Of a DNA stretch of 64,000 nt, positions 1-64,000 are shown one piece after another. Where the stretch lies: NCBI GenBank assembly GCA_964016885.1, contig OZ024741.1, positions 370,450,001 to 370,514,000 of the forward strand, in the 5' to 3' direction. Positions within the stretch are counted from its first letter, which is position 1. Each line of letters opens with the position of its first letter. The notes under the pieces are model-generated. The model had not been told where the DNA came from, searched no databases, and worked only from the letters and a program-made list of their open reading frames with translations. The position numbers and the translations under genes were made by a program. Origin of the DNA: Eledone cirrhosa. Its lineage: Eukaryota.

Positions 1-592
1 GGTGGTGATAGTAGTGTTAGTGTAGCTGGCAGTGGTGGTGGTGGTGATAGTAGAGATGGCGGTGGTGGTGGTGGTGGTGATAGTAGTGTTAGTGTAGCTG
101 GCAGTGGTGGTGGTGGTGATAGTAGTGTTAGTGTAGCTGGCAGTGGTGGTGGTGGTGATAGTAGTGTTAGTGTAGCTGGCAGTGGTGGTGGTGGTGATAG
201 TAGTGTTAGTGTAGCTGGCAGTGGTGGTGGTGATAGTAGTGTTAGTGTAGCTGGCAGTGGTGGTGGTGATAGTAGTGATGGCGGTGGTGGTGGTGGTGAT
301 AGTAGAGATGGCGGTGGTGGTGGTGGTGATAGTAGAGATGGCGGTGGTGGTGGTGGTGATAGTAGAGATGGCGGTGGTGGTGGTGGTGATAGTAGAGATG
401 GCGGTGGTGGTGGTGGTGATAGTAGAGATGGCGGTGGTGGTGGTGATAGTAGAGATGACGGTGGTGGTGGTGATAGTAGAGATGGCGATGGTGGTGGTGA
501 TAGTAGAGATGGCGGTGGTGGTGGTGATAGTCGAGATGGCGGTGGTGGTGGTGGTGATAGTAGTGATAATAGAGATGGCGGTGGTGGTGGTG
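1..592. repeat. GGT-based compound minisatellite (about 39-bp and 27-30-bp units)
   Basis: Tandem units gtagtgttagtgtagctggcagtggtggtggtggtgata, then gtagagatggcggtggtggtggtggtgata. Confidence 0.95.
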
Positions 593-606
593 TAATACAC
601 ACTCAA

Positions 607-643
<37 letters not shown>

Positions 644-720
644 TATACAACAAGGCAGTACAGCATAATCGAAGCTCTGGTTATATATATATATATACAA
701 TATATATATATATATATATT

Positions 721-801
<81 letters not shown>

Positions 802-852
802 CGAAGACGATGATTGACAAGGCTTAATAAATCGTCCTTGTATAATTATTGT

Positions 853-991
853 CGGCCCTTGTGGCCAGTCTTTACAGACAGAGTTCAGATCCCGCCGAGG
901 TTAACTTTGCCTTTCATCCTTACGGGGTCGATAAAATAAATTACCAGTAATGTACTGGGTATTTGCTGGCCTTGTGCCTAAAGTAGAAACA

Positions 992-996
<5 letters not shown>
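853..996 (+). mobile_element. tRNA-derived SINE family 1 (MetaSINE-like core), 5'-truncated
   Basis: B-box gagttcagatccc, core gaggttaactttgcctttcatccttacggggtcgataaaataaa, tail gctggccttgtgcc..gtagaaacaatt(att)n shared with more than 15 copies in the window. Confidence 0.85.
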
Positions 997-1045
<49 letters not shown>

Positions 1046-1264
1046 GGGCGGTGGATTTGGCAGTATCGGTAGAGGGTCTGACACCATGCTTTGCAGCAAA
1101 GAGTTACGGCCCTTTATGGTCTGAGTTCAAATCCCGCCGAGGTTAACTTTGCCTTTCATCCTTACGGGGTCGATAAAATAAAGTACCAGTAATGTACCAG
1201 TAAAGTACCAGTAATGCACTGGGTAATTGGTGGCCTTGTGCCAAAAGTAGAAACAATTATTATT
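1046..1264 (+). mobile_element. tRNA-derived SINE family 1 (MetaSINE-like core), near full length
   Basis: A-box-like tggcagtatcggt, B-box gagttcaaatccc, core gcctttcatccttacggggtcgataaaataaagtaccag resembling the MetaSINE domain, ATT tail. Confidence 0.88.
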
Positions 1265-1370
1265 ACACTCTGCCTAGCTCTACACCTCGCTACAGACGTG
1301 AACCTAAACATCGAGTGCTCACCTGGGTGAACCTGCTGTAACTTCACCTTACACTCCCTGGAGTATATAT

Positions 1371-1442
<72 letters not shown>

Positions 1443-1898
1443 CTCCTTCCCTAACGGGAAAACCTTCTCGTGAAATGCACAAGGCATACTCCTGACATAA
1501 TTCTCATTGGTTCTGTGTGACACAGGATTTGACACTGCTGGTCCTCTGCATTAGAGGTAACTCTATTTTTGTTTCTATTTGAATGAACTGGAGCCACATG
1601 AAATATAGTGTCTCGCTCATGAACACGGTGCGATGGTGGGATCCGAAATTGCGACATGGCGAACAGCCTGATCACTAGAACCTGCCATGTATCTCTCGAA
1701 TCCCATGCAACTGCGTTACCTTTTCCCCGTCTGTATTACGATGTTATACTATACAGTATATTTACACATCTTTCATTACCTGTAGAGGCAATATTTATTA
1801 GAATATTGTTGAAGTGTGTATATTTATACAACAGTCGATTGGTATAAATACAATACATTGTACATCCACATCTTTATCATTTAGCACTATACAGTATA

Positions 1899-2043
1899 AG
1901 CTGGCGAATTAGCAGAATCGTGAGAATGTCTGCGAAGGTTGATTTGCGATATTCGTTCCTGCTCTCTGCTCTCTGAGTTCAGATCCTGACGAGGTCAACC
2001 TTGACGTTCATCCTTTCGAGATGGATAACAAAAAGTACCAGTA
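1899..2043 (+). mobile_element. Diverged SINE family 1 copy
   Basis: tagcagaatcg...gagttcagatcctgacgaggtcaaccttgacgttcatcctttcgagatggataacaaaaagtaccagt. Confidence 0.7.
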
Positions 2044-3113
2044 CTCACTTCTTCTTTAACTCTCTAGCCTTCTCTTGATGAAGTCTGTTGTACTCAGACC
2101 CGAAGATGAGATGGGCTCCGCCAGGTTTAAATTAAAATTCATTAGAACCCCCTTTTGTCAATACGGAGCCCTTACGACTCCAATAGGATTTACGGGTCGA
2201 AATTGAAAATGGACGTATGATGTTGTGCGACCGTGTAAAAGCTTGTTCCTATAATGGATTAGGCAGTGTGATCCTGAGTTAGATGGAGGCATGGTATCTT
2301 TTCATAAGAATATATGATTCCTCATTTACACACTACCCAATGATACTTTACTACGAGGCATTTTTAGATTTCTACATAAAACACATCGTTTTGTTTCACT
2401 CACATATTGTCTGCGTGGCTCTTGTATCATATACACTTGATGGGAAAATTATTATCCTGTTCTTTAAAATTCCGGATATAATTTGATAATATCTCTTCTG
2501 TTCCTAATAGTCTTGATGCACTTTGTTAATTTTCGAGTTAGTGGAGATGACTATACCTTAATATATATCGCTTCAAGCTTCATATAACTTATTAAGGGGA
2601 CAGGCATTTATATTTCTGCATGTACATATGACGTCAGATATATATTCCTTTGTTTTATATGTTAAGATGTTTCATGTTAGGAGTACAGCAATAAATCTCT
2701 TTTAGACAGTTTACATTAAAGAGTTTTATGTTGTGTTGCTTGATTAGAAATAGCTTAGCTATTTCGGCTAGACAGTGTTTAGTAAAAAAAGAACTAACGT
2801 TTATTGAAAACGGTGTGAATGTTCATATCTGCACACCTAGATGCATGTATGAGTACGCTGGTACACATGTGTGTGTCTCTTAGTGTGAAGGTCAGAGGAG
2901 ACAATATATATATAAGGGCATTTACGTGACAGAGCAATAAAAGTCAAACACGAGGTGATAATATCGTAGCTAAAATTCTTAACTAAGTCTGATGTGTTTG
3001 CACTAATCTAAAATTTATTACAGATTCTCGAGGAAGAAAAAGTAAGTTTTTAAAATTCCAGATGTTTCTTCCTTTTATATACGATTTCTTCACTTTTTTC
3101 ATCTTATGTCCGA

Positions 3114-3180
<67 letters not shown>

Positions 3181-3181
3181 G

Positions 3182-3239
<58 letters not shown>

Positions 3240-3317
3240 CATATGTGTTTATTTTCGTATTTTCGTGTATGTGATAAATATATATACATATGTCTATATA
3301 TATATTTATCTCTCTCT

Positions 3318-3418
<101 letters not shown>

Positions 3419-3751
3419 CTGTATTTATATATATAAGAATGCAAGAGAATTTATTTCATCTCAATATAGTGTTTCTTTTCAATTTATTTACTACTTGTTT
3501 ATATTTATTTCTCAGTTAACGTAATAGAGTAGTTGTATGTCACTGTATATACTCTCTCTCTCTCCCTCACACACACACACACATTTGTTTATATACATAT
3601 ATATATAGAGAGATGTATGGGTGTATGTGTTTACGAGTATATAATTATATAGAGAGATAGATATATACACAGATATACATACATACAAACATACATATAT
3701 GTATATGAGTGTGTGTGTCTTTGTGTGTGGATGTGTGGATGTATATATATT

Positions 3752-3853
<102 letters not shown>

Positions 3854-4276
3854 TGTACATAAATATATATATATACATACATATATACATATATACATAT
3901 ACATATATATGTATGTATACATGTATGTATTATGTATGTATGTGTGTATGAGTGCATCTTGTTATGAGTACATGTATAAATGTATATAAAGAAAGAGCGA
4001 GTGTTGATATAAACACCACACAATGACACCTCATTGGTAAAGGTAACGTTTTAAAATTCTTCAGCCATTTTATAACAGTAATAAATGTATTGTCACACAT
4101 GCACTTACATAGACATTCATGTACACAAGCACGCGGACACACACATAGATATTTATATATGGATATGTTAAAGAGCATATCTATATAATATTTATGCCTA
4201 AGCCAGTGATCTAAGATAAATTTTAATGCATATATAACTACAGTTTGTATCGAAGTATATTCTCTGCAACATGTGT

Positions 4277-4396
<120 letters not shown>

Positions 4397-4470
4397 AACT
4401 AGATATACACTCGGAGTTTACCTGAACTTCCACTGATATTTTCTTTGCTTCTTGCATTATTTAAATATAT

Positions 4471-4597
4471 ATGAAAGGCAAAGTTAACCTCAAATCCCGT
4501 CGAGGTTAACTTTGCCTTTCATAAGTCGATAAAATAAAACACCAGTAATACATTGGGATAATTGCTGGCCTTGTGCCAAAAGTAAAAACAATTATTT
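4471..4597 (+). mobile_element. SINE family 1 fragment with 5' inverted duplication
   Basis: atgaaaggcaaagttaacctc (4471-4491) is the reverse complement of gaggttaactttgcctttcat (4502-4522); the SINE tail follows. Confidence 0.8.
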
Positions 4598-4740
4598 AAA
4601 TATACCACGATTCTCTATCACTTTTCCTCTACTATAATCTTCTTAAACCACCATCTTTTTCTCACTCCCACCCTAGTACCTTCAACATTTTTTTCAATTC
4701 CGCCCCACCTGTCCCTTCAATCTATCTAATTTCTCATTCT

Positions 4741-4866
4741 TTCTTCTAATGAAGGACTATCGTCCGAAACATTAAGACCCTCTTCCTGCTATTTCAAGTG
4801 TTAACTTAATATATTCCTTCCATATACTGTACCGATTATGTTGTTATTTCTGTTTACCTTTTACAT
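4741..4866 (+). mobile_element. PLE pLTR 3' end with degenerate minimal hammerhead
   Basis: ctaatga-a-ggac(tatc)gtcc-gaaa-cat-ta-aga. The downstream sequence ...gttatttctgtttaccttttaca recurs at 44915-45016 (-) and 36515-36542. Confidence 0.6.
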
Positions 4867-4872
4867 ACATGC

Positions 4873-4938
<66 letters not shown>

Positions 4939-5028
4939 AAGGAATTGTGGTAAGGAACCAAATGGACCATAACGCACCAGAGTACTCAATACTTAGGGTA
5001 GTAGAGTGAGAAATAGGAAAAAGTATGA

Positions 5029-5122
5029 CCCCGACGGCAGAGCTCAAGCCGTTTCGACGGCTATTTCTGGATTAAATTAGAATTTTTAGCCTGGTGAATG
5101 AATAGCCGAACTTTTCAAGGGG
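5029..5122 (-). ncRNA. Type I hammerhead ribozyme, U3:A8 core variant
   Basis: cccc-TTGAAAA-g..cggctatt...aatagccg.c-GAAA-cggc(ttgagctct)gccgTC-gggg; all three stems form and the cleavage triplet is GUC. Confidence 0.8.
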
Positions 5123-6044
5123 GTACTTCCTTATATGGGAAGATTGTAGTTGTCAAGAGGATTGGTTAAAATTTGGTCTATCATGGCATTTGGAGGGAGG
5201 TAGGTGTGGCTGAACCTGCCTGTAGAACAATAAGGGAGTGAGTGGAGCGGTCAAGCGTTGAAAGTGATATGTATACATCAGATTCTAAGGATAGTGTATG
5301 AAGTGGGGGAGGGAGGTTATAGAATAGGTAAATCGAAAGAGAGTAGGAGACAATACTAGAAAGAAATTAAAAAAAATATATATATATAAAATTAGATAGT
5401 GAGAAATGAATAAAGAAATCACAATGCTATCTTACAATTACAGGTTAATAAGTTGACTCCTCGAAAAACACTTCCCACTACAACACTGCTACCACAACAT
5501 AATCAACAAAAACACCATCAAACTCTCCTACAGCACCACACCTAACTTCGCACAAAACATCGTCTCCTCAAACAACAAAAAACTCAACCCCTATGGAAGA
5601 AATAACCTAGACATCAGTGGAGAGCCGACCAGGAGGTGTAACTCTTTAAGTTTGTATCTGTTTTGTAATTTCTATAAGTTTTTTCTATTCTCAACTTATT
5701 AACCTGTAATTGTAAGATAGCATTGTGATTTCTTTATTCATTTCTCACTATCTAATTTTATATATATATATTTTTTTTTTATTTCTAGTATCTTTTATTG
5801 TCTCCTACTCTCATTCGATTTACCTATTCTATAACCTCCCTCCCCCACTTCATACACTATCCTTAGAATCTGATGTATACATATCACTTTCAACGCTTCA
5901 CCGCTCCACTCACTCCCCTATTGTTCTACAGGCAAGTTTAGCCACCCCTACCTCCTACCAAATGCCATGATAGACTTATTTGTGTTTACAACAAATTTTA
6001 ACGAATCCTCTTGACAACTACAATCTCCCCATATAAGGAAGTAC

Positions 6045-6138
6045 CCCCTTGAAAAGTTCGGCTATTTATTCACCAGGCTAAAAATTCTAATTTAGTCCAG
6101 AAATAGCCGTCGAAACGGCTTGAGCTCTGCTGTCGAGG
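6045..6138 (+). ncRNA. Type I hammerhead ribozyme, U3:A8 core variant (inverted copy)
   Basis: ttgaaaa 6049-6055, gaaa 6112-6115, stem III acggc/gctgt, GTC 6132-6134; one stem I mismatch. Confidence 0.75.
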
Positions 6139-6199
6139 TCATACTTTTTCCTATATATATATATATATATATAGAAGGGTAAGGTATTGTCGAGACAAA

Positions 6200-7292
6200 T
6201 GTATCCACATCATGTCTGTTTCTACAAATTATATATGCGCAATGGTATAAACCTAGAGCAATTCGATATTGCGCAGCAACCATTCCATTATTGTTTGATG
6301 ATAGATATTGTTTGGAGATGTTGATGTGTAAGTTAGCCTGCAGCGAATGTTTGGCCAGTACATTCAGAAAGTCTTGCAGATCAGTTCTAGAGTAACTCAT
6401 AATGGCCAGATTGTCTGCATAGCTAAGATTTCATAGGATTTTACCTCCTATTTGATAGCCAGAGGAGCATTCTTCTTCAGTTTGGTAGATAAGTGCAGCT
6501 ATAACTATACAGAAAAGAAGTGCTGATAGTACATCCCTCTGCTTAACTCCCTTCAAGATGTCTATACAGCGTGTAGTTCCCAAGTTTCTTTTTACATATG
6601 CTGTTGAGTTGGTGTAAGTTTCTTTCAATAGGTTGATGTATTTTTTGATAATTGAGGTCTTGTTTAAGAGTTGCCAAAAGCTGGGTAGTTTCATGTTGTC
6701 AAAAGCTTTTGTGAAATCAATGAAGGTTATGTGCACAGGTTGTTGAATTCTATTTCTCAATGATTTGTTCAATATCTAGGATCTGCTCCTTGGTGCCTCT
6801 TCCGGGTTGATACGTGGCTTGTGTTTCAGGTTGGGAAGCTTTCAACAAGAACAAGGATGTACTAACATCAAAACGAGTTTCCTATCATTTGAAGGCTAAA
6901 ATCCAGTTGTGTTATATGGTCTTGACATTCCAGAACCACATCATGAGACTTATGACTGGTAAGCGGCTCAGCGACCGTATCTGCATCAGTGAGCTGCTCA
7001 ACATTACCAAACTTAAACCAATTACATCAGATGTCAAGTCAAGAGTACTCAACTATACGGCCATATAAAAAGATCAACTCGTGGTGTGAGTAGGTTATAT
7101 CTGGAAGGAAGGTTGGCTGGTAGGAGAAGCAGAGGCCGGCAGCCAAAACGACGTCTTGACAATGTTAACTTGTGGACTGGACTTGATCTTTGCTCTTTAA
7201 AATCTGCTGCTGGTGATCGAACTTTGTGGGGAGAGATATCACATGTTGATGCGTAGTCTGCAACTGGCGGAGTTTAGTGTCACAAGAAGAAT
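6200..7292 (+). pseudogene. RTE-like LINE reverse transcriptase relic with internal inversion (6250-6832 on - strand)
   Basis: - strand reads PETQATYQPGRG, FIDFTKAFD, GVKQRDVLSALLF, LSYADNL, RIALG. + strand continues WEAF...LEGRLAGRRSRGR. Stops and frameshifts present; ends in aagaagaa. Confidence 0.85.
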
Positions 7293-7370
7293 GGTATAAA
7301 AAGATCTGAGAGAAAAGATGTTATAAGATCGATTCTTACCATCCACACATATACATACACACATATTTAA

Positions 7371-7408
<38 letters not shown>

Positions 7409-7507
7409 CTATTATTTCAAGCGTTAACTAACATAATTCTTCATTGTACCCTGTCATTTGCTTCGTTATTTCTGTTTAATGCTTGCACCCGCCCCTCCAT
7501 ATATATA

Positions 7508-7856
7508 GTGTGGAGGCACATGGCTTAGTGGTTAGAGCATTGGCCTTGCAATCGAAAGGTTGTGAGTTCAATTCTCAGACCGGGTGATGTGTTGTTTCCT
7601 TGAGCAAGACACTTTATTTCACATTGCTCCAGTTTACTCAGCTGTAGAAATGAGGTGATAGGGACTTGAGTCCCTATCATTCCACTGCAAAGTGGTCGTG
7701 GAGGTGCCACGGCAAAAAAGCACCCAGCACTCACTGTAAATGAAGTTGGTGTTAGGAAGGGCATCCAGCTGTAGAAATCAAGCCAGAATTGGTTCCCGTC
7801 CCACCCTTGCAAGCAGGGAAAAGTGGATGTAAAATGAAATGATGATGATGAAATGA

Positions 7857-7860
<4 letters not shown>
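7508..7860 (+). mobile_element. tRNA-derived SINE family 2 (CORE-like centre, RTE-derived 3' end)
   Basis: A-box tggcttagtggt, B-box gagttcaattc, ccttgagcaagacacttt. The 3' part cactgtaaat..gttggtgttaggaagggcatccagctgtagaaa plus (GAT)n tail matches the RTE 3'UTR at 58170-58457. Confidence 0.85.
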
Positions 7861-7931
<71 letters not shown>

Positions 7932-8958
7932 TGTATATATATGTGTGTATGTATGTATGTATATACTAATTTAAAGTATCGTAACATATATAATATGTAT
8001 GATGAATATTTTTTAATTTGAATTATTGATGTTCTGGACAAACTTCCACTGAGATTTTCTGCCGAGAAACACATTTATCATACATATTATATATTTTGAT
8101 ACTTTAAATTAGTATATATCTGCTCCAAATTCTTAATTTATTGAGCTGTTTGTGCTGTGACTGATACAGTCAAACGAAATATATAAACCTAAAAGGAAGA
8201 GATATTGAATAACAATAGATTCCTCAGCTATGAGGTAAATCATGAGAATTAAACAATTAAGTTACCCAAATTTCTAAGTTTATATCTCTTTTATTGGAAA
8301 GAGATTGTTTGGTGGACGCGATTGAAAGGGTTGAAGACAAGTACTTCCCTCTTGGTTGAAGACAAGTACTTCCCTCTTGGGCCCTCATTAACGTTTCAAG
8401 TTCTACTTGAAGAAAATCATGATGGAGAGGGAAGTTTTGCCTTTCAGCTACTTTGTTGAAAGTTGGTTAAGAATGGTGAGCATAGCCCGAGTGAACGGGC
8501 CTCTCCTGAGTAGTTGGCAGTAAATAGGAGCAGAACTAAGAGAAGGCACTTGTTCAAGCAGTCAGAACAACCGTAGTTTTATGTGTGTTTTTTCATTGTG
8601 TAGCCCTTTTTTCTATTGAGAAATACTCTTTATTATCATTTTATTGTTACCTCCCCTTTATTTTCATTTTAACTGTTTAGATGCAACACCCACACACTCA
8701 CTCACACACATAACACACACACATACACGCACACGCACATATACACACAAACACAGACATACGCACACACACAAACACACACACACACACATACACACAC
8801 ACAATGTTTTGTTCTGTGTCGTCCTTAATGTTTTCTTCATGTAAACCCTTAGTTATTAGTAAAGACATTTTTTTTTCTTGGAGTCTCAGTCATTGATGTT
8901 ATTTAACTGGAAGGTTTGTTCAAATGAACATCAAGTGGTTACATGCAACCTTAAATAT

Positions 8959-9535
8959 TTAGGACGTATCGGAGGGTTCTTGATGTTCCCAGTAAGCATG
9001 CTTTTGAAGTGTTCCAAAAAAGGGGGCTGGACTAATGTTCTTTAACAATACTTGAAAACTCCTCGAGATAGTTCCTAGTGCTCCTGTGACAATAGGGACG
9101 ACCTTGATCTCATGACAATCCCAAATTCTTTTAAACTCCCACTTTAAATCGTGGTATCGGTTAATTTTCTCCTTCTTTTCTTGCACTCTTGTGTCAAAGG
9201 GGCGGGGGTACATTTACAATCAGGCACGATATTTTTTCCTTGTCAAAAACCACCAGGTCAGGTCTATTGTGTTCTAATTTCTTGTCCGTCTGTATCCTAA
9301 AATCCCATAGCACCTTCACTCGATCGTTTTCTATCACCGACTCTGGCTTATGCTCATACCACTTCGCAGAATGTGGTAAATTATTTAGTTTGCATAAATG
9401 CCAGTGAATTAGCTTTCCTATTTTATCGTGCCTCCACCCTTATAGTGAATCTGGGCTAGGTGGTCACACTCGGATACGATGTGATCCACAGTTTCCTCTC
9501 TCTCTCCCCGTAGATGTTACAGAGTGGGCTAGCCT
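8959..9535 (-). pseudogene. R4/Dong-like non-LTR element C-terminus (CCHC finger plus restriction-like endonuclease)
   Basis: - strand: ETVDHIVSEC, WRHDKIGKLIHW, VLWDFRIQTD, HNRPDLVV, EKINRYHDL, VPIVTGALG; frameshifted. Confidence 0.85.
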
Positions 9536-10079
9536 ACTCCATTTCCATATGGTGTTTCACTCACTTCGTTCTGAGGGTTTGTGCATCGTGTCTTGACACA
9601 ACGATTTAAATTGATCCGTAAGTTTGTCCCATTTTTACATTGTTAGCCAACTTATCTTCTTGAACATTTGTTACAGTTTTGTAGTTAAACTAACCAGTGT
9701 TTAATAAAAACTAACCAAACTAAGACAAATGGAGGTGCTGACAGAAACGCAAAACATGACTGTCACCTATAATCGCGTGTCCAGACACAAAACGACCGGA
9801 GCCAACAAATGAGACAGAAGTTGAAAGATCACTGAAGGCAATGCCTGACGTTCTACTTACTATGAGGTCCAGGCAGTGCTTTTTAACAGTGAAGTTCTGG
9901 CAGTGAAACACTCTGTGGTTCCCTGTCGGAGCGATAAGTATATCCTGTATCCTGCTTATCTGGGGAGAAAGAGGTCAAGTCTACAGTGACCGGGTTAGCA
10001 CATTAGTGAAGCACCAGTTGACAGGGACAGTTGTCAATAAGAGGTGATAGGGCGCTCTTGAGAGAGCAATTAGAATAGA

Positions 10080-10420
10080 ATCAATAGTATTTAGTAAAGA
10101 AGTAGTGATAGGAGAATAGAAAGGAAAGCGGGGCTAGTAGCTAAATTTGAAGAGGTGATTAAAAGTGGCATTGCAACCGAAATGCTAGCTGCGAGAATGG
10201 CACTGGACCATTTCTTGAATGCAAAACATAAAGGTTGCGTTATGAGAGCTAAGAAACGAGGGCAAGAAGTTTTTCGATGGACCCGAGTGGCAGAGGCGCA
10301 GCGTGGCAACAAAGCCACAATTCCGTCAATGGTGCACCGTGACTGGCGCGTGCTGGTCAATACAAAGTAGATGTGTGCGGCAGCTTTTCGGCAGCCCTTT
10401 GTGCCACTGTTCGGGATGAG
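10080..10420 (+). pseudogene. Possible L1/Tx1-like ORF2 fragment
   Basis: KHKGCVMRAKK...EAQRGNKATIPSM resembles the inter-domain region of Tx1-type ORF2; no catalytic motif is present. Confidence 0.3.
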
Positions 10421-10632
10421 TGGGAGTCAGATATTCTGTCCCAACCTTTAAGTTCCCATTTCTCGTCCACTCACATGTGCTAATTTTATCACCATGGTCA
10501 CCCATTTCTCGGATAGCTTCACCCTGTATTCCATTACCCCTCTGCATATCAAGCTTCCCTTCACATGTCTTCTTTTTCTACTCCTCTTCCATACAATTTA
10601 CAATAAAGATATATATTAGTTTAACGCATGAT

Positions 10633-10665
10633 ATAACATTTCGGACGTTAGTCCTTCACCAGACC
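10633..10665 (-). ncRNA. Degenerate minimal hammerhead
   Basis: ctggtga-a-ggac(taac)gtcc-gaaa-tgt-ta; same stem II as the copy at 4746; core mutated. Confidence 0.45.
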
Positions 10666-11319
10666 CAGAAATAAAACAAGAAACAGAAAGGTAGAAGTGA
10701 ACGAGAATTGTGTTTAGTCAGCCATTATATACAACCATATATATGCAATGATACTTACATGTGTATACAAATATACACACATATATATACTAACATACAT
10801 GTGTGTGTGTATATGCGCGTGTTTGAGGGCATATATGTGTGTGTATTTATGTGTATAGTGTATGTGCGTGTTTGTGTATTTAACCTGTTCACTTATCACT
10901 GGTTGCTTCTTATGAGTATTTTGCAGTACCATACCATTACACCACCACTGCGTCTTTGCACCTCTCCACCACTTCACTAAATCACTGCACCTTGTGACGC
11001 TATATTAAATATGCTGATTGTTTTAAAATGTCTAAACTTAAAAGTTTAAACCCCAAATTCTGCCTATTTATGTTAATTCAACTTTTAATTCAACTGTACA
11101 AAAATTATAGTTCATACACAACGTTATATTTGATGCAATCTTTCAAGTACATCATCGTAGAGATTTATTCAATTATACAAGTGAAACCGTTTGATATTTC
11201 AACTGTAGTAATTATATTATAGAAGTTTTTACACTCTTCTAATATCATCTAATATATCATATACTGCGGAATTTAGATTCGTCATCTTGTGATTTCTTAC
11301 TTTAAGCTTTATGATGAAG

Positions 11320-11460
11320 CCAAATGATTTAGTGGATAGGGCGTTCGTCGTGCGATCATAAGGTCTTTGGTTCGATTCCTGAACCAGATGGCGGGTTGTA
11401 TTGTTGAGCAAAACGTTTCATTTTATATTGCTTTTCATAAGACTGGAGTCCCTATCATTA
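11320..11460 (+). mobile_element. Diverged SINE family 2 copy
   Basis: atttagtggataggg, ggttcgattcc, ttgagcaaaac, gagtccctatcatt as in the copy at 7508. Confidence 0.65.
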
Positions 11461-11597
11461 AAATACCGAGCAACGTCCTGTGATATACAACCTCGTAGAA
11501 CGCCTGCTAAACCCACATTGCTTTTAGCTGTAAATCTCATTTTAATTTTATTTCACTTCACTTCTATTTAGTGCCAAATATCGTTTGACTTATTGGT

Positions 11598-11860
11598 CAT
11601 CAGTGATCTACTAGCCATCATAAGTTATTAAAGAGAGACAGGTAAACAAACACGAATGGTGAGGCAACGTAAAGGGGTTGCCTCACCATTCGTGTTTGTT
11701 TACCTGTCTCTCTTTCTCCACCCAATTCTTTTTATCCCAATAACTTATTTAGTTATTGTTCGCGCTAGCCTGAGGTATCTGGTCTTTAATGCGAAGAAAT
11801 ACCTATGATGGCTAGTAGATCACTGACGATGGATAGTCCTATTTCTAATTCTTCATTGTA

Positions 11861-11865
<5 letters not shown>
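11598..11865. mobile_element. PLE pLTR fragment with inverted duplication
   Basis: Inverted arms aaagagagacaggtaaacaaacacgaatggtgaggcaac / gttgcctcacc...ctttc; homologous to 54530-54730 (-); ends in (TA)n. Confidence 0.75.
11733..11835 (+). ncRNA. Candidate non-circularly permuted (pseudoknotted) hammerhead ribozyme, copy X
   Basis: Stem III aggtat/atacct with GAA 11796-11798 and C17 at 11779; stem I tggtct/agatca directly before CTGACGA 11823-11829; extra helices covary with the copies at 45.1 kb and 54.6 kb. Confidence 0.75.
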
Positions 11866-11913
<48 letters not shown>

Positions 11914-12096
11914 ACTTTTCTACATTCCATATATATATATATATATATATATATATGGAATGTAGAAAAGTAACAGGCGAGTTGATACATATAAACAAAT
12001 AGTAGAGAGGAAAAAGATTTTTTCAGTAGAAAATGCTGAAGAGATTCTTTCAGTTTAATATCAAAACATTTATTTATAAAGTGGATATTTCCGCAT

Positions 12097-12155
<59 letters not shown>

Positions 12156-12234
12156 GGGGGGTCCTAAAAATGTATACTCACTTCACCACCATTCTAATAA
12201 ATATGTGTATACATTTTTGTGGGACACACTGTGT
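12156..12234. mobile_element. About 80-bp Tc1/mariner-type MITE
   Basis: Imperfect TIRs gggtcctaaaaatgtatac / gtatacatttttgtgggacac; related to 25212-25294. Confidence 0.55.
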
Positions 12235-12525
12235 ATATATATATATATTTATATATTGTGATGTGTTATTGTTGTTGTTATTGTTGTTATATGCATTGGT
12301 AGTGTGATATCTATTGTCATTGTTGTTATTCTCACTGTTGTTATATATAACATTGATGTTGTTGCTGATGATACTATTGTTTGTCTTACTACTACTGCTG
12401 GTATTGTTACAACTGTTGTTGTTGGTGGTGTTATTGTTACACTTCATGTTATCGTGTACTATAATAATTGTTTGCTGTTGTTGTCATCACAGTTAATACT
12501 GCTGCTGCTGCTGCTACTGCTGCTG

Positions 12526-12571
<46 letters not shown>

Positions 12572-12654
12572 ACAGTTCGGTCTAATCAAATAATTCCTGC
12601 CACAATTACAAAACTGTTTTTTTCAATTTGTCTTTGTTTGAAATTTTTAAAACA

Positions 12655-12698
<44 letters not shown>

Positions 12699-12743
12699 CA
12701 TGTGGGTGTGTATGTATGTATATATATATATATATATATGTAT

Positions 12744-12950
<207 letters not shown>

Positions 12951-13401
12951 TATTTATTTATTTATTTATTTATTTATTTTCTTACGCTATGTCGTTCTTA
13001 TTGTTAGCGTTGTTGTGGTTGTTGTTGTGATTGTTGTTGTGGTTGTTGTTGTAGTTGTTGTTGTTGTTGATGATGTATGTTACAGTCGCTGATTTCTTTT
13101 TACATCACCAACTACTGAAGCTGTGAATTACAATTTGACTAGCGACTGAGACTGAGAAGGGGGGGGGGACAATTAGCAACACATACCAAGCATGCACACA
13201 CACACACACACAGGCACACATACATATATACATATAATCACATACATACATACATATACTCACATACTCACATGCATACACACATACATACATACACACA
13301 TGCATACATACACGTACACACACATGCACATATACTCAGGTACATACATACATACATGCATACACACACACACGCACACATAAACACGCTAGCACGCACA
13401 C

Positions 13402-13437
<36 letters not shown>

Positions 13438-13446
13438 AAGTATGTA

Positions 13447-13531
<85 letters not shown>

Positions 13532-13683
13532 GATGTATGTATATGTATATATATATACAAAGGGGGGGGGGAGGCAAGAGAAACAGAAAGACATGATAAA
13601 GAAAAGAAAAACTAACAGGTAGATAGGTAGATAGTGAAAATATGAGCGGCAGTAAAATAGGAAGAAAAGGATTGGGAACAAAT

Positions 13684-13716
<33 letters not shown>

Positions 13717-13761
13717 CATACATACATACATACATACATACATACATACATACATACATAC

Positions 13762-14162
13762 ATGGTGGCTGCCAACTCGTTTTCGAGTACGGCCACTACT
13801 TTATATCAATGTAGGAGAACCCCTACCGATGCGCTGAACGAGTGTGACTTCTTAGTCCAGCCAGCGACTTGAAAACTCTGGTACAATCACTACACTTGTG
13901 ACAATTATTGACACATAGTGCTGGGCCCATGGTACCATGTGACGACAAGTGCAGAGAGATCTCCAGATATAAAGCAATGCCTGTGCCGTGAAGCTTTTAT
14001 AGTGAGCAAAGGCACTGCACAAAGCCAGTCCCACTCTCTTAACCAAGATGATATTTACCAAAAAGAAGAACAAGTCAACATCATTCGATACCATCAGGGT
14101 TGCAGGTGTTATATCAGAGTTTTCCTTCTCCTAGAATTCTGCCTTGACAAAGGTTAAGGGGT
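13762..14162 (-). mobile_element. Non-autonomous retroposon with (TATG)n tail
   Basis: 13762-13938 matches 23711-23888 in the opposite orientation; both end ...gcagccaccatg(tatg)n; strand inferred from the tail. Confidence 0.65.
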
Positions 14163-14185
14163 CATCTCTCATCATATATATATAT

Positions 14186-14217
<32 letters not shown>

Positions 14218-14236
14218 GTATGTATGTATATATATA

Positions 14237-14536
14237 TATTGTTATACTTGGGGAGGGTCATATTTGCGTAATATTGCCAGAATTAATAACAGAACACACT
14301 CACTGTTTGGTTGGTTTTCGCTTCTCGCTGTCTTTTATATCTGCGATCTAACTTACTCGGTCCTCATTGTTGCCATTGACTGACCGACGGTCAAAAATAA
14401 TACAGATACAATATAGACACAATATAGACACGAAGAAGCGAAAACCGAGAAGCGAAAACCAACCAAACAGTGAGTGTGTTCTGTTATTAATTCTGGCAAT
14501 ATTACGCAAATATGACCCTCCCCAAGTATAACAATA
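14237..14536. repeat. About 92-bp inverted repeat between (TA)n tracts
   Basis: tattgttatacttggggaggg...gcttctcg versus cgagaagc...ccctccccaagtataacaata. Confidence 0.9.
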
Positions 14537-14577
14537 ACTGTTTCGACACACGATTTCATATAAAAAACCTTGCTAAA

Positions 14578-14654
<77 letters not shown>

Positions 14655-14658
<4 letters not shown>

Positions 14659-15203
14659 AAAAGAATGAAACGAAGATTCATTTCTCACTCTTAGTACGGC
14701 CGATACTTAATATAAGTATGTACACGTACATACATATATGTATACAGACGTACAGTAGTATGTTTATATATACATACATGCACACATATATATATGTACG
14801 TATGGGTTTACCGAACATCTATTGTAATGTTTGGTTTGTTTGTAAACAAACAGCCCGAATTACGCCGTATAGTGTTCGGCAACCATCGTCGCCTTTTTTT
14901 GTTCAACACTGACACAGGAGCGATGTACTAGTTTCAAGCTTATTAGCTATCGTCAGCATCGTATACTTTCCTGTCAGATTATTGAACGTTTGAAAGTATA
15001 TACTTTCCTTATGCATATTAACGGCAGAGCAGCCTAATTTGCATTTCGAGTGAGTTAGTCGGCCGGGCGTACCGAAAACGATAAATGGAAAAGAATGAAA
15101 CGAAATTTCATTTCTCACTCTTAGTACGGCTGATACTTAAATGTAAGTACATATACATATATGTATGTACGTATACATACTTACATTTAAGTATCAGCCG
15201 TAC
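14655..15203 (-). mobile_element. PLE-type pLTR unit: direct terminal repeat, terminal inversion and hammerhead
   Basis: atggaaaagaatgaaacga...gatacttaa repeated at 14655 and 15086; inversion 15124-15203; HHR at 14921. Confidence 0.65.
14921..14961 (-). ncRNA. Minimal type I hammerhead ribozyme (intact)
   Basis: cgatg-CTGACGA-t-agct(aata)agct-t-GAAA-ctag-TA-catcg; the palindromic stem III is typical of dimer-cleaving PLE HHRs. Confidence 0.88.
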
Positions 15204-15465
15204 GTTACCTCTCTAACACCCAACCACTAACAACTGTATTTTAGAACTTCGCTTCTCTTATAGGTGGTACCTCTTCCTTGCTTAATCGTTCTACTTCCTG
15301 TCATACGTCTTATTTGCTGTCTCCTCATACTTTATCAATTTCTCAAATATAAGTTACTCTATTTAATACATCTCTATCTACAAAAGTTACTTTTTTTTCC
15401 ATAACTCTCTGCATTGTCATTGCTTTCTCGTTCCTCATGATTATGCTTTCTAGCATAGTTACGTC

Positions 15466-15596
15466 CCATTACGGTCTGAGTTCAAATCCCGTCGAGGTTA
15501 ACTTTGCCGTTCATCCTTACGGGATGGATAAAATAAAGTACCAGTAATGTACTGGGTAATTGCTGGCCTTGTGCCAAAAGTAGAAACAATTATTAT
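15466..15596 (+). mobile_element. SINE family 1 fragment
   Basis: B-box, core and tail as in the copy at 1046. Confidence 0.85.
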
Positions 15597-15770
15597 AGTG
15601 TGGAAAAAAATACACAGTAAACGAAAAATTCATAATTTAATTTTTAGTTTATCATTAACAAATGTTAATTGTTATATTATATATGTATGCGTGCGTAGTT
15701 GTATATACAAGGTTTTGTTGACATTGGGAAAGTTTCAATTTAAACACATAGTCGGCTAGGTACATAAATA

Positions 15771-15911
15771 TAATAATTGTTTCTACTTTTGGCACAAGGC
15801 CAGCAATTATCCAGTACATTACTGGTACTTTATTTTATTGACCCCGTAAAGATGAAAGGCAAAGTTAACCTCGGCAGGATTTGAACTCAGACCATAAAGG
15901 GCCGTAACTCT
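15771..15911 (-). mobile_element. SINE family 1 fragment
   Basis: Reverse complement of B-box, core and tail. Confidence 0.85.
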
Positions 15912-16029
15912 GGTTGATAACCATAATTGTTCACTGCATCGTCTTAAGTCTGACGTATTTTGTATCGGGTTTTATTCAACCATTATTTATAGTTTTCAAC
16001 CTATTGGTGACTATATTTTCAAATGTATG

Positions 16030-16063
<34 letters not shown>

Positions 16064-17008
16064 TGTATGTATGTATGTGTGTGTGTGTGAGTACATCTTC
16101 AGTAAAAGATAATGATGACATTAGTAGTAGTAGTAGTAGTAGTAGTGATAATTGCAACAATAACAATGAAATTCATAAGACTACTACCACCACCACTACT
16201 ACTACAACTAACACAAGTATAATGATGATAATGATAATCTTCATGAATATTTAAGATAATTACTGTGACAAACTGAGATGGAAAGAAATTAAGACGGGTC
16301 AAACTTAATTAATTTCCACCAATATCAAATATTTTCCCACGGCGGCCATTAGTAATTCAGTCGAAATTCCCGCCTTTTAAAATTTCTTTCGTATTTTTTT
16401 TATTTATTTTCTTTAAATCAAATCATTTGTAAACATCACCACTACCACCACCACTACCACCACTACCACCACTACCAACTACCACCACATACTACCACAA
16501 CCAAGTCCCATCCTTCACTACCTACTGCCACTATTTACCATCAACACAACACACACCTTACAATATCACATCCATTACTAATACTACAAATACCACCACC
16601 ACCACCACCACCACTTCGATCACTATCTAATAACACTACAACCCAACCCTCGTCCGCACCATCAATACCACATACTGTCTACATCTTCTTCCCTATTTTT
16701 CACAGTTTTACATGATCACATACATTCATAACTTGGCTTGTATTATCAAGAATCAAATCTCTTCTAGACTTGTACTATGACACTTTGGCATTCCTCTTCC
16801 CCCTCCTTCGCTTTATCATCCTCAGCAGCAGCATCTGCATCTTCTTCTTCTTCTTCTTCTTCTTCTTCTTCCATTTTATTTTTCGTATTACTTTTATAGT
16901 GCAATAAGCAAATAAGAACATCTGCAATATTTTCACATTATTTTAGTGGATAACAACAGGCTATTTCTTCTTACTCCTCCAACTCACATATTTATATTTT
17001 CTTTCATG

Positions 17009-17064
<56 letters not shown>

Positions 17065-17145
17065 CATGTGTGTGTTTGTGCATTGAGATAATTAACGATG
17101 TTTTGTTGAAATTTAAAAATATGTTAGCTCTAGTACAGACAAACA

Positions 17146-17340
17146 AATAATTGTTTCTACTTTTGGCACACGGCCAGCAATTACCCCAGTGCATTACTGG
17201 TACTTTATTTTATCGACTCCGTAAGGATGAAAGGCAAAGTTAACACCGGCAGGATTTGAACTCAGAATGGAAAGGGCCGAAACTCTTTGCGCCAAAGCAT
17301 GGCGTCCGACCTTCTACCGATACTGCCAATACACCGCCTA
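17146..17340 (-). mobile_element. SINE family 1, near full length
   Basis: Reverse complement includes ggcggtgtattggcagtatcggtag head, B-box, core and tail. Confidence 0.85.
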
Positions 17341-17499
17341 ACAGCTGATAAATAACTATAAATAAATAAATAATTATTGAACAAGTGGGATAAAAAGAAT
17401 CTTGAAGATGGAAATTAGTCAACAGCGACACAGAGACGGACGCGGGAATCAAAATACCGGTTTATATATATATATTTATATATACATATATATATATGT

Positions 17500-18325
17500 A
17501 ATCAGAGTTTTTTTAATATTAATAATAATATTCAATTTGATTGCAATTATGCAAACAGCTTTTTAAAAGCCATGTCAGTAGAATGAACCCCACATTCTTG
17601 CTCTTGTGTTTCTGGGTGATTACCCTTCCTCAGTACCGTATACTGTTTACCTGAAAATATATGATACTTTCTGAAATATACAGTGACTGATCGGTCTGAT
17701 TTGCATATTAGCAGACTGGCTGATCAGCCAGATCTGCATATCAGCAGATAGGCCAGTCAGTTTCATGTATACGAGCGCTTAATGGCCGGCTTTGCCATAT
17801 TGAAATAACTAACAAATAGCTTTATCGCTCTACATAACTGAATACAATAAATGTAATCTGAGTTTTTCGAATATTAATGATAATATTCGATTTGTTTGCA
17901 ATTATGAAAACAGCCTCTTTAAAGCCATGTAGAATGAGCCCCACATTCTTGCTCTAATGTTGGCATATTAACAGAACGGCAGACACTAATGTTTAGTTAT
18001 TTGGATATGGCAAAGAACGCCATTAATCGCTCGTATACGTGAAACTGACTGGCCTATCTGCTGATATGCAAATCTGGCTGATCAGAGGCTCTGCTAATAT
18101 GTAGATCTGACTGATCAGCCAGTCTGCTAATATGCAAATCAGGCCGATCAGTCACTGAATATTTTAGAATATATATATGTTCACTAGCTCTGACAGTTGG
18201 GAGGTAAACAGTATACGGTACTGATGAAGGGTAATCACCCAGAAATTTTAGTTCCTGCAGTTCTGTTTATATGCCAACACCAGAGCAAGAATGAGGGGCT
18301 CATTTTACTGACATGGCTTTAAAGC
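17500..18325. mobile_element. Rearranged PLE-type pLTR cluster with inverted and direct duplications
   Basis: 17610-17800 is inverted relative to 18010-18245; 17503-17605 is directly repeated at 17858-17955; degenerate HHR ctgatga-a-gggt(aatc)accc-a-gaaa at 18221 and on the - strand at about 17635. Confidence 0.65.
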
Positions 18326-18329
18326 CGCC

Positions 18330-18406
18330 GCCGTCGTCGTCGTAGTAGTAGTAGTAGTAGTAGCAGCAGTAGTAGTAACAGCAGCAGCAGCAGAAGCAGC
18401 AGCAGC

Positions 18407-18461
<55 letters not shown>

Positions 18462-18466
18462 ACAGC

Positions 18467-18501
<35 letters not shown>

Positions 18502-18515
18502 CGGCAGTAGTAGTG

Positions 18516-18566
<51 letters not shown>
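18330..18566. repeat. (AGT/AGC)n microsatellite
   Basis: Direct inspection. Confidence 0.95.
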
Positions 18567-18989
18567 AGAAGTCATATAGTTATGTCATTATCATTGTAAA
18601 TGTGTTATATCCACCATACTCCCCTCCGCACCTCATCCCCTTATTTCTATCATTACTTCCATTATTATTTGTGTATCAATATTAACACCTATTCTCCCAT
18701 AATGCACCCCCCTTCCATTTCTCTTTCTTCCTCTCCCCTTCTCTCTATCACTCTATCTTTCTCAACTCACAATTATTACTGTAACAATATTATGCCCTAC
18801 TCCCACTCTCTCTCACTTCTCTGCTGTCTATCCCCCCTACTATTTCTGTCTTTCCTCCTCCTACCCCCCCCCCCCCCCCCCTCTACACTAACATAACAAT
18901 TTGATTTCGTTTGGTTTATTCATTTTATTTATTTAATATATTCACACTTCCATTTTTTTTTTGTATATCACCAAAAATCATCACCGTTT

Positions 18990-19560
18990 ATTACCACCAC
19001 CACCACCACCACCACTACCACCACTACCACCACCACCACCACTACCACCACTACCACCACCACCACCACCACCACTACCACCACTACCACCACCACCACC
19101 ACCACCACCACCACCACCACCACCACCACCACCACTACCACCACTACCACCACCACCACCACCACCACTACCACCACTACCACCACCACCACCACCACCA
19201 CCACCACCACCACCACCACCACAAGAACCACCACCACCACCATCAGAAGAACCACCACTATTTTCAACATCAACGCCACCACAAACAATAACCACACGAA
19301 CCACTATTAATACCATCACAAACACAAACACCACCACTAGCGCTACTACACTCACTGTTTCCAACAGCCGTCTCCACCACCACCTTCCATACCACCACCT
19401 TTTATACTACCACCTTCCATACCACCACCTTCCGTACCACTACCTTCATACCACCACCTTCCATACCACCACCTTCCATACCACCACCACCAGTACTATC
19501 ACCTCCACCACCACCAGCAGTACTATCAGCACCTCCACCATCAGTACCAATCAATACCAC
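18990..19560. repeat. (CCA)n-based repeat
   Basis: Direct inspection. Confidence 0.95.
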
Positions 19561-20624
19561 CCGCCGCTATCAATATCAACACCCCCACTAACATGACTAC
19601 CCATGCTGTTTCCAAAAACAACCACCATCCAACCACCATCTAACCACCATCCAACCACCATGCTACCACCACTCCCAACCCTACCACCTCCAGCAACATC
19701 GTTATTGTTATCACAATCACACTATTAATGTTGAATCCTTTACACTTCCACGAGAGATAGAAAGGACGCACCTAGTATTTTATTTATTCATTTGTAAAAC
19801 ACCTTAACCGCCACCTCCACCACCGCTACGCCCTAATCATATTTGCAATTGTTTGTAAAATTATAAAAGTCATTATATGTTTCCAGGCTGGTTGACTTAA
19901 CTGCGTCAGGAATCATTATTAAGGCCACGGATTTAATTCTGAGGATTTATATTCGTGGTTAAGATGGGCTGGGCCGTTCGATGAATCATTTATTTAGGTT
20001 CCTTTTTTATTTTCATTTTACACCAACCCATGACGCCCACACTCATACACGTTCCACACATCACACTTCCAAACTAGCCCCCAAAATCTTTAAAACTGCA
20101 AAAAACATCGCCAAATTTACACACCAACAACACCAACACCACCAACTTCACAACCGCCACCACCACCACCACCAAGAAATGCTATGAACAGCCAATAAAG
20201 AATGAATGTTATTATTATTGTTGTTTTGTTTGATCGTCCATCGACACGTGTTATAGATCGCTCTCGTAAGTTTGTTGTTATTCCCATTGTCATCCAACGT
20301 ATTTTGTTGAACATTTGATATTCTTATATAGTTAAACTAACCACTGTCTTTGTGAACTTCTAAGGGGCTAAACCTGTGTTTATTTTCCAAACATGGTCGT
20401 CAAGTGTTTGGAAAATAAGAAGAGCAAAAGTTTACAAAACAATGACAGCAGCAGCAATACCAGCAACAAACAACTCTGTACGAGAAAAAATAACAACAAC
20501 AATAGCAAGAAGACTACCATCACCACTACAACCACTGCGTCAACTAAAATATTACGAGCAAAAAGCAAAAATAACAGTCGCGCAGATAACAACAACACAA
20601 AACATGAACAACAATAACAATACT

Positions 20625-20675
<51 letters not shown>

Positions 20676-20688
20676 CATATGTGTGTCT

Positions 20689-21490
20689 ACTAGCTGAATT
20701 AACCGTTCCTTGCTGCGTTTCACATATCTTTTTTGCAAGAAAATGATGATTGATTTTAAATCAGCGATATAATTTATGGAGAAAAAATAAAGGGAAAATG
20801 TTAAAAAAGTAGTGGCATTAACTAATAATTTTTGTTGCTATAATTCTAGTGATGTTTTGCCATAAATAAAATGTCTAAATTAGCCAAATTTTACTATAAA
20901 AGAGAGGTGCTTATTTCGTTGATTTTCGTTTAATTAATAGAAAACCCCCGTGATAATAGAGGTTCCAATATTCAAGTTACGGGCTTCCAAAATGTTCCCT
21001 ATTTAGGTGTCTTAATAACCCCCATTAGGGTGTCTTAATATTTTTTAAATTTGCTGAAAATTTGTGAATAGGCATCATATCTTGTCATTTACCCATGGTT
21101 TAAATTTCATATAAATCGAAGGGAAAAAAATTTCAGCGGGGGTTTGTACCCCTGGGGAACCCTTTAATTAAAATGAAATAAGGTACTCTGCTATGTTACG
21201 ATAAAAGAGAGGTGCGTTTTTTATTGATTTACGTTTAATTAATAGGAAAACCACGTGATAATAGGGGTTCCAATACTCAAGTTATGGGCTTCCAAAATTT
21301 TCACTATAAGGCGTTTAACCGCCATTAGGGTATCTTAATGTTATTGAAATTTGCTGAGATTTTGTGAATAGGCCTCATATATTGTCATTTACCTAAGGTT
21401 TAAATTTCATATAAATCGAAGGGAAAAAAATTCAGCGGGGGCAAGTGGGAGTTTGTGCCCCCGGGAAACCCTTTGATTAAAATGAAATAT
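20689..21490 (-). mobile_element. Possible non-autonomous Helitron-like element with about 300-bp internal tandem duplication
   Basis: - strand ends ...cggttaattcagCTAG|t; 20896-21180 is repeated at 21201-21490; the terminal hairpin is weak. Confidence 0.45.
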
Positions 21491-21974
21491 AATTAAAAAG
21501 TATTAAAAGTATTAAAAAATATGAAAAAATATAAAAATATTAAAAGTTCTTGAAAAATTCTGGAAAAAATTTCTGGAAAAAATTTCTGGAAAATTTTTTT
21601 TTTTAATCTCAGCAGATACTCAAAAAACCCTTTAAAAAAAAAAATACTTAAAAAGTACTTAAACTATTTAAAATGTTTAAAAATATTTAAAAATATTTAA
21701 AAATATTAACAAAAATTTGAATAATCTTTAAAAGGTAATTTTTTAAAAGAAATAAGTAATTTTTAAAAATAAGTAATTTTTAAATATATGAGATATTTTA
21801 GAAATAAAATAAAAAATGAAAGATTTAAGCAGTAAAAAATATTAAAATTAGAGTTAAACTTAAAATTTTAAAAAATGTTAATAGTTGAAATTATATGCAT
21901 TGGAATAAAGTAAACATTATGTAGAAAAAAATATAAGTGTAATTATATTTTATATATAGTTCTAAACGTTGAGT

Positions 21975-22290
21975 TTAGGCGATGTTTACAAGAACTAAAT
22001 AAATTCATACGTATATTAATAGAGTTCTTATATTTAAGTATGAAGAAAATTTCCTCAACACACAATTTTCAAAATCTAGATAAAGATGTGTTTCTGTAGG
22101 CGGGTGCTTGTGAAATTATATCCCAAGTTAAAGAATAGTCTTTACTTTTAGATTTTAAGCTCCGTATCAGGTTTGATAGAGAAGTTGAAGATTTTTTACC
22201 AATATTATTAAACGAGCATTTGTGATTATTGAAACGAGATTTGAAGTCTGTAGAGTTGAACCTACATAGTTAAATATATTATCATCAATA
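21975..22290 (-). pseudogene. PLE (Naiad-like) GIY-YIG endonuclease C-terminal remnant, absent from the ORF track
   Basis: NYVGST / TDFKSRFNNHKCSF...LTWDIISQAPAY...F*KLCVEE...SSCKHR aligns with YIGATSKQFKVRFNTHKHSF...LTWSVLKRATSY...CRLCSQE...SCNHR of the ORF at 28741. Confidence 0.88.
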
Positions 22291-23473
22291 ATCTTTATCT
22301 TTTACTGCTTAAATCTTTCATTTTTTATTTTACTTCTAAAATATCTCATTTTTTATTTTATTTCTAAAATATCTCATATATTTAAAAATTACTTATTTTT
22401 TAAAATTACTTAATTCTTTTAAAAAATTACTTTTTAAAGATTATTCAAATTTTTTTTAATATTTTTTAATATTTTTAAATATTTTTAAATATTTTTAAAT
22501 ATTTTTAAATATTTTTAAATATTTTTAAACATTTTAAATAGTTTAAGTACTTTTAAAGTATTTTTATTTTTTTAAAAGGGTTTTTTTTCTTCTGAGATTT
22601 AAAAAAAAAATTTTCCAGAATTTTTTCCAGAACTTTTAATATTTTTATATTTTTTTATATTTTTTCATATTTTTTAATACTTTTAATACTTTTTAATTAT
22701 TTAATATTAGAGTTATAACCAATAACTAATTCTGGCTAAATATATCTTTCAACATTTATATCTTCGTCAAAATGTTCTCATACTAACTAATAAATAAACA
22801 AAACTGGGATTTTCAGTATCTTCCCAATTTAAAACATTAAAAACATATAAATAATCTTATTAACTCAGTTAATTTAATTACTTACACTAAATATAAACCA
22901 GTATCCCTCATAACTTATTAAAACAATTATCTATAACATGATATACCCATTTATCCACTCATATATCTATTCTTCTATCTATATTTTTGATTCTCCTATT
23001 TTCTACTTTATATCAATTTATTTTCAATTTATTTTTCGATATATCTTTATATATATTTATTTTTCTATATATCTATTTTTTCCATATACTTACAATAGTA
23101 AATATCATAGTGTATTATATTAGAATTCTAACAATAATTAGTAAATATACGTAACATTAATATAAACTTTATATAAACTTAAGACTTATTTACGTTACAT
23201 GACTTCACCCTCTGATAAATTTCTTTCTTCTCTCTATCTCTCTATCTATCTCATAACAGTAATTTCTTTTTCTCTCTCTCATTCTTCTCTTTCTTCCCTA
23301 TCTCCCCCCAACATAATTTAAATAAACGGTTGTTTTTTTAATTTTTCATACATTCATTTGCATATTCACACATAACTTTGAATTACCCCTAATAAGTTTC
23401 CACTATCCAGCGAATTTCCGACCGTTAAGGTTGATTTCCATGGGTATGTCATTATTTATGAAACAAATTTTGC

Positions 23474-23535
23474 ATTTTATCTGATGAAAGCGCACCATGG
23501 TGGCTTGGTCGCCCTTGAAATATATATAATAAAAT
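23474..23535 (+). ncRNA. Type I hammerhead ribozyme (PLE pLTR)
   Basis: attttat-CTGATGA-aag.gc.cca..tgg.cgc.ctt-GAAA-tatata-TA-ataaaat. Confidence 0.85.
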
Positions 23536-23710
23536 AAATATGGTTTTATAAATATAGTTTTAATTTATTAATATCTTGGTATATATATATATATATTTAT
23601 TTATTTATAAACCCGACGGTGTCGCCTATATATTTATCTATATATATTCAGTAGATACATGTATGTATGTATGTATGTATGTATGTATGTATGTATGTAT
23701 GTATGTATGT

Positions 23711-23888
23711 ATGGTACCATGGGCCCAGCACTATGTGTCAATAATTGTCACAAGTGTAGTGTTTGTACCAGAGTTTTCAAGTCGCTGGCGGGACTAAAAA
23801 GTCACACTCGCTCAGCGCATCGGTAGGGGTTCTCCTACATGGATATAAAGTAGTGGCCGTACTCGAAAACGAGTTGGCAGCCACCATG
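23711..23888 (+). mobile_element. 5'-truncated copy of the (TATG)n-tailed retroposon
   Basis: Matches 13762-13938; embedded in (TATG)n on both sides. Confidence 0.7.
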
Positions 23889-23996
23889 TATGTATGTATG
23901 GAAAATACTCACACGTACAGATATCAGTGTATATTTGTGAATATGACATGTGAGAGAGAGAGAGATTGAGAGAGAGAAAGGGTGAAAGTGAGAGTA

Positions 23997-24029
<33 letters not shown>

Positions 24030-24197
24030 AAGAGACAGTTTTCCATTGTAAATTCATTTCTGACCTAATTGTGTAATTATCCAAACACTCCAGTTGATTC
24101 AAAGACAGGTTCCTTGCAAACATACACACATAAACATACATATATACATATACACATATATACATATTCACATGTACACTCATGTATAGAAACACTC

Positions 24198-24278
<81 letters not shown>

Positions 24279-25051
24279 ACCCATTTGCAACCACGTAGCA
24301 CGTTTGTTCTTATATATATATACATACATATATATGTCTGTGTATGTGTGTGTGTGGATATATATATATATATATGTATGTAGGTATAAATATATATATG
24401 ATATAAGTATATATATACATACATATGTATACATATATATATGTATATGCATGCACACATACATATGTATATGTATATATATATATCATATATTATATAT
24501 AAGCACATCTAATATCCTCAACAAACTCAATTGTGAAAGTTGATAATTACTTTAAACCTATTTCCTTATTTCATTCTTCGACATTCTTCTAACTTTATAT
24601 GTATTAATCTATTTTTATATATTTTATATATTTTATAACATTTTTTTATATATTTAAATATTTATTTATTTAAATATTTATTTATTTATTTATTTATTTA
24701 CTGCAATTGTTATTGTTTTTTTGTTTTTTTCGTTGTTTGTTGTTTTGTTTTTTGTTTGTTTTTCATTCGTTTTTATCGTCTTATATTATTTAATTTATAA
24801 CTTTATATGAATCTATCATAACGTTTTGGGTGTTTCTTTCTCTTTTTTGTATATTTTGTATTTTCCTGTCACTACGACAACAAATACAACGACAACAACT
24901 ATAGTAACAGTTAGAACAACTATAGTAACAATAACAACAACGACAACCACCACAATAAAAAAAACAACTATACTTACAAGAAAGGAACATGCAACGCAAA
25001 GAAAATTCTATGCTGTCATTATCTTCGCATATATATATATGTGTGTATATG

Positions 25052-25192
<141 letters not shown>

Positions 25193-25211
25193 TTATGTGT
25201 GTATACATATA

Positions 25212-25294
25212 TACAGGGTATCCCAAAAATCGTGTACTCAGTTTGATTAAAATGCTGTTGAAGTGTGTATACATATTTTGGAGGACACCTTGTA
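25212..25294. mobile_element. About 80-bp Tc1/mariner-type MITE
   Basis: TA-cagggtatcccaaaa...ttttggaggacaccttg-TA. Confidence 0.6.
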
Positions 25295-25390
25295 TATATA
25301 TACATGCAAATATGGACACACACACACACACATATATATGTATGTATGCACTCATACACATACACACGCACATACATATTTACGTGTGTG

Positions 25391-25442
<52 letters not shown>

Positions 25443-25460
25443 TATGTCTATGTATGCGTG

Positions 25461-25509
<49 letters not shown>

Positions 25510-25616
25510 CTTCTTCTTCATCAGTTTCTAACATGCTCAATGGGGGTGGGGGATATGAGAAATGTTTCTCTTTTTTTCCATTACATATCACTACAGTAAA
25601 TACCATCGGTTACGTC

Positions 25617-25666
<50 letters not shown>

Positions 25667-25851
25667 CTTCTTCTTCTTCTTCTTCTTCTTCTTCTTCTTC
25701 TTCTTCTTCTTCTTCTTCTTCTTCAAATATAAAGACTGGGACACATTAATAACAACAGCAACAACAACCACCCAAATGATGATGATGATGATTACACGGA
25801 GGTAATCTTGCATAAGTGGCGATTTGAAGCAGCAGCAGCAGCAGCAGAAGC

Positions 25852-25901
<50 letters not shown>

Positions 25902-25947
25902 CAGCAGCAGAGGTAGTAGTAGCAGCAGCAGCAGTAGCAGCAGCCAG

Positions 25948-26021
<74 letters not shown>

Positions 26022-26037
26022 CAGCAGCAGTAGCAGC

Positions 26038-26090
<53 letters not shown>

Positions 26091-26135
26091 CAGCAGCAGT
26101 AGCAGTAGTAGTAATAGTAGTAGTAGTAGTAGTTT
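25617..26135. repeat. (TTG)n(TTC)n and (AGT/AGC)n microsatellites
   Basis: Direct inspection. Confidence 0.9.
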
Positions 26136-26505
26136 AGTTGCTGTTTGTTTATAGTATTGTTTTTGTTTGTTTTGTCTCATATTGGACAGCCATTTTATTC
26201 TTTAAATTTATTCTTGTAATCTCCGCAACACAACTATCCCTTGTGGTAAATAAAGCAATTATTACTATTGAGGTGGGGTGATCAGTATGATCTCAGATCT
26301 GTGGGGTTCCTTAATTACTCCTCAGTGGTGCTTCCCCCTATTGGGGAATTCTGTTGTTATTTATTTCTTGCTATTTCTTACCACTTATTTTCCGTTTACG
26401 TGTTATATGTAAATCTCCGCCATATTTGTATTGTTCTAAATTTTTCGACCCTAGTGATGAATAGACAATAACAACAATAACAAACAATAACAATAACAAT
26501 GATGC

Positions 26506-26715
26506 TTTCTTATATAAGCACAAGGCCAATTTGAGGGGAGGGGAAAGTCGATTAAATCGACCCAGTGCGTGACTGGTGCTTTATTTTATCGATCCAGTAG
26601 GATGAAAGGCAAAGCTAACCTCGGCGGGATTTGAACTCAGAACGTAAAGGGCCGCAACTCTGTGCTACACAGCATGTTGTCCGGCGCCCTACCGATACTT
26701 CCAATCCACTGCCCT
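26506..26715 (-). mobile_element. SINE family 1 (longer-tail subfamily)
   Basis: Head, B-box and core on the - strand; tail insert tcgatttaatcgactttcccctcccc also present at 41400 and 63275. Confidence 0.85.
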
Positions 26716-27189
26716 AACAACAACAAGGGCCGTAACTCTATGCCGCCATTATGGTGCCCGATGCTCTACCGATTCTGCCAATAATGATAAAGATACTGTC
26801 TTTCAGATACTCGATTCATCTTAACAAACATTGCCGTATTTTTACAAAAGGAAATATATTTGCTTAAAATGTTGTGAACAGTTGTTTGATCAAGGCAACA
26901 AGCAGCCATTTGGTGAAACCTTTAAGATTCCTTCTTTCTTTCTGGGTTGGGGTCGAGGTGAGGGTGTTAATGAGTTTTCACGTTCTGTATCTTAAAATAT
27001 GACATTAAATAAATGCGAAATATGAAGTCTGGTAAAGTGACAACAATAATAACAATGTTCGAGGAAGACATCGACGTTATATATATATATATATCGACAG
27101 GCGATTGACTTTCGTCAAATCGGACCGAGGAAACAATGTTTCCATTGGTCTTTCCAATTGCTAATACTATCTATCGGTCGCAACTCCAA

Positions 27190-27310
27190 GTAGAAGGAGC
27201 AACGTGAAATAATGTGACTTGCCCAAGGACATAACGCATCGCCTTGTTCGGGAATCGAACTCACAACCTCACGATTGCGAATCCATTTCGCTAACCACGC
27301 AGTCACACTC
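27190..27310 (-). mobile_element. SINE family 2 head
   Basis: gcgtggttagcg, gagttcgattccc, gtccttgggcaagtcacatt (CORE-like). Confidence 0.75.
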
Positions 27311-27513
27311 CTTCACACACACACAAATACACAGACACGCAGACACACACACAGACACACACACACACGCGCGCGCGCGTGCGCGCACACACATATATAT
27401 ATATAAAAATGAGGTAAATATCTCACTGTGTACTGAGAAAGCATTGAGATATATAGGGTGTCTATAATATAATTGTTGTTCTATGGTACTAATTCGAGAT
27501 ACCAGAACGATAA

Positions 27514-27656
27514 AAATTGATGAGCAGAACAAACAAACATTAAACAATCCTTTAAATAAATTAAAAAATAATTTAAATATCTACCTGTTCAAGATATTTA
27601 AATTATTTTTTAATTTATTTAAAGGATTGTTTAATGTTTGTTTGTTCTGCTCATCA

Positions 27657-27660
<4 letters not shown>
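27514..27660. repeat. Near-perfect inverted repeat with about 69-bp arms and 9-nt loop
   Basis: aaattgatgagcagaac...aaatatct acctgttca agatattt...gctcatcaattt, abutting (TA)n. Confidence 0.92.
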
Positions 27661-27698
<38 letters not shown>

Positions 27699-27702
<4 letters not shown>

Positions 27703-28178
27703 TCGGTGTGGAAGTCGGACCTTCGTAAAGACCTGAAAATCCGGCTCTTCATTGCTGTACTGGAGTCTGTGCTGCTGTACGGGTCTGAGACTTGGACACT
27801 GACCAAGAAACTCATTCAGATGGTGGATGGGTGCTACACGAGAATGCTGAGGATGGCTCTGAACATTAATCAGTATACACTGAGGATGAACAACTCAGAG
27901 TTGTATGGGAGCCTCCCAAAAGTCAGCTCAAAGTGACACAGAGGAGACTGAGGTTAGCTGGACATGCTCACCGACATCCAGAGTTGACATTGCACTCAGT
28001 GCTCCTGTGGGAGCCCCAACATCGACACAATGGAAGAGGAAGACCAAGGTTAACGTATGTTGATGTCCTAAGGACAGACGCTGGTCTGTTGGAGACGCAT
28101 GACATGGCAGCGATAATGAGGGACAGAGACCGCTGGAGAGAACTTCTCCATCGATCTCAGGAATTTTACCCGCCCTAG
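27699..28178 (+). pseudogene. RTE-like LINE 3' fragment
   Basis: KIRLFIAVLESVLLYGSETWTL, RMLR, RRLRLAGH, GRGRPRLTY; one frameshift near 27933; flanked by (TA)n. Confidence 0.88.
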
Positions 28179-28195
28179 CTATATATATATATATA

Positions 28196-31140
28196 AATTA
28201 ATAAAAACAATGAATAAAAACAAAGAACAAGTTCCTTATATTAGAAAATTCATCATTTTACGATCGTTTCTAGGATATATATGTGTGTTGGTATGTATAT
28301 CATATAGATCTATGTAAAAATATTACAAACTATCAGAGGAAATTTACATAACCTTCACATATATATGCTGTCTTCAGAAATGATGAGATTTGTTTATTGA
28401 AAAACAACAAAGATTTAATATAATAGGTCTGTTTGGGAACAGGTTTTGAATTGACCAATAGAAAAGTAGTAAGAGGTCAAGTTGATAGAATAGTAGTAGT
28501 AGAAATTTAATTTAGGAGTAGAGGAGTGCCGACTTATGTTTTGAATGGAAAGAATACTTTGAATGAAAAGAATACTTTGGGGATGAAAAGAGGTCAAGCC
28601 GGTGAAGGGTACACGAAAATTTGATGTTATTAAAGAATAATGTTAAAAACGAAGGAAAGTAAAATTTTAGACAAACACTACTGGAATTTCAGAAGGAATA
28701 CTGGACCAGAAATACATATAGTAATCTATTCGACATTAATATGGGCTCTAGTGATTCTGCCCAAATTACCGATCTTGGGAGCCTCTTTCTTCTATTTAAC
28801 ATAGATTCTTCTTTTCCCCACCTTAAAGGTGGTTTATATCGTGATGACTGTCTTCTTCTTTCCACTAATCTTAGCCTATCAGAAATTGAAATAAAAAAAA
28901 AACTTATTAGAACTTTCCTCAAAGACTATTACAATCTCACTATTACATTTGAAAAGACCAGTAAAATAGTTAATTTCCTAGATATAACTTTAGACTTATC
29001 TACGGGTATCTACCAACCTTACCATAAACCTAACCAAAACTTACATTACATACACTCACAATCCAATCACCCTAGATCTATCCTTAAAAACCTAGCATAT
29101 AATATCTCACTCAGAATCTCTAACCTTTCATCTAACCAGGATGTATTCGATAAAAACGCGCCCTTTTATAACGAAGCTTTAGCTAGAAGCGGCTACAAAA
29201 ACAAATTAGTCTATATACCTTGCACAAATAATACTTCAAACATACAACCCAATATTACTAACAAACACCAAATGAAAAACACACACCTAAATGCCACTCA
29301 CACTACATCCAAAAATACCAACCTAAAACTTAATTTCTCTACCTCTTCTCACATAAAATATAGTGACTTTCAAAAAACCATTCATCCTAATACTCCAATA
29401 TACGTTAATAACATTACTAACAAAATTCCTAAAAATCAGACTAAAACACCTAAATCAGTTAATCTAACTAAACCTATATATAATACATTCACTAATAGTA
29501 ACTCTCTGATACATCGTATAAATATAAAAAAACAATATCGAAACCGTAATAGACGAGTTACTTGGTATAATGCTCAATATAATCTACAAATTAAAGATAA
29601 TATCCCTAAAAAATTGTTTGCTATCCTAGAGAAAAACTTCCCGCCAAACCATAAATACCATCAAATTTTAAATAGATCAACTGTCAAATTTTCTTACTCC
29701 AATACCAAAAATATACAACAAAATATAAGTACGTACAACGCATATAAATGTAAAAAAAACACGAATATACCACCAACACATCAAACCAACCATAATACTA
29801 AAATAAACCGCAACAAACCACCATCTCCTTCACATATAACAAGTCGAGTAAATTCCACACCAAATTTGACTAACTCCCTTGCTATAATATTCACGAATGG
29901 TTGTAACTGTAGAAACAAAAGAAATTGCCCATTAAAGGGAAATTGTCTTATTAATAACATAGTCTATAAATGTAAAATTAGCACTAAGGACTCCACTTAT
30001 TCATATATAGGAGCTACGTCTAAACAATTTAAAGTAAGATTTAATACCCACAAACATAGTTTTAAAAATGCTGCATTAGCTAATACAACATCCTTGGCTG
30101 AAACAATTAATAATTATAGAAAAAAGAATATCGATTACAACCTGACCTGGAGTGTGCTCAAAAGGGCCACCTCTTATCAAAATAACAGATATGAGTGTAG
30201 ATTATGCTCCCAGGAACTTTTTGAAATAATGAAATCTAAGGATATCCTATTAAATAAGCAACAAGAATTAATTATATCTTGCAATCATAGAATTAGAAGA
30301 ACCTTCAAATATTATAAACCTAATTAATATACACTTTGCACTTATATTTTACATATTATTATAATTAGTTTTTTAAATTTAGTTCACCTATAATTAGTAC
30401 TTTACTACAGAGAACTTCATAATTTTATTTCCCTCTTACAGCTCTCTTTTCCTAAAATTAATACCTAAAAGTATACATATAAATTAATTTAATTTCCTGT
30501 TATGAATCTAGATTCCTTGTAGTTTATATAAGATTGGTATTTCTCACTACTACCCTTATCCCAAAATTTTATTTTCCTTCGTTTTTAACAACATTCTTTA
30601 ATAACATCTAATTCTTATTTATCACATCCATATGAATTAATATAAATTTATCCCTATAAGTATACCTATCAATTAATTTAATTTCTTGTTATAGATCTAG
30701 ATTCCTTGTGGTTTAAATAAGATTGGTATTTCTCACTAATACCCTTACCCTAAAATGTTACTTTCCTTCGTTTTTAACATTATTCTTTAATAACATAAAA
30801 TTTTCGTGTAACCTTCACCGGCTTGACCTCTTTTCATCCCCAAAGTATTCTTTTCATTCAAAGTATTCTTTCCATTCAAAACATAAATCTGCACTCCTCT
30901 ACGAAGGTATGTATATTTCCTCTGATAGTTTGTAATATTTTGACATCGCTCTATATGATATACATACCAACACACATATATATCCTAGAAACGATCGTAA
31001 AATGATGAATTTTCTAATATAAGGAAGTTGTTCTTTGTTTTTATTCATTGTTTATATTACTTTATCTTGACTCTGTTTTCCTATGATTTTCCTAGAAAAT
31101 TTTTTAATGCATCTTCTCTTTTCATGATATTTGGATTACA
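28196..31140 (+). mobile_element. 5'-truncated Penelope-like (Naiad-like) element with inverted pLTR
   Basis: 28205-28356 and 28520-28660 are inverted copies of 30760-31055; ORF lies between them; (TA)n at the left end. Confidence 0.9.
28741..30327 (+). CDS. PLE RT (C-terminal part) plus GIY-YIG endonuclease, 5'-truncated (frame open from about 28670)
   Basis: MGSSDSAQ, GLYRDD, VNFLDITLDL, SNHP, CNCRNKRNCPLKGNCL, IVYKC..YIG, CRLC..E, SCNHR. Confidence 0.92.
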   Translation: MGSSDSAQITDLGSLFLLFNIDSSFPHLKGGLYRDDCLLLSTNLSLSEIEIKKKLIRTFLKDYYNLTITFEKTSKIVNFLDITLDLSTGIYQPYHKPNQNLHYIHSQSNHPRSILKNLAYNISLRISNLSSNQDVFDKNAPFYNEALARSGYKNKLVYIPCTNNTSNIQPNITNKHQMKNTHLNATHTTSKNTNLKLNFSTSSHIKYSDFQKTIHPNTPIYVNNITNKIPKNQTKTPKSVNLTKPIYNTFTNSNSLIHRINIKKQYRNRNRRVTWYNAQYNLQIKDNIPKKLFAILEKNFPPNHKYHQILNRSTVKFSYSNTKNIQQNISTYNAYKCKKNTNIPPTHQTNHNTKINRNKPPSPSHITSRVNSTPNLTNSLAIIFTNGCNCRNKRNCPLKGNCLINNIVYKCKISTKDSTYSYIGATSKQFKVRFNTHKHSFKNAALANTTSLAETINNYRKKNIDYNLTWSVLKRATSYQNNRYECRLCSQELFEIMKSKDILLNKQQELIISCNHRIRRTFKYYKPN

Positions 31141-31187
31141 TTGAGTTCTTCATACGGATTGGACACTACCGTTTATTTTGGTAGATT

Positions 31188-31223
<36 letters not shown>

Positions 31224-31240
31224 CACACACACACACACAT

Positions 31241-31335
<95 letters not shown>

Positions 31336-31789
31336 CATCCGACAAAAATATTCGAAAGAGAAAGTAAAATGCTATTAATATAAAATCGCAAAGTAACGTT
31401 CGCGACATTTTGAGGTAGACTTGTAAAAGCAAATGAAAATTTGGGTGAAAACATCAGTAACAGCAACAATAACAAACCACAAAAACGGTAATGATAATAA
31501 CAGTAAGAGTGGCAACAACAAAAACAATACCAAGATCGATGGCAGCAAGATAGTCACCGACACGAATAAAACAAAAAGAAATTCACCTTTTGCGTCATCA
31601 TAAAAAAACTTGACCAGTCGCAAAATACAGAAAATATTGAATGTGAACCAGGATTTCAAAGCTGACATCGTGCGTCCCTGTGTAATGTGACTACCCGCAA
31701 AAGAACAGCCCCCACCCCACCCCACCCCACCCCACCCCCAAAACACTTTCTACAAATGTATTAATTGATGAGAATGCCTGAAAGAGTTA

Positions 31790-33410
31790 GTCCGCCATCA
31801 TCTACATCCAGTGAGGGAAGCAACACAGGACTGTGGGAGCCATGTGCAAAATCAAGGAAGAAGCATGCAGGGTCGCCGCAGCAACTCGCCTTAAAAACAG
31901 GTTTTTATGGTCTAGTCAACAAACTCTATTTCTACATGCTAGAATTATTCGCTACCGTCTTGACAGTTGTCTACTGCAGCTGGGCGCAGACTGGAAACAT
32001 TGCCAGTTGTGTGAGCCGGGAAGCGGTGGCCTTGTTGAGACAAGCTCCGAACAAGGGAGACGCAATAGAAAATTTCGGAGGTGTAAGTTTACTAAACACT
32101 GAGTTAAAGATGTTGGCTTAGCCACCACCTCATACGATACATCGTAAAATGGTTTCGACAAGGCACTGGTAAATCTTGCCCAGTCAAAAGCGTTTGACAG
32201 GGTTGATCATCGCTGCCTGGAGGCTGCCCAGGAGCAGGTAGGTTCGGCTCCGTCTACCGAAGGTGAATCACTACAATATACAGTGACAATACTATGTGGT
32301 CAAAGTAAAAGTTTATTTCTCAGAATCCTTCATCATAGTCCTTCAGGGATATCCTCTTTCCCCTCCTCTCTATGTGTTGGCCCTACAGCCATTCCTGCGG
32401 AAGATGGATATTCTGAAAGGTATTCCCATTGAACTAGGCCATTAGAGAACCATGAGTGTCTGTGTCGATGACGTCATCGTTATGGTGTCAAACACATGGA
32501 GTGTGGTGTCGGTAGGCATTATACTGGAAGAGTAGTGGCAGGTAACGAGTGCACACATAAACTAGGACAAGACGGTGGTTTTGCAACGCGGCTAGTGGAA
32601 ATCCCATATCGCCCAGCGGCAACACATGTCATTGGACTGAGTAATGCTTAGGTTCTGGTCAGCATCATGGTAGCCAGTCCAGCCTAGAAATGGGTTAAGG
32701 AAAAGCTTTTGCTGAATGAACCTCTACATTGCCTCAGCAGTGTACTACACGGCCATCATACCTCGTCCCATGATACGTCTGACTACTTTCAAAGGTATAC
32801 AATTACGTTTTGTGTGTAAAGAAGACCATCAGTTGCTAACATGCACTGCATGTAGGTCTCGAAATGCTATCACCGGTGATGTGCAGACATGCACTGAGGC
32901 TGCTGCACTTGCAGAAATACTTCAACTCCCGCGGCGATGACAGCAGGGATGACGAGGAACCTGCGTTCGCACCTTTCGTTAGACACGTTTTTCCTCTGCT
33001 TGTCTCCTTCGCAGACTGATATTCCTTCAAGTGCTGACTGATGATCGGTGTCTGACATTTAGAGTACTGCCAGGAATTTCCGGCACTCTACCAACTGGAC
33101 GAGACGATCAACGGTTGGAATTCAACGTTCGCTTTCTGTGGAGATTTAATGGAGGGAATGAGAAACAATTGTCTGGGAACCACTCTAGCCATCGATAAGG
33201 TCAGATTGAGCAGACTCTTCTGAAAGAATTTCAGTGCGAGGTCCATGGACAATTTCCAGAAGTCTTTAGTTTCACAGTGCATTACCTGTTCGGGTAGCAT
33301 TACCTGTTCGAGGCAAGATCTACTAGTATAAAAGTACCAACAGCCGAACCTGTCCGAGATGCGTGCACGACGACCAAACCATCCTACACGTTATCATTCT
33401 GTGCTTCAGC
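31790..33410 (+). pseudogene. Highly degenerate L1/Tx1-like LINE ORF2
   Basis: VSLLNTELKMLA, SKAFDRVDH, QGYPLSPPLYVLALQPFL, VDDV, C-terminal CPRC...TILHVIILC; many stops. Confidence 0.8.
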
Positions 33411-33429
33411 CATAGTGGCCTATAAAGAA

Positions 33430-33633
33430 CTGGTATATCGGTAGAGTGTCGGACAATATGCTTTGTGGCATAGAGTTACGGCCCTTTATGTTCTGGGTTC
33501 AAAACCGCCGAGGTTTGTTTTGTCTTTCATCCATACGGGCTCGATAAAATAAAGTACCAGTAATTCACTGGTTTGATATAATCGACTTCCCTCGCACAAA
33601 TTGTTGGCCTTGTGCCTAAATCGAACCATTATT
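33430..33633 (+). mobile_element. SINE family 1 copy
   Basis: Head, B-box gggttcaaaacc, core and tail. Confidence 0.8.
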
Positions 33634-33649
33634 GTCCTCATCATAATTT

Positions 33650-35965
33650 TAATCATTGTTGCCATCTTCACCCTCATCACCACTACCACACCCATCCTCA
33701 TTATCATTACTGTCATCAGCATCATCATCACCGTCATCTATATCATCATCATCATCAACATCATCATCACCGTCATCTATATCATCATCATCATCATCAT
33801 CAACACCATCATCAGCGTCATCGTCGTCGTCATCATCAACCATGTCATCATCATTACCACCATCATCAGCGTCATCACCATCAACACTAACACCACCGCC
33901 ACCATCATCCTCATCATCATCACCACCACCACTACCCCCACGCCCACCATCATCATCATCGTCACCACCATCACCATCACCCACCCTCATCACAACAACC
34001 ATGCCCACCACCAGCACCGCCACCACCAACATCACCACCACCACCACCACCACCACCATCACAACCACTACCACCAACATCACTACCACCATCATCAACG
34101 TCATCACTACCACCATCACCACCACCATTACCACCATACCACTACCACCACCATCACCACCATCACCACCACCATCACAACCACTACCACCAACATCACT
34201 ACCACCATCATCAACGTCATCACTACCACCATCACCACCACCACCACCACCATCACCACCACCATCACTACCACCATCACCACCACTACCACCAGCATCA
34301 CTATCATCACCACCACCATCACCACCACCACCACCACCATCACTACCACCATCACCACCACTACCACCAGCATCACTACCACCATCACCACCACCATCAC
34401 CACCACTACCACCACCATCACTACTACCATCACCACCACCATCACCGCCACTACCACCACCATCACTACCACCATCACCATCACCATCACCACCATCATC
34501 AACGTCATCACCACCACCATCACCACCACCAACACCACCATCACTACCACCATCACCACCACTACCACCACCATCACTACCACCATCACCATCACCATCA
34601 CCACCACTACCACCACCATCACTACCACCATCACCATCACCATCACCACCACTACCACCACCATCACCACCATCACCACCACCATCACCACCACTACCAC
34701 CAACATCACCACCACCATCACCGCCACTACCACCACCATCACTACCACCATCACCATCACCATCACCACCATCATCAACGTCATCACCACCACCATCACC
34801 ACCACCAACACCACCATCACTACCACCATCACCACCACTACCACCACCATCACTACCACCATCACCATCACCATCACCACCACTACCACCACCATCACTA
34901 CCACCATCACCATCACCATCACCACCACTACCACCACCATCACCACCATCACCACCACCATCACCACCACTACCACCAACATCACCACCACCATCACCAC
35001 CACCCACCACCACCTCTACCACCACCAGCACCACCACCAACACCACCACCAACACCACCACCATCACCGCCACTACCACCAATATCACCATCACCACCAC
35101 CACCACCACCACCACCACCACCACCACCACCACCACCACCTCTACCACCACCACCATCACCACCATCACCGCCACTGCCACCAATATCACCATCACCACC
35201 ACCACCACCACCTCTACCACCACCAACAACACCACCATCACCACCATCACCACCACCATCACCACCATCACCGCCACTACCACCAACATCACCAACACCA
35301 CCACCACCACCACCTCTACCACCACCATCACCGACACTACCACCATCACCATCACCACCACCACCATCACCACCGCCACCAACACCACCACCAACACCAC
35401 CACCATCACCGACACTACCACCATCAGCATCATCACCATCACCACCACCACCACCACCTCTACCACCACCACCACCTCTACCACCACCAACACCACCACC
35501 ACCACCAACACCACCACCAACACCACCACCATCACCATCACCACCACCAACACCAACACCACCACCACCAACAACACCACCATCACCACCATCACCACCA
35601 TCACCGCCACTACCACCAACATCACCAACACCACCACCACCACCACCACCTCTACCACCACCATCACCGACACTACCACCATCACCATCACCACCACCAC
35701 CATCACCACCACCACCAACACCACCACCAACACCACCACCATCACCGACACTACCACCATCACCATCATCACCATCACCACCACCACCACCACCTCAACC
35801 ACCACCACCACCACTACCACAACCAACTCCACCACCAACCCCAACACCAACACCAACACCACCACCACCACCATCACCATCACCACCACCAACACCAACA
35901 CTACCACCACAACCAACACCATCACCATCACCATCACCATCACCATCACCACCATCACCACCACT
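33650..35965. repeat. 2.3-kb (CAC/CAT)n compound repeat with higher-order duplications
   Basis: A block of about 273 bp is repeated (34440-34715 / 34715-34990). Confidence 0.95.
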
Positions 35966-36536
35966 CCCTTCCTTTTTCTTTTATTTTTTTGATATTTTCC
36001 ACCATATTTTCATGTCTTTATTTGTCTCCATTTTTTAATTCATTTTCAAACAATTTCCAATGGTATTTTTTGTTGTTTCTATGGTAATCGTAATTATTGG
36101 TTTGTTTTTATGTTAGTGTTTTGTCTCTCTTCTCCAGATTTGTTGTTGTTGTTGTTGTTGTTGTGTATTGTTGTTGTTCTTGTTACAGTCCTTTAATTTA
36201 ACTCGGACGTTCAACGAACAACGCAGTGTTTTCAAAGCCTAAAATTAAATTTGGTATTCACGATGCATTATTTCACACACACACATACACACATACATAC
36301 ACACACATACATACGCACACATACATACACACACACATACACACACATATATACATATATATACATGCATACATACGTACATACATATATATATGTATAA
36401 ATATATATATACATACATATATATATGTGTATATGTCTATATATATATGTGTGTGTGTGTGTGTATATATATGTATGTGTGTGTGTATGTATGTGTGTGT
36501 GTGTGTGTGTGTGTATTGTTATTTCTGTTTACCTTT

Positions 36537-36568
<32 letters not shown>

Positions 36569-36603
36569 CATACATATATACTACCTGGATAACAGAATAA
36601 GTG

Positions 36604-36644
<41 letters not shown>

Positions 36645-36911
36645 TTATTCTGTTATCCAGGTAGTGAGGAATAGTTATATGTTTCATTATTTATTTATAC
36701 ACACCAAGATTTTTATATATTTATATATTTCTTCCCTTATTTATTTATGTATTGCCACGTTTAACCCAAGCGAAAAAGTAATAATAAAAAAAACCTTGTT
36801 TGAAATTTCTTTCACGACGAAATCATTTCAAAGTGAAAAAAAAAGCTAATCTTGTTTGCTGCGAGTAAAATAAAATTTGCAAACCTTATTCACTGAGAAA
36901 ATACTGGATGG

Positions 36912-37082
36912 TGTGGGGCAGGAAGATAGGGCGGGGCAGGGAGATGGCGAGGTGGAGGATTGGGGGGGGGGCAGGAAGATAGGGTGGAGCAGGGAGATGG
37001 CGAGGTGGGGGATTGGGGGAGGGGATAGGTGTGGGGCAGGAAGATAGGGCGGAGCAGGGAGATGGCGAGGTGGAGGATTGGA
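36912..37082. repeat. About 55-bp GC-rich minisatellite, 3 copies
   Basis: gggcaggaagatagggcggagcagggagatggcgaggtggaggattgg. Confidence 0.9.
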
Positions 37083-37484
37083 GAAAGGGATGGTTGCAAG
37101 AATACAATAGAAAATATATTGATAAAACCTTGTATAAGACAAATGATTATGTCGCTGATGATGACATTGATGGTGATGGTGGTGGTGATGATGGTGGTGG
37201 TGGAGGTGGTGGTGATGCCGATGACGATGGCGACGATGTTTGAGATTATCTTCAGGATGATGACAATGACGATGAGGATGGTTATGGCGATGATGATGAC
37301 GATGATGATGATAGTGACGATGGTTGTGATTGTGATGATGATGATGATGATATTGTTGATTATGATGTACATAATTAGATCAATAAAGAGCAAGAATGAA
37401 AGAAATGCAGAAATTCTTCGTTTTATTGCAGTAAGAAAGAAAGAAGGAAAGAAAGAAGAATTGATCAATGGTTGTTTTATGTAA

Positions 37485-37832
37485 TAAGTACATAAATAAA
37501 ATAACTATATAAATAAATAAAATAAAATAAATAGATATATAAATAAACAAATATATAAATAAATAAATATATAAATATATAAATAAGTAAATAAATATAT
37601 AAATAAATATATAAATAAATATATAAATATATAAATAAATAAATAAATAAATAAATAAATATATAAGTAAATATATAAATAAATAAATATACAAATAAAT
37701 ATATAAGTAAATATATAAATAAATAAATATATAAATAAACAAATATATAAATAAATAAATAAATAAATAAATATATAAATAAATATATAAATAAACAAAT
37801 ATAGAAATAAGTAAATATAGAAATAAATAAAT
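37485..37832. repeat. (AAAT/ATAT)n repeat
   Basis: Direct inspection. Confidence 0.9.
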
Positions 37833-39039
37833 AACATATGTTGTTTTATGGACTAGAGGGGGCTGGTGGTGGTGGTGATGGAAGTAGTGGTGTTGGTATT
37901 CGGTAATATTCAGGTTGTTAGTACTAATGGTGACAGATACTGGTGTTGTTGATTGTGGTGATGGTGATGGTGATGATGATGATATGGCGGAAAGGAATTG
38001 TTGATGTTTTTGTCGTGTTGGTGGTGGTGGTGATGGTGATGGTGGTGGTGGTGATGGTAGTGGTAACGGTGGTGGTGGTGGTGGTGGTGATGGTGATATG
38101 GTGGTGGTTGTGGTAGTGGTGACGGTGGTTGTGGTAGTGTTGGTTGTGGTGGTGGTGCTGGTGGTGATGTGGTTGTGTGGTTTGCTACGGAAGCATTTTC
38201 CTCCCCGCGGAACCTTATGAGTTTTATATTGGAGCGGCCATTTTCTTTTATTTTTATCTGCTCCCATGCACAGACTTCCTTTGATGTGTATCTCACCAAA
38301 ACCCCGTTGCATAACGAGATCTACTGTCTACTGTTTGGGGCATAAAGTAGTTAAATTGGTGTTGGCAGGGCACATGTAGAATCTGAATATTTTACTTTAC
38401 GTTCAAACACACTTTTACATCACGGCAGTACATACAGATCGATATGGGGTGGATTCTTCAATCATCCTGGGGTGTGTAAGCAGGTACAGAGTGAACCCTA
38501 TCATTCTCAATTTGCTTCCCAAAGAGATTAATGTTTCTGTCTCCCTCCCGTCCACGGGCATCATATATCTTGTAAAAGTGATAACCTTTCCGGTCGTCGT
38601 TTTCTTACATTGATACACCTGTAGATAATAGTTCATTTCTACAGGTTGTCCGTCAAGTCGGAAGGAACTGCAAACAGAAACTTCCTGCCTCGTTATTTTT
38701 CGAAGAACATCATCTTTCTTGACATCACTGCATATATTCCTATGCTAGTTGTTTCTTTTGAGTTTATACTATATGTATTGTATAGTGTTGAGTTACAATA
38801 CTCGTTCTCCGACTGGTGGCGGTGCTGTAAATGTTGCTGACACTAGAGAAACATTCAAAAGGATGATGGTGTTGTTGTTATGTGATGTAGCAGTAGCAGA
38901 GTTGAGGATGATGGTGCTGGGTGCAGTTACTACGTTGCTTGGCAATAACGTATTTTGTTTATCGATGTTGTTGTTGTCATTGCTGTTCATGCTTGAGCGT
39001 TTTCAAAAGAATGGAATATGTATTACATATATTTAAAAA

Positions 39040-39083
<44 letters not shown>

Positions 39084-39159
39084 AGGTGAGTTTTATTGTA
39101 GCACAATAAAGCAATGCAAATATCGGATAAGTAGCACTCAACAGTTTATAGGACTGGAG

Positions 39160-39504
39160 TATATATAATATAAGATGGTTAAAAGAGTTCCAAGTATTTT
39201 ATTATGCGCATTTCAAAAACAAATATCATCATGGGATGATATTTGCGTTCTCATCAGATAAAATAGGGAGACGTGATATGAAGCTTAAAAAACACTTGCG
39301 AGCAGTGAAGTGTTAAATCAACATATGTTGTGTAAAATCAACATATGTTGATTTTACACTTCACTGCTCGCAAGTGTTTTTTAAGCTTCATATCATGTCT
39401 CCCTATTTTATCTGATGAGAACGCAAATATCATCCCATGATGATATTTGTTTTTGGAATGCGCATAATGAAATACATGGAACTCTTTTAACCATCTTTTG
39501 ATCT

Positions 39505-39512
<8 letters not shown>
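39160..39512. mobile_element. Minimal PLE-type element: two divergent pLTR fragments, each with a hammerhead
   Basis: About 160-bp inverted arms 39172-39330 / 39338-39497, flanked by TA tracts. Confidence 0.82.
39195..39265 (-). ncRNA. Type I hammerhead ribozyme (intact core)
   Basis: tattttat-CTGATGA-gaa.gcaaatatcatc(ccat)gatgatatttgt.ttt-GAAA-tgcgca-TA-ataaaata. The mirror copy 39404-39474 has GGAA instead of GAAA. Confidence 0.88.
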
Positions 39513-39586
<74 letters not shown>

Positions 39587-39785
39587 TAATTTATTAAAAT
39601 AACAGATTAAAGTTTAAGGAAAGAATCACTGCTTTCACTCTTAACGGGATCTTCTGAAACTAACAAAGTCAATCTGTAAACGCAGAAGTGGATATTTCAA
39701 AAAACGTTGCACCCGGAGGAAGACAGGAAGACGATACTTTGGTTCGTGGAAACGTTCCCTGGCAAAGAACGGGAAAAAACGAATA

Positions 39786-39862
39786 TAATTGTTTCTACTT
39801 TTTGGCACAAGGCCTGTAATTACCCAGTACATTACTGGTACTTTATTTTATCGACCCCGTAA
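39786..39862 (-). mobile_element. SINE family 1 3' fragment
   Basis: Core end and tail. Confidence 0.75.
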
Positions 39863-40261
39863 AAAAACGAATATTTTACGTCATTAATAGGAGCGGTGAA
39901 AAACAATTACGGGCAAAGACAGAACCACGTTTATGGTATAAAAGAAGACGTAGACTAATGTTCTCTAGGTGGTTCATAGAGACGTTCTCTGGCAATGAAC
40001 GGAAAAAACGAAGATAATACGTCATATGTGGAGCGTAGAGAACAATTGCACGCAAAGACAAAACCACGTAAATGGTATAGCTGAAGTCGTAGACTAAAAT
40101 TCTAACTAGGAAACCGAAAGAATCTCCGCTTCAGAGTTAAGAATAAAGTAAATAAATACAATATTGAGGTAATAGAAATTAAATAAATACATACACGCAT
40201 GCAAATACGTACATACACAATTGTGTGGACACGTCTACTGATTTCGGAGCATATTCTCTCA

Positions 40262-40312
<51 letters not shown>

Positions 40313-40317
<5 letters not shown>

Positions 40318-40505
40318 TGAAAAGATTCAGGACCACGACGGTCGAAACGGCCGGAGCTGAGCCGTCGGGGTCCTAAGTATGGAGTACTCTGGTGGCTTAT
40401 GGTCCACCTGGTTTTCTTACCCCACCTTATCTGATGTATATATATAGGAACGAGTAGGACCCCAACGGCTGAGCTCAAGCCGTTTCGACGGCTAATTCTG
40501 GACTA
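40313..40505. mobile_element. Family A pLTR fragments (variant copy +, fragment -)
   Basis: tgaaaag...gtc-gaaa-cggc(cggagctga)gccgtc-gggg at 40317-40370; reverse fragment at 40446-40503. Confidence 0.7.
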
Positions 40506-41370
40506 GAAACCATTATTGGTACATTGGCAGATGAATAATCACCTATATATATATATAATAAGGGTTGACGGACCCAGCATATTTATCAATGCCAGTAACG
40601 CTTGTATCTCAGCGCACTCAATGGGCAATGTAAGATACATTACCAGTTATTAACATAGTTATTTGCCTCAACACAACACACGTAAAACGGGTGCCTATAA
40701 GGTTCCCGGATTCGAGTTTCTGCCGCACTAATGCAGCAGTAAGGTGCACTGCACCATCTATCTGCATATATTATGCAACAATGCACAATCGGCTTATGCG
40801 GCTTCATCAGCTGGTATCGCCTAATCCATATATATATATATATAACAAAGGAAATGTGGTAAGGAACCAGGTGGACCATAACGCACCAAAGTACTCAATA
40901 CTTAGGGTAGAAACGGCTTGAGCTCAGCCGTCGGGGTCCTACTCGTTCCTATTACCCACTCTACTACCCTAAGTATTGAGTACTTTGGTGCGTTATGGTC
41001 CACCTGGTTCCTTACCACATTTCCTTTGTTATATATATATATATATATGGATTAGGCGATACCAGCTGATGAAGCCGCATAACCCGATTGTGCATTGTTG
41101 CATAATATATGCAGATAGATGGTGCAGTGCACCTTACTGCTGCATTAGTGCGGCAGAAACTCGAATCCGGGAACCTTATAGGCACCCGTTTTACGTGTGT
41201 TGTGTTGAGGCAAATAACTATGTTAATAACTGGTAATGTATCTTACATTGCCCATTGAGTGCGCTGAGATACAAGCGTTACTGGCATTGATAAATATGCT
41301 GGGTCCGTCAACCCTTATTATATATATATATAGGTGATTATTCATCTGCCAATGTACCAATAATGGTTTC
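40506..41370. mobile_element. About 400-bp-arm composite palindrome of pLTR pieces
   Basis: 40506-40910 mirrors 40964-41370, including two internal (TA)n tracts, a family A 3' end and a second HHR-bearing unit. Confidence 0.88.
41061..41172 (+). ncRNA. Hammerhead-like motif with expanded stem II (mirror copy at about 40705-40816, -)
   Basis: CTGATGA-a-gccgcat...gtgcggc-a-GAAA-ctcgaa-TC; stem I is imperfect (ccag/cggg). Confidence 0.6.
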
Positions 41371-41782
41371 TTATAGAGGACAAAGCCAGTAATTTGGGGG
41401 GAGGGGAAAGTCGATTAAATCCCAGTGCGTGACTGGTACTTTATTTTATCGACCCCAAAAGAATGAATGGCAAAGTTAACCTCGGCGGGATTTAAACTCA
41501 GACCATAAAGAGCCGTAACTCTATTCTGAAAAGCATGGCGTCCGACCCTCTACCGATACTGCCAATCCTCCGCCCTCACCAATGTACCAATAATGCAAAT
41601 CATAATTGTTTCTACTTTTGGCACAAGGCCAGCAATTATCTCAGTGTATTACTGGTACTTTATTTTATCGACCCCGTAAGGATGAAATGCAAAGTTAACC
41701 TCGGCAGCACTTGAACTCAGACCATAAAGGGCCGTAACTCTTTGCTGCAAAACATGGCGTGCGACCCTCCACCACCCTTGCA
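41366..41782 (-). mobile_element. Two tandem SINE family 1 copies (41366-41576, 41603-41782)
   Basis: Head, B-box, core and tail twice on the - strand. Confidence 0.85.
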
Positions 41783-41859
41783 AATCATAATGTAACTCTA
41801 CTTTACATAAACCCAACAATTATCAATACATATCCTCCTTACTCGAATGATATCAATAC

Positions 41860-42262
41860 TCTCATTATTATTAGCATTATTATTATTCCCATTGCTGAAG
41901 TTGTTGTTATTATTAGTATTATTATTATTACCATTGCTGAAGTTGTTGTTATTATTAGTATTATTATTATTACCATTGCTGAAGTTGTTGTTATTATTAG
42001 TATTATTATTATTACCATTGCTGATGTTGTTGTTATTATTAGTATTATTATTATTACCATTGCTGAAGTTGTTGTTATTATTAGTATTATTATTATTACC
42101 ATTGCTGAAGTTGTTGTTATTATTAGTATTATTATTATTACCATTGCTGATGTTGTTGTTATTATTAGTATTATTATTATTACCATTGCTGAAGTTGTTG
42201 TTATTATTAGTATTATTATTATTACCATTGCTGAAGTTGTTGTTATTATTAGTATTATTATT
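41860..42262. repeat. 42-bp minisatellite, about 9 copies
   Basis: ccattgctgaagttgttgttattattagtattattattatta. Confidence 0.95.
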
Positions 42263-42363
42263 TTATTGTTACTGGATGTGGATAGTATTATTATCGTGAT
42301 AAATAAATTAAGACAGATGAAATAAATAATTTTTTTAAATTATTATATATCTAAGATTAGTAA

Positions 42364-42455
<92 letters not shown>

Positions 42456-42640
42456 TATACATATATATATATATATAGGTAGACACACATATATCATATA
42501 TATATATATATATATACATACATACATATATATATATATACATACACATATATATACATACACATAGGTAGACATATATATATAGAGAGAGATTGAGAGA
42601 AAGAGAGAAAGAGAGAGAGAGAGAGAGAAGTGTTTTACGA

Positions 42641-42744
<104 letters not shown>

Positions 42745-43389
42745 ATGTATGAATGTATACCTATATATATGTAAACGAAATAGCAATCCATTTTCGTACT
42801 AAATACTAAATATCTCTTCCAGTCTATTTCTTTTCTTCTTTTTTCATTTCTCTTCCTCTTCTATCATTTTCACTGGCTACGTTTTTTTTATGGGTGGGGG
42901 TGGGAACTCTTTTTTTAAAAATCTTTTACACATTTTTCTCTTTTCTAATTTCTTTTTAATTTTTATGGCATCCATTAAATTTAATCATATATAGCTTATA
43001 TCAGCAAATTTCTTAAGTTTATATAATGACAATATTGGCGTAATATAGAACGGAGTGAGGGAAGGCGTGTTGGTATTTGAGAGAGGTATGGAGGAAGGGT
43101 GAGGGGATGAGAACACACTCAAAAGATAAAATCGAATTTTCCATTTATTAGAAAATTTTATAAGTATCATTACTGTTTTATTATTTTGTTGTTAGTTTTT
43201 AGTGGTTCTTTTTTTTTATAGATTTTATCCTATAACTTTCATTTTGTTGTTTTTTTCATCAGTTTTCTTCATCGCCCTTTAATATCTTGTCTATCTCTCT
43301 AATTTTCTCACTCTCATGCGAGAGTAAAAGGGTGAAAGATAGAGCGATTGAAAAAGAGAGGACAATATATTTATACACACGCACACACG

Positions 43390-43552
<163 letters not shown>

Positions 43553-43591
43553 CATCATACTTACATACACATATACATATCTCTCTCTCTC

Positions 43592-43663
<72 letters not shown>

Positions 43664-43975
43664 GGGAGGAGGGGAGGAGATACATGTGGGTGGAATTGAA
43701 ATGAAATATCTAGTAAAATAGACGAATCAATGATATTTGAGAAATGTTATCACTGAAGACTTATTATAGCCAATATCGTCTGCTTCTTAAAAATTGCTTC
43801 AATGATAATCGAGAAGGCAAATACAAAAGATTCGCGACAATTGAATTGAAGGTAAAATTTAAATGAAGAGAAAATCTAATTGAAGTGTAGATTCAGGTCA
43901 ATTTCCGCGAAGTTTAATCACGATAAATGCTCAAATATTCCTTCGCTAGTTTCCAATATACACACACACACACAC

Positions 43976-44035
<60 letters not shown>

Positions 44036-44043
<8 letters not shown>

Positions 44044-44366
44044 CTTGCGGTATTCGCGCGGGTTACATTCCTAGAACACCGGCGAAGAGTGAAAAACTGC
44101 GAATATTGGACGTGGTCCATAAAAATACATATAAACGTCAAAACAATATAAAATATAATTTTTAAAAAAGAGTCTTATGCGAATATTGTATATTTGTATT
44201 AAGAATTTAACCCTAAAAAAATACATATTGTCACAAAAAAAACATTAAAAACATCGTAGATGATATTTACGATTCCGCGAATATGCGGTGGTTTCCACGA
44301 ACAATTATTAGTTAGGTTCTAAAGAAGATTCCGCGAATAATCGTGAATGCCAGGGGTACAACGTAT
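44036..44366. mobile_element. Possible pogo/Tigger-type MITE
   Basis: Degenerate TIRs ttgttgtcttgcggtattcgcg / cgtgaatgccaggggtacaacg, internal cgcgaata repeats, TA flanks. Confidence 0.5.
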
Positions 44367-44399
44367 ATTTATATATATATATATTATATATATATTATA

Positions 44400-44476
<77 letters not shown>

Positions 44477-44685
44477 ACCATATAAGTGATACATTTTTGG
44501 TGTAACTTTTAATTTCTAATTTTTAATTTTTTTAATTTTTAAGAAATTTTATGACATTATGTGCATCATGTATTATGTCTTTTTCCATATAGCGCTAGCC
44601 TCGGGACCCCCCTGCTGGTCATTTAACCTTGTTCTGGTGACGCAGCTCGATGGAGCATGCAACTACTGATATTCTCATGTTTATA

Positions 44686-44732
44686 AGCTCTGAAGATTCC
44701 TGCCATAGTGTATGGATGAAACACTGTTAGCT
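44686..44732 (+). ncRNA. Minimal type I hammerhead
   Basis: agct-CTGAAGA-t-tcc..gga-t-GAAA-cactg-TT-agct, in a roughly 300-bp unit between (TA)n tracts. Confidence 0.7.
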
Positions 44733-44792
44733 AATAAAACTATGTATTTCTAAGCACTCTTTCGTTATTCCTATAACTATATATATATGTAT

Positions 44793-44917
<125 letters not shown>

Positions 44918-45070
44918 AAAAGGTAAACAGAAATAACAACACAATCGGTACAGTATATGGAAGGGATATATTAGGTTAACGCTTGATATAGCAGGAAGAG
45001 GGTCTTAACGTTTCGCACTAAGCTTAAAAATGGAATGAGAATAAGAAGAAACCAAGAACGTGAAGGGGAG

Positions 45071-45173
45071 TTTCCCTCATCAGTTGTCTACTGGCGGTCT
45101 TGGATATTTCAACGCTTTAAAGACAATATATCTTCCCCCAAGGCGTTCAATAACTGGGTAAGTTATTGGGAAA
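45071..45173 (-). ncRNA. Candidate non-circularly permuted hammerhead, copy Z
   Basis: tttcc-caataact(taccc)agttattg-aacgc-c-ttggggg-aa-gatat-A-ttgtct-ttaaa-gcgtt-GAA-atatc-caaga-ccgccag-t-agacaa-CTGATGA-g-ggaaa. Confidence 0.75.
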
Positions 45174-45997
45174 ACGGAGGAGGGGAGGGAAGGAAAATAG
45201 AAGGGAAAAGGGAAAACGGGAAGAAAAGAGAAAAACAGCGGAATAAACAACAAACCGAAGAATGTGCGAGCAACTTAAGGTAAGAAAATCCAAGTCCAAA
45301 TTTTATATCATATATTCGTTATAAACCGTCAGGTATTTATAAAACCTGTTTTTTCCTTATATCGCTCCACCGTTATTTCTGATTTCTCTTTCCGTTGTAT
45401 CGACTGATTTCTCGCATGTTCTTCAATACATTTAGCAAAGTATGTACACCAATTGGTTTTGTCACTTGATTTTATGAGAAAATAATTCATTTAAAATTTT
45501 GTTTATTGACATCAAAATTGCGACATCCTTGTCCGATAAAATATCCAGTTGTTGTTTTTTTTTAATATTTTTTCAGGCCGTTGGGTTCTGGTACTCAAAA
45601 TACTAGACACTTATATTTCCAACCCCTCACATATTTACATACTCCCTTCCCTTGTTAGATTGGGTGCGTCATTACACAAACACATGCAGGTATAGCTCTA
45701 TTTATTTTACTAATCATTTTCATCATTATTCCATATGCGTTAACGAAAGCTTCAGATGTAAAGTAATATATATATATATAAATATCTTTAAGTCGTTTGG
45801 AAGCCTCGACAATGCAAATGGGTAAATCTCCGGGTAACAAGATCCGGTGGTGGAGAGAGAGATGTAAGTGGGTGTACGTTGAGATGCGTGGTGTGTATAA
45901 GATGTGTAAGATGTGTAGAAGAATGAAGGGAAGAGTATAAAGGATAAAATAAAAATAACAACACAAGAGAGAGTTACCTTGGGAGAGATTTAATAGT

Positions 45998-46033
45998 CCC
46001 TATATATTTCGGATTCACATCCATCAACTGGGG
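45998..46033 (-). ncRNA. Degenerate minimal hammerhead downstream of a PLE ORF
   Basis: ccc-cagttga-t-ggat(gtga)atcc-GAAA-tata-TA-ggg; two core mismatches. Confidence 0.5.
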
Positions 46034-46441
46034 TTTTTTCCGGGGTGGGGGAATGCTTGTCTGTCGGACAGGTGCGAAGCGCGTCCTCCATGTTTGTTGT
46101 TTTGAATATGTGAGGTATTCGGCAGAGCGCGCGTGCGCGTGAAATGGGGTCGGTCGGGCAGAGGTCAGCGGCCGAATGAGGGAGTGGGGTGGCGCTAGCT
46201 GTCAGTCCATTCTCTGCCTGTTTGTTAAATGTTACTGTGTGTGTGTGTGCGTGTGTTGTTGTCTCGCTTGAGTGTGTGTGTGTGCGTGTGTTGTTGCCTT
46301 GTTCCTCTGTATTGGCAGTGTAGTATGTTCGTATGGTGGAATGCTACTGTGTGTATGTGCGTGTGTGTGTGTAGTTGTCTCGTTTGTGTGTGTGTGTGTG
46401 TGTGTGTGCGTGTGTTGTGTGTTGCTGCATCGTTTGTTAAC

Positions 46442-47014
46442 TTAAACCAGCCATCTCATTTCGCTTCTCTCTGATCGGTTGTTTATTTGCGGTTGCAGTC
46501 GTTTGATAAAAAGCGCTTCCTTGATACGTAACGTGCCGACGTTTCTTTCAGTCGCTAGAATTGTGACAATGGGCCTTCCGTCTTTGTTTCCGCATTTTTC
46601 TATGTGTTTCCGGAAAGACGAGGCCCTGGTTTTAGTTGGTTCCTTTATCCGGATGTGCAAAGTTCGGATTGTGCTACCTATGTAGTATTGGTTGCACCTG
46701 TCACATTCTATCTTATACACGACGTATGTGCGTAGGCAACAGTTCGTATGGCGTATCGGGCAGTCTCTGAGGGAGCATGCGTCAGTAGATTTCCCGGGTT
46801 TCCTGGAGAGGCATCTTCGCAGGGAGGGGCCCGAGTGGGCCAGGTGGATGTCGAGGCCCTCCCTCCGTATAGCCTTGCGGATAGCGTTGGTGGTATTCTC
46901 GCCCAGGTGTGACATTTTAAGGAAGCACTTGACTTGGGTGCCTCTCTGTCTCTTGTGTCTGGTGTCTCCTATTCTGTCTGTGATCGAGGTAGGGTACCCG
47001 TTCGTCTCCAGCAC
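46442..47014 (-). CDS. PLE C-terminal fragment with GIY-YIG endonuclease (different PLE lineage)
   Basis: LETNGYP, CSLRDCPI..C, VVYKIECDRCNQYYIGSTIRTLHIRIKE, LRIKEALFIKRLQPQIN. Confidence 0.9.
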   Translation of the reverse strand: MLETNGYPTSITDRIGDTRHKRQRGTQVKCFLKMSHLGENTTNAIRKAIRREGLDIHLAHSGPSLRRCLSRKPGKSTDACSLRDCPIRHTNCCLRTYVVYKIECDRCNQYYIGSTIRTLHIRIKEPTKTRASSFRKHIEKCGNKDGRPIVTILATERNVGTLRIKEALFIKRLQPQINNRSERSEMRWLV

Positions 47015-47232
47015 CTCGAGGAATCGCTTGGTATGAGTGACACCACTCGCGGGATCGCTGCATCTGTTGGTATGAGTGACACCACTCGCAGGATCGCTGC
47101 ATCCGAGTGGCTTGCTATACCATGCTGGCCGGAAGTGGTTTTATTATTCATTTGTTTTGTTTTTTGTTTTTTTTCTAACCTCTTTTGTGTTAAAATTAAG
47201 GTCTGGACAGGGGGAATATATATATATATATA

Positions 47233-47304
<72 letters not shown>

Positions 47305-47487
47305 TGTATGTATGTATATAAATATATATAATATCACTGTATATATATCAATAACTTCTAGTAATTCGTCTATTCCATTGACGTAATATTATGTGTAGAT
47401 TAATGATGGAGTCAGGTCTATAACACAAATATGAACCATGAGCCAATAATCTGTGAAACATACGTAACTGGTTGATAATGAATAAAA

Positions 47488-47675
47488 ATAATTGTTTTTA
47501 TATTTGGCACAAGGCCAGAAATTACCAAGTGTATTACTGGTACTTTATTTTATCGACCCCGTAAGGATGAAAGGCAAAGTTAACCTCAGCGGGATTTGAA
47601 CTGAGACCATAAAGGGTCGTAACTATTTGCTGCAAAGCATGGCGTCTGACCCTCTACTGATACTGCTAATCCCCC
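47488..47675 (-). mobile_element. SINE family 1 copy
   Basis: B-box, core and tail on the - strand. Confidence 0.82.
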
Positions 47676-47749
47676 CAGCTTTGAGAGATTATATTGGGAC
47701 TGCCTCCAGTAAACTACAAAGTTACTGAAATTACTGAAGAAACCAATGT

Positions 47750-48188
47750 TTTATATTATATTACATTATATTATATTATATTATAGTATACTATATTATA
47801 TTATATCATATTATATTGTTATTTTATATTATATTATATTATATTATATTATATTATATTATATTATATTATATTATATTATATTATAGTATACTATATT
47901 ATATTATATCATATTATATTGTTATTTTATATTATATTATATTATATTATATTATATTATATTATAGTATACTATATTATATTATATCATATTATATTGT
48001 TATTTTATATTATATTATATTATATTATATTATATTATATTATATTATATTATATTATATTATATTATATTATATTATATTATATTATATTATATTATAG
48101 TATACTATATTATATTATATCATATTATATTGTTATTTTATATTATATTATATTATATTATATTATATTATATCATATTGTATTATAT
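47750..48188. repeat. (TATTA)n pentanucleotide array
   Basis: Direct inspection. Confidence 0.95.
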
Positions 48189-48356
48189 AAAACACATGAC
48201 AAACTAACATATACCTTCATAGGTACTTGGAGTTTCCCGAAACAAGCTGATGCTTCGTTCGTCAGCCATTGAAAAATGTGTCATCGGTGGTGATACTGCA
48301 GTGAATTCCTTATGTTCAGCTCTCTATTTAATTATTACAGCCGCACATCCAGGCAA

Positions 48357-48435
<79 letters not shown>

Positions 48436-48805
48436 AGCTGACGGCCGTATTTATGTAACAAACCTTTCGTGAAACGGCTGGACGAAAAAGCACCAAATTT
48501 GCACCATAGATGTAACTTTTTCCAAGTAACAAAGTGAGGGTATTTTTGTCTTCTAAATTTCGTTAAAAGATTTAAGATATTTTATCGTTTATTTAAATTT
48601 TCACTTCTTTAAAATGTTCATATGTCAACACTTCCGGTTATAAGACATTCCTTTCTCTTTCTTAGTCTGTCTTTTTAGATAGATACATAGCTATAACGTC
48701 GCACGCTTATAATATCTGTCTGTCTAGCTGCTTGTCTGCATTGACTTCGTTTCTAACCAACTTTTAATTAATTCAGTGCAAAAATACCGCACGCCCTGTC
48801 ATTAA

Positions 48806-48895
<90 letters not shown>

Positions 48896-48989
48896 GTGGA
48901 ACACTGGAAGGTAATATCCGTAGTGGTAGAGCACTCAGTCCAAGGGACGAGTTAGGTAGAAGTGGTTACACAACAGTTAGTTCACCATA

Positions 48990-49029
48990 CCGAGAACAAT
49001 TGTTTCACCTTGGCGGATCTTCAGCTCGG
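48990..49029 (-). ncRNA. Minimal type I hammerhead (mirror copy 49655-49694, +)
   Basis: ccgag-CTGAAGA-t-cc(gccaa)gg-t-GAAA-caattg-TT-ctcgg. Confidence 0.85.
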
Positions 49030-49196
49030 AATGGGCATGGTTATAGGAACAGGAAGGACAACCGTACGAACGCGCATGCGCAGAAACCCGGTCACTTCAC
49101 ACAGGCAATACTAGACTGCGTGCGAGAAGATAACTGCGAAAGTCCGAAAAGTTTTTAGGTTGAAAATAAAATTACAAAGAATCAGTCCGGAGCCTT

Positions 49197-49486
49197 TTAG
49201 TTATGCAATAGGTGTTTGGCGACGTGTAGACAACGTGTGAAAAATTCACTTCTCGTGTTTAGGCAATCACTATTGCATAATCTCTTTAGAATAGTTATTC
49301 GTTCGTCAATACATAAGCCACACGTCGGATTTCCCCTTGCGTATGGCTTGGACCTAGTGATGGCTTTCCATTGAATGGAGTAGTCTATACGTGAGCCGTT
49401 GAGGGACCATACGTGGCTCGCGAGTCTCGTGGATGAACGTCTGACCGGGTATCTGAAGGTAGACTGGTGGTTCAGGAAATGTTCCA
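49197..49486 (-). pseudogene. PLE GIY-YIG C-terminal fragment in the inverted arm
   Basis: NHQSTF..STRLASHVWSL..IQW..CGLCIDE..LNTRSEFFTRCLH. Confidence 0.88.
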
Positions 49487-49947
49487 GACTGATTCTTTGT
49501 AATTTTATTTTCAACCTAAAAACTTTTCGGACTTTCGCAGTTATCTCCCTTACACCTCTCGCACGCAGTCTAGTATTGCCTGTGTGAAGTGACCGGGTTT
49601 CTGCGCATGCGCGTTCGTACGGTTGTCCTTTCTGTTCCTATAACCATGCCCATTCCAAGCTGAAGATCCGCTAAGGTGAAACAATTGTTCTCGGTATGAT
49701 GAACTAACTGTTGTGTAACCACTTCTACCTAACTCGTCCCTTGGACTGAGTGCTCTACCACTACGGATATTACCTTCCAGTGTTCCACCACTATTTACGT
49801 CTCCAGCACCGGTCAGCAGATTCTATTCACTACGTAGAAGTTTGGCTTTTAGCAGATTCTTCACCGCGTGCGAGTTTGGCTTACTACCCTGAGAGCGCTC
49901 TATATATCCTCGTGTCCTACACAATTTTGCGTCTCATCAACGTCAGT

Positions 49948-51460
49948 ATGGATTTATACGAACTGGATTACTCCCTGAAGAACATTCCATCCCCCTCCAA
50001 CCATGTTTACCAAAAGCTCCTCCTACAAAAAGCGGAAGATGTCGTCAGACGCTTAAGATGGCGAGCCCTACCTTTCGACGGCAAAATTACAGGCACCAAC
50101 AACACCTTCAACCTGAAATCGAGAGCCTACCCTCCTAAGGTAACTGAACTTGCTCCTTTCGAGACGGACCTTCTTGACTTAGTCGCTAACATTTCCTTTC
50201 GCAAACACACTAACATCTTTCAAACGAAACTCAGAAACGATATTAAGACATTTAGGTCTTCTAATAACACCTCCGTCCTTTCCGACAAACTAATAATATT
50301 TACGAAGTCAACAACACCACTTTCCGCCACCTGGCCCATTACGCTATTACTTCTAAATATAAGAAAGCTAACCCTATGGCCTACCACGACATTAATACAG
50401 AAGCCAAGGAACTTGCCACCGACCTTCAGGTAGATAAGAAGCTACAATCTCTAGCTAAGCGAGAGGCGTTCCTCACCCTGAAAGATCACAAGGTAGACTT
50501 TACTTCTAACCCCACATGTAGACTAATAAACCCGGCACGCACAGCTATGGGACTAGTCAGCAAGGCCATACTTAGAAACATAGTTAAGACCATTAGGATC
50601 AAGTCCAACCTGCGCCAGTGGGAGAACAGCGACTCCGTAATTAAGTGGTTTAACTCCTTAAAATACAAAAAAGCGAAGTTCACACAGTTTGACATTGTCG
50701 ATTTTTACCCGTCGATCTCAGAGACCCTGTTAAACAAAGCGTTTGACTTCGCTACCACTTATACCACCGTCGATGGTTTAGACAGGGAAATCATCGCTGA
50801 CTGCCATAAAACCCTCCTCTTCAACGACGGAGTAGCCTTGGCAAAGAAGTCTACATCTTCAGACCTGTTCGACGTCTCCATGGGATCGTTTGACAGTGCT
50901 GACGTATGTGACTTGCTTGGCCTTTTTATCATAGACATATTACATGTTAGATTCCCGGACTTCCACACGGGAATATACTGTGACGATGGACTGACTTTAT
51001 CGAGCCATAAAAGTGTCACGACCTCGACCGGTTTAAAAAAGACTTAGCTTCTACCTTCAATGAGTTAGGTCTTAGGATAACAGTAGCCACCAACCTCTCT
51101 AGCGTAGATTTCTTAGACATTAATTTAGACCTTCGCACACACACCCAAAGACCCTTCCATAAGCTAAACGAGAAACTTAATTACATTCACAAGGACTCAT
51201 GCCACCCTCCCACTGTTTTTAGAAACTTCGTTAAGAATATCAGTACTAGAATCACAAACCTCTCCTCTAATAAGGCTATCTTTAACAGGGCGGCACCCTA
51301 CTATAACACGGCGTTGGCTAACAGCGGCTTCTCACAACCTATCACTTACTTTCCCACTAGCAACAACACCATTAAGAAAAGTAAGCGCAACAATAGACAA
51401 ACTATCTGGTTCTCTCCTCCCTTCTCACTCAACGTTAAAACCAATTTAGGAAAAAAATGA
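49948..51460 (+). pseudogene. PLE reverse transcriptase ORF with two frameshifts
   Basis: YSLKNIP, LKDHK..CRLINP, FDIVDFYPSI, MGSFDSA, IYCDDGL, VDFLDINLDL, SCHPP, WFSPPFS; frameshifts at about 50290 and 51005. Confidence 0.92.
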
Positions 51461-51689
51461 TATATATAGTAGGTAGGTGTGCAATGATAGTTACAAGTGG
51501 TACGCTAGTCAGAGCAGTCAATGTAGTTCCATAGTCCGTCATACTTCCGTGTAGCTAAGGGTTATGGGCAGCTGTGACGTGCACGGTGTAAATAAAATTG
51601 ACCAAGAACAAAGTCTCAAGGTGGTATCATATTCAAACTTTATTCACCTATGACAATACATTCCATATCGATCACCGCAAGGTGCGATC

Positions 51690-51812
51690 ATTATTGTTTC
51701 AACTCTTTGGCACAAGGCCAGCAATTATCCTAGTGCATTACTGGTACTTTATTTTATCGACCCCGAAACGATGAAAGGCAAAGTTAACCTCGGCAGGATT
51801 TGAACTCAGACC
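51690..51812 (-). mobile_element. SINE family 1 fragment
   Basis: B-box, core and tail. Confidence 0.8.
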
Positions 51813-51984
51813 GCAATCATAATGACTGGGGCCCGACTCTTATTTGACTGCTCATGAGATGAGCTCTCGATACTGAGTCGGGACCCGGTCGTGATGACCG
51901 TTATTGGTGATACGTAAACGTGAATCGTATTTATAGTAATATATGCACATGATAATATAGAAGGACAGATGAAAAAAAAGGTTG

Positions 51985-52017
<33 letters not shown>

Positions 52018-52519
52018 GAGGGGGGTATATATATATATACACACATTCATATTCATGTGTGTATTGAACACATATTTGTTTACATATGTATGTTTATTTA
52101 TGTTCACAAACAAATAAAGATGGGAACATAGCTGTAAGAAAATATTCCATTTCCATTTCTAATTTTGATTTAATAAAATACCAAATGGTTTTCATTGATT
52201 TTTATTGGAGAAAAACCTGTTATTTCGTTAGATTTTCATATACCCTAAAGAAAAAAGTTATAGAAAATGCACACACGCACGCACACACACACACACACAC
52301 GCACGCACATATATATACATATATATATATATATATTTATATATAACGAGAGAGCGAGAGAGGGGGTGAGATGTGTGGGTTAAAGAAAATATTTTGTTAA
52401 AACGAGAAATCAAATAACATTCCGAAATGACTTTTAAATCTTGGCGTCAATTTAGCTTGAAAGTATGAAAATATATTTGACATTATATAAGTTTCCAACA
52501 AACCTCTAACTACATGACA

Positions 52520-52573
<54 letters not shown>

Positions 52574-52715
52574 TGTCTGTATACATTCATATATATTTAT
52601 ATATGTAAATGTATGTATATATGTATGTACATGCATATATGTATATATATATATTATATATATTTATATAAGTAGATTTGTAGATATATATACACACACT
52701 GTACACACACATAGT

Positions 52716-52807
<92 letters not shown>

Positions 52808-52809
<2 letters not shown>

Positions 52810-52999
52810 ACGAAGGAATTGTGGTAAGGAACCAGATGGACCATAACGCACCAAAGTACTCAATACTTAGGGTAGTAGAGTGGGTAATAGGAACAAGTAT
52901 GACCCCGACGGCAGAGCTCAAGCCGCTCCGACGGCTATTTCTGAGTCCAGAAATAGCCGTCGAAACGGTTTGATCTCTGTCGTCGAGGTCATACTTGTT

Positions 53000-53053
<54 letters not shown>

Positions 53054-53075
53054 AACAAGTATGACGTCGACGACA
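52808..53075. mobile_element. Family A pLTR 3' ends in divergent inverted arrangement
   Basis: 52808-52943 matches 4937-5070; inverted at 52944-53002; a further inverted stub at 53051-53075. Confidence 0.82.
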
Positions 53076-53085
53076 CACACAAATA

Positions 53086-53118
<33 letters not shown>

Positions 53119-53392
53119 CCACACACACATGTATATATGAGTATAATTATTCGAAAGCTTTCACTATATGATCTCCCACGATGCATCTGTCCGCTACTTC
53201 CTAATATAATATATAACCCATTATTTGTTCGCCGTCTGTATCATTCCGATAATGATATTAAGTATACTGAAAATTGTTATATCACATACACATAAATATA
53301 CATACACAGGCTCGTCTATACACTCATGCAAACATGCGCACACACATCCCCATATATATTCACACACTCGTATACAAATACACACATACGCA

Positions 53393-53477
<85 letters not shown>

Positions 53478-53489
53478 GTGTGTGTATAT

Positions 53490-53745
53490 AATCATCATCA
53501 TCATCATTATCATCATCGTCGTTTAACGTCCATCTTCCATTGGTTAGACGGTTTTATTCCATTTGATGCGGGATTGGTCTGGGGGACCGTGTTTCGCTTG
53601 TACGGAAGTGTCTCTGGCACTTTTTCTACTGCTGGATCCCCTTCCTAACAGCAACCACATTTACAGTGTGGGCTGGGACCCTTTTTCCGTGTTTCCTACA
53701 CGACCACCTTACAGTGTAGACTGGGTGCTTTTTGTTGTGTCACTG
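53490..53745 (-). mobile_element. RTE/SINE family 2 3'-end fragment
   Basis: Reverse complement of cactgtaaatgtggttgctgttaggaaggg..tccagcagtagaaa with (GAT)n tail. Confidence 0.75.
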
Positions 53746-54096
53746 ACACAGTGGACGGATTGGAAGGGTGTATATATATTTACATATTTGTGTTCGTGTC
53801 GGTATGTATATAGGCTTGTATGTCTATGTTAGTATTTGTTATGGTTGCCATATCATGAATGAAAGCAGGTATGGGTGTATAGTTAAAGAATATTATTGGC
53901 AAGCATGGTGTGGATTTATTCTCACTTTGAGACACTGTACCCTCAGTCCAACCTATTCCTCAGCTATTCACTTACTCAACGTCCTCGAGGTTCTTGCTTA
54001 AGTCTCACTCATCAATGTCTGATTATAAATCACAAATGACTCAGCTATGACTGTAATAATGTATCAACCAACTCACAATGTCAGGTCGTCAGTGTC

Positions 54097-54165
<69 letters not shown>

Positions 54166-54304
54166 AGGTAAGGTTCTATACAAAACAGTGATTATACTTT
54201 ATATACTTTATATGCATTATAAAACTCCTTTTTAAAAGAATTGTCCCTTTCATTTTTTCAATACTATCACTTTCACGAATCAAACCCTTTCTCTCTCTCT
54301 CACA

Positions 54305-54373
<69 letters not shown>

Positions 54374-54413
54374 ATATATTAACAAATGGAAACTATATTT
54401 ATAAAACCATATT

Positions 54414-54478
54414 TATTTCATTATACATATTTCAAGGACACCAAGTTAAATTATGGTGTGCTTTCATCAGATAAAATA
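54414..54478 (-). ncRNA. Type I hammerhead ribozyme
   Basis: tattttat-CTGATGA-aag.acacca..tggtgt.ctt-GAAA-tatgta-TA-atgaaata. Confidence 0.82.
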
Positions 54479-54563
54479 TAATATAGATCAGTTTTATAAA
54501 TAAATATTGACATACCCTTAAAGAATTTATAATAAATGAAGAATTAGAAATAGAAGATAGGAA

Positions 54564-54668
54564 TATCCGTCATCAGTTGTCTACTAGCCATCATATGTAT
54601 TTCTTCGCATTACAGACCATATACCTCTGGCTAGGGCGATACAATAACTAAAATAAGTTATTGGGATA
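54564..54668 (-). ncRNA. Candidate non-circularly permuted hammerhead, copy Y
   Basis: tatcc-caataact..agttattg-ta-tcgc-c-ctagcc-ag-aggtat-A-tggtct-gtaat-gcga-a-GAA-atacat-atgat-ggctag-t-agacaa-CTGATGA-c-ggata. Confidence 0.72.
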
Positions 54669-55414
54669 AAAAGAGTTGGGTGGAGAAAGAGAGACATGTA
54701 AACAAACACGAATGGTGAGGCAACGTAAAGAGAGGAAAAAACTCTTCATTTATTATACTTAAATGCAACAACACAGCTCGCCATTTTTCATTCATATATG
54801 CTTTCCCCTTCGCTGTGACCTGTCTTTTTCTCTTCCTTTGCTGCTATCCTCTTTCTCTCTCCCCCTTCTCTCTCCTTCTCCCTCTTACTTTCACTCAGGC
54901 CCTCTGCTAGTCCCCCTCTCTCGGCTAGCCTCTTCCTCACACTTTCACTCACTCACTCTCTGCTACTCACCCTCTCTCTCACTTCCTCCATCGTCCCACA
55001 CCGTACGAGATTCTTTTCCTTGCTCACATCCGCACGGCCAAGATGTGTCTTTACCTTCTCGTTAATATTCGCACGTTCTTATGTTCGAAATGAATTATTG
55101 ACTTGATTTACTCATTTATATATATTTATATATTCAATACATAAACAGAGAAAGCCTTAAGCGATACTCCGACCAACTGCATCTCACTCAACAAACATTA
55201 GAATATACCTAAGTATTATCCCAATTTAGTGTTTTGGGTGCTAACTAATCAGTATTTCGTGGATAGCTGGTTGTATTATTTTATATGAGACATTATTAAA
55301 TAAATATCTCTTTCCTTCCAGACGGCCGTTCCGTTATAAGATTTCTACAATTTGGGATAAATAATTTCCAGGTTATGTAGAAACTTGTATATAATCCATA
55401 TATATATATATAAT

Positions 55415-55491
<77 letters not shown>

Positions 55492-57942
55492 TTGATCACC
55501 TATAGATCGGGGGAACACACAAGCCAGGTAGATTATATCCTTACCAGAAGACGTGACAGAGTGTCTGTTGTTAACACTAAATCCCTCCCCCATGAAGAAT
55601 TCACCTCCCAACATAGACTGATAATTAGCGACCTCATAGTCAGGACGAGACGTACTAGACAGCGGAAGAGGACTATCCTCAGGAGAAAAATATGGAAGCT
55701 AAAGGACCCCATAGCCAGAAATAAATTTCAAAGCATATTACTTGACGCTTTCGACAGTAAGGAAGAGCAATTAGAGTCGTATAATATAGAGGAACAGTGG
55801 GAATTCCTGAGAGCAAACCTGCTGACGGCGGCAGACGAAGTCTGTGGCTGGAGCAGGCCTATAGGTAGGAGGAGAGTAACATGGTGGTGGAACAGTAAGG
55901 TGGAGGAGTCAATTAAGGCCAAAAAGCAGGCTTGGAAAGCATGGCGGGATGGGGGAAGTAGAGAAGACTATCAAGTGGCCAGGAGGGAAGCTAGGAGACA
56001 AGTGTACTTCGCAAGAAGGGAAGCAGAGGAAAGAAAGTTCAAGCATGTTCTACAACGTGAGGACCAAAAACGTGAGGTGTTCAGGATTGCCAGGCAATGT
56101 GTCAAGGAAAACCGTGATATTGTCGGGGAGAAGTGTGTACTTAACGATGATGGCATACTTGCCATCACCGACGCTGATAAGAAGGTAGCTTGGAAGTGTC
56201 ACTACGAAAGGCTTCTAAATGAGGAGAACAAATGGGAGAAAGACAGTCTCCCCCACATCGACCCAATAGAGGGACCAGCAGTGTTAGTCCAGGGTAGTAC
56301 AATAAGCAAGGCAATCAAAGATATGAAGACGGGTAAGGCGGCTGGTCCTTCGGAAATAGTTGCTGAGATGCTGAAGGCATCTGGTTCGGTGGGACACACC
56401 ATGGTCACCCGGATAGTTAACCAAGTCGTACAGAATGGGGTTGTTCCGAAGGACTGGCGTAGCAGCATCATCGTTAACTGCTATAAGGGAAAAGGAGATG
56501 CCCTAGATAGGAGTAACTATAGAGGCATTAAATTAATCGACCAGGTCATGAAGGTCACGGAAAAAGTAATAGCGCAACTAATCAGAGAGAGAATTGATCT
56601 AGATGAAATGCAGTTCGGATTTGTGTCAGGCAAAAGTACCACAGACGCTCTTTTCATCGTACGACAACTACAGGAGAAGTACCTAGCTAAAAGTAAACCC
56701 CTATACTTAGCTTTCGTCGACTTGGAGAAAGCCTTCGACAGAGTCCCCCGTTCCATTATCTGGTGGTCTCTTAGAAAACTAGGTGTTGACGAATGGCTTG
56801 TGAGAGCTATACAAGCCATGTATAAAGAAACAGTCAGTAAGGTTAGAATTAACAACGAATATAGTGAAGAGTTTAGCGTAAAAGTTGGTGTCCATCAGGG
56901 CTCTGTTCTTAGCCCCCTACTATTTATTATTGCCCTTCAGGCTATAACAGAGGAGTTCAAGACCGGCTGCCCATGGGAACTCCTATACGCAGATGATCTA
57001 ACGCTCATAGCTGAATCAATGACCGAACTAGAGAAGAAATTCCAAACATGGAAGCACGGCCTAGAATCAAAAGGCCTTAAAATTAACCTGGCTAAGACTA
57101 AAGTTCTAGTTTGTAGGAAAGAAAATAAGGCGGCAGTCCCATCTGGGAAATGGCCATGCTCAGTGTGTAGGAAAGGCGTAGGTAGAAACTCCATTTTATG
57201 TCCCAAATGCAAAGTATGGGTGCATAAAAGATGTAGTGGGATCACAGGTAAGCTAACTAAGAACATAGATTTTACATGTGGCCGGTGCTCTGGTGCAATA
57301 AGTAGCAGCAAGTGCCCACAAAATACTAGCTCCTTCAACTGCGCAGAGGGTTCTATAGAAATAGTGGACAGCTTCCGTTACCTGGGTGACAAAATCAGCA
57401 GTGGGGGAGGGTGCTCTGAAAGTACAGTAGCTAGAGTCAGAACTGGATGGAAAAAGTTCAGAGAGCTTATACCACTATTAGCCGCTAGAGGGTTCTCCCT
57501 AAAAATGAAAGGCAGGTTATACGATGCCTGCATACGAACAGCAATGCTGCATGGCAGTGAGACCTGGGCATTGTGTGCAGAGGATATACGCAGACTAGAG
57601 AGGAACGAAGCTTGCATGCTCCGCTGGATGTGCAATAGTAATATACGTGAACGGCAAAGCATAAACGAACTAAGGAAAAAATTAGAAATAAGAGGGATCA
57701 GATGTTGTTTACTAGAGAGAAGGCTACGTTGGTACGGTCACGTGATGCGCATGAAAGACGACAGCTGTATAACAAAGTGCAGGGCAATAAAGATAGACGG
57801 TAGCCACGGAGTAGGCAGACCCAGAAAAACATGGGACGAGCTGATAAATTCCGACTTCACACGCTTACACCTCTCCAAGACAATGTCACTGGACCGAGAC
57901 CTTTGGCGGTACTCAGTAATAGAGAAGACCCGCCTTACCTAA
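55492..57942 (+). CDS. RTE-clade LINE ORF, 5'-truncated: end of AP endonuclease, RT, PHD-like finger
   Basis: SQVDYIL/SQHRL, NYRGIKL, QFGF, FVDLEKAFD, GVHQGSVLSP, YADD, CSVC..CPKC..H..C..CGRC, RLRWYGH, GRPRKTW; uninterrupted 816 codons. Confidence 0.95.
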   Translation: MITYRSGEHTSQVDYILTRRRDRVSVVNTKSLPHEEFTSQHRLIISDLIVRTRRTRQRKRTILRRKIWKLKDPIARNKFQSILLDAFDSKEEQLESYNIEEQWEFLRANLLTAADEVCGWSRPIGRRRVTWWWNSKVEESIKAKKQAWKAWRDGGSREDYQVARREARRQVYFARREAEERKFKHVLQREDQKREVFRIARQCVKENRDIVGEKCVLNDDGILAITDADKKVAWKCHYERLLNEENKWEKDSLPHIDPIEGPAVLVQGSTISKAIKDMKTGKAAGPSEIVAEMLKASGSVGHTMVTRIVNQVVQNGVVPKDWRSSIIVNCYKGKGDALDRSNYRGIKLIDQVMKVTEKVIAQLIRERIDLDEMQFGFVSGKSTTDALFIVRQLQEKYLAKSKPLYLAFVDLEKAFDRVPRSIIWWSLRKLGVDEWLVRAIQAMYKETVSKVRINNEYSEEFSVKVGVHQGSVLSPLLFIIALQAITEEFKTGCPWELLYADDLTLIAESMTELEKKFQTWKHGLESKGLKINLAKTKVLVCRKENKAAVPSGKWPCSVCRKGVGRNSILCPKCKVWVHKRCSGITGKLTKNIDFTCGRCSGAISSSKCPQNTSSFNCAEGSIEIVDSFRYLGDKISSGGGCSESTVARVRTGWKKFRELIPLLAARGFSLKMKGRLYDACIRTAMLHGSETWALCAEDIRRLERNEACMLRWMCNSNIRERQSINELRKKLEIRGIRCCLLERRLRWYGHVMRMKDDSCITKCRAIKIDGSHGVGRPRKTWDELINSDFTRLHLSKTMSLDRDLWRYSVIEKTRLT

Positions 57943-58457
57943 ATACAAAGTAAAAACCTACTACAGTCAGTAGGCATCTCTATCACCCCCCCCCCCCCCG
58001 TCCCACCACCTCCACCCCATCCACACCGCCCCTTTCAATGTAAAGTTATGTTGGTCCCACAACATCCAGGCCGAAACAAATGAGATCGTGTAGGTGTCAC
58101 GACAAAAAAACACACAGTCCACGCTGTAAATGTGGCCGTGTAGGAAACACGGTAAAAACCTCCCAGCCCCACACTGTAAATCTGGTTGGTGTTAGGAAGG
58201 GCATCCAGCTGTAGAAAACCCGCCAGACAGTCCACGCTGTAATGTGGCCGTGTAGGCAACACGGTAAAAACCTCCCAGCCCCACACTGTAAATGTGGTTG
58301 GTGTTAGGAAGGGCATCCAACTGTAGAAAACCCGCCAGACAGTCCTATGCGAGCAAGACAACCACTCTTGCCTCAAGTGGGAAAACCCCCGTGCAAACCC
58401 ATGCAAGCGTGGAACACGGACGCTAAACCTGATGATGATGATGATGATGATGATGAT
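57943..58457 (+). mobile_element. RTE 3'UTR with about 117-bp tandem duplication and (GAT)n tail
   Basis: The unit acagtccacgctgtaa...tgtagaaaacccgccag is repeated; ends (gat)n. Confidence 0.85.
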
Positions 58458-58475
58458 ATATATATATATGTGTGT

Positions 58476-58537
<62 letters not shown>

Positions 58538-58592
58538 ATCCAGTTAGTGTACACTCGCATTTAAAATGACCAGTACAGTACATAAATACATA

Positions 58593-59443
58593 TAGTGTGG
58601 CGCAGATAAATCCGGAATTTTTACGTGGCAAAAGCGCTATGATATTACAGTGTAACGTACCTTTTAGAGCGCCATTAGAATGTACTACACCTCAGTAGCT
58701 GTCTGACTATTGATGCAGAAGGGGCTTAGTAATCGAGATGTCTTCAGAATAGGATCGTCGAGCTGCTCTTGTAGAGAATCTTCACGCCGGGCACAAAACC
58801 AAGGAAATCATTGTAGGGTTTAAATACCCTAAAAACATCGTCTACGAACTTGCAAAGGCATAAGGTGCCTCAGACGACAAGGACAATTTCAGGATAAAAC
58901 GCAAGTCTCATAACAAGCGCTCTGGCACCTCCACCGACGTAGCCGTAGTTGTTAAGAACCCCTGCTAAACGATGAGGAAAATCGCCAAGGAAACGGGCAC
59001 CCGCAGGCGAACAATTGAGCGTATTATGGAGGAGGGCTTGAATTATAAACCTCTTAAGAGGCGCAACTTCCTCACGAAAGCGCAGAAGGGGGGGGGGCTG
59101 AAGGTCACTCGACTTATGGCTCACATCATTGCCAAATTCTAATCCTCTCGAATAATTTGTGTTGGGCGTTATGGAGAAGGAGATGAACAGCACAACCTAC
59201 AATACCAATGGGCTATCAAGGCAACCATCAAGGGCGCCATGGCATACACGGATAGAGACGCTGTCACCAAGGCCTGTTCCGACATCCGGTCCCGCCGATG
59301 GTGGCCATATCGACTGATCTTGGTAACATATATGAGTGCCTAACTGTGTATAAAGTTTAATTTAAATATATTAATTTATCATATATAAAAAACGCTGTAA
59401 TTATTATCTATTGATTTCCCCCGGATTTATCTGCACCACAATA
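58593..59443 (+). mobile_element. Degenerate Tc1/mariner DNA transposon
   Basis: TIRs tagtgtggcgcagataaatccgg / ccggatttatctgcaccacaa with TA flanks; transposase relics SLPNSNPLE*FVLGVME (SPDLNPLD-like) and DGGHID. Confidence 0.85.
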
Positions 59444-59502
59444 CATACATACGTACGTACATACATACGTATAAACATACATACATTCAAGCATACATAC
59501 AT

Positions 59503-60175
59503 AGGAAATCAACACGAAATACCAGATTCACAAAAGAGATAGGGATGCAGGCAAAACACCTAGATGTGACAACAAGTGCAGACTCTGCAGAATTAACATC
59601 GAAGATGTCACCCATGTCATAAGCAGCTGTCCAAAGATGTCATTGCGGTACTATTTACCTATGAGGCATGATGTAGTGGCCAAAACACTGTACAACGCAA
59701 TCCGTAGAAAAGATAGCCTCTATAATAAACACATTAAAAGCTACAGCAATGTGGAAGACATACATATACATAATATGAAAGAATACTGGTGGAATGTTCC
59801 AGTAAAAACCCCAATAAAATGCAGGCATAACAGACCAGATATTATGATATGGGACAGGGAAAAGAAGGCATGCACAGTAGTGGAAGTTAGCTGCCCAGCA
59901 GATACCAATATAATATTATGAAAGATTAGCGAAAACGAGAATATTTATGAAGAACTGATGAGAAATCTGCAAATACTCCACCCTGATTACACCTTCAGAT
60001 TTATGCCTGTGATTATTTGGGCACTGGGTTATGTTAGTAACTGCCTCAATATAAATCTTCAGAAGTAGGGCTTCATAGAAACAGAAAGAACACAACTAGT
60101 TAGGAAATTGCAAGTACAATCCATTAATAGAAGAGTAAAAATATGTAAAACATTCCAAAAATTCTGCATCTAATA
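59503..60175 (+). pseudogene. R4/Dong-like non-LTR element C-terminus (CCHC plus restriction-like endonuclease)
   Basis: CRLC...EDVTHVISSC, RHDVVAK, HNRPDIMIWD, VEVSCP, PVIIWALG; stops present; embedded in (CATA)n. Confidence 0.88.
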
Positions 60176-61016
60176 ACTGCATATACACATGTACAGATAT
60201 AAAGCGTATGCACATGCACACATACAACTCATAACATCCACATCCACACATACAATAACATCCGTACCTGTACACACATGCATGCATACAAACATTCATA
60301 CATATCTACCTAGTTGATGTTGTGTAAATTCCAATGAGAGAGTCTTGTGTCTATGTTAGAAACCGACTCTCTCTCTATTGGTAAACATTTATGGAATTAT
60401 AAAACCAGGAGATACATATATACCTACATACATACGTACGTACATACATACGTACATACATCATGCATGGGGATTCAAGGGATGACAATTTCTTTTCTTT
60501 TACAACCTTGCCACCAGGAAGGTCGCCGGTCAAAAAAAAGTTACTCGAAATTAAGAGAAAGAGATAACATACATTCATACATGCATACATCCACACAGCC
60601 ATACATACATACAACCATGCATTCATACACACATACATACATACATACATACATACATACAAGCATACATACATACATTCAAGCATACACACATACACAC
60701 ATACATACATACAAGTATACGTACATACATGCATGCATGTAAATATGTATGGACACACAGATATGTTTATGCTCTGGATCTCCATTGGTCTCGACGAAGA
60801 GTGTTTCAGTTGTTTTATCAACTGAACATCATTGGTATAAAAATTAAGGTATACACTCACACTCATGTACACACACACACACACACACTCACACTAACAC
60901 ACACACACATATATATATATATTTATATATATAATTGAGAAGCGTTGTACTGAGACTTGTTAGGTGGTAGACTTGAAAGTAATCTGTGTATCTCAATAAA
61001 CAATCTAGGAGTCAAT

Positions 61017-61052
<36 letters not shown>

Positions 61053-61193
61053 GTATATATATATGTGTGAGTGTGAGTGTGAGTGTGAATATGTATGTGT
61101 GTATATATATAGCTATATAAATATATACATGAGTGTGTGTGTGTACATGTATATATATATATATTTACAAACAAAAAAATATATATATATATA

Positions 61194-61452
61194 CGATATT
61201 AATAAATGGAAACTATATTTATAAAACCATATTTATTTCATTATACATATTTCAGGGATACCAAATTAAATTATGGTATGCCTTCATCAGACAAAATACA
61301 ATATATAACAGTTTTACAAATAAGCTTTGACGTACCCTTTTAAAATGCGACCATTATTTTTGGAACCATAATTTAATTTGGTATCCCTGAAATATGTATA
61401 ATGAAATAAATATGGTTTTATAAATATAGTTTCCATTTATTGATATCGTATA
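61194..61452. mobile_element. Divergent inverted pLTR pair with hammerhead (61234-61298, -)
   Basis: 61194-61276 mirrors 61366-61449; - strand tattttgt-CTGATGA-agg..cct-GAAA-tatgta-TA-atgaaata. Confidence 0.82.
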
Positions 61453-61535
61453 TCTACTCCAAATACTTGTCGAGTGCTTTATATCAGTTATAAAAATATT
61501 TACTTGTTGTATCCCAACAATTTAAATAGAACTTT

Positions 61536-61632
<97 letters not shown>

Positions 61633-61816
61633 TTATATACACACATATATATACATATATGCATACATTTATATACATATATATCTATACATGCATACAT
61701 ACATACATAAAACCAGAAAAACATAGATGCCATACGTACATACATACATACATCCATACCTACATACATACATACATACATACCTACATACATACATACA
61801 TACATACATACATACA

Positions 61817-61848
<32 letters not shown>

Positions 61849-63117
61849 AGTTGTGGAAACAGTAATCTGTATATCTCAATAGACTTTCAATAAGCTAATA
61901 CATATAGAGTGTTCCCTTCCGTGACATCATCTGTTCATCTTCCATATCACATATTTCTCCCACTTACCTTTCATCAGCCGACAAAATAGGAATGGAATAG
62001 TAAGGAGGGGGTGGAAGTGGTGGAGATGGTGGAGGGTAGAAGGGTGGAGGGCGGAAGGGGCTGTAGGGGGGGAGGGCGGAGGGGGGGGGGAGGAAGTTGA
62101 AGAGAGAATAAGAATGGAGAAAGTTTAACATAATACAATCTCACGTACACTTAAATACATCCTTCTCTTTCTCTCTCCCTCTCTTTCTCTCTCTCTCTTC
62201 TCTCTCTCTCACACACACACACATTTATATATATATATATATATTTATATATATAATATACATATTTATATATATATTATATATATATATACATATACAT
62301 ATACATATATATATATATATTCATATATATATATATATATACATACATGCATACATATACACACACACACTCACATATATATATAAATATATAAGTATAT
62401 ATATTCATACATATATACATATATTTATATATATATATATACATATTATATATAAATATATAAGTATATATATTCATACATATATACATATATTTATATA
62501 TATATATATATACATATTATATATACGTATATATATATATGTGTGTGTGTGTATACATATACAAATATACACATGTATTTATGTCTCTATATATATGTGT
62601 ATATATATATATATACATGTTTATGTGTGTGTGGAACATTATAGACTAAAAAAAAGAACGGCTTAAAGGACACAACGTATATATATACAAGAAACAACGT
62701 ATATATACAACAGTATAAACAAAGACAGGGACCACGCCGACAACAACCAACTGCGACAATAACAATAACGATGACAGCAACAAATACATTGGCAACAGAG
62801 ATTATTAAGAATCTATCGCTATAGACATGAATATTTGTGATTCATAGACCGGGCTGTAGGTGGAGGATAAAATTGGAAAATGGAGGTGTGGAATATTCTT
62901 GCTTCCTCGTTTCCGCTCCCCTGAGAAGTCTAATATTCATGTAACATTTGAATTTCTTGAATGGTATTTTGTTAGACGACACTCATTCAGTTAGAAAATA
63001 AGGTTCCTTTACATAAAATAACAGCCAAAGTTCTTTTCTAGATAAGATTCACTTTGAAGCTTTTTGGCTATTGAGCCACGTATCACCCTCCGCAGGAAAG
63101 CATTTGATCCAAATAGC

Positions 63118-63543
63118 TGTTGTGGATTGATAGTGTCGGTAAAGCGTCAGACAGCATGCTTTGTGGCATACAGTTATGGCCCTTTACGTTCTGAGTTCAA
63201 ATTCCGCCGAGGTTAGCTTTGCCTTTCATCCTTACCGGGTCGATAAAATAAAGTGCCAGTAATGCACTGGGGTCGTTAATCGACCCCCCCCCCCCAATTG
63301 CTGGCCTTGTGCCTATACTAGAAATCATTATTATGGTTCAATTCAAAGGGCGGTGGATTGGAAGTATCGGTAGAGGGTCGGACGCCATGGTTTGACGTAT
63401 GGAGTTACGGCCCTTGCCATTCTGAGTTCAAATCCCGCCGAGGTTAACTTTGCCTTTCATCCTTACGGGGTCGATAAAACAAAGTACCAGTAATACACTG
63501 AGTTAATTGCTGGCCTTGTGCCAAAAGTAGAAACAATTATTAT
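63118..63543 (+). mobile_element. Two tandem SINE family 1 copies (63118-63333, 63348-63543)
   Basis: Head, B-box, core and tail twice; a further tail fragment at 63655-63725. Confidence 0.87.
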
Positions 63544-63859
63544 GGTTCAATTTTGTAAATTTCAGACTCTTAGATGTTAAATGATCTGGATATTTCAGTT
63601 AGGGATTAGTCAAAAGCAAGCTGACAAAAAGTCCCTTACTGCATTCTTTCCTGTGTCTGGGGTCGATGCAATCGACTTTACCCTCCCCTAAATTGCTAGC
63701 GTTTTGCCTATAGTAGAAATCCTTATGTTGTTTCTGTGGCTGCAAACACTTGCTCTTTAGTTAGAGAGAGCTCCCCAAGTTAACCCCTTTCGGATGTTAT
63801 CTGCGTCATGGATTCTGACTTGTTCCGTGGACACACGTCGACGCTTTGTGGTTGTAAGA

Positions 63860-63934
63860 GTTGGTAGTGGTAGTCGTGGTGGTAATAGTAATAACAGCAG
63901 CAGCAGCAGCAGAAGCAGCAGAAGCAGCAGCAGC

Positions 63935-64000
<66 letters not shown>
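63860..64000. repeat. (AGC)n(AGT)n microsatellite
   Basis: Direct inspection. Confidence 0.95.

What the first reader, a model, noticed from the sequence alone, without database searches (positions are those of the whole stretch)
45071..45173. Diverged second-family copy of the permuted ribozyme, upstream of a canonical HHR remnant
Seen: the flanks are unrelated to the 11.7 kb and 54.6 kb copies, yet every helix is retained with different sequence. On the same strand about 55 nt downstream lies cgaaacgttaagaccc (45000-45016), the 3' half of the minimal HHR family seen at 4746. Inference: the motif is shared by at least two pLTR families and was maintained by selection on structure rather than by recent copying.
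Basis: partly seen in the sequence, partly recalled or inferred. Interest (0 to 1): 0.75.

Follow-up and report, generated by a model that had tools for sequence, protein, structure and literature searches.

The report
Rewired hammerhead in Naiad-derived repeats
This stretch is one copy of a short jumping repeat that carries a predicted self-cutting hammerhead RNA with its parts in scrambled order and one helix replaced by a four-way junction, a fold that can also be read at the ends of Naiad retroelements described as lacking normal hammerheads; cutting is untested.

Summary
Confirmed. 45173-45071 (minus strand) holds a full hammerhead core in the non-circular order site-GAAA-CUGAUGA (type SGC). 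Its two stem II strands do not pair with each other: each pairs with an upstream bridge strand around a hairpin, giving a predicted four-way junction, and stem III carries a k-turn consensus. In this copy 34 of 35 predicted pairs form. It belongs to repeat family C (units of about 565 nt, no ORF), distinct from the 11.7 and 54.6 kb families: motif 71-73% identical, adjacent upstream flank 49-50% (chance). The unit bodies are still distantly homologous, so the families share an ancestor. Across 17 representatives, 20 of 34 pairs show two-sided changes. The core pattern has 16,823 genomic hits against 24 for the control. By eye, the same fold ends seven published Naiad consensus sequences. The downstream remnant is real but is an unrelated type I hammerhead element lying next to it (1 of 35 family C ends). 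No autonomous partner, RNA data or cleavage test was obtained. The scan had already noted this fold on other DNA of this genome.

The parts
45019..45298 (-). 5'-truncated copy (about half a unit) of repeat family C; its 3' end is the family's usual short end
   Evidence: unit length 563-570 nt from 4 partial tandems
45169..45173 (-). Bridge strand Y', pairs with the strand after CUGAUGA
45148..45168 (-). Hairpin H (7 bp), one arm of the predicted four-way junction
45143..45146 (-). Bridge strand X', pairs with the strand before GAAA (pseudoknot helix)
   Evidence: 97% of cells paired, 2 of 4 pairs with two-sided change; also in the single-copy fold
45128..45141 (-). 5' strand of stem III: distal helix, non-bulged k-turn strand, proximal helix ending in U16.1
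45126..45127 (-). Predicted cleavage site, AUA then cut between 45127 and 45126
   Evidence: analogy with the hammerhead core; H17 is never G in 176 copies; cleavage untested
45121..45126 (-). Stem I, strand 3' of the cut
   Evidence: 99% of cells paired, 5 of 6 pairs with two-sided change
45111..45120 (-). 5-nt linker, strand X and position 11.1
45107..45110 (-). GAAA core block (G12-A15.1)
45091..45106 (-). 3' strand of stem III with 3-nt bulge plus GA (k-turn consensus); one private mismatch at 45095
45084..45089 (-). Stem I, strand before CUGAUGA
45077..45083 (-). CUGAUGA core block (C3-A9)
45071..45076 (-). Position 10.1 and strand Y
44911..45018 (-). 5'-truncated remnant of unrelated family D (minimal type I hammerhead element); lacks CUGAUGA, so it cannot form a ribozyme on its own
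11733..11835 (+). Sister copy A of the same motif (different family)
54564..54668 (-). Sister copy B of the same motif (family B)
4747..4778 (+). Family D minimal type I hammerhead, with a core substitution in this copy

Best explanation
This is a truncated copy of a short non-coding repeat family whose unit carries a hammerhead core in the scrambled order site-GAAA-CUGAUGA, predicted to fold with a four-way junction in place of stem II and a k-turn in stem III, and likely to cut the RNA once per unit. SHOWN: the sequence, family membership, the helices by covariation, the k-turn consensus, tandem units, ends at TA repeats, no ORF. INFERRED: transcripts through tandem units are cut at AUA; because stem III is long and intramolecular, one ribozyme would work as a monomer, without the dimer that minimal Penelope hammerheads need. 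Unit-length RNAs, probably circularised, would be copied by a Penelope-type reverse transcriptase and endonuclease in trans, primed about 58 nt or about 100 nt 3' of the core at TA-repeat targets and running around the unit to give partial tandems. The ribozyme and the units likely descend from the 3' end of a Naiad element. The family D remnant is a neighbouring insertion with no role.
For: Covariation on 17 representatives: 93.9% of 577 cells pair, 20 of 34 pairs change on both sides, 0 of 500 shuffles reach this, slid controls pair 29-51%. RNAalifold independently finds the nested helices Y, H and III. Within family B, stem I position 2 is G-C in 19 and U-A in 16 of 47 copies. H17 is A, C or U and never G in 176 copies. 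K-turn positions: 1n A 171 of 176, 1b G 168 of 176, 2b A 172 of 176, 2n G 134 or U 38. Pattern count 16,823 versus 24. Units of 497-637 nt in tandem, longest Met-ORF 23-77 aa in 5 families. Naiad link: in the supplement of PMC8557442, read by eye, the full bridged fold ends Naiad_Amil, Aacu, Anas, Plae, EuTe, Obim and Ovul. The Octopus ones share the hairpin loop and the k-turn loop with these families, and an older family in this genome is closer still to them around stem III. In this genome, decayed Naiad reverse transcriptase relics are followed by a site-GAAA-core motif, some with the U3/A8 core swap. A relic fragment's only longer homologue has N-terminal GIY-YIG followed by RT, the Naiad layout. 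About 9 of 37 short-truncated copies start within a few bases of the predicted cut (p about 0.01, hand-curated, window chosen afterwards).
Against: No cleavage assay. The canonical G10.1-C11.1 pair is missing: positions 10.1/11.1 pair in only 11 of 17 representatives, and family B has C.A. The Y strand is variable in family C: 17 of 33 copies carry the majority form, and several others keep only 3 pairs. The single-copy minimum-energy fold prefers a rival hairpin over stems I and III and is not unusually stable (z -1.5); pseudoknots cannot be scored by that program. 5' ends next to TA runs show no peak at the cut: 1 of 20 at the site, 17 downstream, 2 upstream, and 171 of 209 copies run through the site (partly biased by how loci were picked). 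All Naiad coding relics found here are old and broken (only 150 of 3218 candidates scored in 57), so the enzyme that moved the young families is unidentified. The shuffle control ignores relatedness. The Naiad readings are by eye, not computed.
Confidence: 0.75

Rival explanations
1. The fold is real but no longer cuts: it is a hammerhead-derived handle that the reverse transcriptase or a host k-turn-binding protein recognises, kept for mobilisation.
For: Stem II reduced to 0-1 pair; conserved k-turn; most copies run through the site; no sharp peak of 5' ends.
Against: Catalytic core letters invariant across 17 representatives; H17 never G; U3/A8 swap in an older Naiad family keeps the tertiary pair that catalysis needs (significance of that swap is recalled, not from a call); modest cluster of 5' ends at the site.
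Confidence: 0.13
2. It cuts only with help: a protein bound at the k-turn or a second copy in trans supplies the fold, so the naked monomer is nearly inactive.
For: Several crossing helices and a competing hairpin in this copy; minimal Penelope hammerheads are weak in vitro (PMC4209133, passages).
Against: All pairing partners lie within 103 nt and covary in cis; other type-SGC ribozymes cleave alone (PMC10085705, parts 3-5).
Confidence: 0.08
3. The motif and the downstream type I remnant are parts of one composite element with two ribozymes.
For: Same strand, 55 nt apart; one other family C locus has a shorter family D end nearby.
Against: Family C stops here at its usual end, as in 13 of 35 copies, and only 1 of 35 is followed directly by family D. 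Family D bodies do not align with 5 families (z up to 2.2). 1 of 15 family D loci has a family C motif within 1.5 kb. The remnant lacks CUGAUGA.
Confidence: 0.02
4. One family under uniform neutral decay, with chance compensations.
For: Unit bodies are homologous between families.
Against: Within-family identity 93-95% versus 64% between family majorities; 6 two-sided pair-keeping changes between majorities; motif more conserved than flanks.
Confidence: 0.02

Closest known systems
Type-SGC hammerhead ribozymes (HRIMA-1 and SGC variants; Eckert et al. 2023, PMC10085705; I read parts 3-5 of 8 and passages)
   Same: Block order site-GAAA-CUGAnGA, crossing stems I and III, short linker from stem I to the strand before GAAA, full core.
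   Different: There stem II is a direct helix plus an extra I-II helix, and examples came from metatranscriptomes. Here the two stem II strands pair with an upstream bridge around a hairpin (0-1 direct pair), stem III has a k-turn consensus, and the host is an animal genomic repeat.
Naiad Penelope-like elements (Craig et al. 2021, PMC8557442; passages and supplement searches)
   Same: TA-repeat targets, partial tandems, inverted partner copies, a 30-40 nt tail; the same bridged fold by eye in 7 consensus 3' ends, several of which the authors marked HHR_core or HHR_half_core or left unmarked.
   Different: Families C and B have no ORF and no linked Naiad ORF was found. The paper reports no canonical hammerhead in Naiads. 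Six nematode Naiads show the CSG order with a direct stem II instead.
Non-LTR retrozymes (bioRxiv 10.64898/2026.07.22.740005, first part and passages read)
   Same: Short non-coding tandem units, one hammerhead each, proposed as non-autonomous derivatives of Penelope-like elements.
   Different: Defined there by type I hammerheads; this unit has a non-circularly permuted one that type I descriptors would miss.
[quoted passage not shown]
   Same: Family D, including the remnant at 45018-44911, fits this class: short palindromic stem III, 4-bp stems I and II.
   Different: The finding itself has a long intramolecular stem III and no normal stem II.
Pseudoknot-containing hammerhead (Zhan et al. 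2024, PMC11300833, abstract and three passages)
   Same: A hammerhead core set in a pseudoknotted scaffold.
   Different: Described as pistol-like in connectivity; the terms 'permut' and 'four-way' do not occur in its text.

Membership tests
Hammerhead ribozyme | CUGAnGA and GAAA core nucleotides | tested here: met
Hammerhead ribozyme | A15.1-U16.1 pair and H17 not G, flanked by stems III and I | tested here: met
Hammerhead ribozyme | Stem II as a direct helix joining CUGAnGA to GAAA (usually G10.1-C11.1) | tested here: not met
   0-1 pair, 11 of 17 representatives; replaced by bridge helices X and Y
Hammerhead ribozyme | Site-specific self-cleavage | not testable with these tools
   only indirect 5'-end data, mixed
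Hammerhead ribozyme | Match to an Rfam hammerhead model | tested here: not met
   0 matches at E up to 10
Type-SGC hammerhead (Eckert 2023) | Block order S-G-C with crossing stems | tested here: met
   definition
Type-SGC hammerhead (Eckert 2023) | Direct stem II plus a stem I-II interaction helix | tested here: not met
   X and Y do not pair with each other; each pairs upstream
Naiad Penelope-like element | ORF with N-terminal GIY-YIG, CxC and RT | tested here: not met
   no ORF in the units; separate decayed Naiad relics exist in the genome
Naiad Penelope-like element | TA-repeat targets, partial tandems, inverted copies, short tail | tested here: met
Naiad Penelope-like element | Sequence homology of the unit to a Naiad 3' end | tested here: inconclusive
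   motif-level likeness by eye to Naiad_Obim and Ovul; no computed alignment; exact Obim-type pattern absent here
Non-LTR retrozyme | Short non-coding tandem unit with one hammerhead per unit | tested here: met
Non-LTR retrozyme | Type I hammerhead | tested here: not met
   order is S-G-C
Non-LTR retrozyme | Circular RNA monomers in cells | not testable with these tools
   no RNA run was available to lay
Kink-turn (definition recalled) | 3-nt bulge followed by G.A and A.G pairs between two helices | tested here: met
   family C has U and this copy A at 2n, non-standard

The most novel reading that the evidence does not exclude
Naiad retrotransposons and their non-coding satellites use an undescribed hammerhead architecture: a non-circularly permuted core that needs no stem II, docked instead on a four-way junction made by an upstream bridge strand and, in this lineage, bent by a k-turn. 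It is active as a monomer, present in well over ten thousand copies in one animal genome and conserved from corals to octopus, which would overturn the view that Naiads lack hammerheads and that the three hammerhead blocks cannot be split.
Probability: 0.6. Interest if true: 0.82.

Novelty: new variant of a known kind. Interest (0 to 1): 0.72.

Why it matters
Non-circular hammerhead permutations were reported from environmental sequence and one doubtful bacterial case (PMC10085705), under the assumption that CUGAnGA, GAAA and their neighbouring helix strands form fixed blocks with a direct stem II. This motif keeps the core but drops stem II, which tests what the hammerhead core really needs. 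It also offers a direct answer to why descriptor searches found no canonical hammerhead in Naiads (PMC8557442), and makes the role of self-cleavage in Penelope-like transposition testable in a clade thought to do without it. This particular copy matters as the divergent family that supplies much of the covariation. Literature searches found no description of the bridged form; that library lacks most subscription journals.

Tried and rejected
Rfam scan of the whole window gave only microsatellite-driven microRNA noise among the 150 of 409 rows shown; the local scan gave 0. The repeat finder was swamped by trinucleotide arrays. A pattern built on the Octopus Naiad ribozyme found 0 hits here. Search for an autonomous partner: two loci with motif copies 2.9 kb apart were a duplication with an antisense endonuclease fragment between them; locus L148 has family-10 copies about 1 kb after a Naiad relic, but with unrelated sequence between; tblastn with three relic fragments found no convincing RT within 1.5 kb upstream of the 30 loci. 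Pfam gave no hit above cut-off for 6 RT fragments. A canonical hammerhead using the motif's CUGAUGA and the remnant's GAAA was rejected: stem I would not pair. Rescue of a canonical order across tandem units was rejected: it would still need X to pair with Y. Fixed-offset parsing misregisters families 20 and 21 in distal stem III, so those cells were not used. Rows dropped: 26 of 209 motif instances lacked the hairpin and were left out of clustering; 7 more (inverted junctions, truncated or false) were left out of the 176-copy counts; one duplicate was dropped for the 37 short-truncated ends.

Full report
1. The observation. On the minus strand, 45173-45071 reads as: bridge strand Y' (TTTCC), a 7-bp hairpin H, bridge strand X' (ACGC), the 5' strand of stem III ending in AUA, stem I strand TTGTCT, a 5-nt linker, strand X (GCGT), one U, GAAA, the 3' strand of stem III, AGACAA, CTGATGA, one G, strand Y (GGAAA). 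The copies at 11733-11835 (+) and 54668-54564 (-) have the same order. In this copy 34 of 35 scored pairs form. Motif identity is 73% to the 54.6 kb copy and 71% to the 11.7 kb copy, while the 130 nt upstream align at chance level. Rfam has no match.

2. The element. A genome search with this region gave 2156 candidates, 40 scored, with the best other copies 86-90% identical over query bases 3-282. The 54.6 kb copy gave 2887 candidates, 40 scored, at 94-97%. A pattern for the linker, GAAA and core has 16,823 exact hits against 24 for the control. Of 209 instances in the loci I fetched, 183 had the hairpin and clustered into 9 families of 3 or more copies plus smaller groups. The window copy is family C (33 copies, 93% to their majority); the 54.6 kb copy is family B (47 copies, 95%); the two majorities match at 64%. 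Longer copies are partial tandems with units of 563-570 nt (C), 553-571 (B) and 497-637 (others), with no Met-ORF above 77 aa in 5 families. Unit bodies are homologous between families (C against B: local z 13.5). Family C 3' ends fall either 58 nt after the core or about 40 nt further, usually into TA repeats. The window copy spans about 45298-45019, half a unit.

3. The structure. The block order is site, GAAA, CUGAUGA: type SGC of Eckert et al. (PMC10085705). Unlike that type, X and Y do not pair with each other. X pairs with X' and Y with Y', and X' and Y' flank hairpin H, so the tandem G.A pairs of the core, Y, H and X would meet in a four-way junction with at most one 10.1-11.1 pair. On 17 representatives chosen near their family majorities or as singletons, 93.9% of 577 cells pair and 20 of 34 pairs change on both sides; no shuffle of 500 reaches this and slid controls pair 29-51%. 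Both crossing helices covary: stem I 5 of 6 pairs, X 2 of 4. The 10.1-11.1 pair forms in 11 of 17, as A-U, G-U or U-A. RNAalifold recovers Y, H and III unaided. Between the C and B majorities, 6 pairs change on both sides and still pair. The internal loop of stem III fits a k-turn, a lead from earlier scan notes that I then counted: 1n A 171, 1b G 168, 2b A 172 of 176; 2n G 134, U 38. H17 is never G in 176 copies. Within the motif this copy differs from its family majority at six positions: one breaks a distal stem III pair, one changes k-turn 2n to A, and one gives a five-pair Y helix. Against: the family C Y strand varies (17 of 33 in the majority form), and the single-copy fold prefers a rival hairpin, z -1.5. 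The shuffle control does not correct for relatedness.

4. The downstream remnant. It is 108 nt, 93% identical to 4762-4869, and belongs to family D, a minimal type I hammerhead element with 4730 candidates and one tandem spacing of 416 nt. Its body does not align with 5 of the other families (z up to 2.2). Family C stops here at its usual end, and only 1 of 35 family C ends is followed directly by family D. The adjacency is best read as two insertions, or one template switch, at a shared TA-rich target.

5. The Naiad link. Craig et al. (PMC8557442, passages) report that Naiads lack canonical hammerheads, that some have core halves 35-50 nt apart, that they target TA repeats, and that in cephalopods they survive as remnants. 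I read their supplement by eye: 55 of 62 CTGATGA hits and the last few hundred bases of 44 consensus sequences. The full bridged fold is present in 7: Naiad_Amil, Aacu, Anas, Plae, EuTe, Obim and Ovul. It is partial or imperfect in 3 (Bfor, Movir-2, Esco). GAAA precedes the core, with the site out of view, in 4 (Smim, Dst-1, Dst-2, Dst-4). Six nematode elements show the CSG order with a direct stem II (Nbra-1, -2, -3, Hcon, Hpol, Asuum). In the rest I saw none in the stretch shown. The coral versions use the same TTAAT linker and have no direct 10.1-11.1 pair; the Octopus versions share the hairpin loop and k-turn loop. These readings were not computed. In this genome, a Naiad RT motif search found one relic, and a fragment of it found 80 matches, mostly with stops; a longer fragment found 154. 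Its only longer database homologue has the Naiad layout. The 3' ends of these relics carry a site-GAAA-core motif, with TTGATAA in 11 and CTGATGA in 2 of 30 pattern-selected loci, 13 unscored; 2 of those 30 have RT within 1.5 kb upstream. Their stem II region is too decayed to read. A relaxed pattern found 137 hits against 5, including two older families closer to the Octopus Naiad around stem III. No intact Naiad ORF was found, and none was linked to families C or B.

6. Indirect signs of cutting. Of 209 copies, 171 run through the whole motif; 38 start within -47 to +32 of the predicted cut. After removing a duplicate and TA-run artefacts by hand, 9 of 37 start within a few bases of it (p about 0.01; window chosen afterwards), including two inversion junctions at the site. 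Against this, among 20 distinct TA-abutting starts in the first 100 of 1504 rows, 1 is at the site, 17 are downstream and 2 upstream. This skew fits templates that begin at the cut but shows no peak. No RNA data were available.

7. Mechanism. Shown: sequence, families, helices, tandem units, TA targets. Inferred: one cut per unit, monomer activity, circular unit-length RNA (needed to explain copies that run through the site and beyond one unit), and copying in trans by a Penelope-type enzyme. The k-turn would bend stem III so that its far end can reach stem I and X' through one-base links; this is geometric inference only.

8. Verdict. The link to the type I remnant and the word pLTR are not supported. 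It works like a type-SGC hammerhead but fails that type's direct stem II feature, so it is a new variant. Searches found no description of it; supplements of PMC10085705 were not read and could hold related variants. Eight earlier notes of this scan describe the same fold elsewhere in this genome; I reached the Naiad link before that call and do not count them as support.

Noticed in passing
window 28663-30327 (+): 554-aa open frame with RT followed by a Cys motif and a GIY-YIG-like end, a C-terminal-endonuclease Penelope-like element; no Pfam hit at E 1.
   Followed up: partly
window about 49000-51500: Broken Penelope-like element on the plus strand with a canonical type I hammerhead at 49660 (+) and an inverted copy at 49024 (-).
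   Followed up: no
window 23481 (+), 54470 (-), 61290 (-): Another CTGATGA family with a long stem II, apparently type I; the 54470 copy lies directly after family B copy.
   Followed up: no
window 11603-11716: Inverted partial copy in front of the 11.7 kb motif, the inverted 5' structure typical of Penelope-like insertions.
   Followed up: partly
window 55414-57942 (+): 842-aa open frame of a non-LTR reverse transcriptase, abundant in fetched loci.
   Followed up: no
L124, L131, L150 and L163-L192: Old Naiad family whose permuted core reads TTGATAA in some copies and CTGATGA in others, a natural swap of the 3-8 pair.
   Followed up: partly
L214 and L219, around position 1500: Older family in which hairpin H seems absent and the bridge joins Y' to X' by two bases, with a G10.1-C11.1 pair; decayed copies, read by eye.
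   Followed up: partly
supplement of PMC8557442, 3' ends of Naiad-1_Movir and several bivalve Naiads: Motifs that resemble twister ribozymes by recall, and a different conserved motif in oyster and hemichordate Naiads; Naiads may swap ribozyme classes. Untested.
   Followed up: no
L075 and L240, around the motif: Inverted-repeat junctions that fall at the predicted cleavage site.
   Followed up: partly
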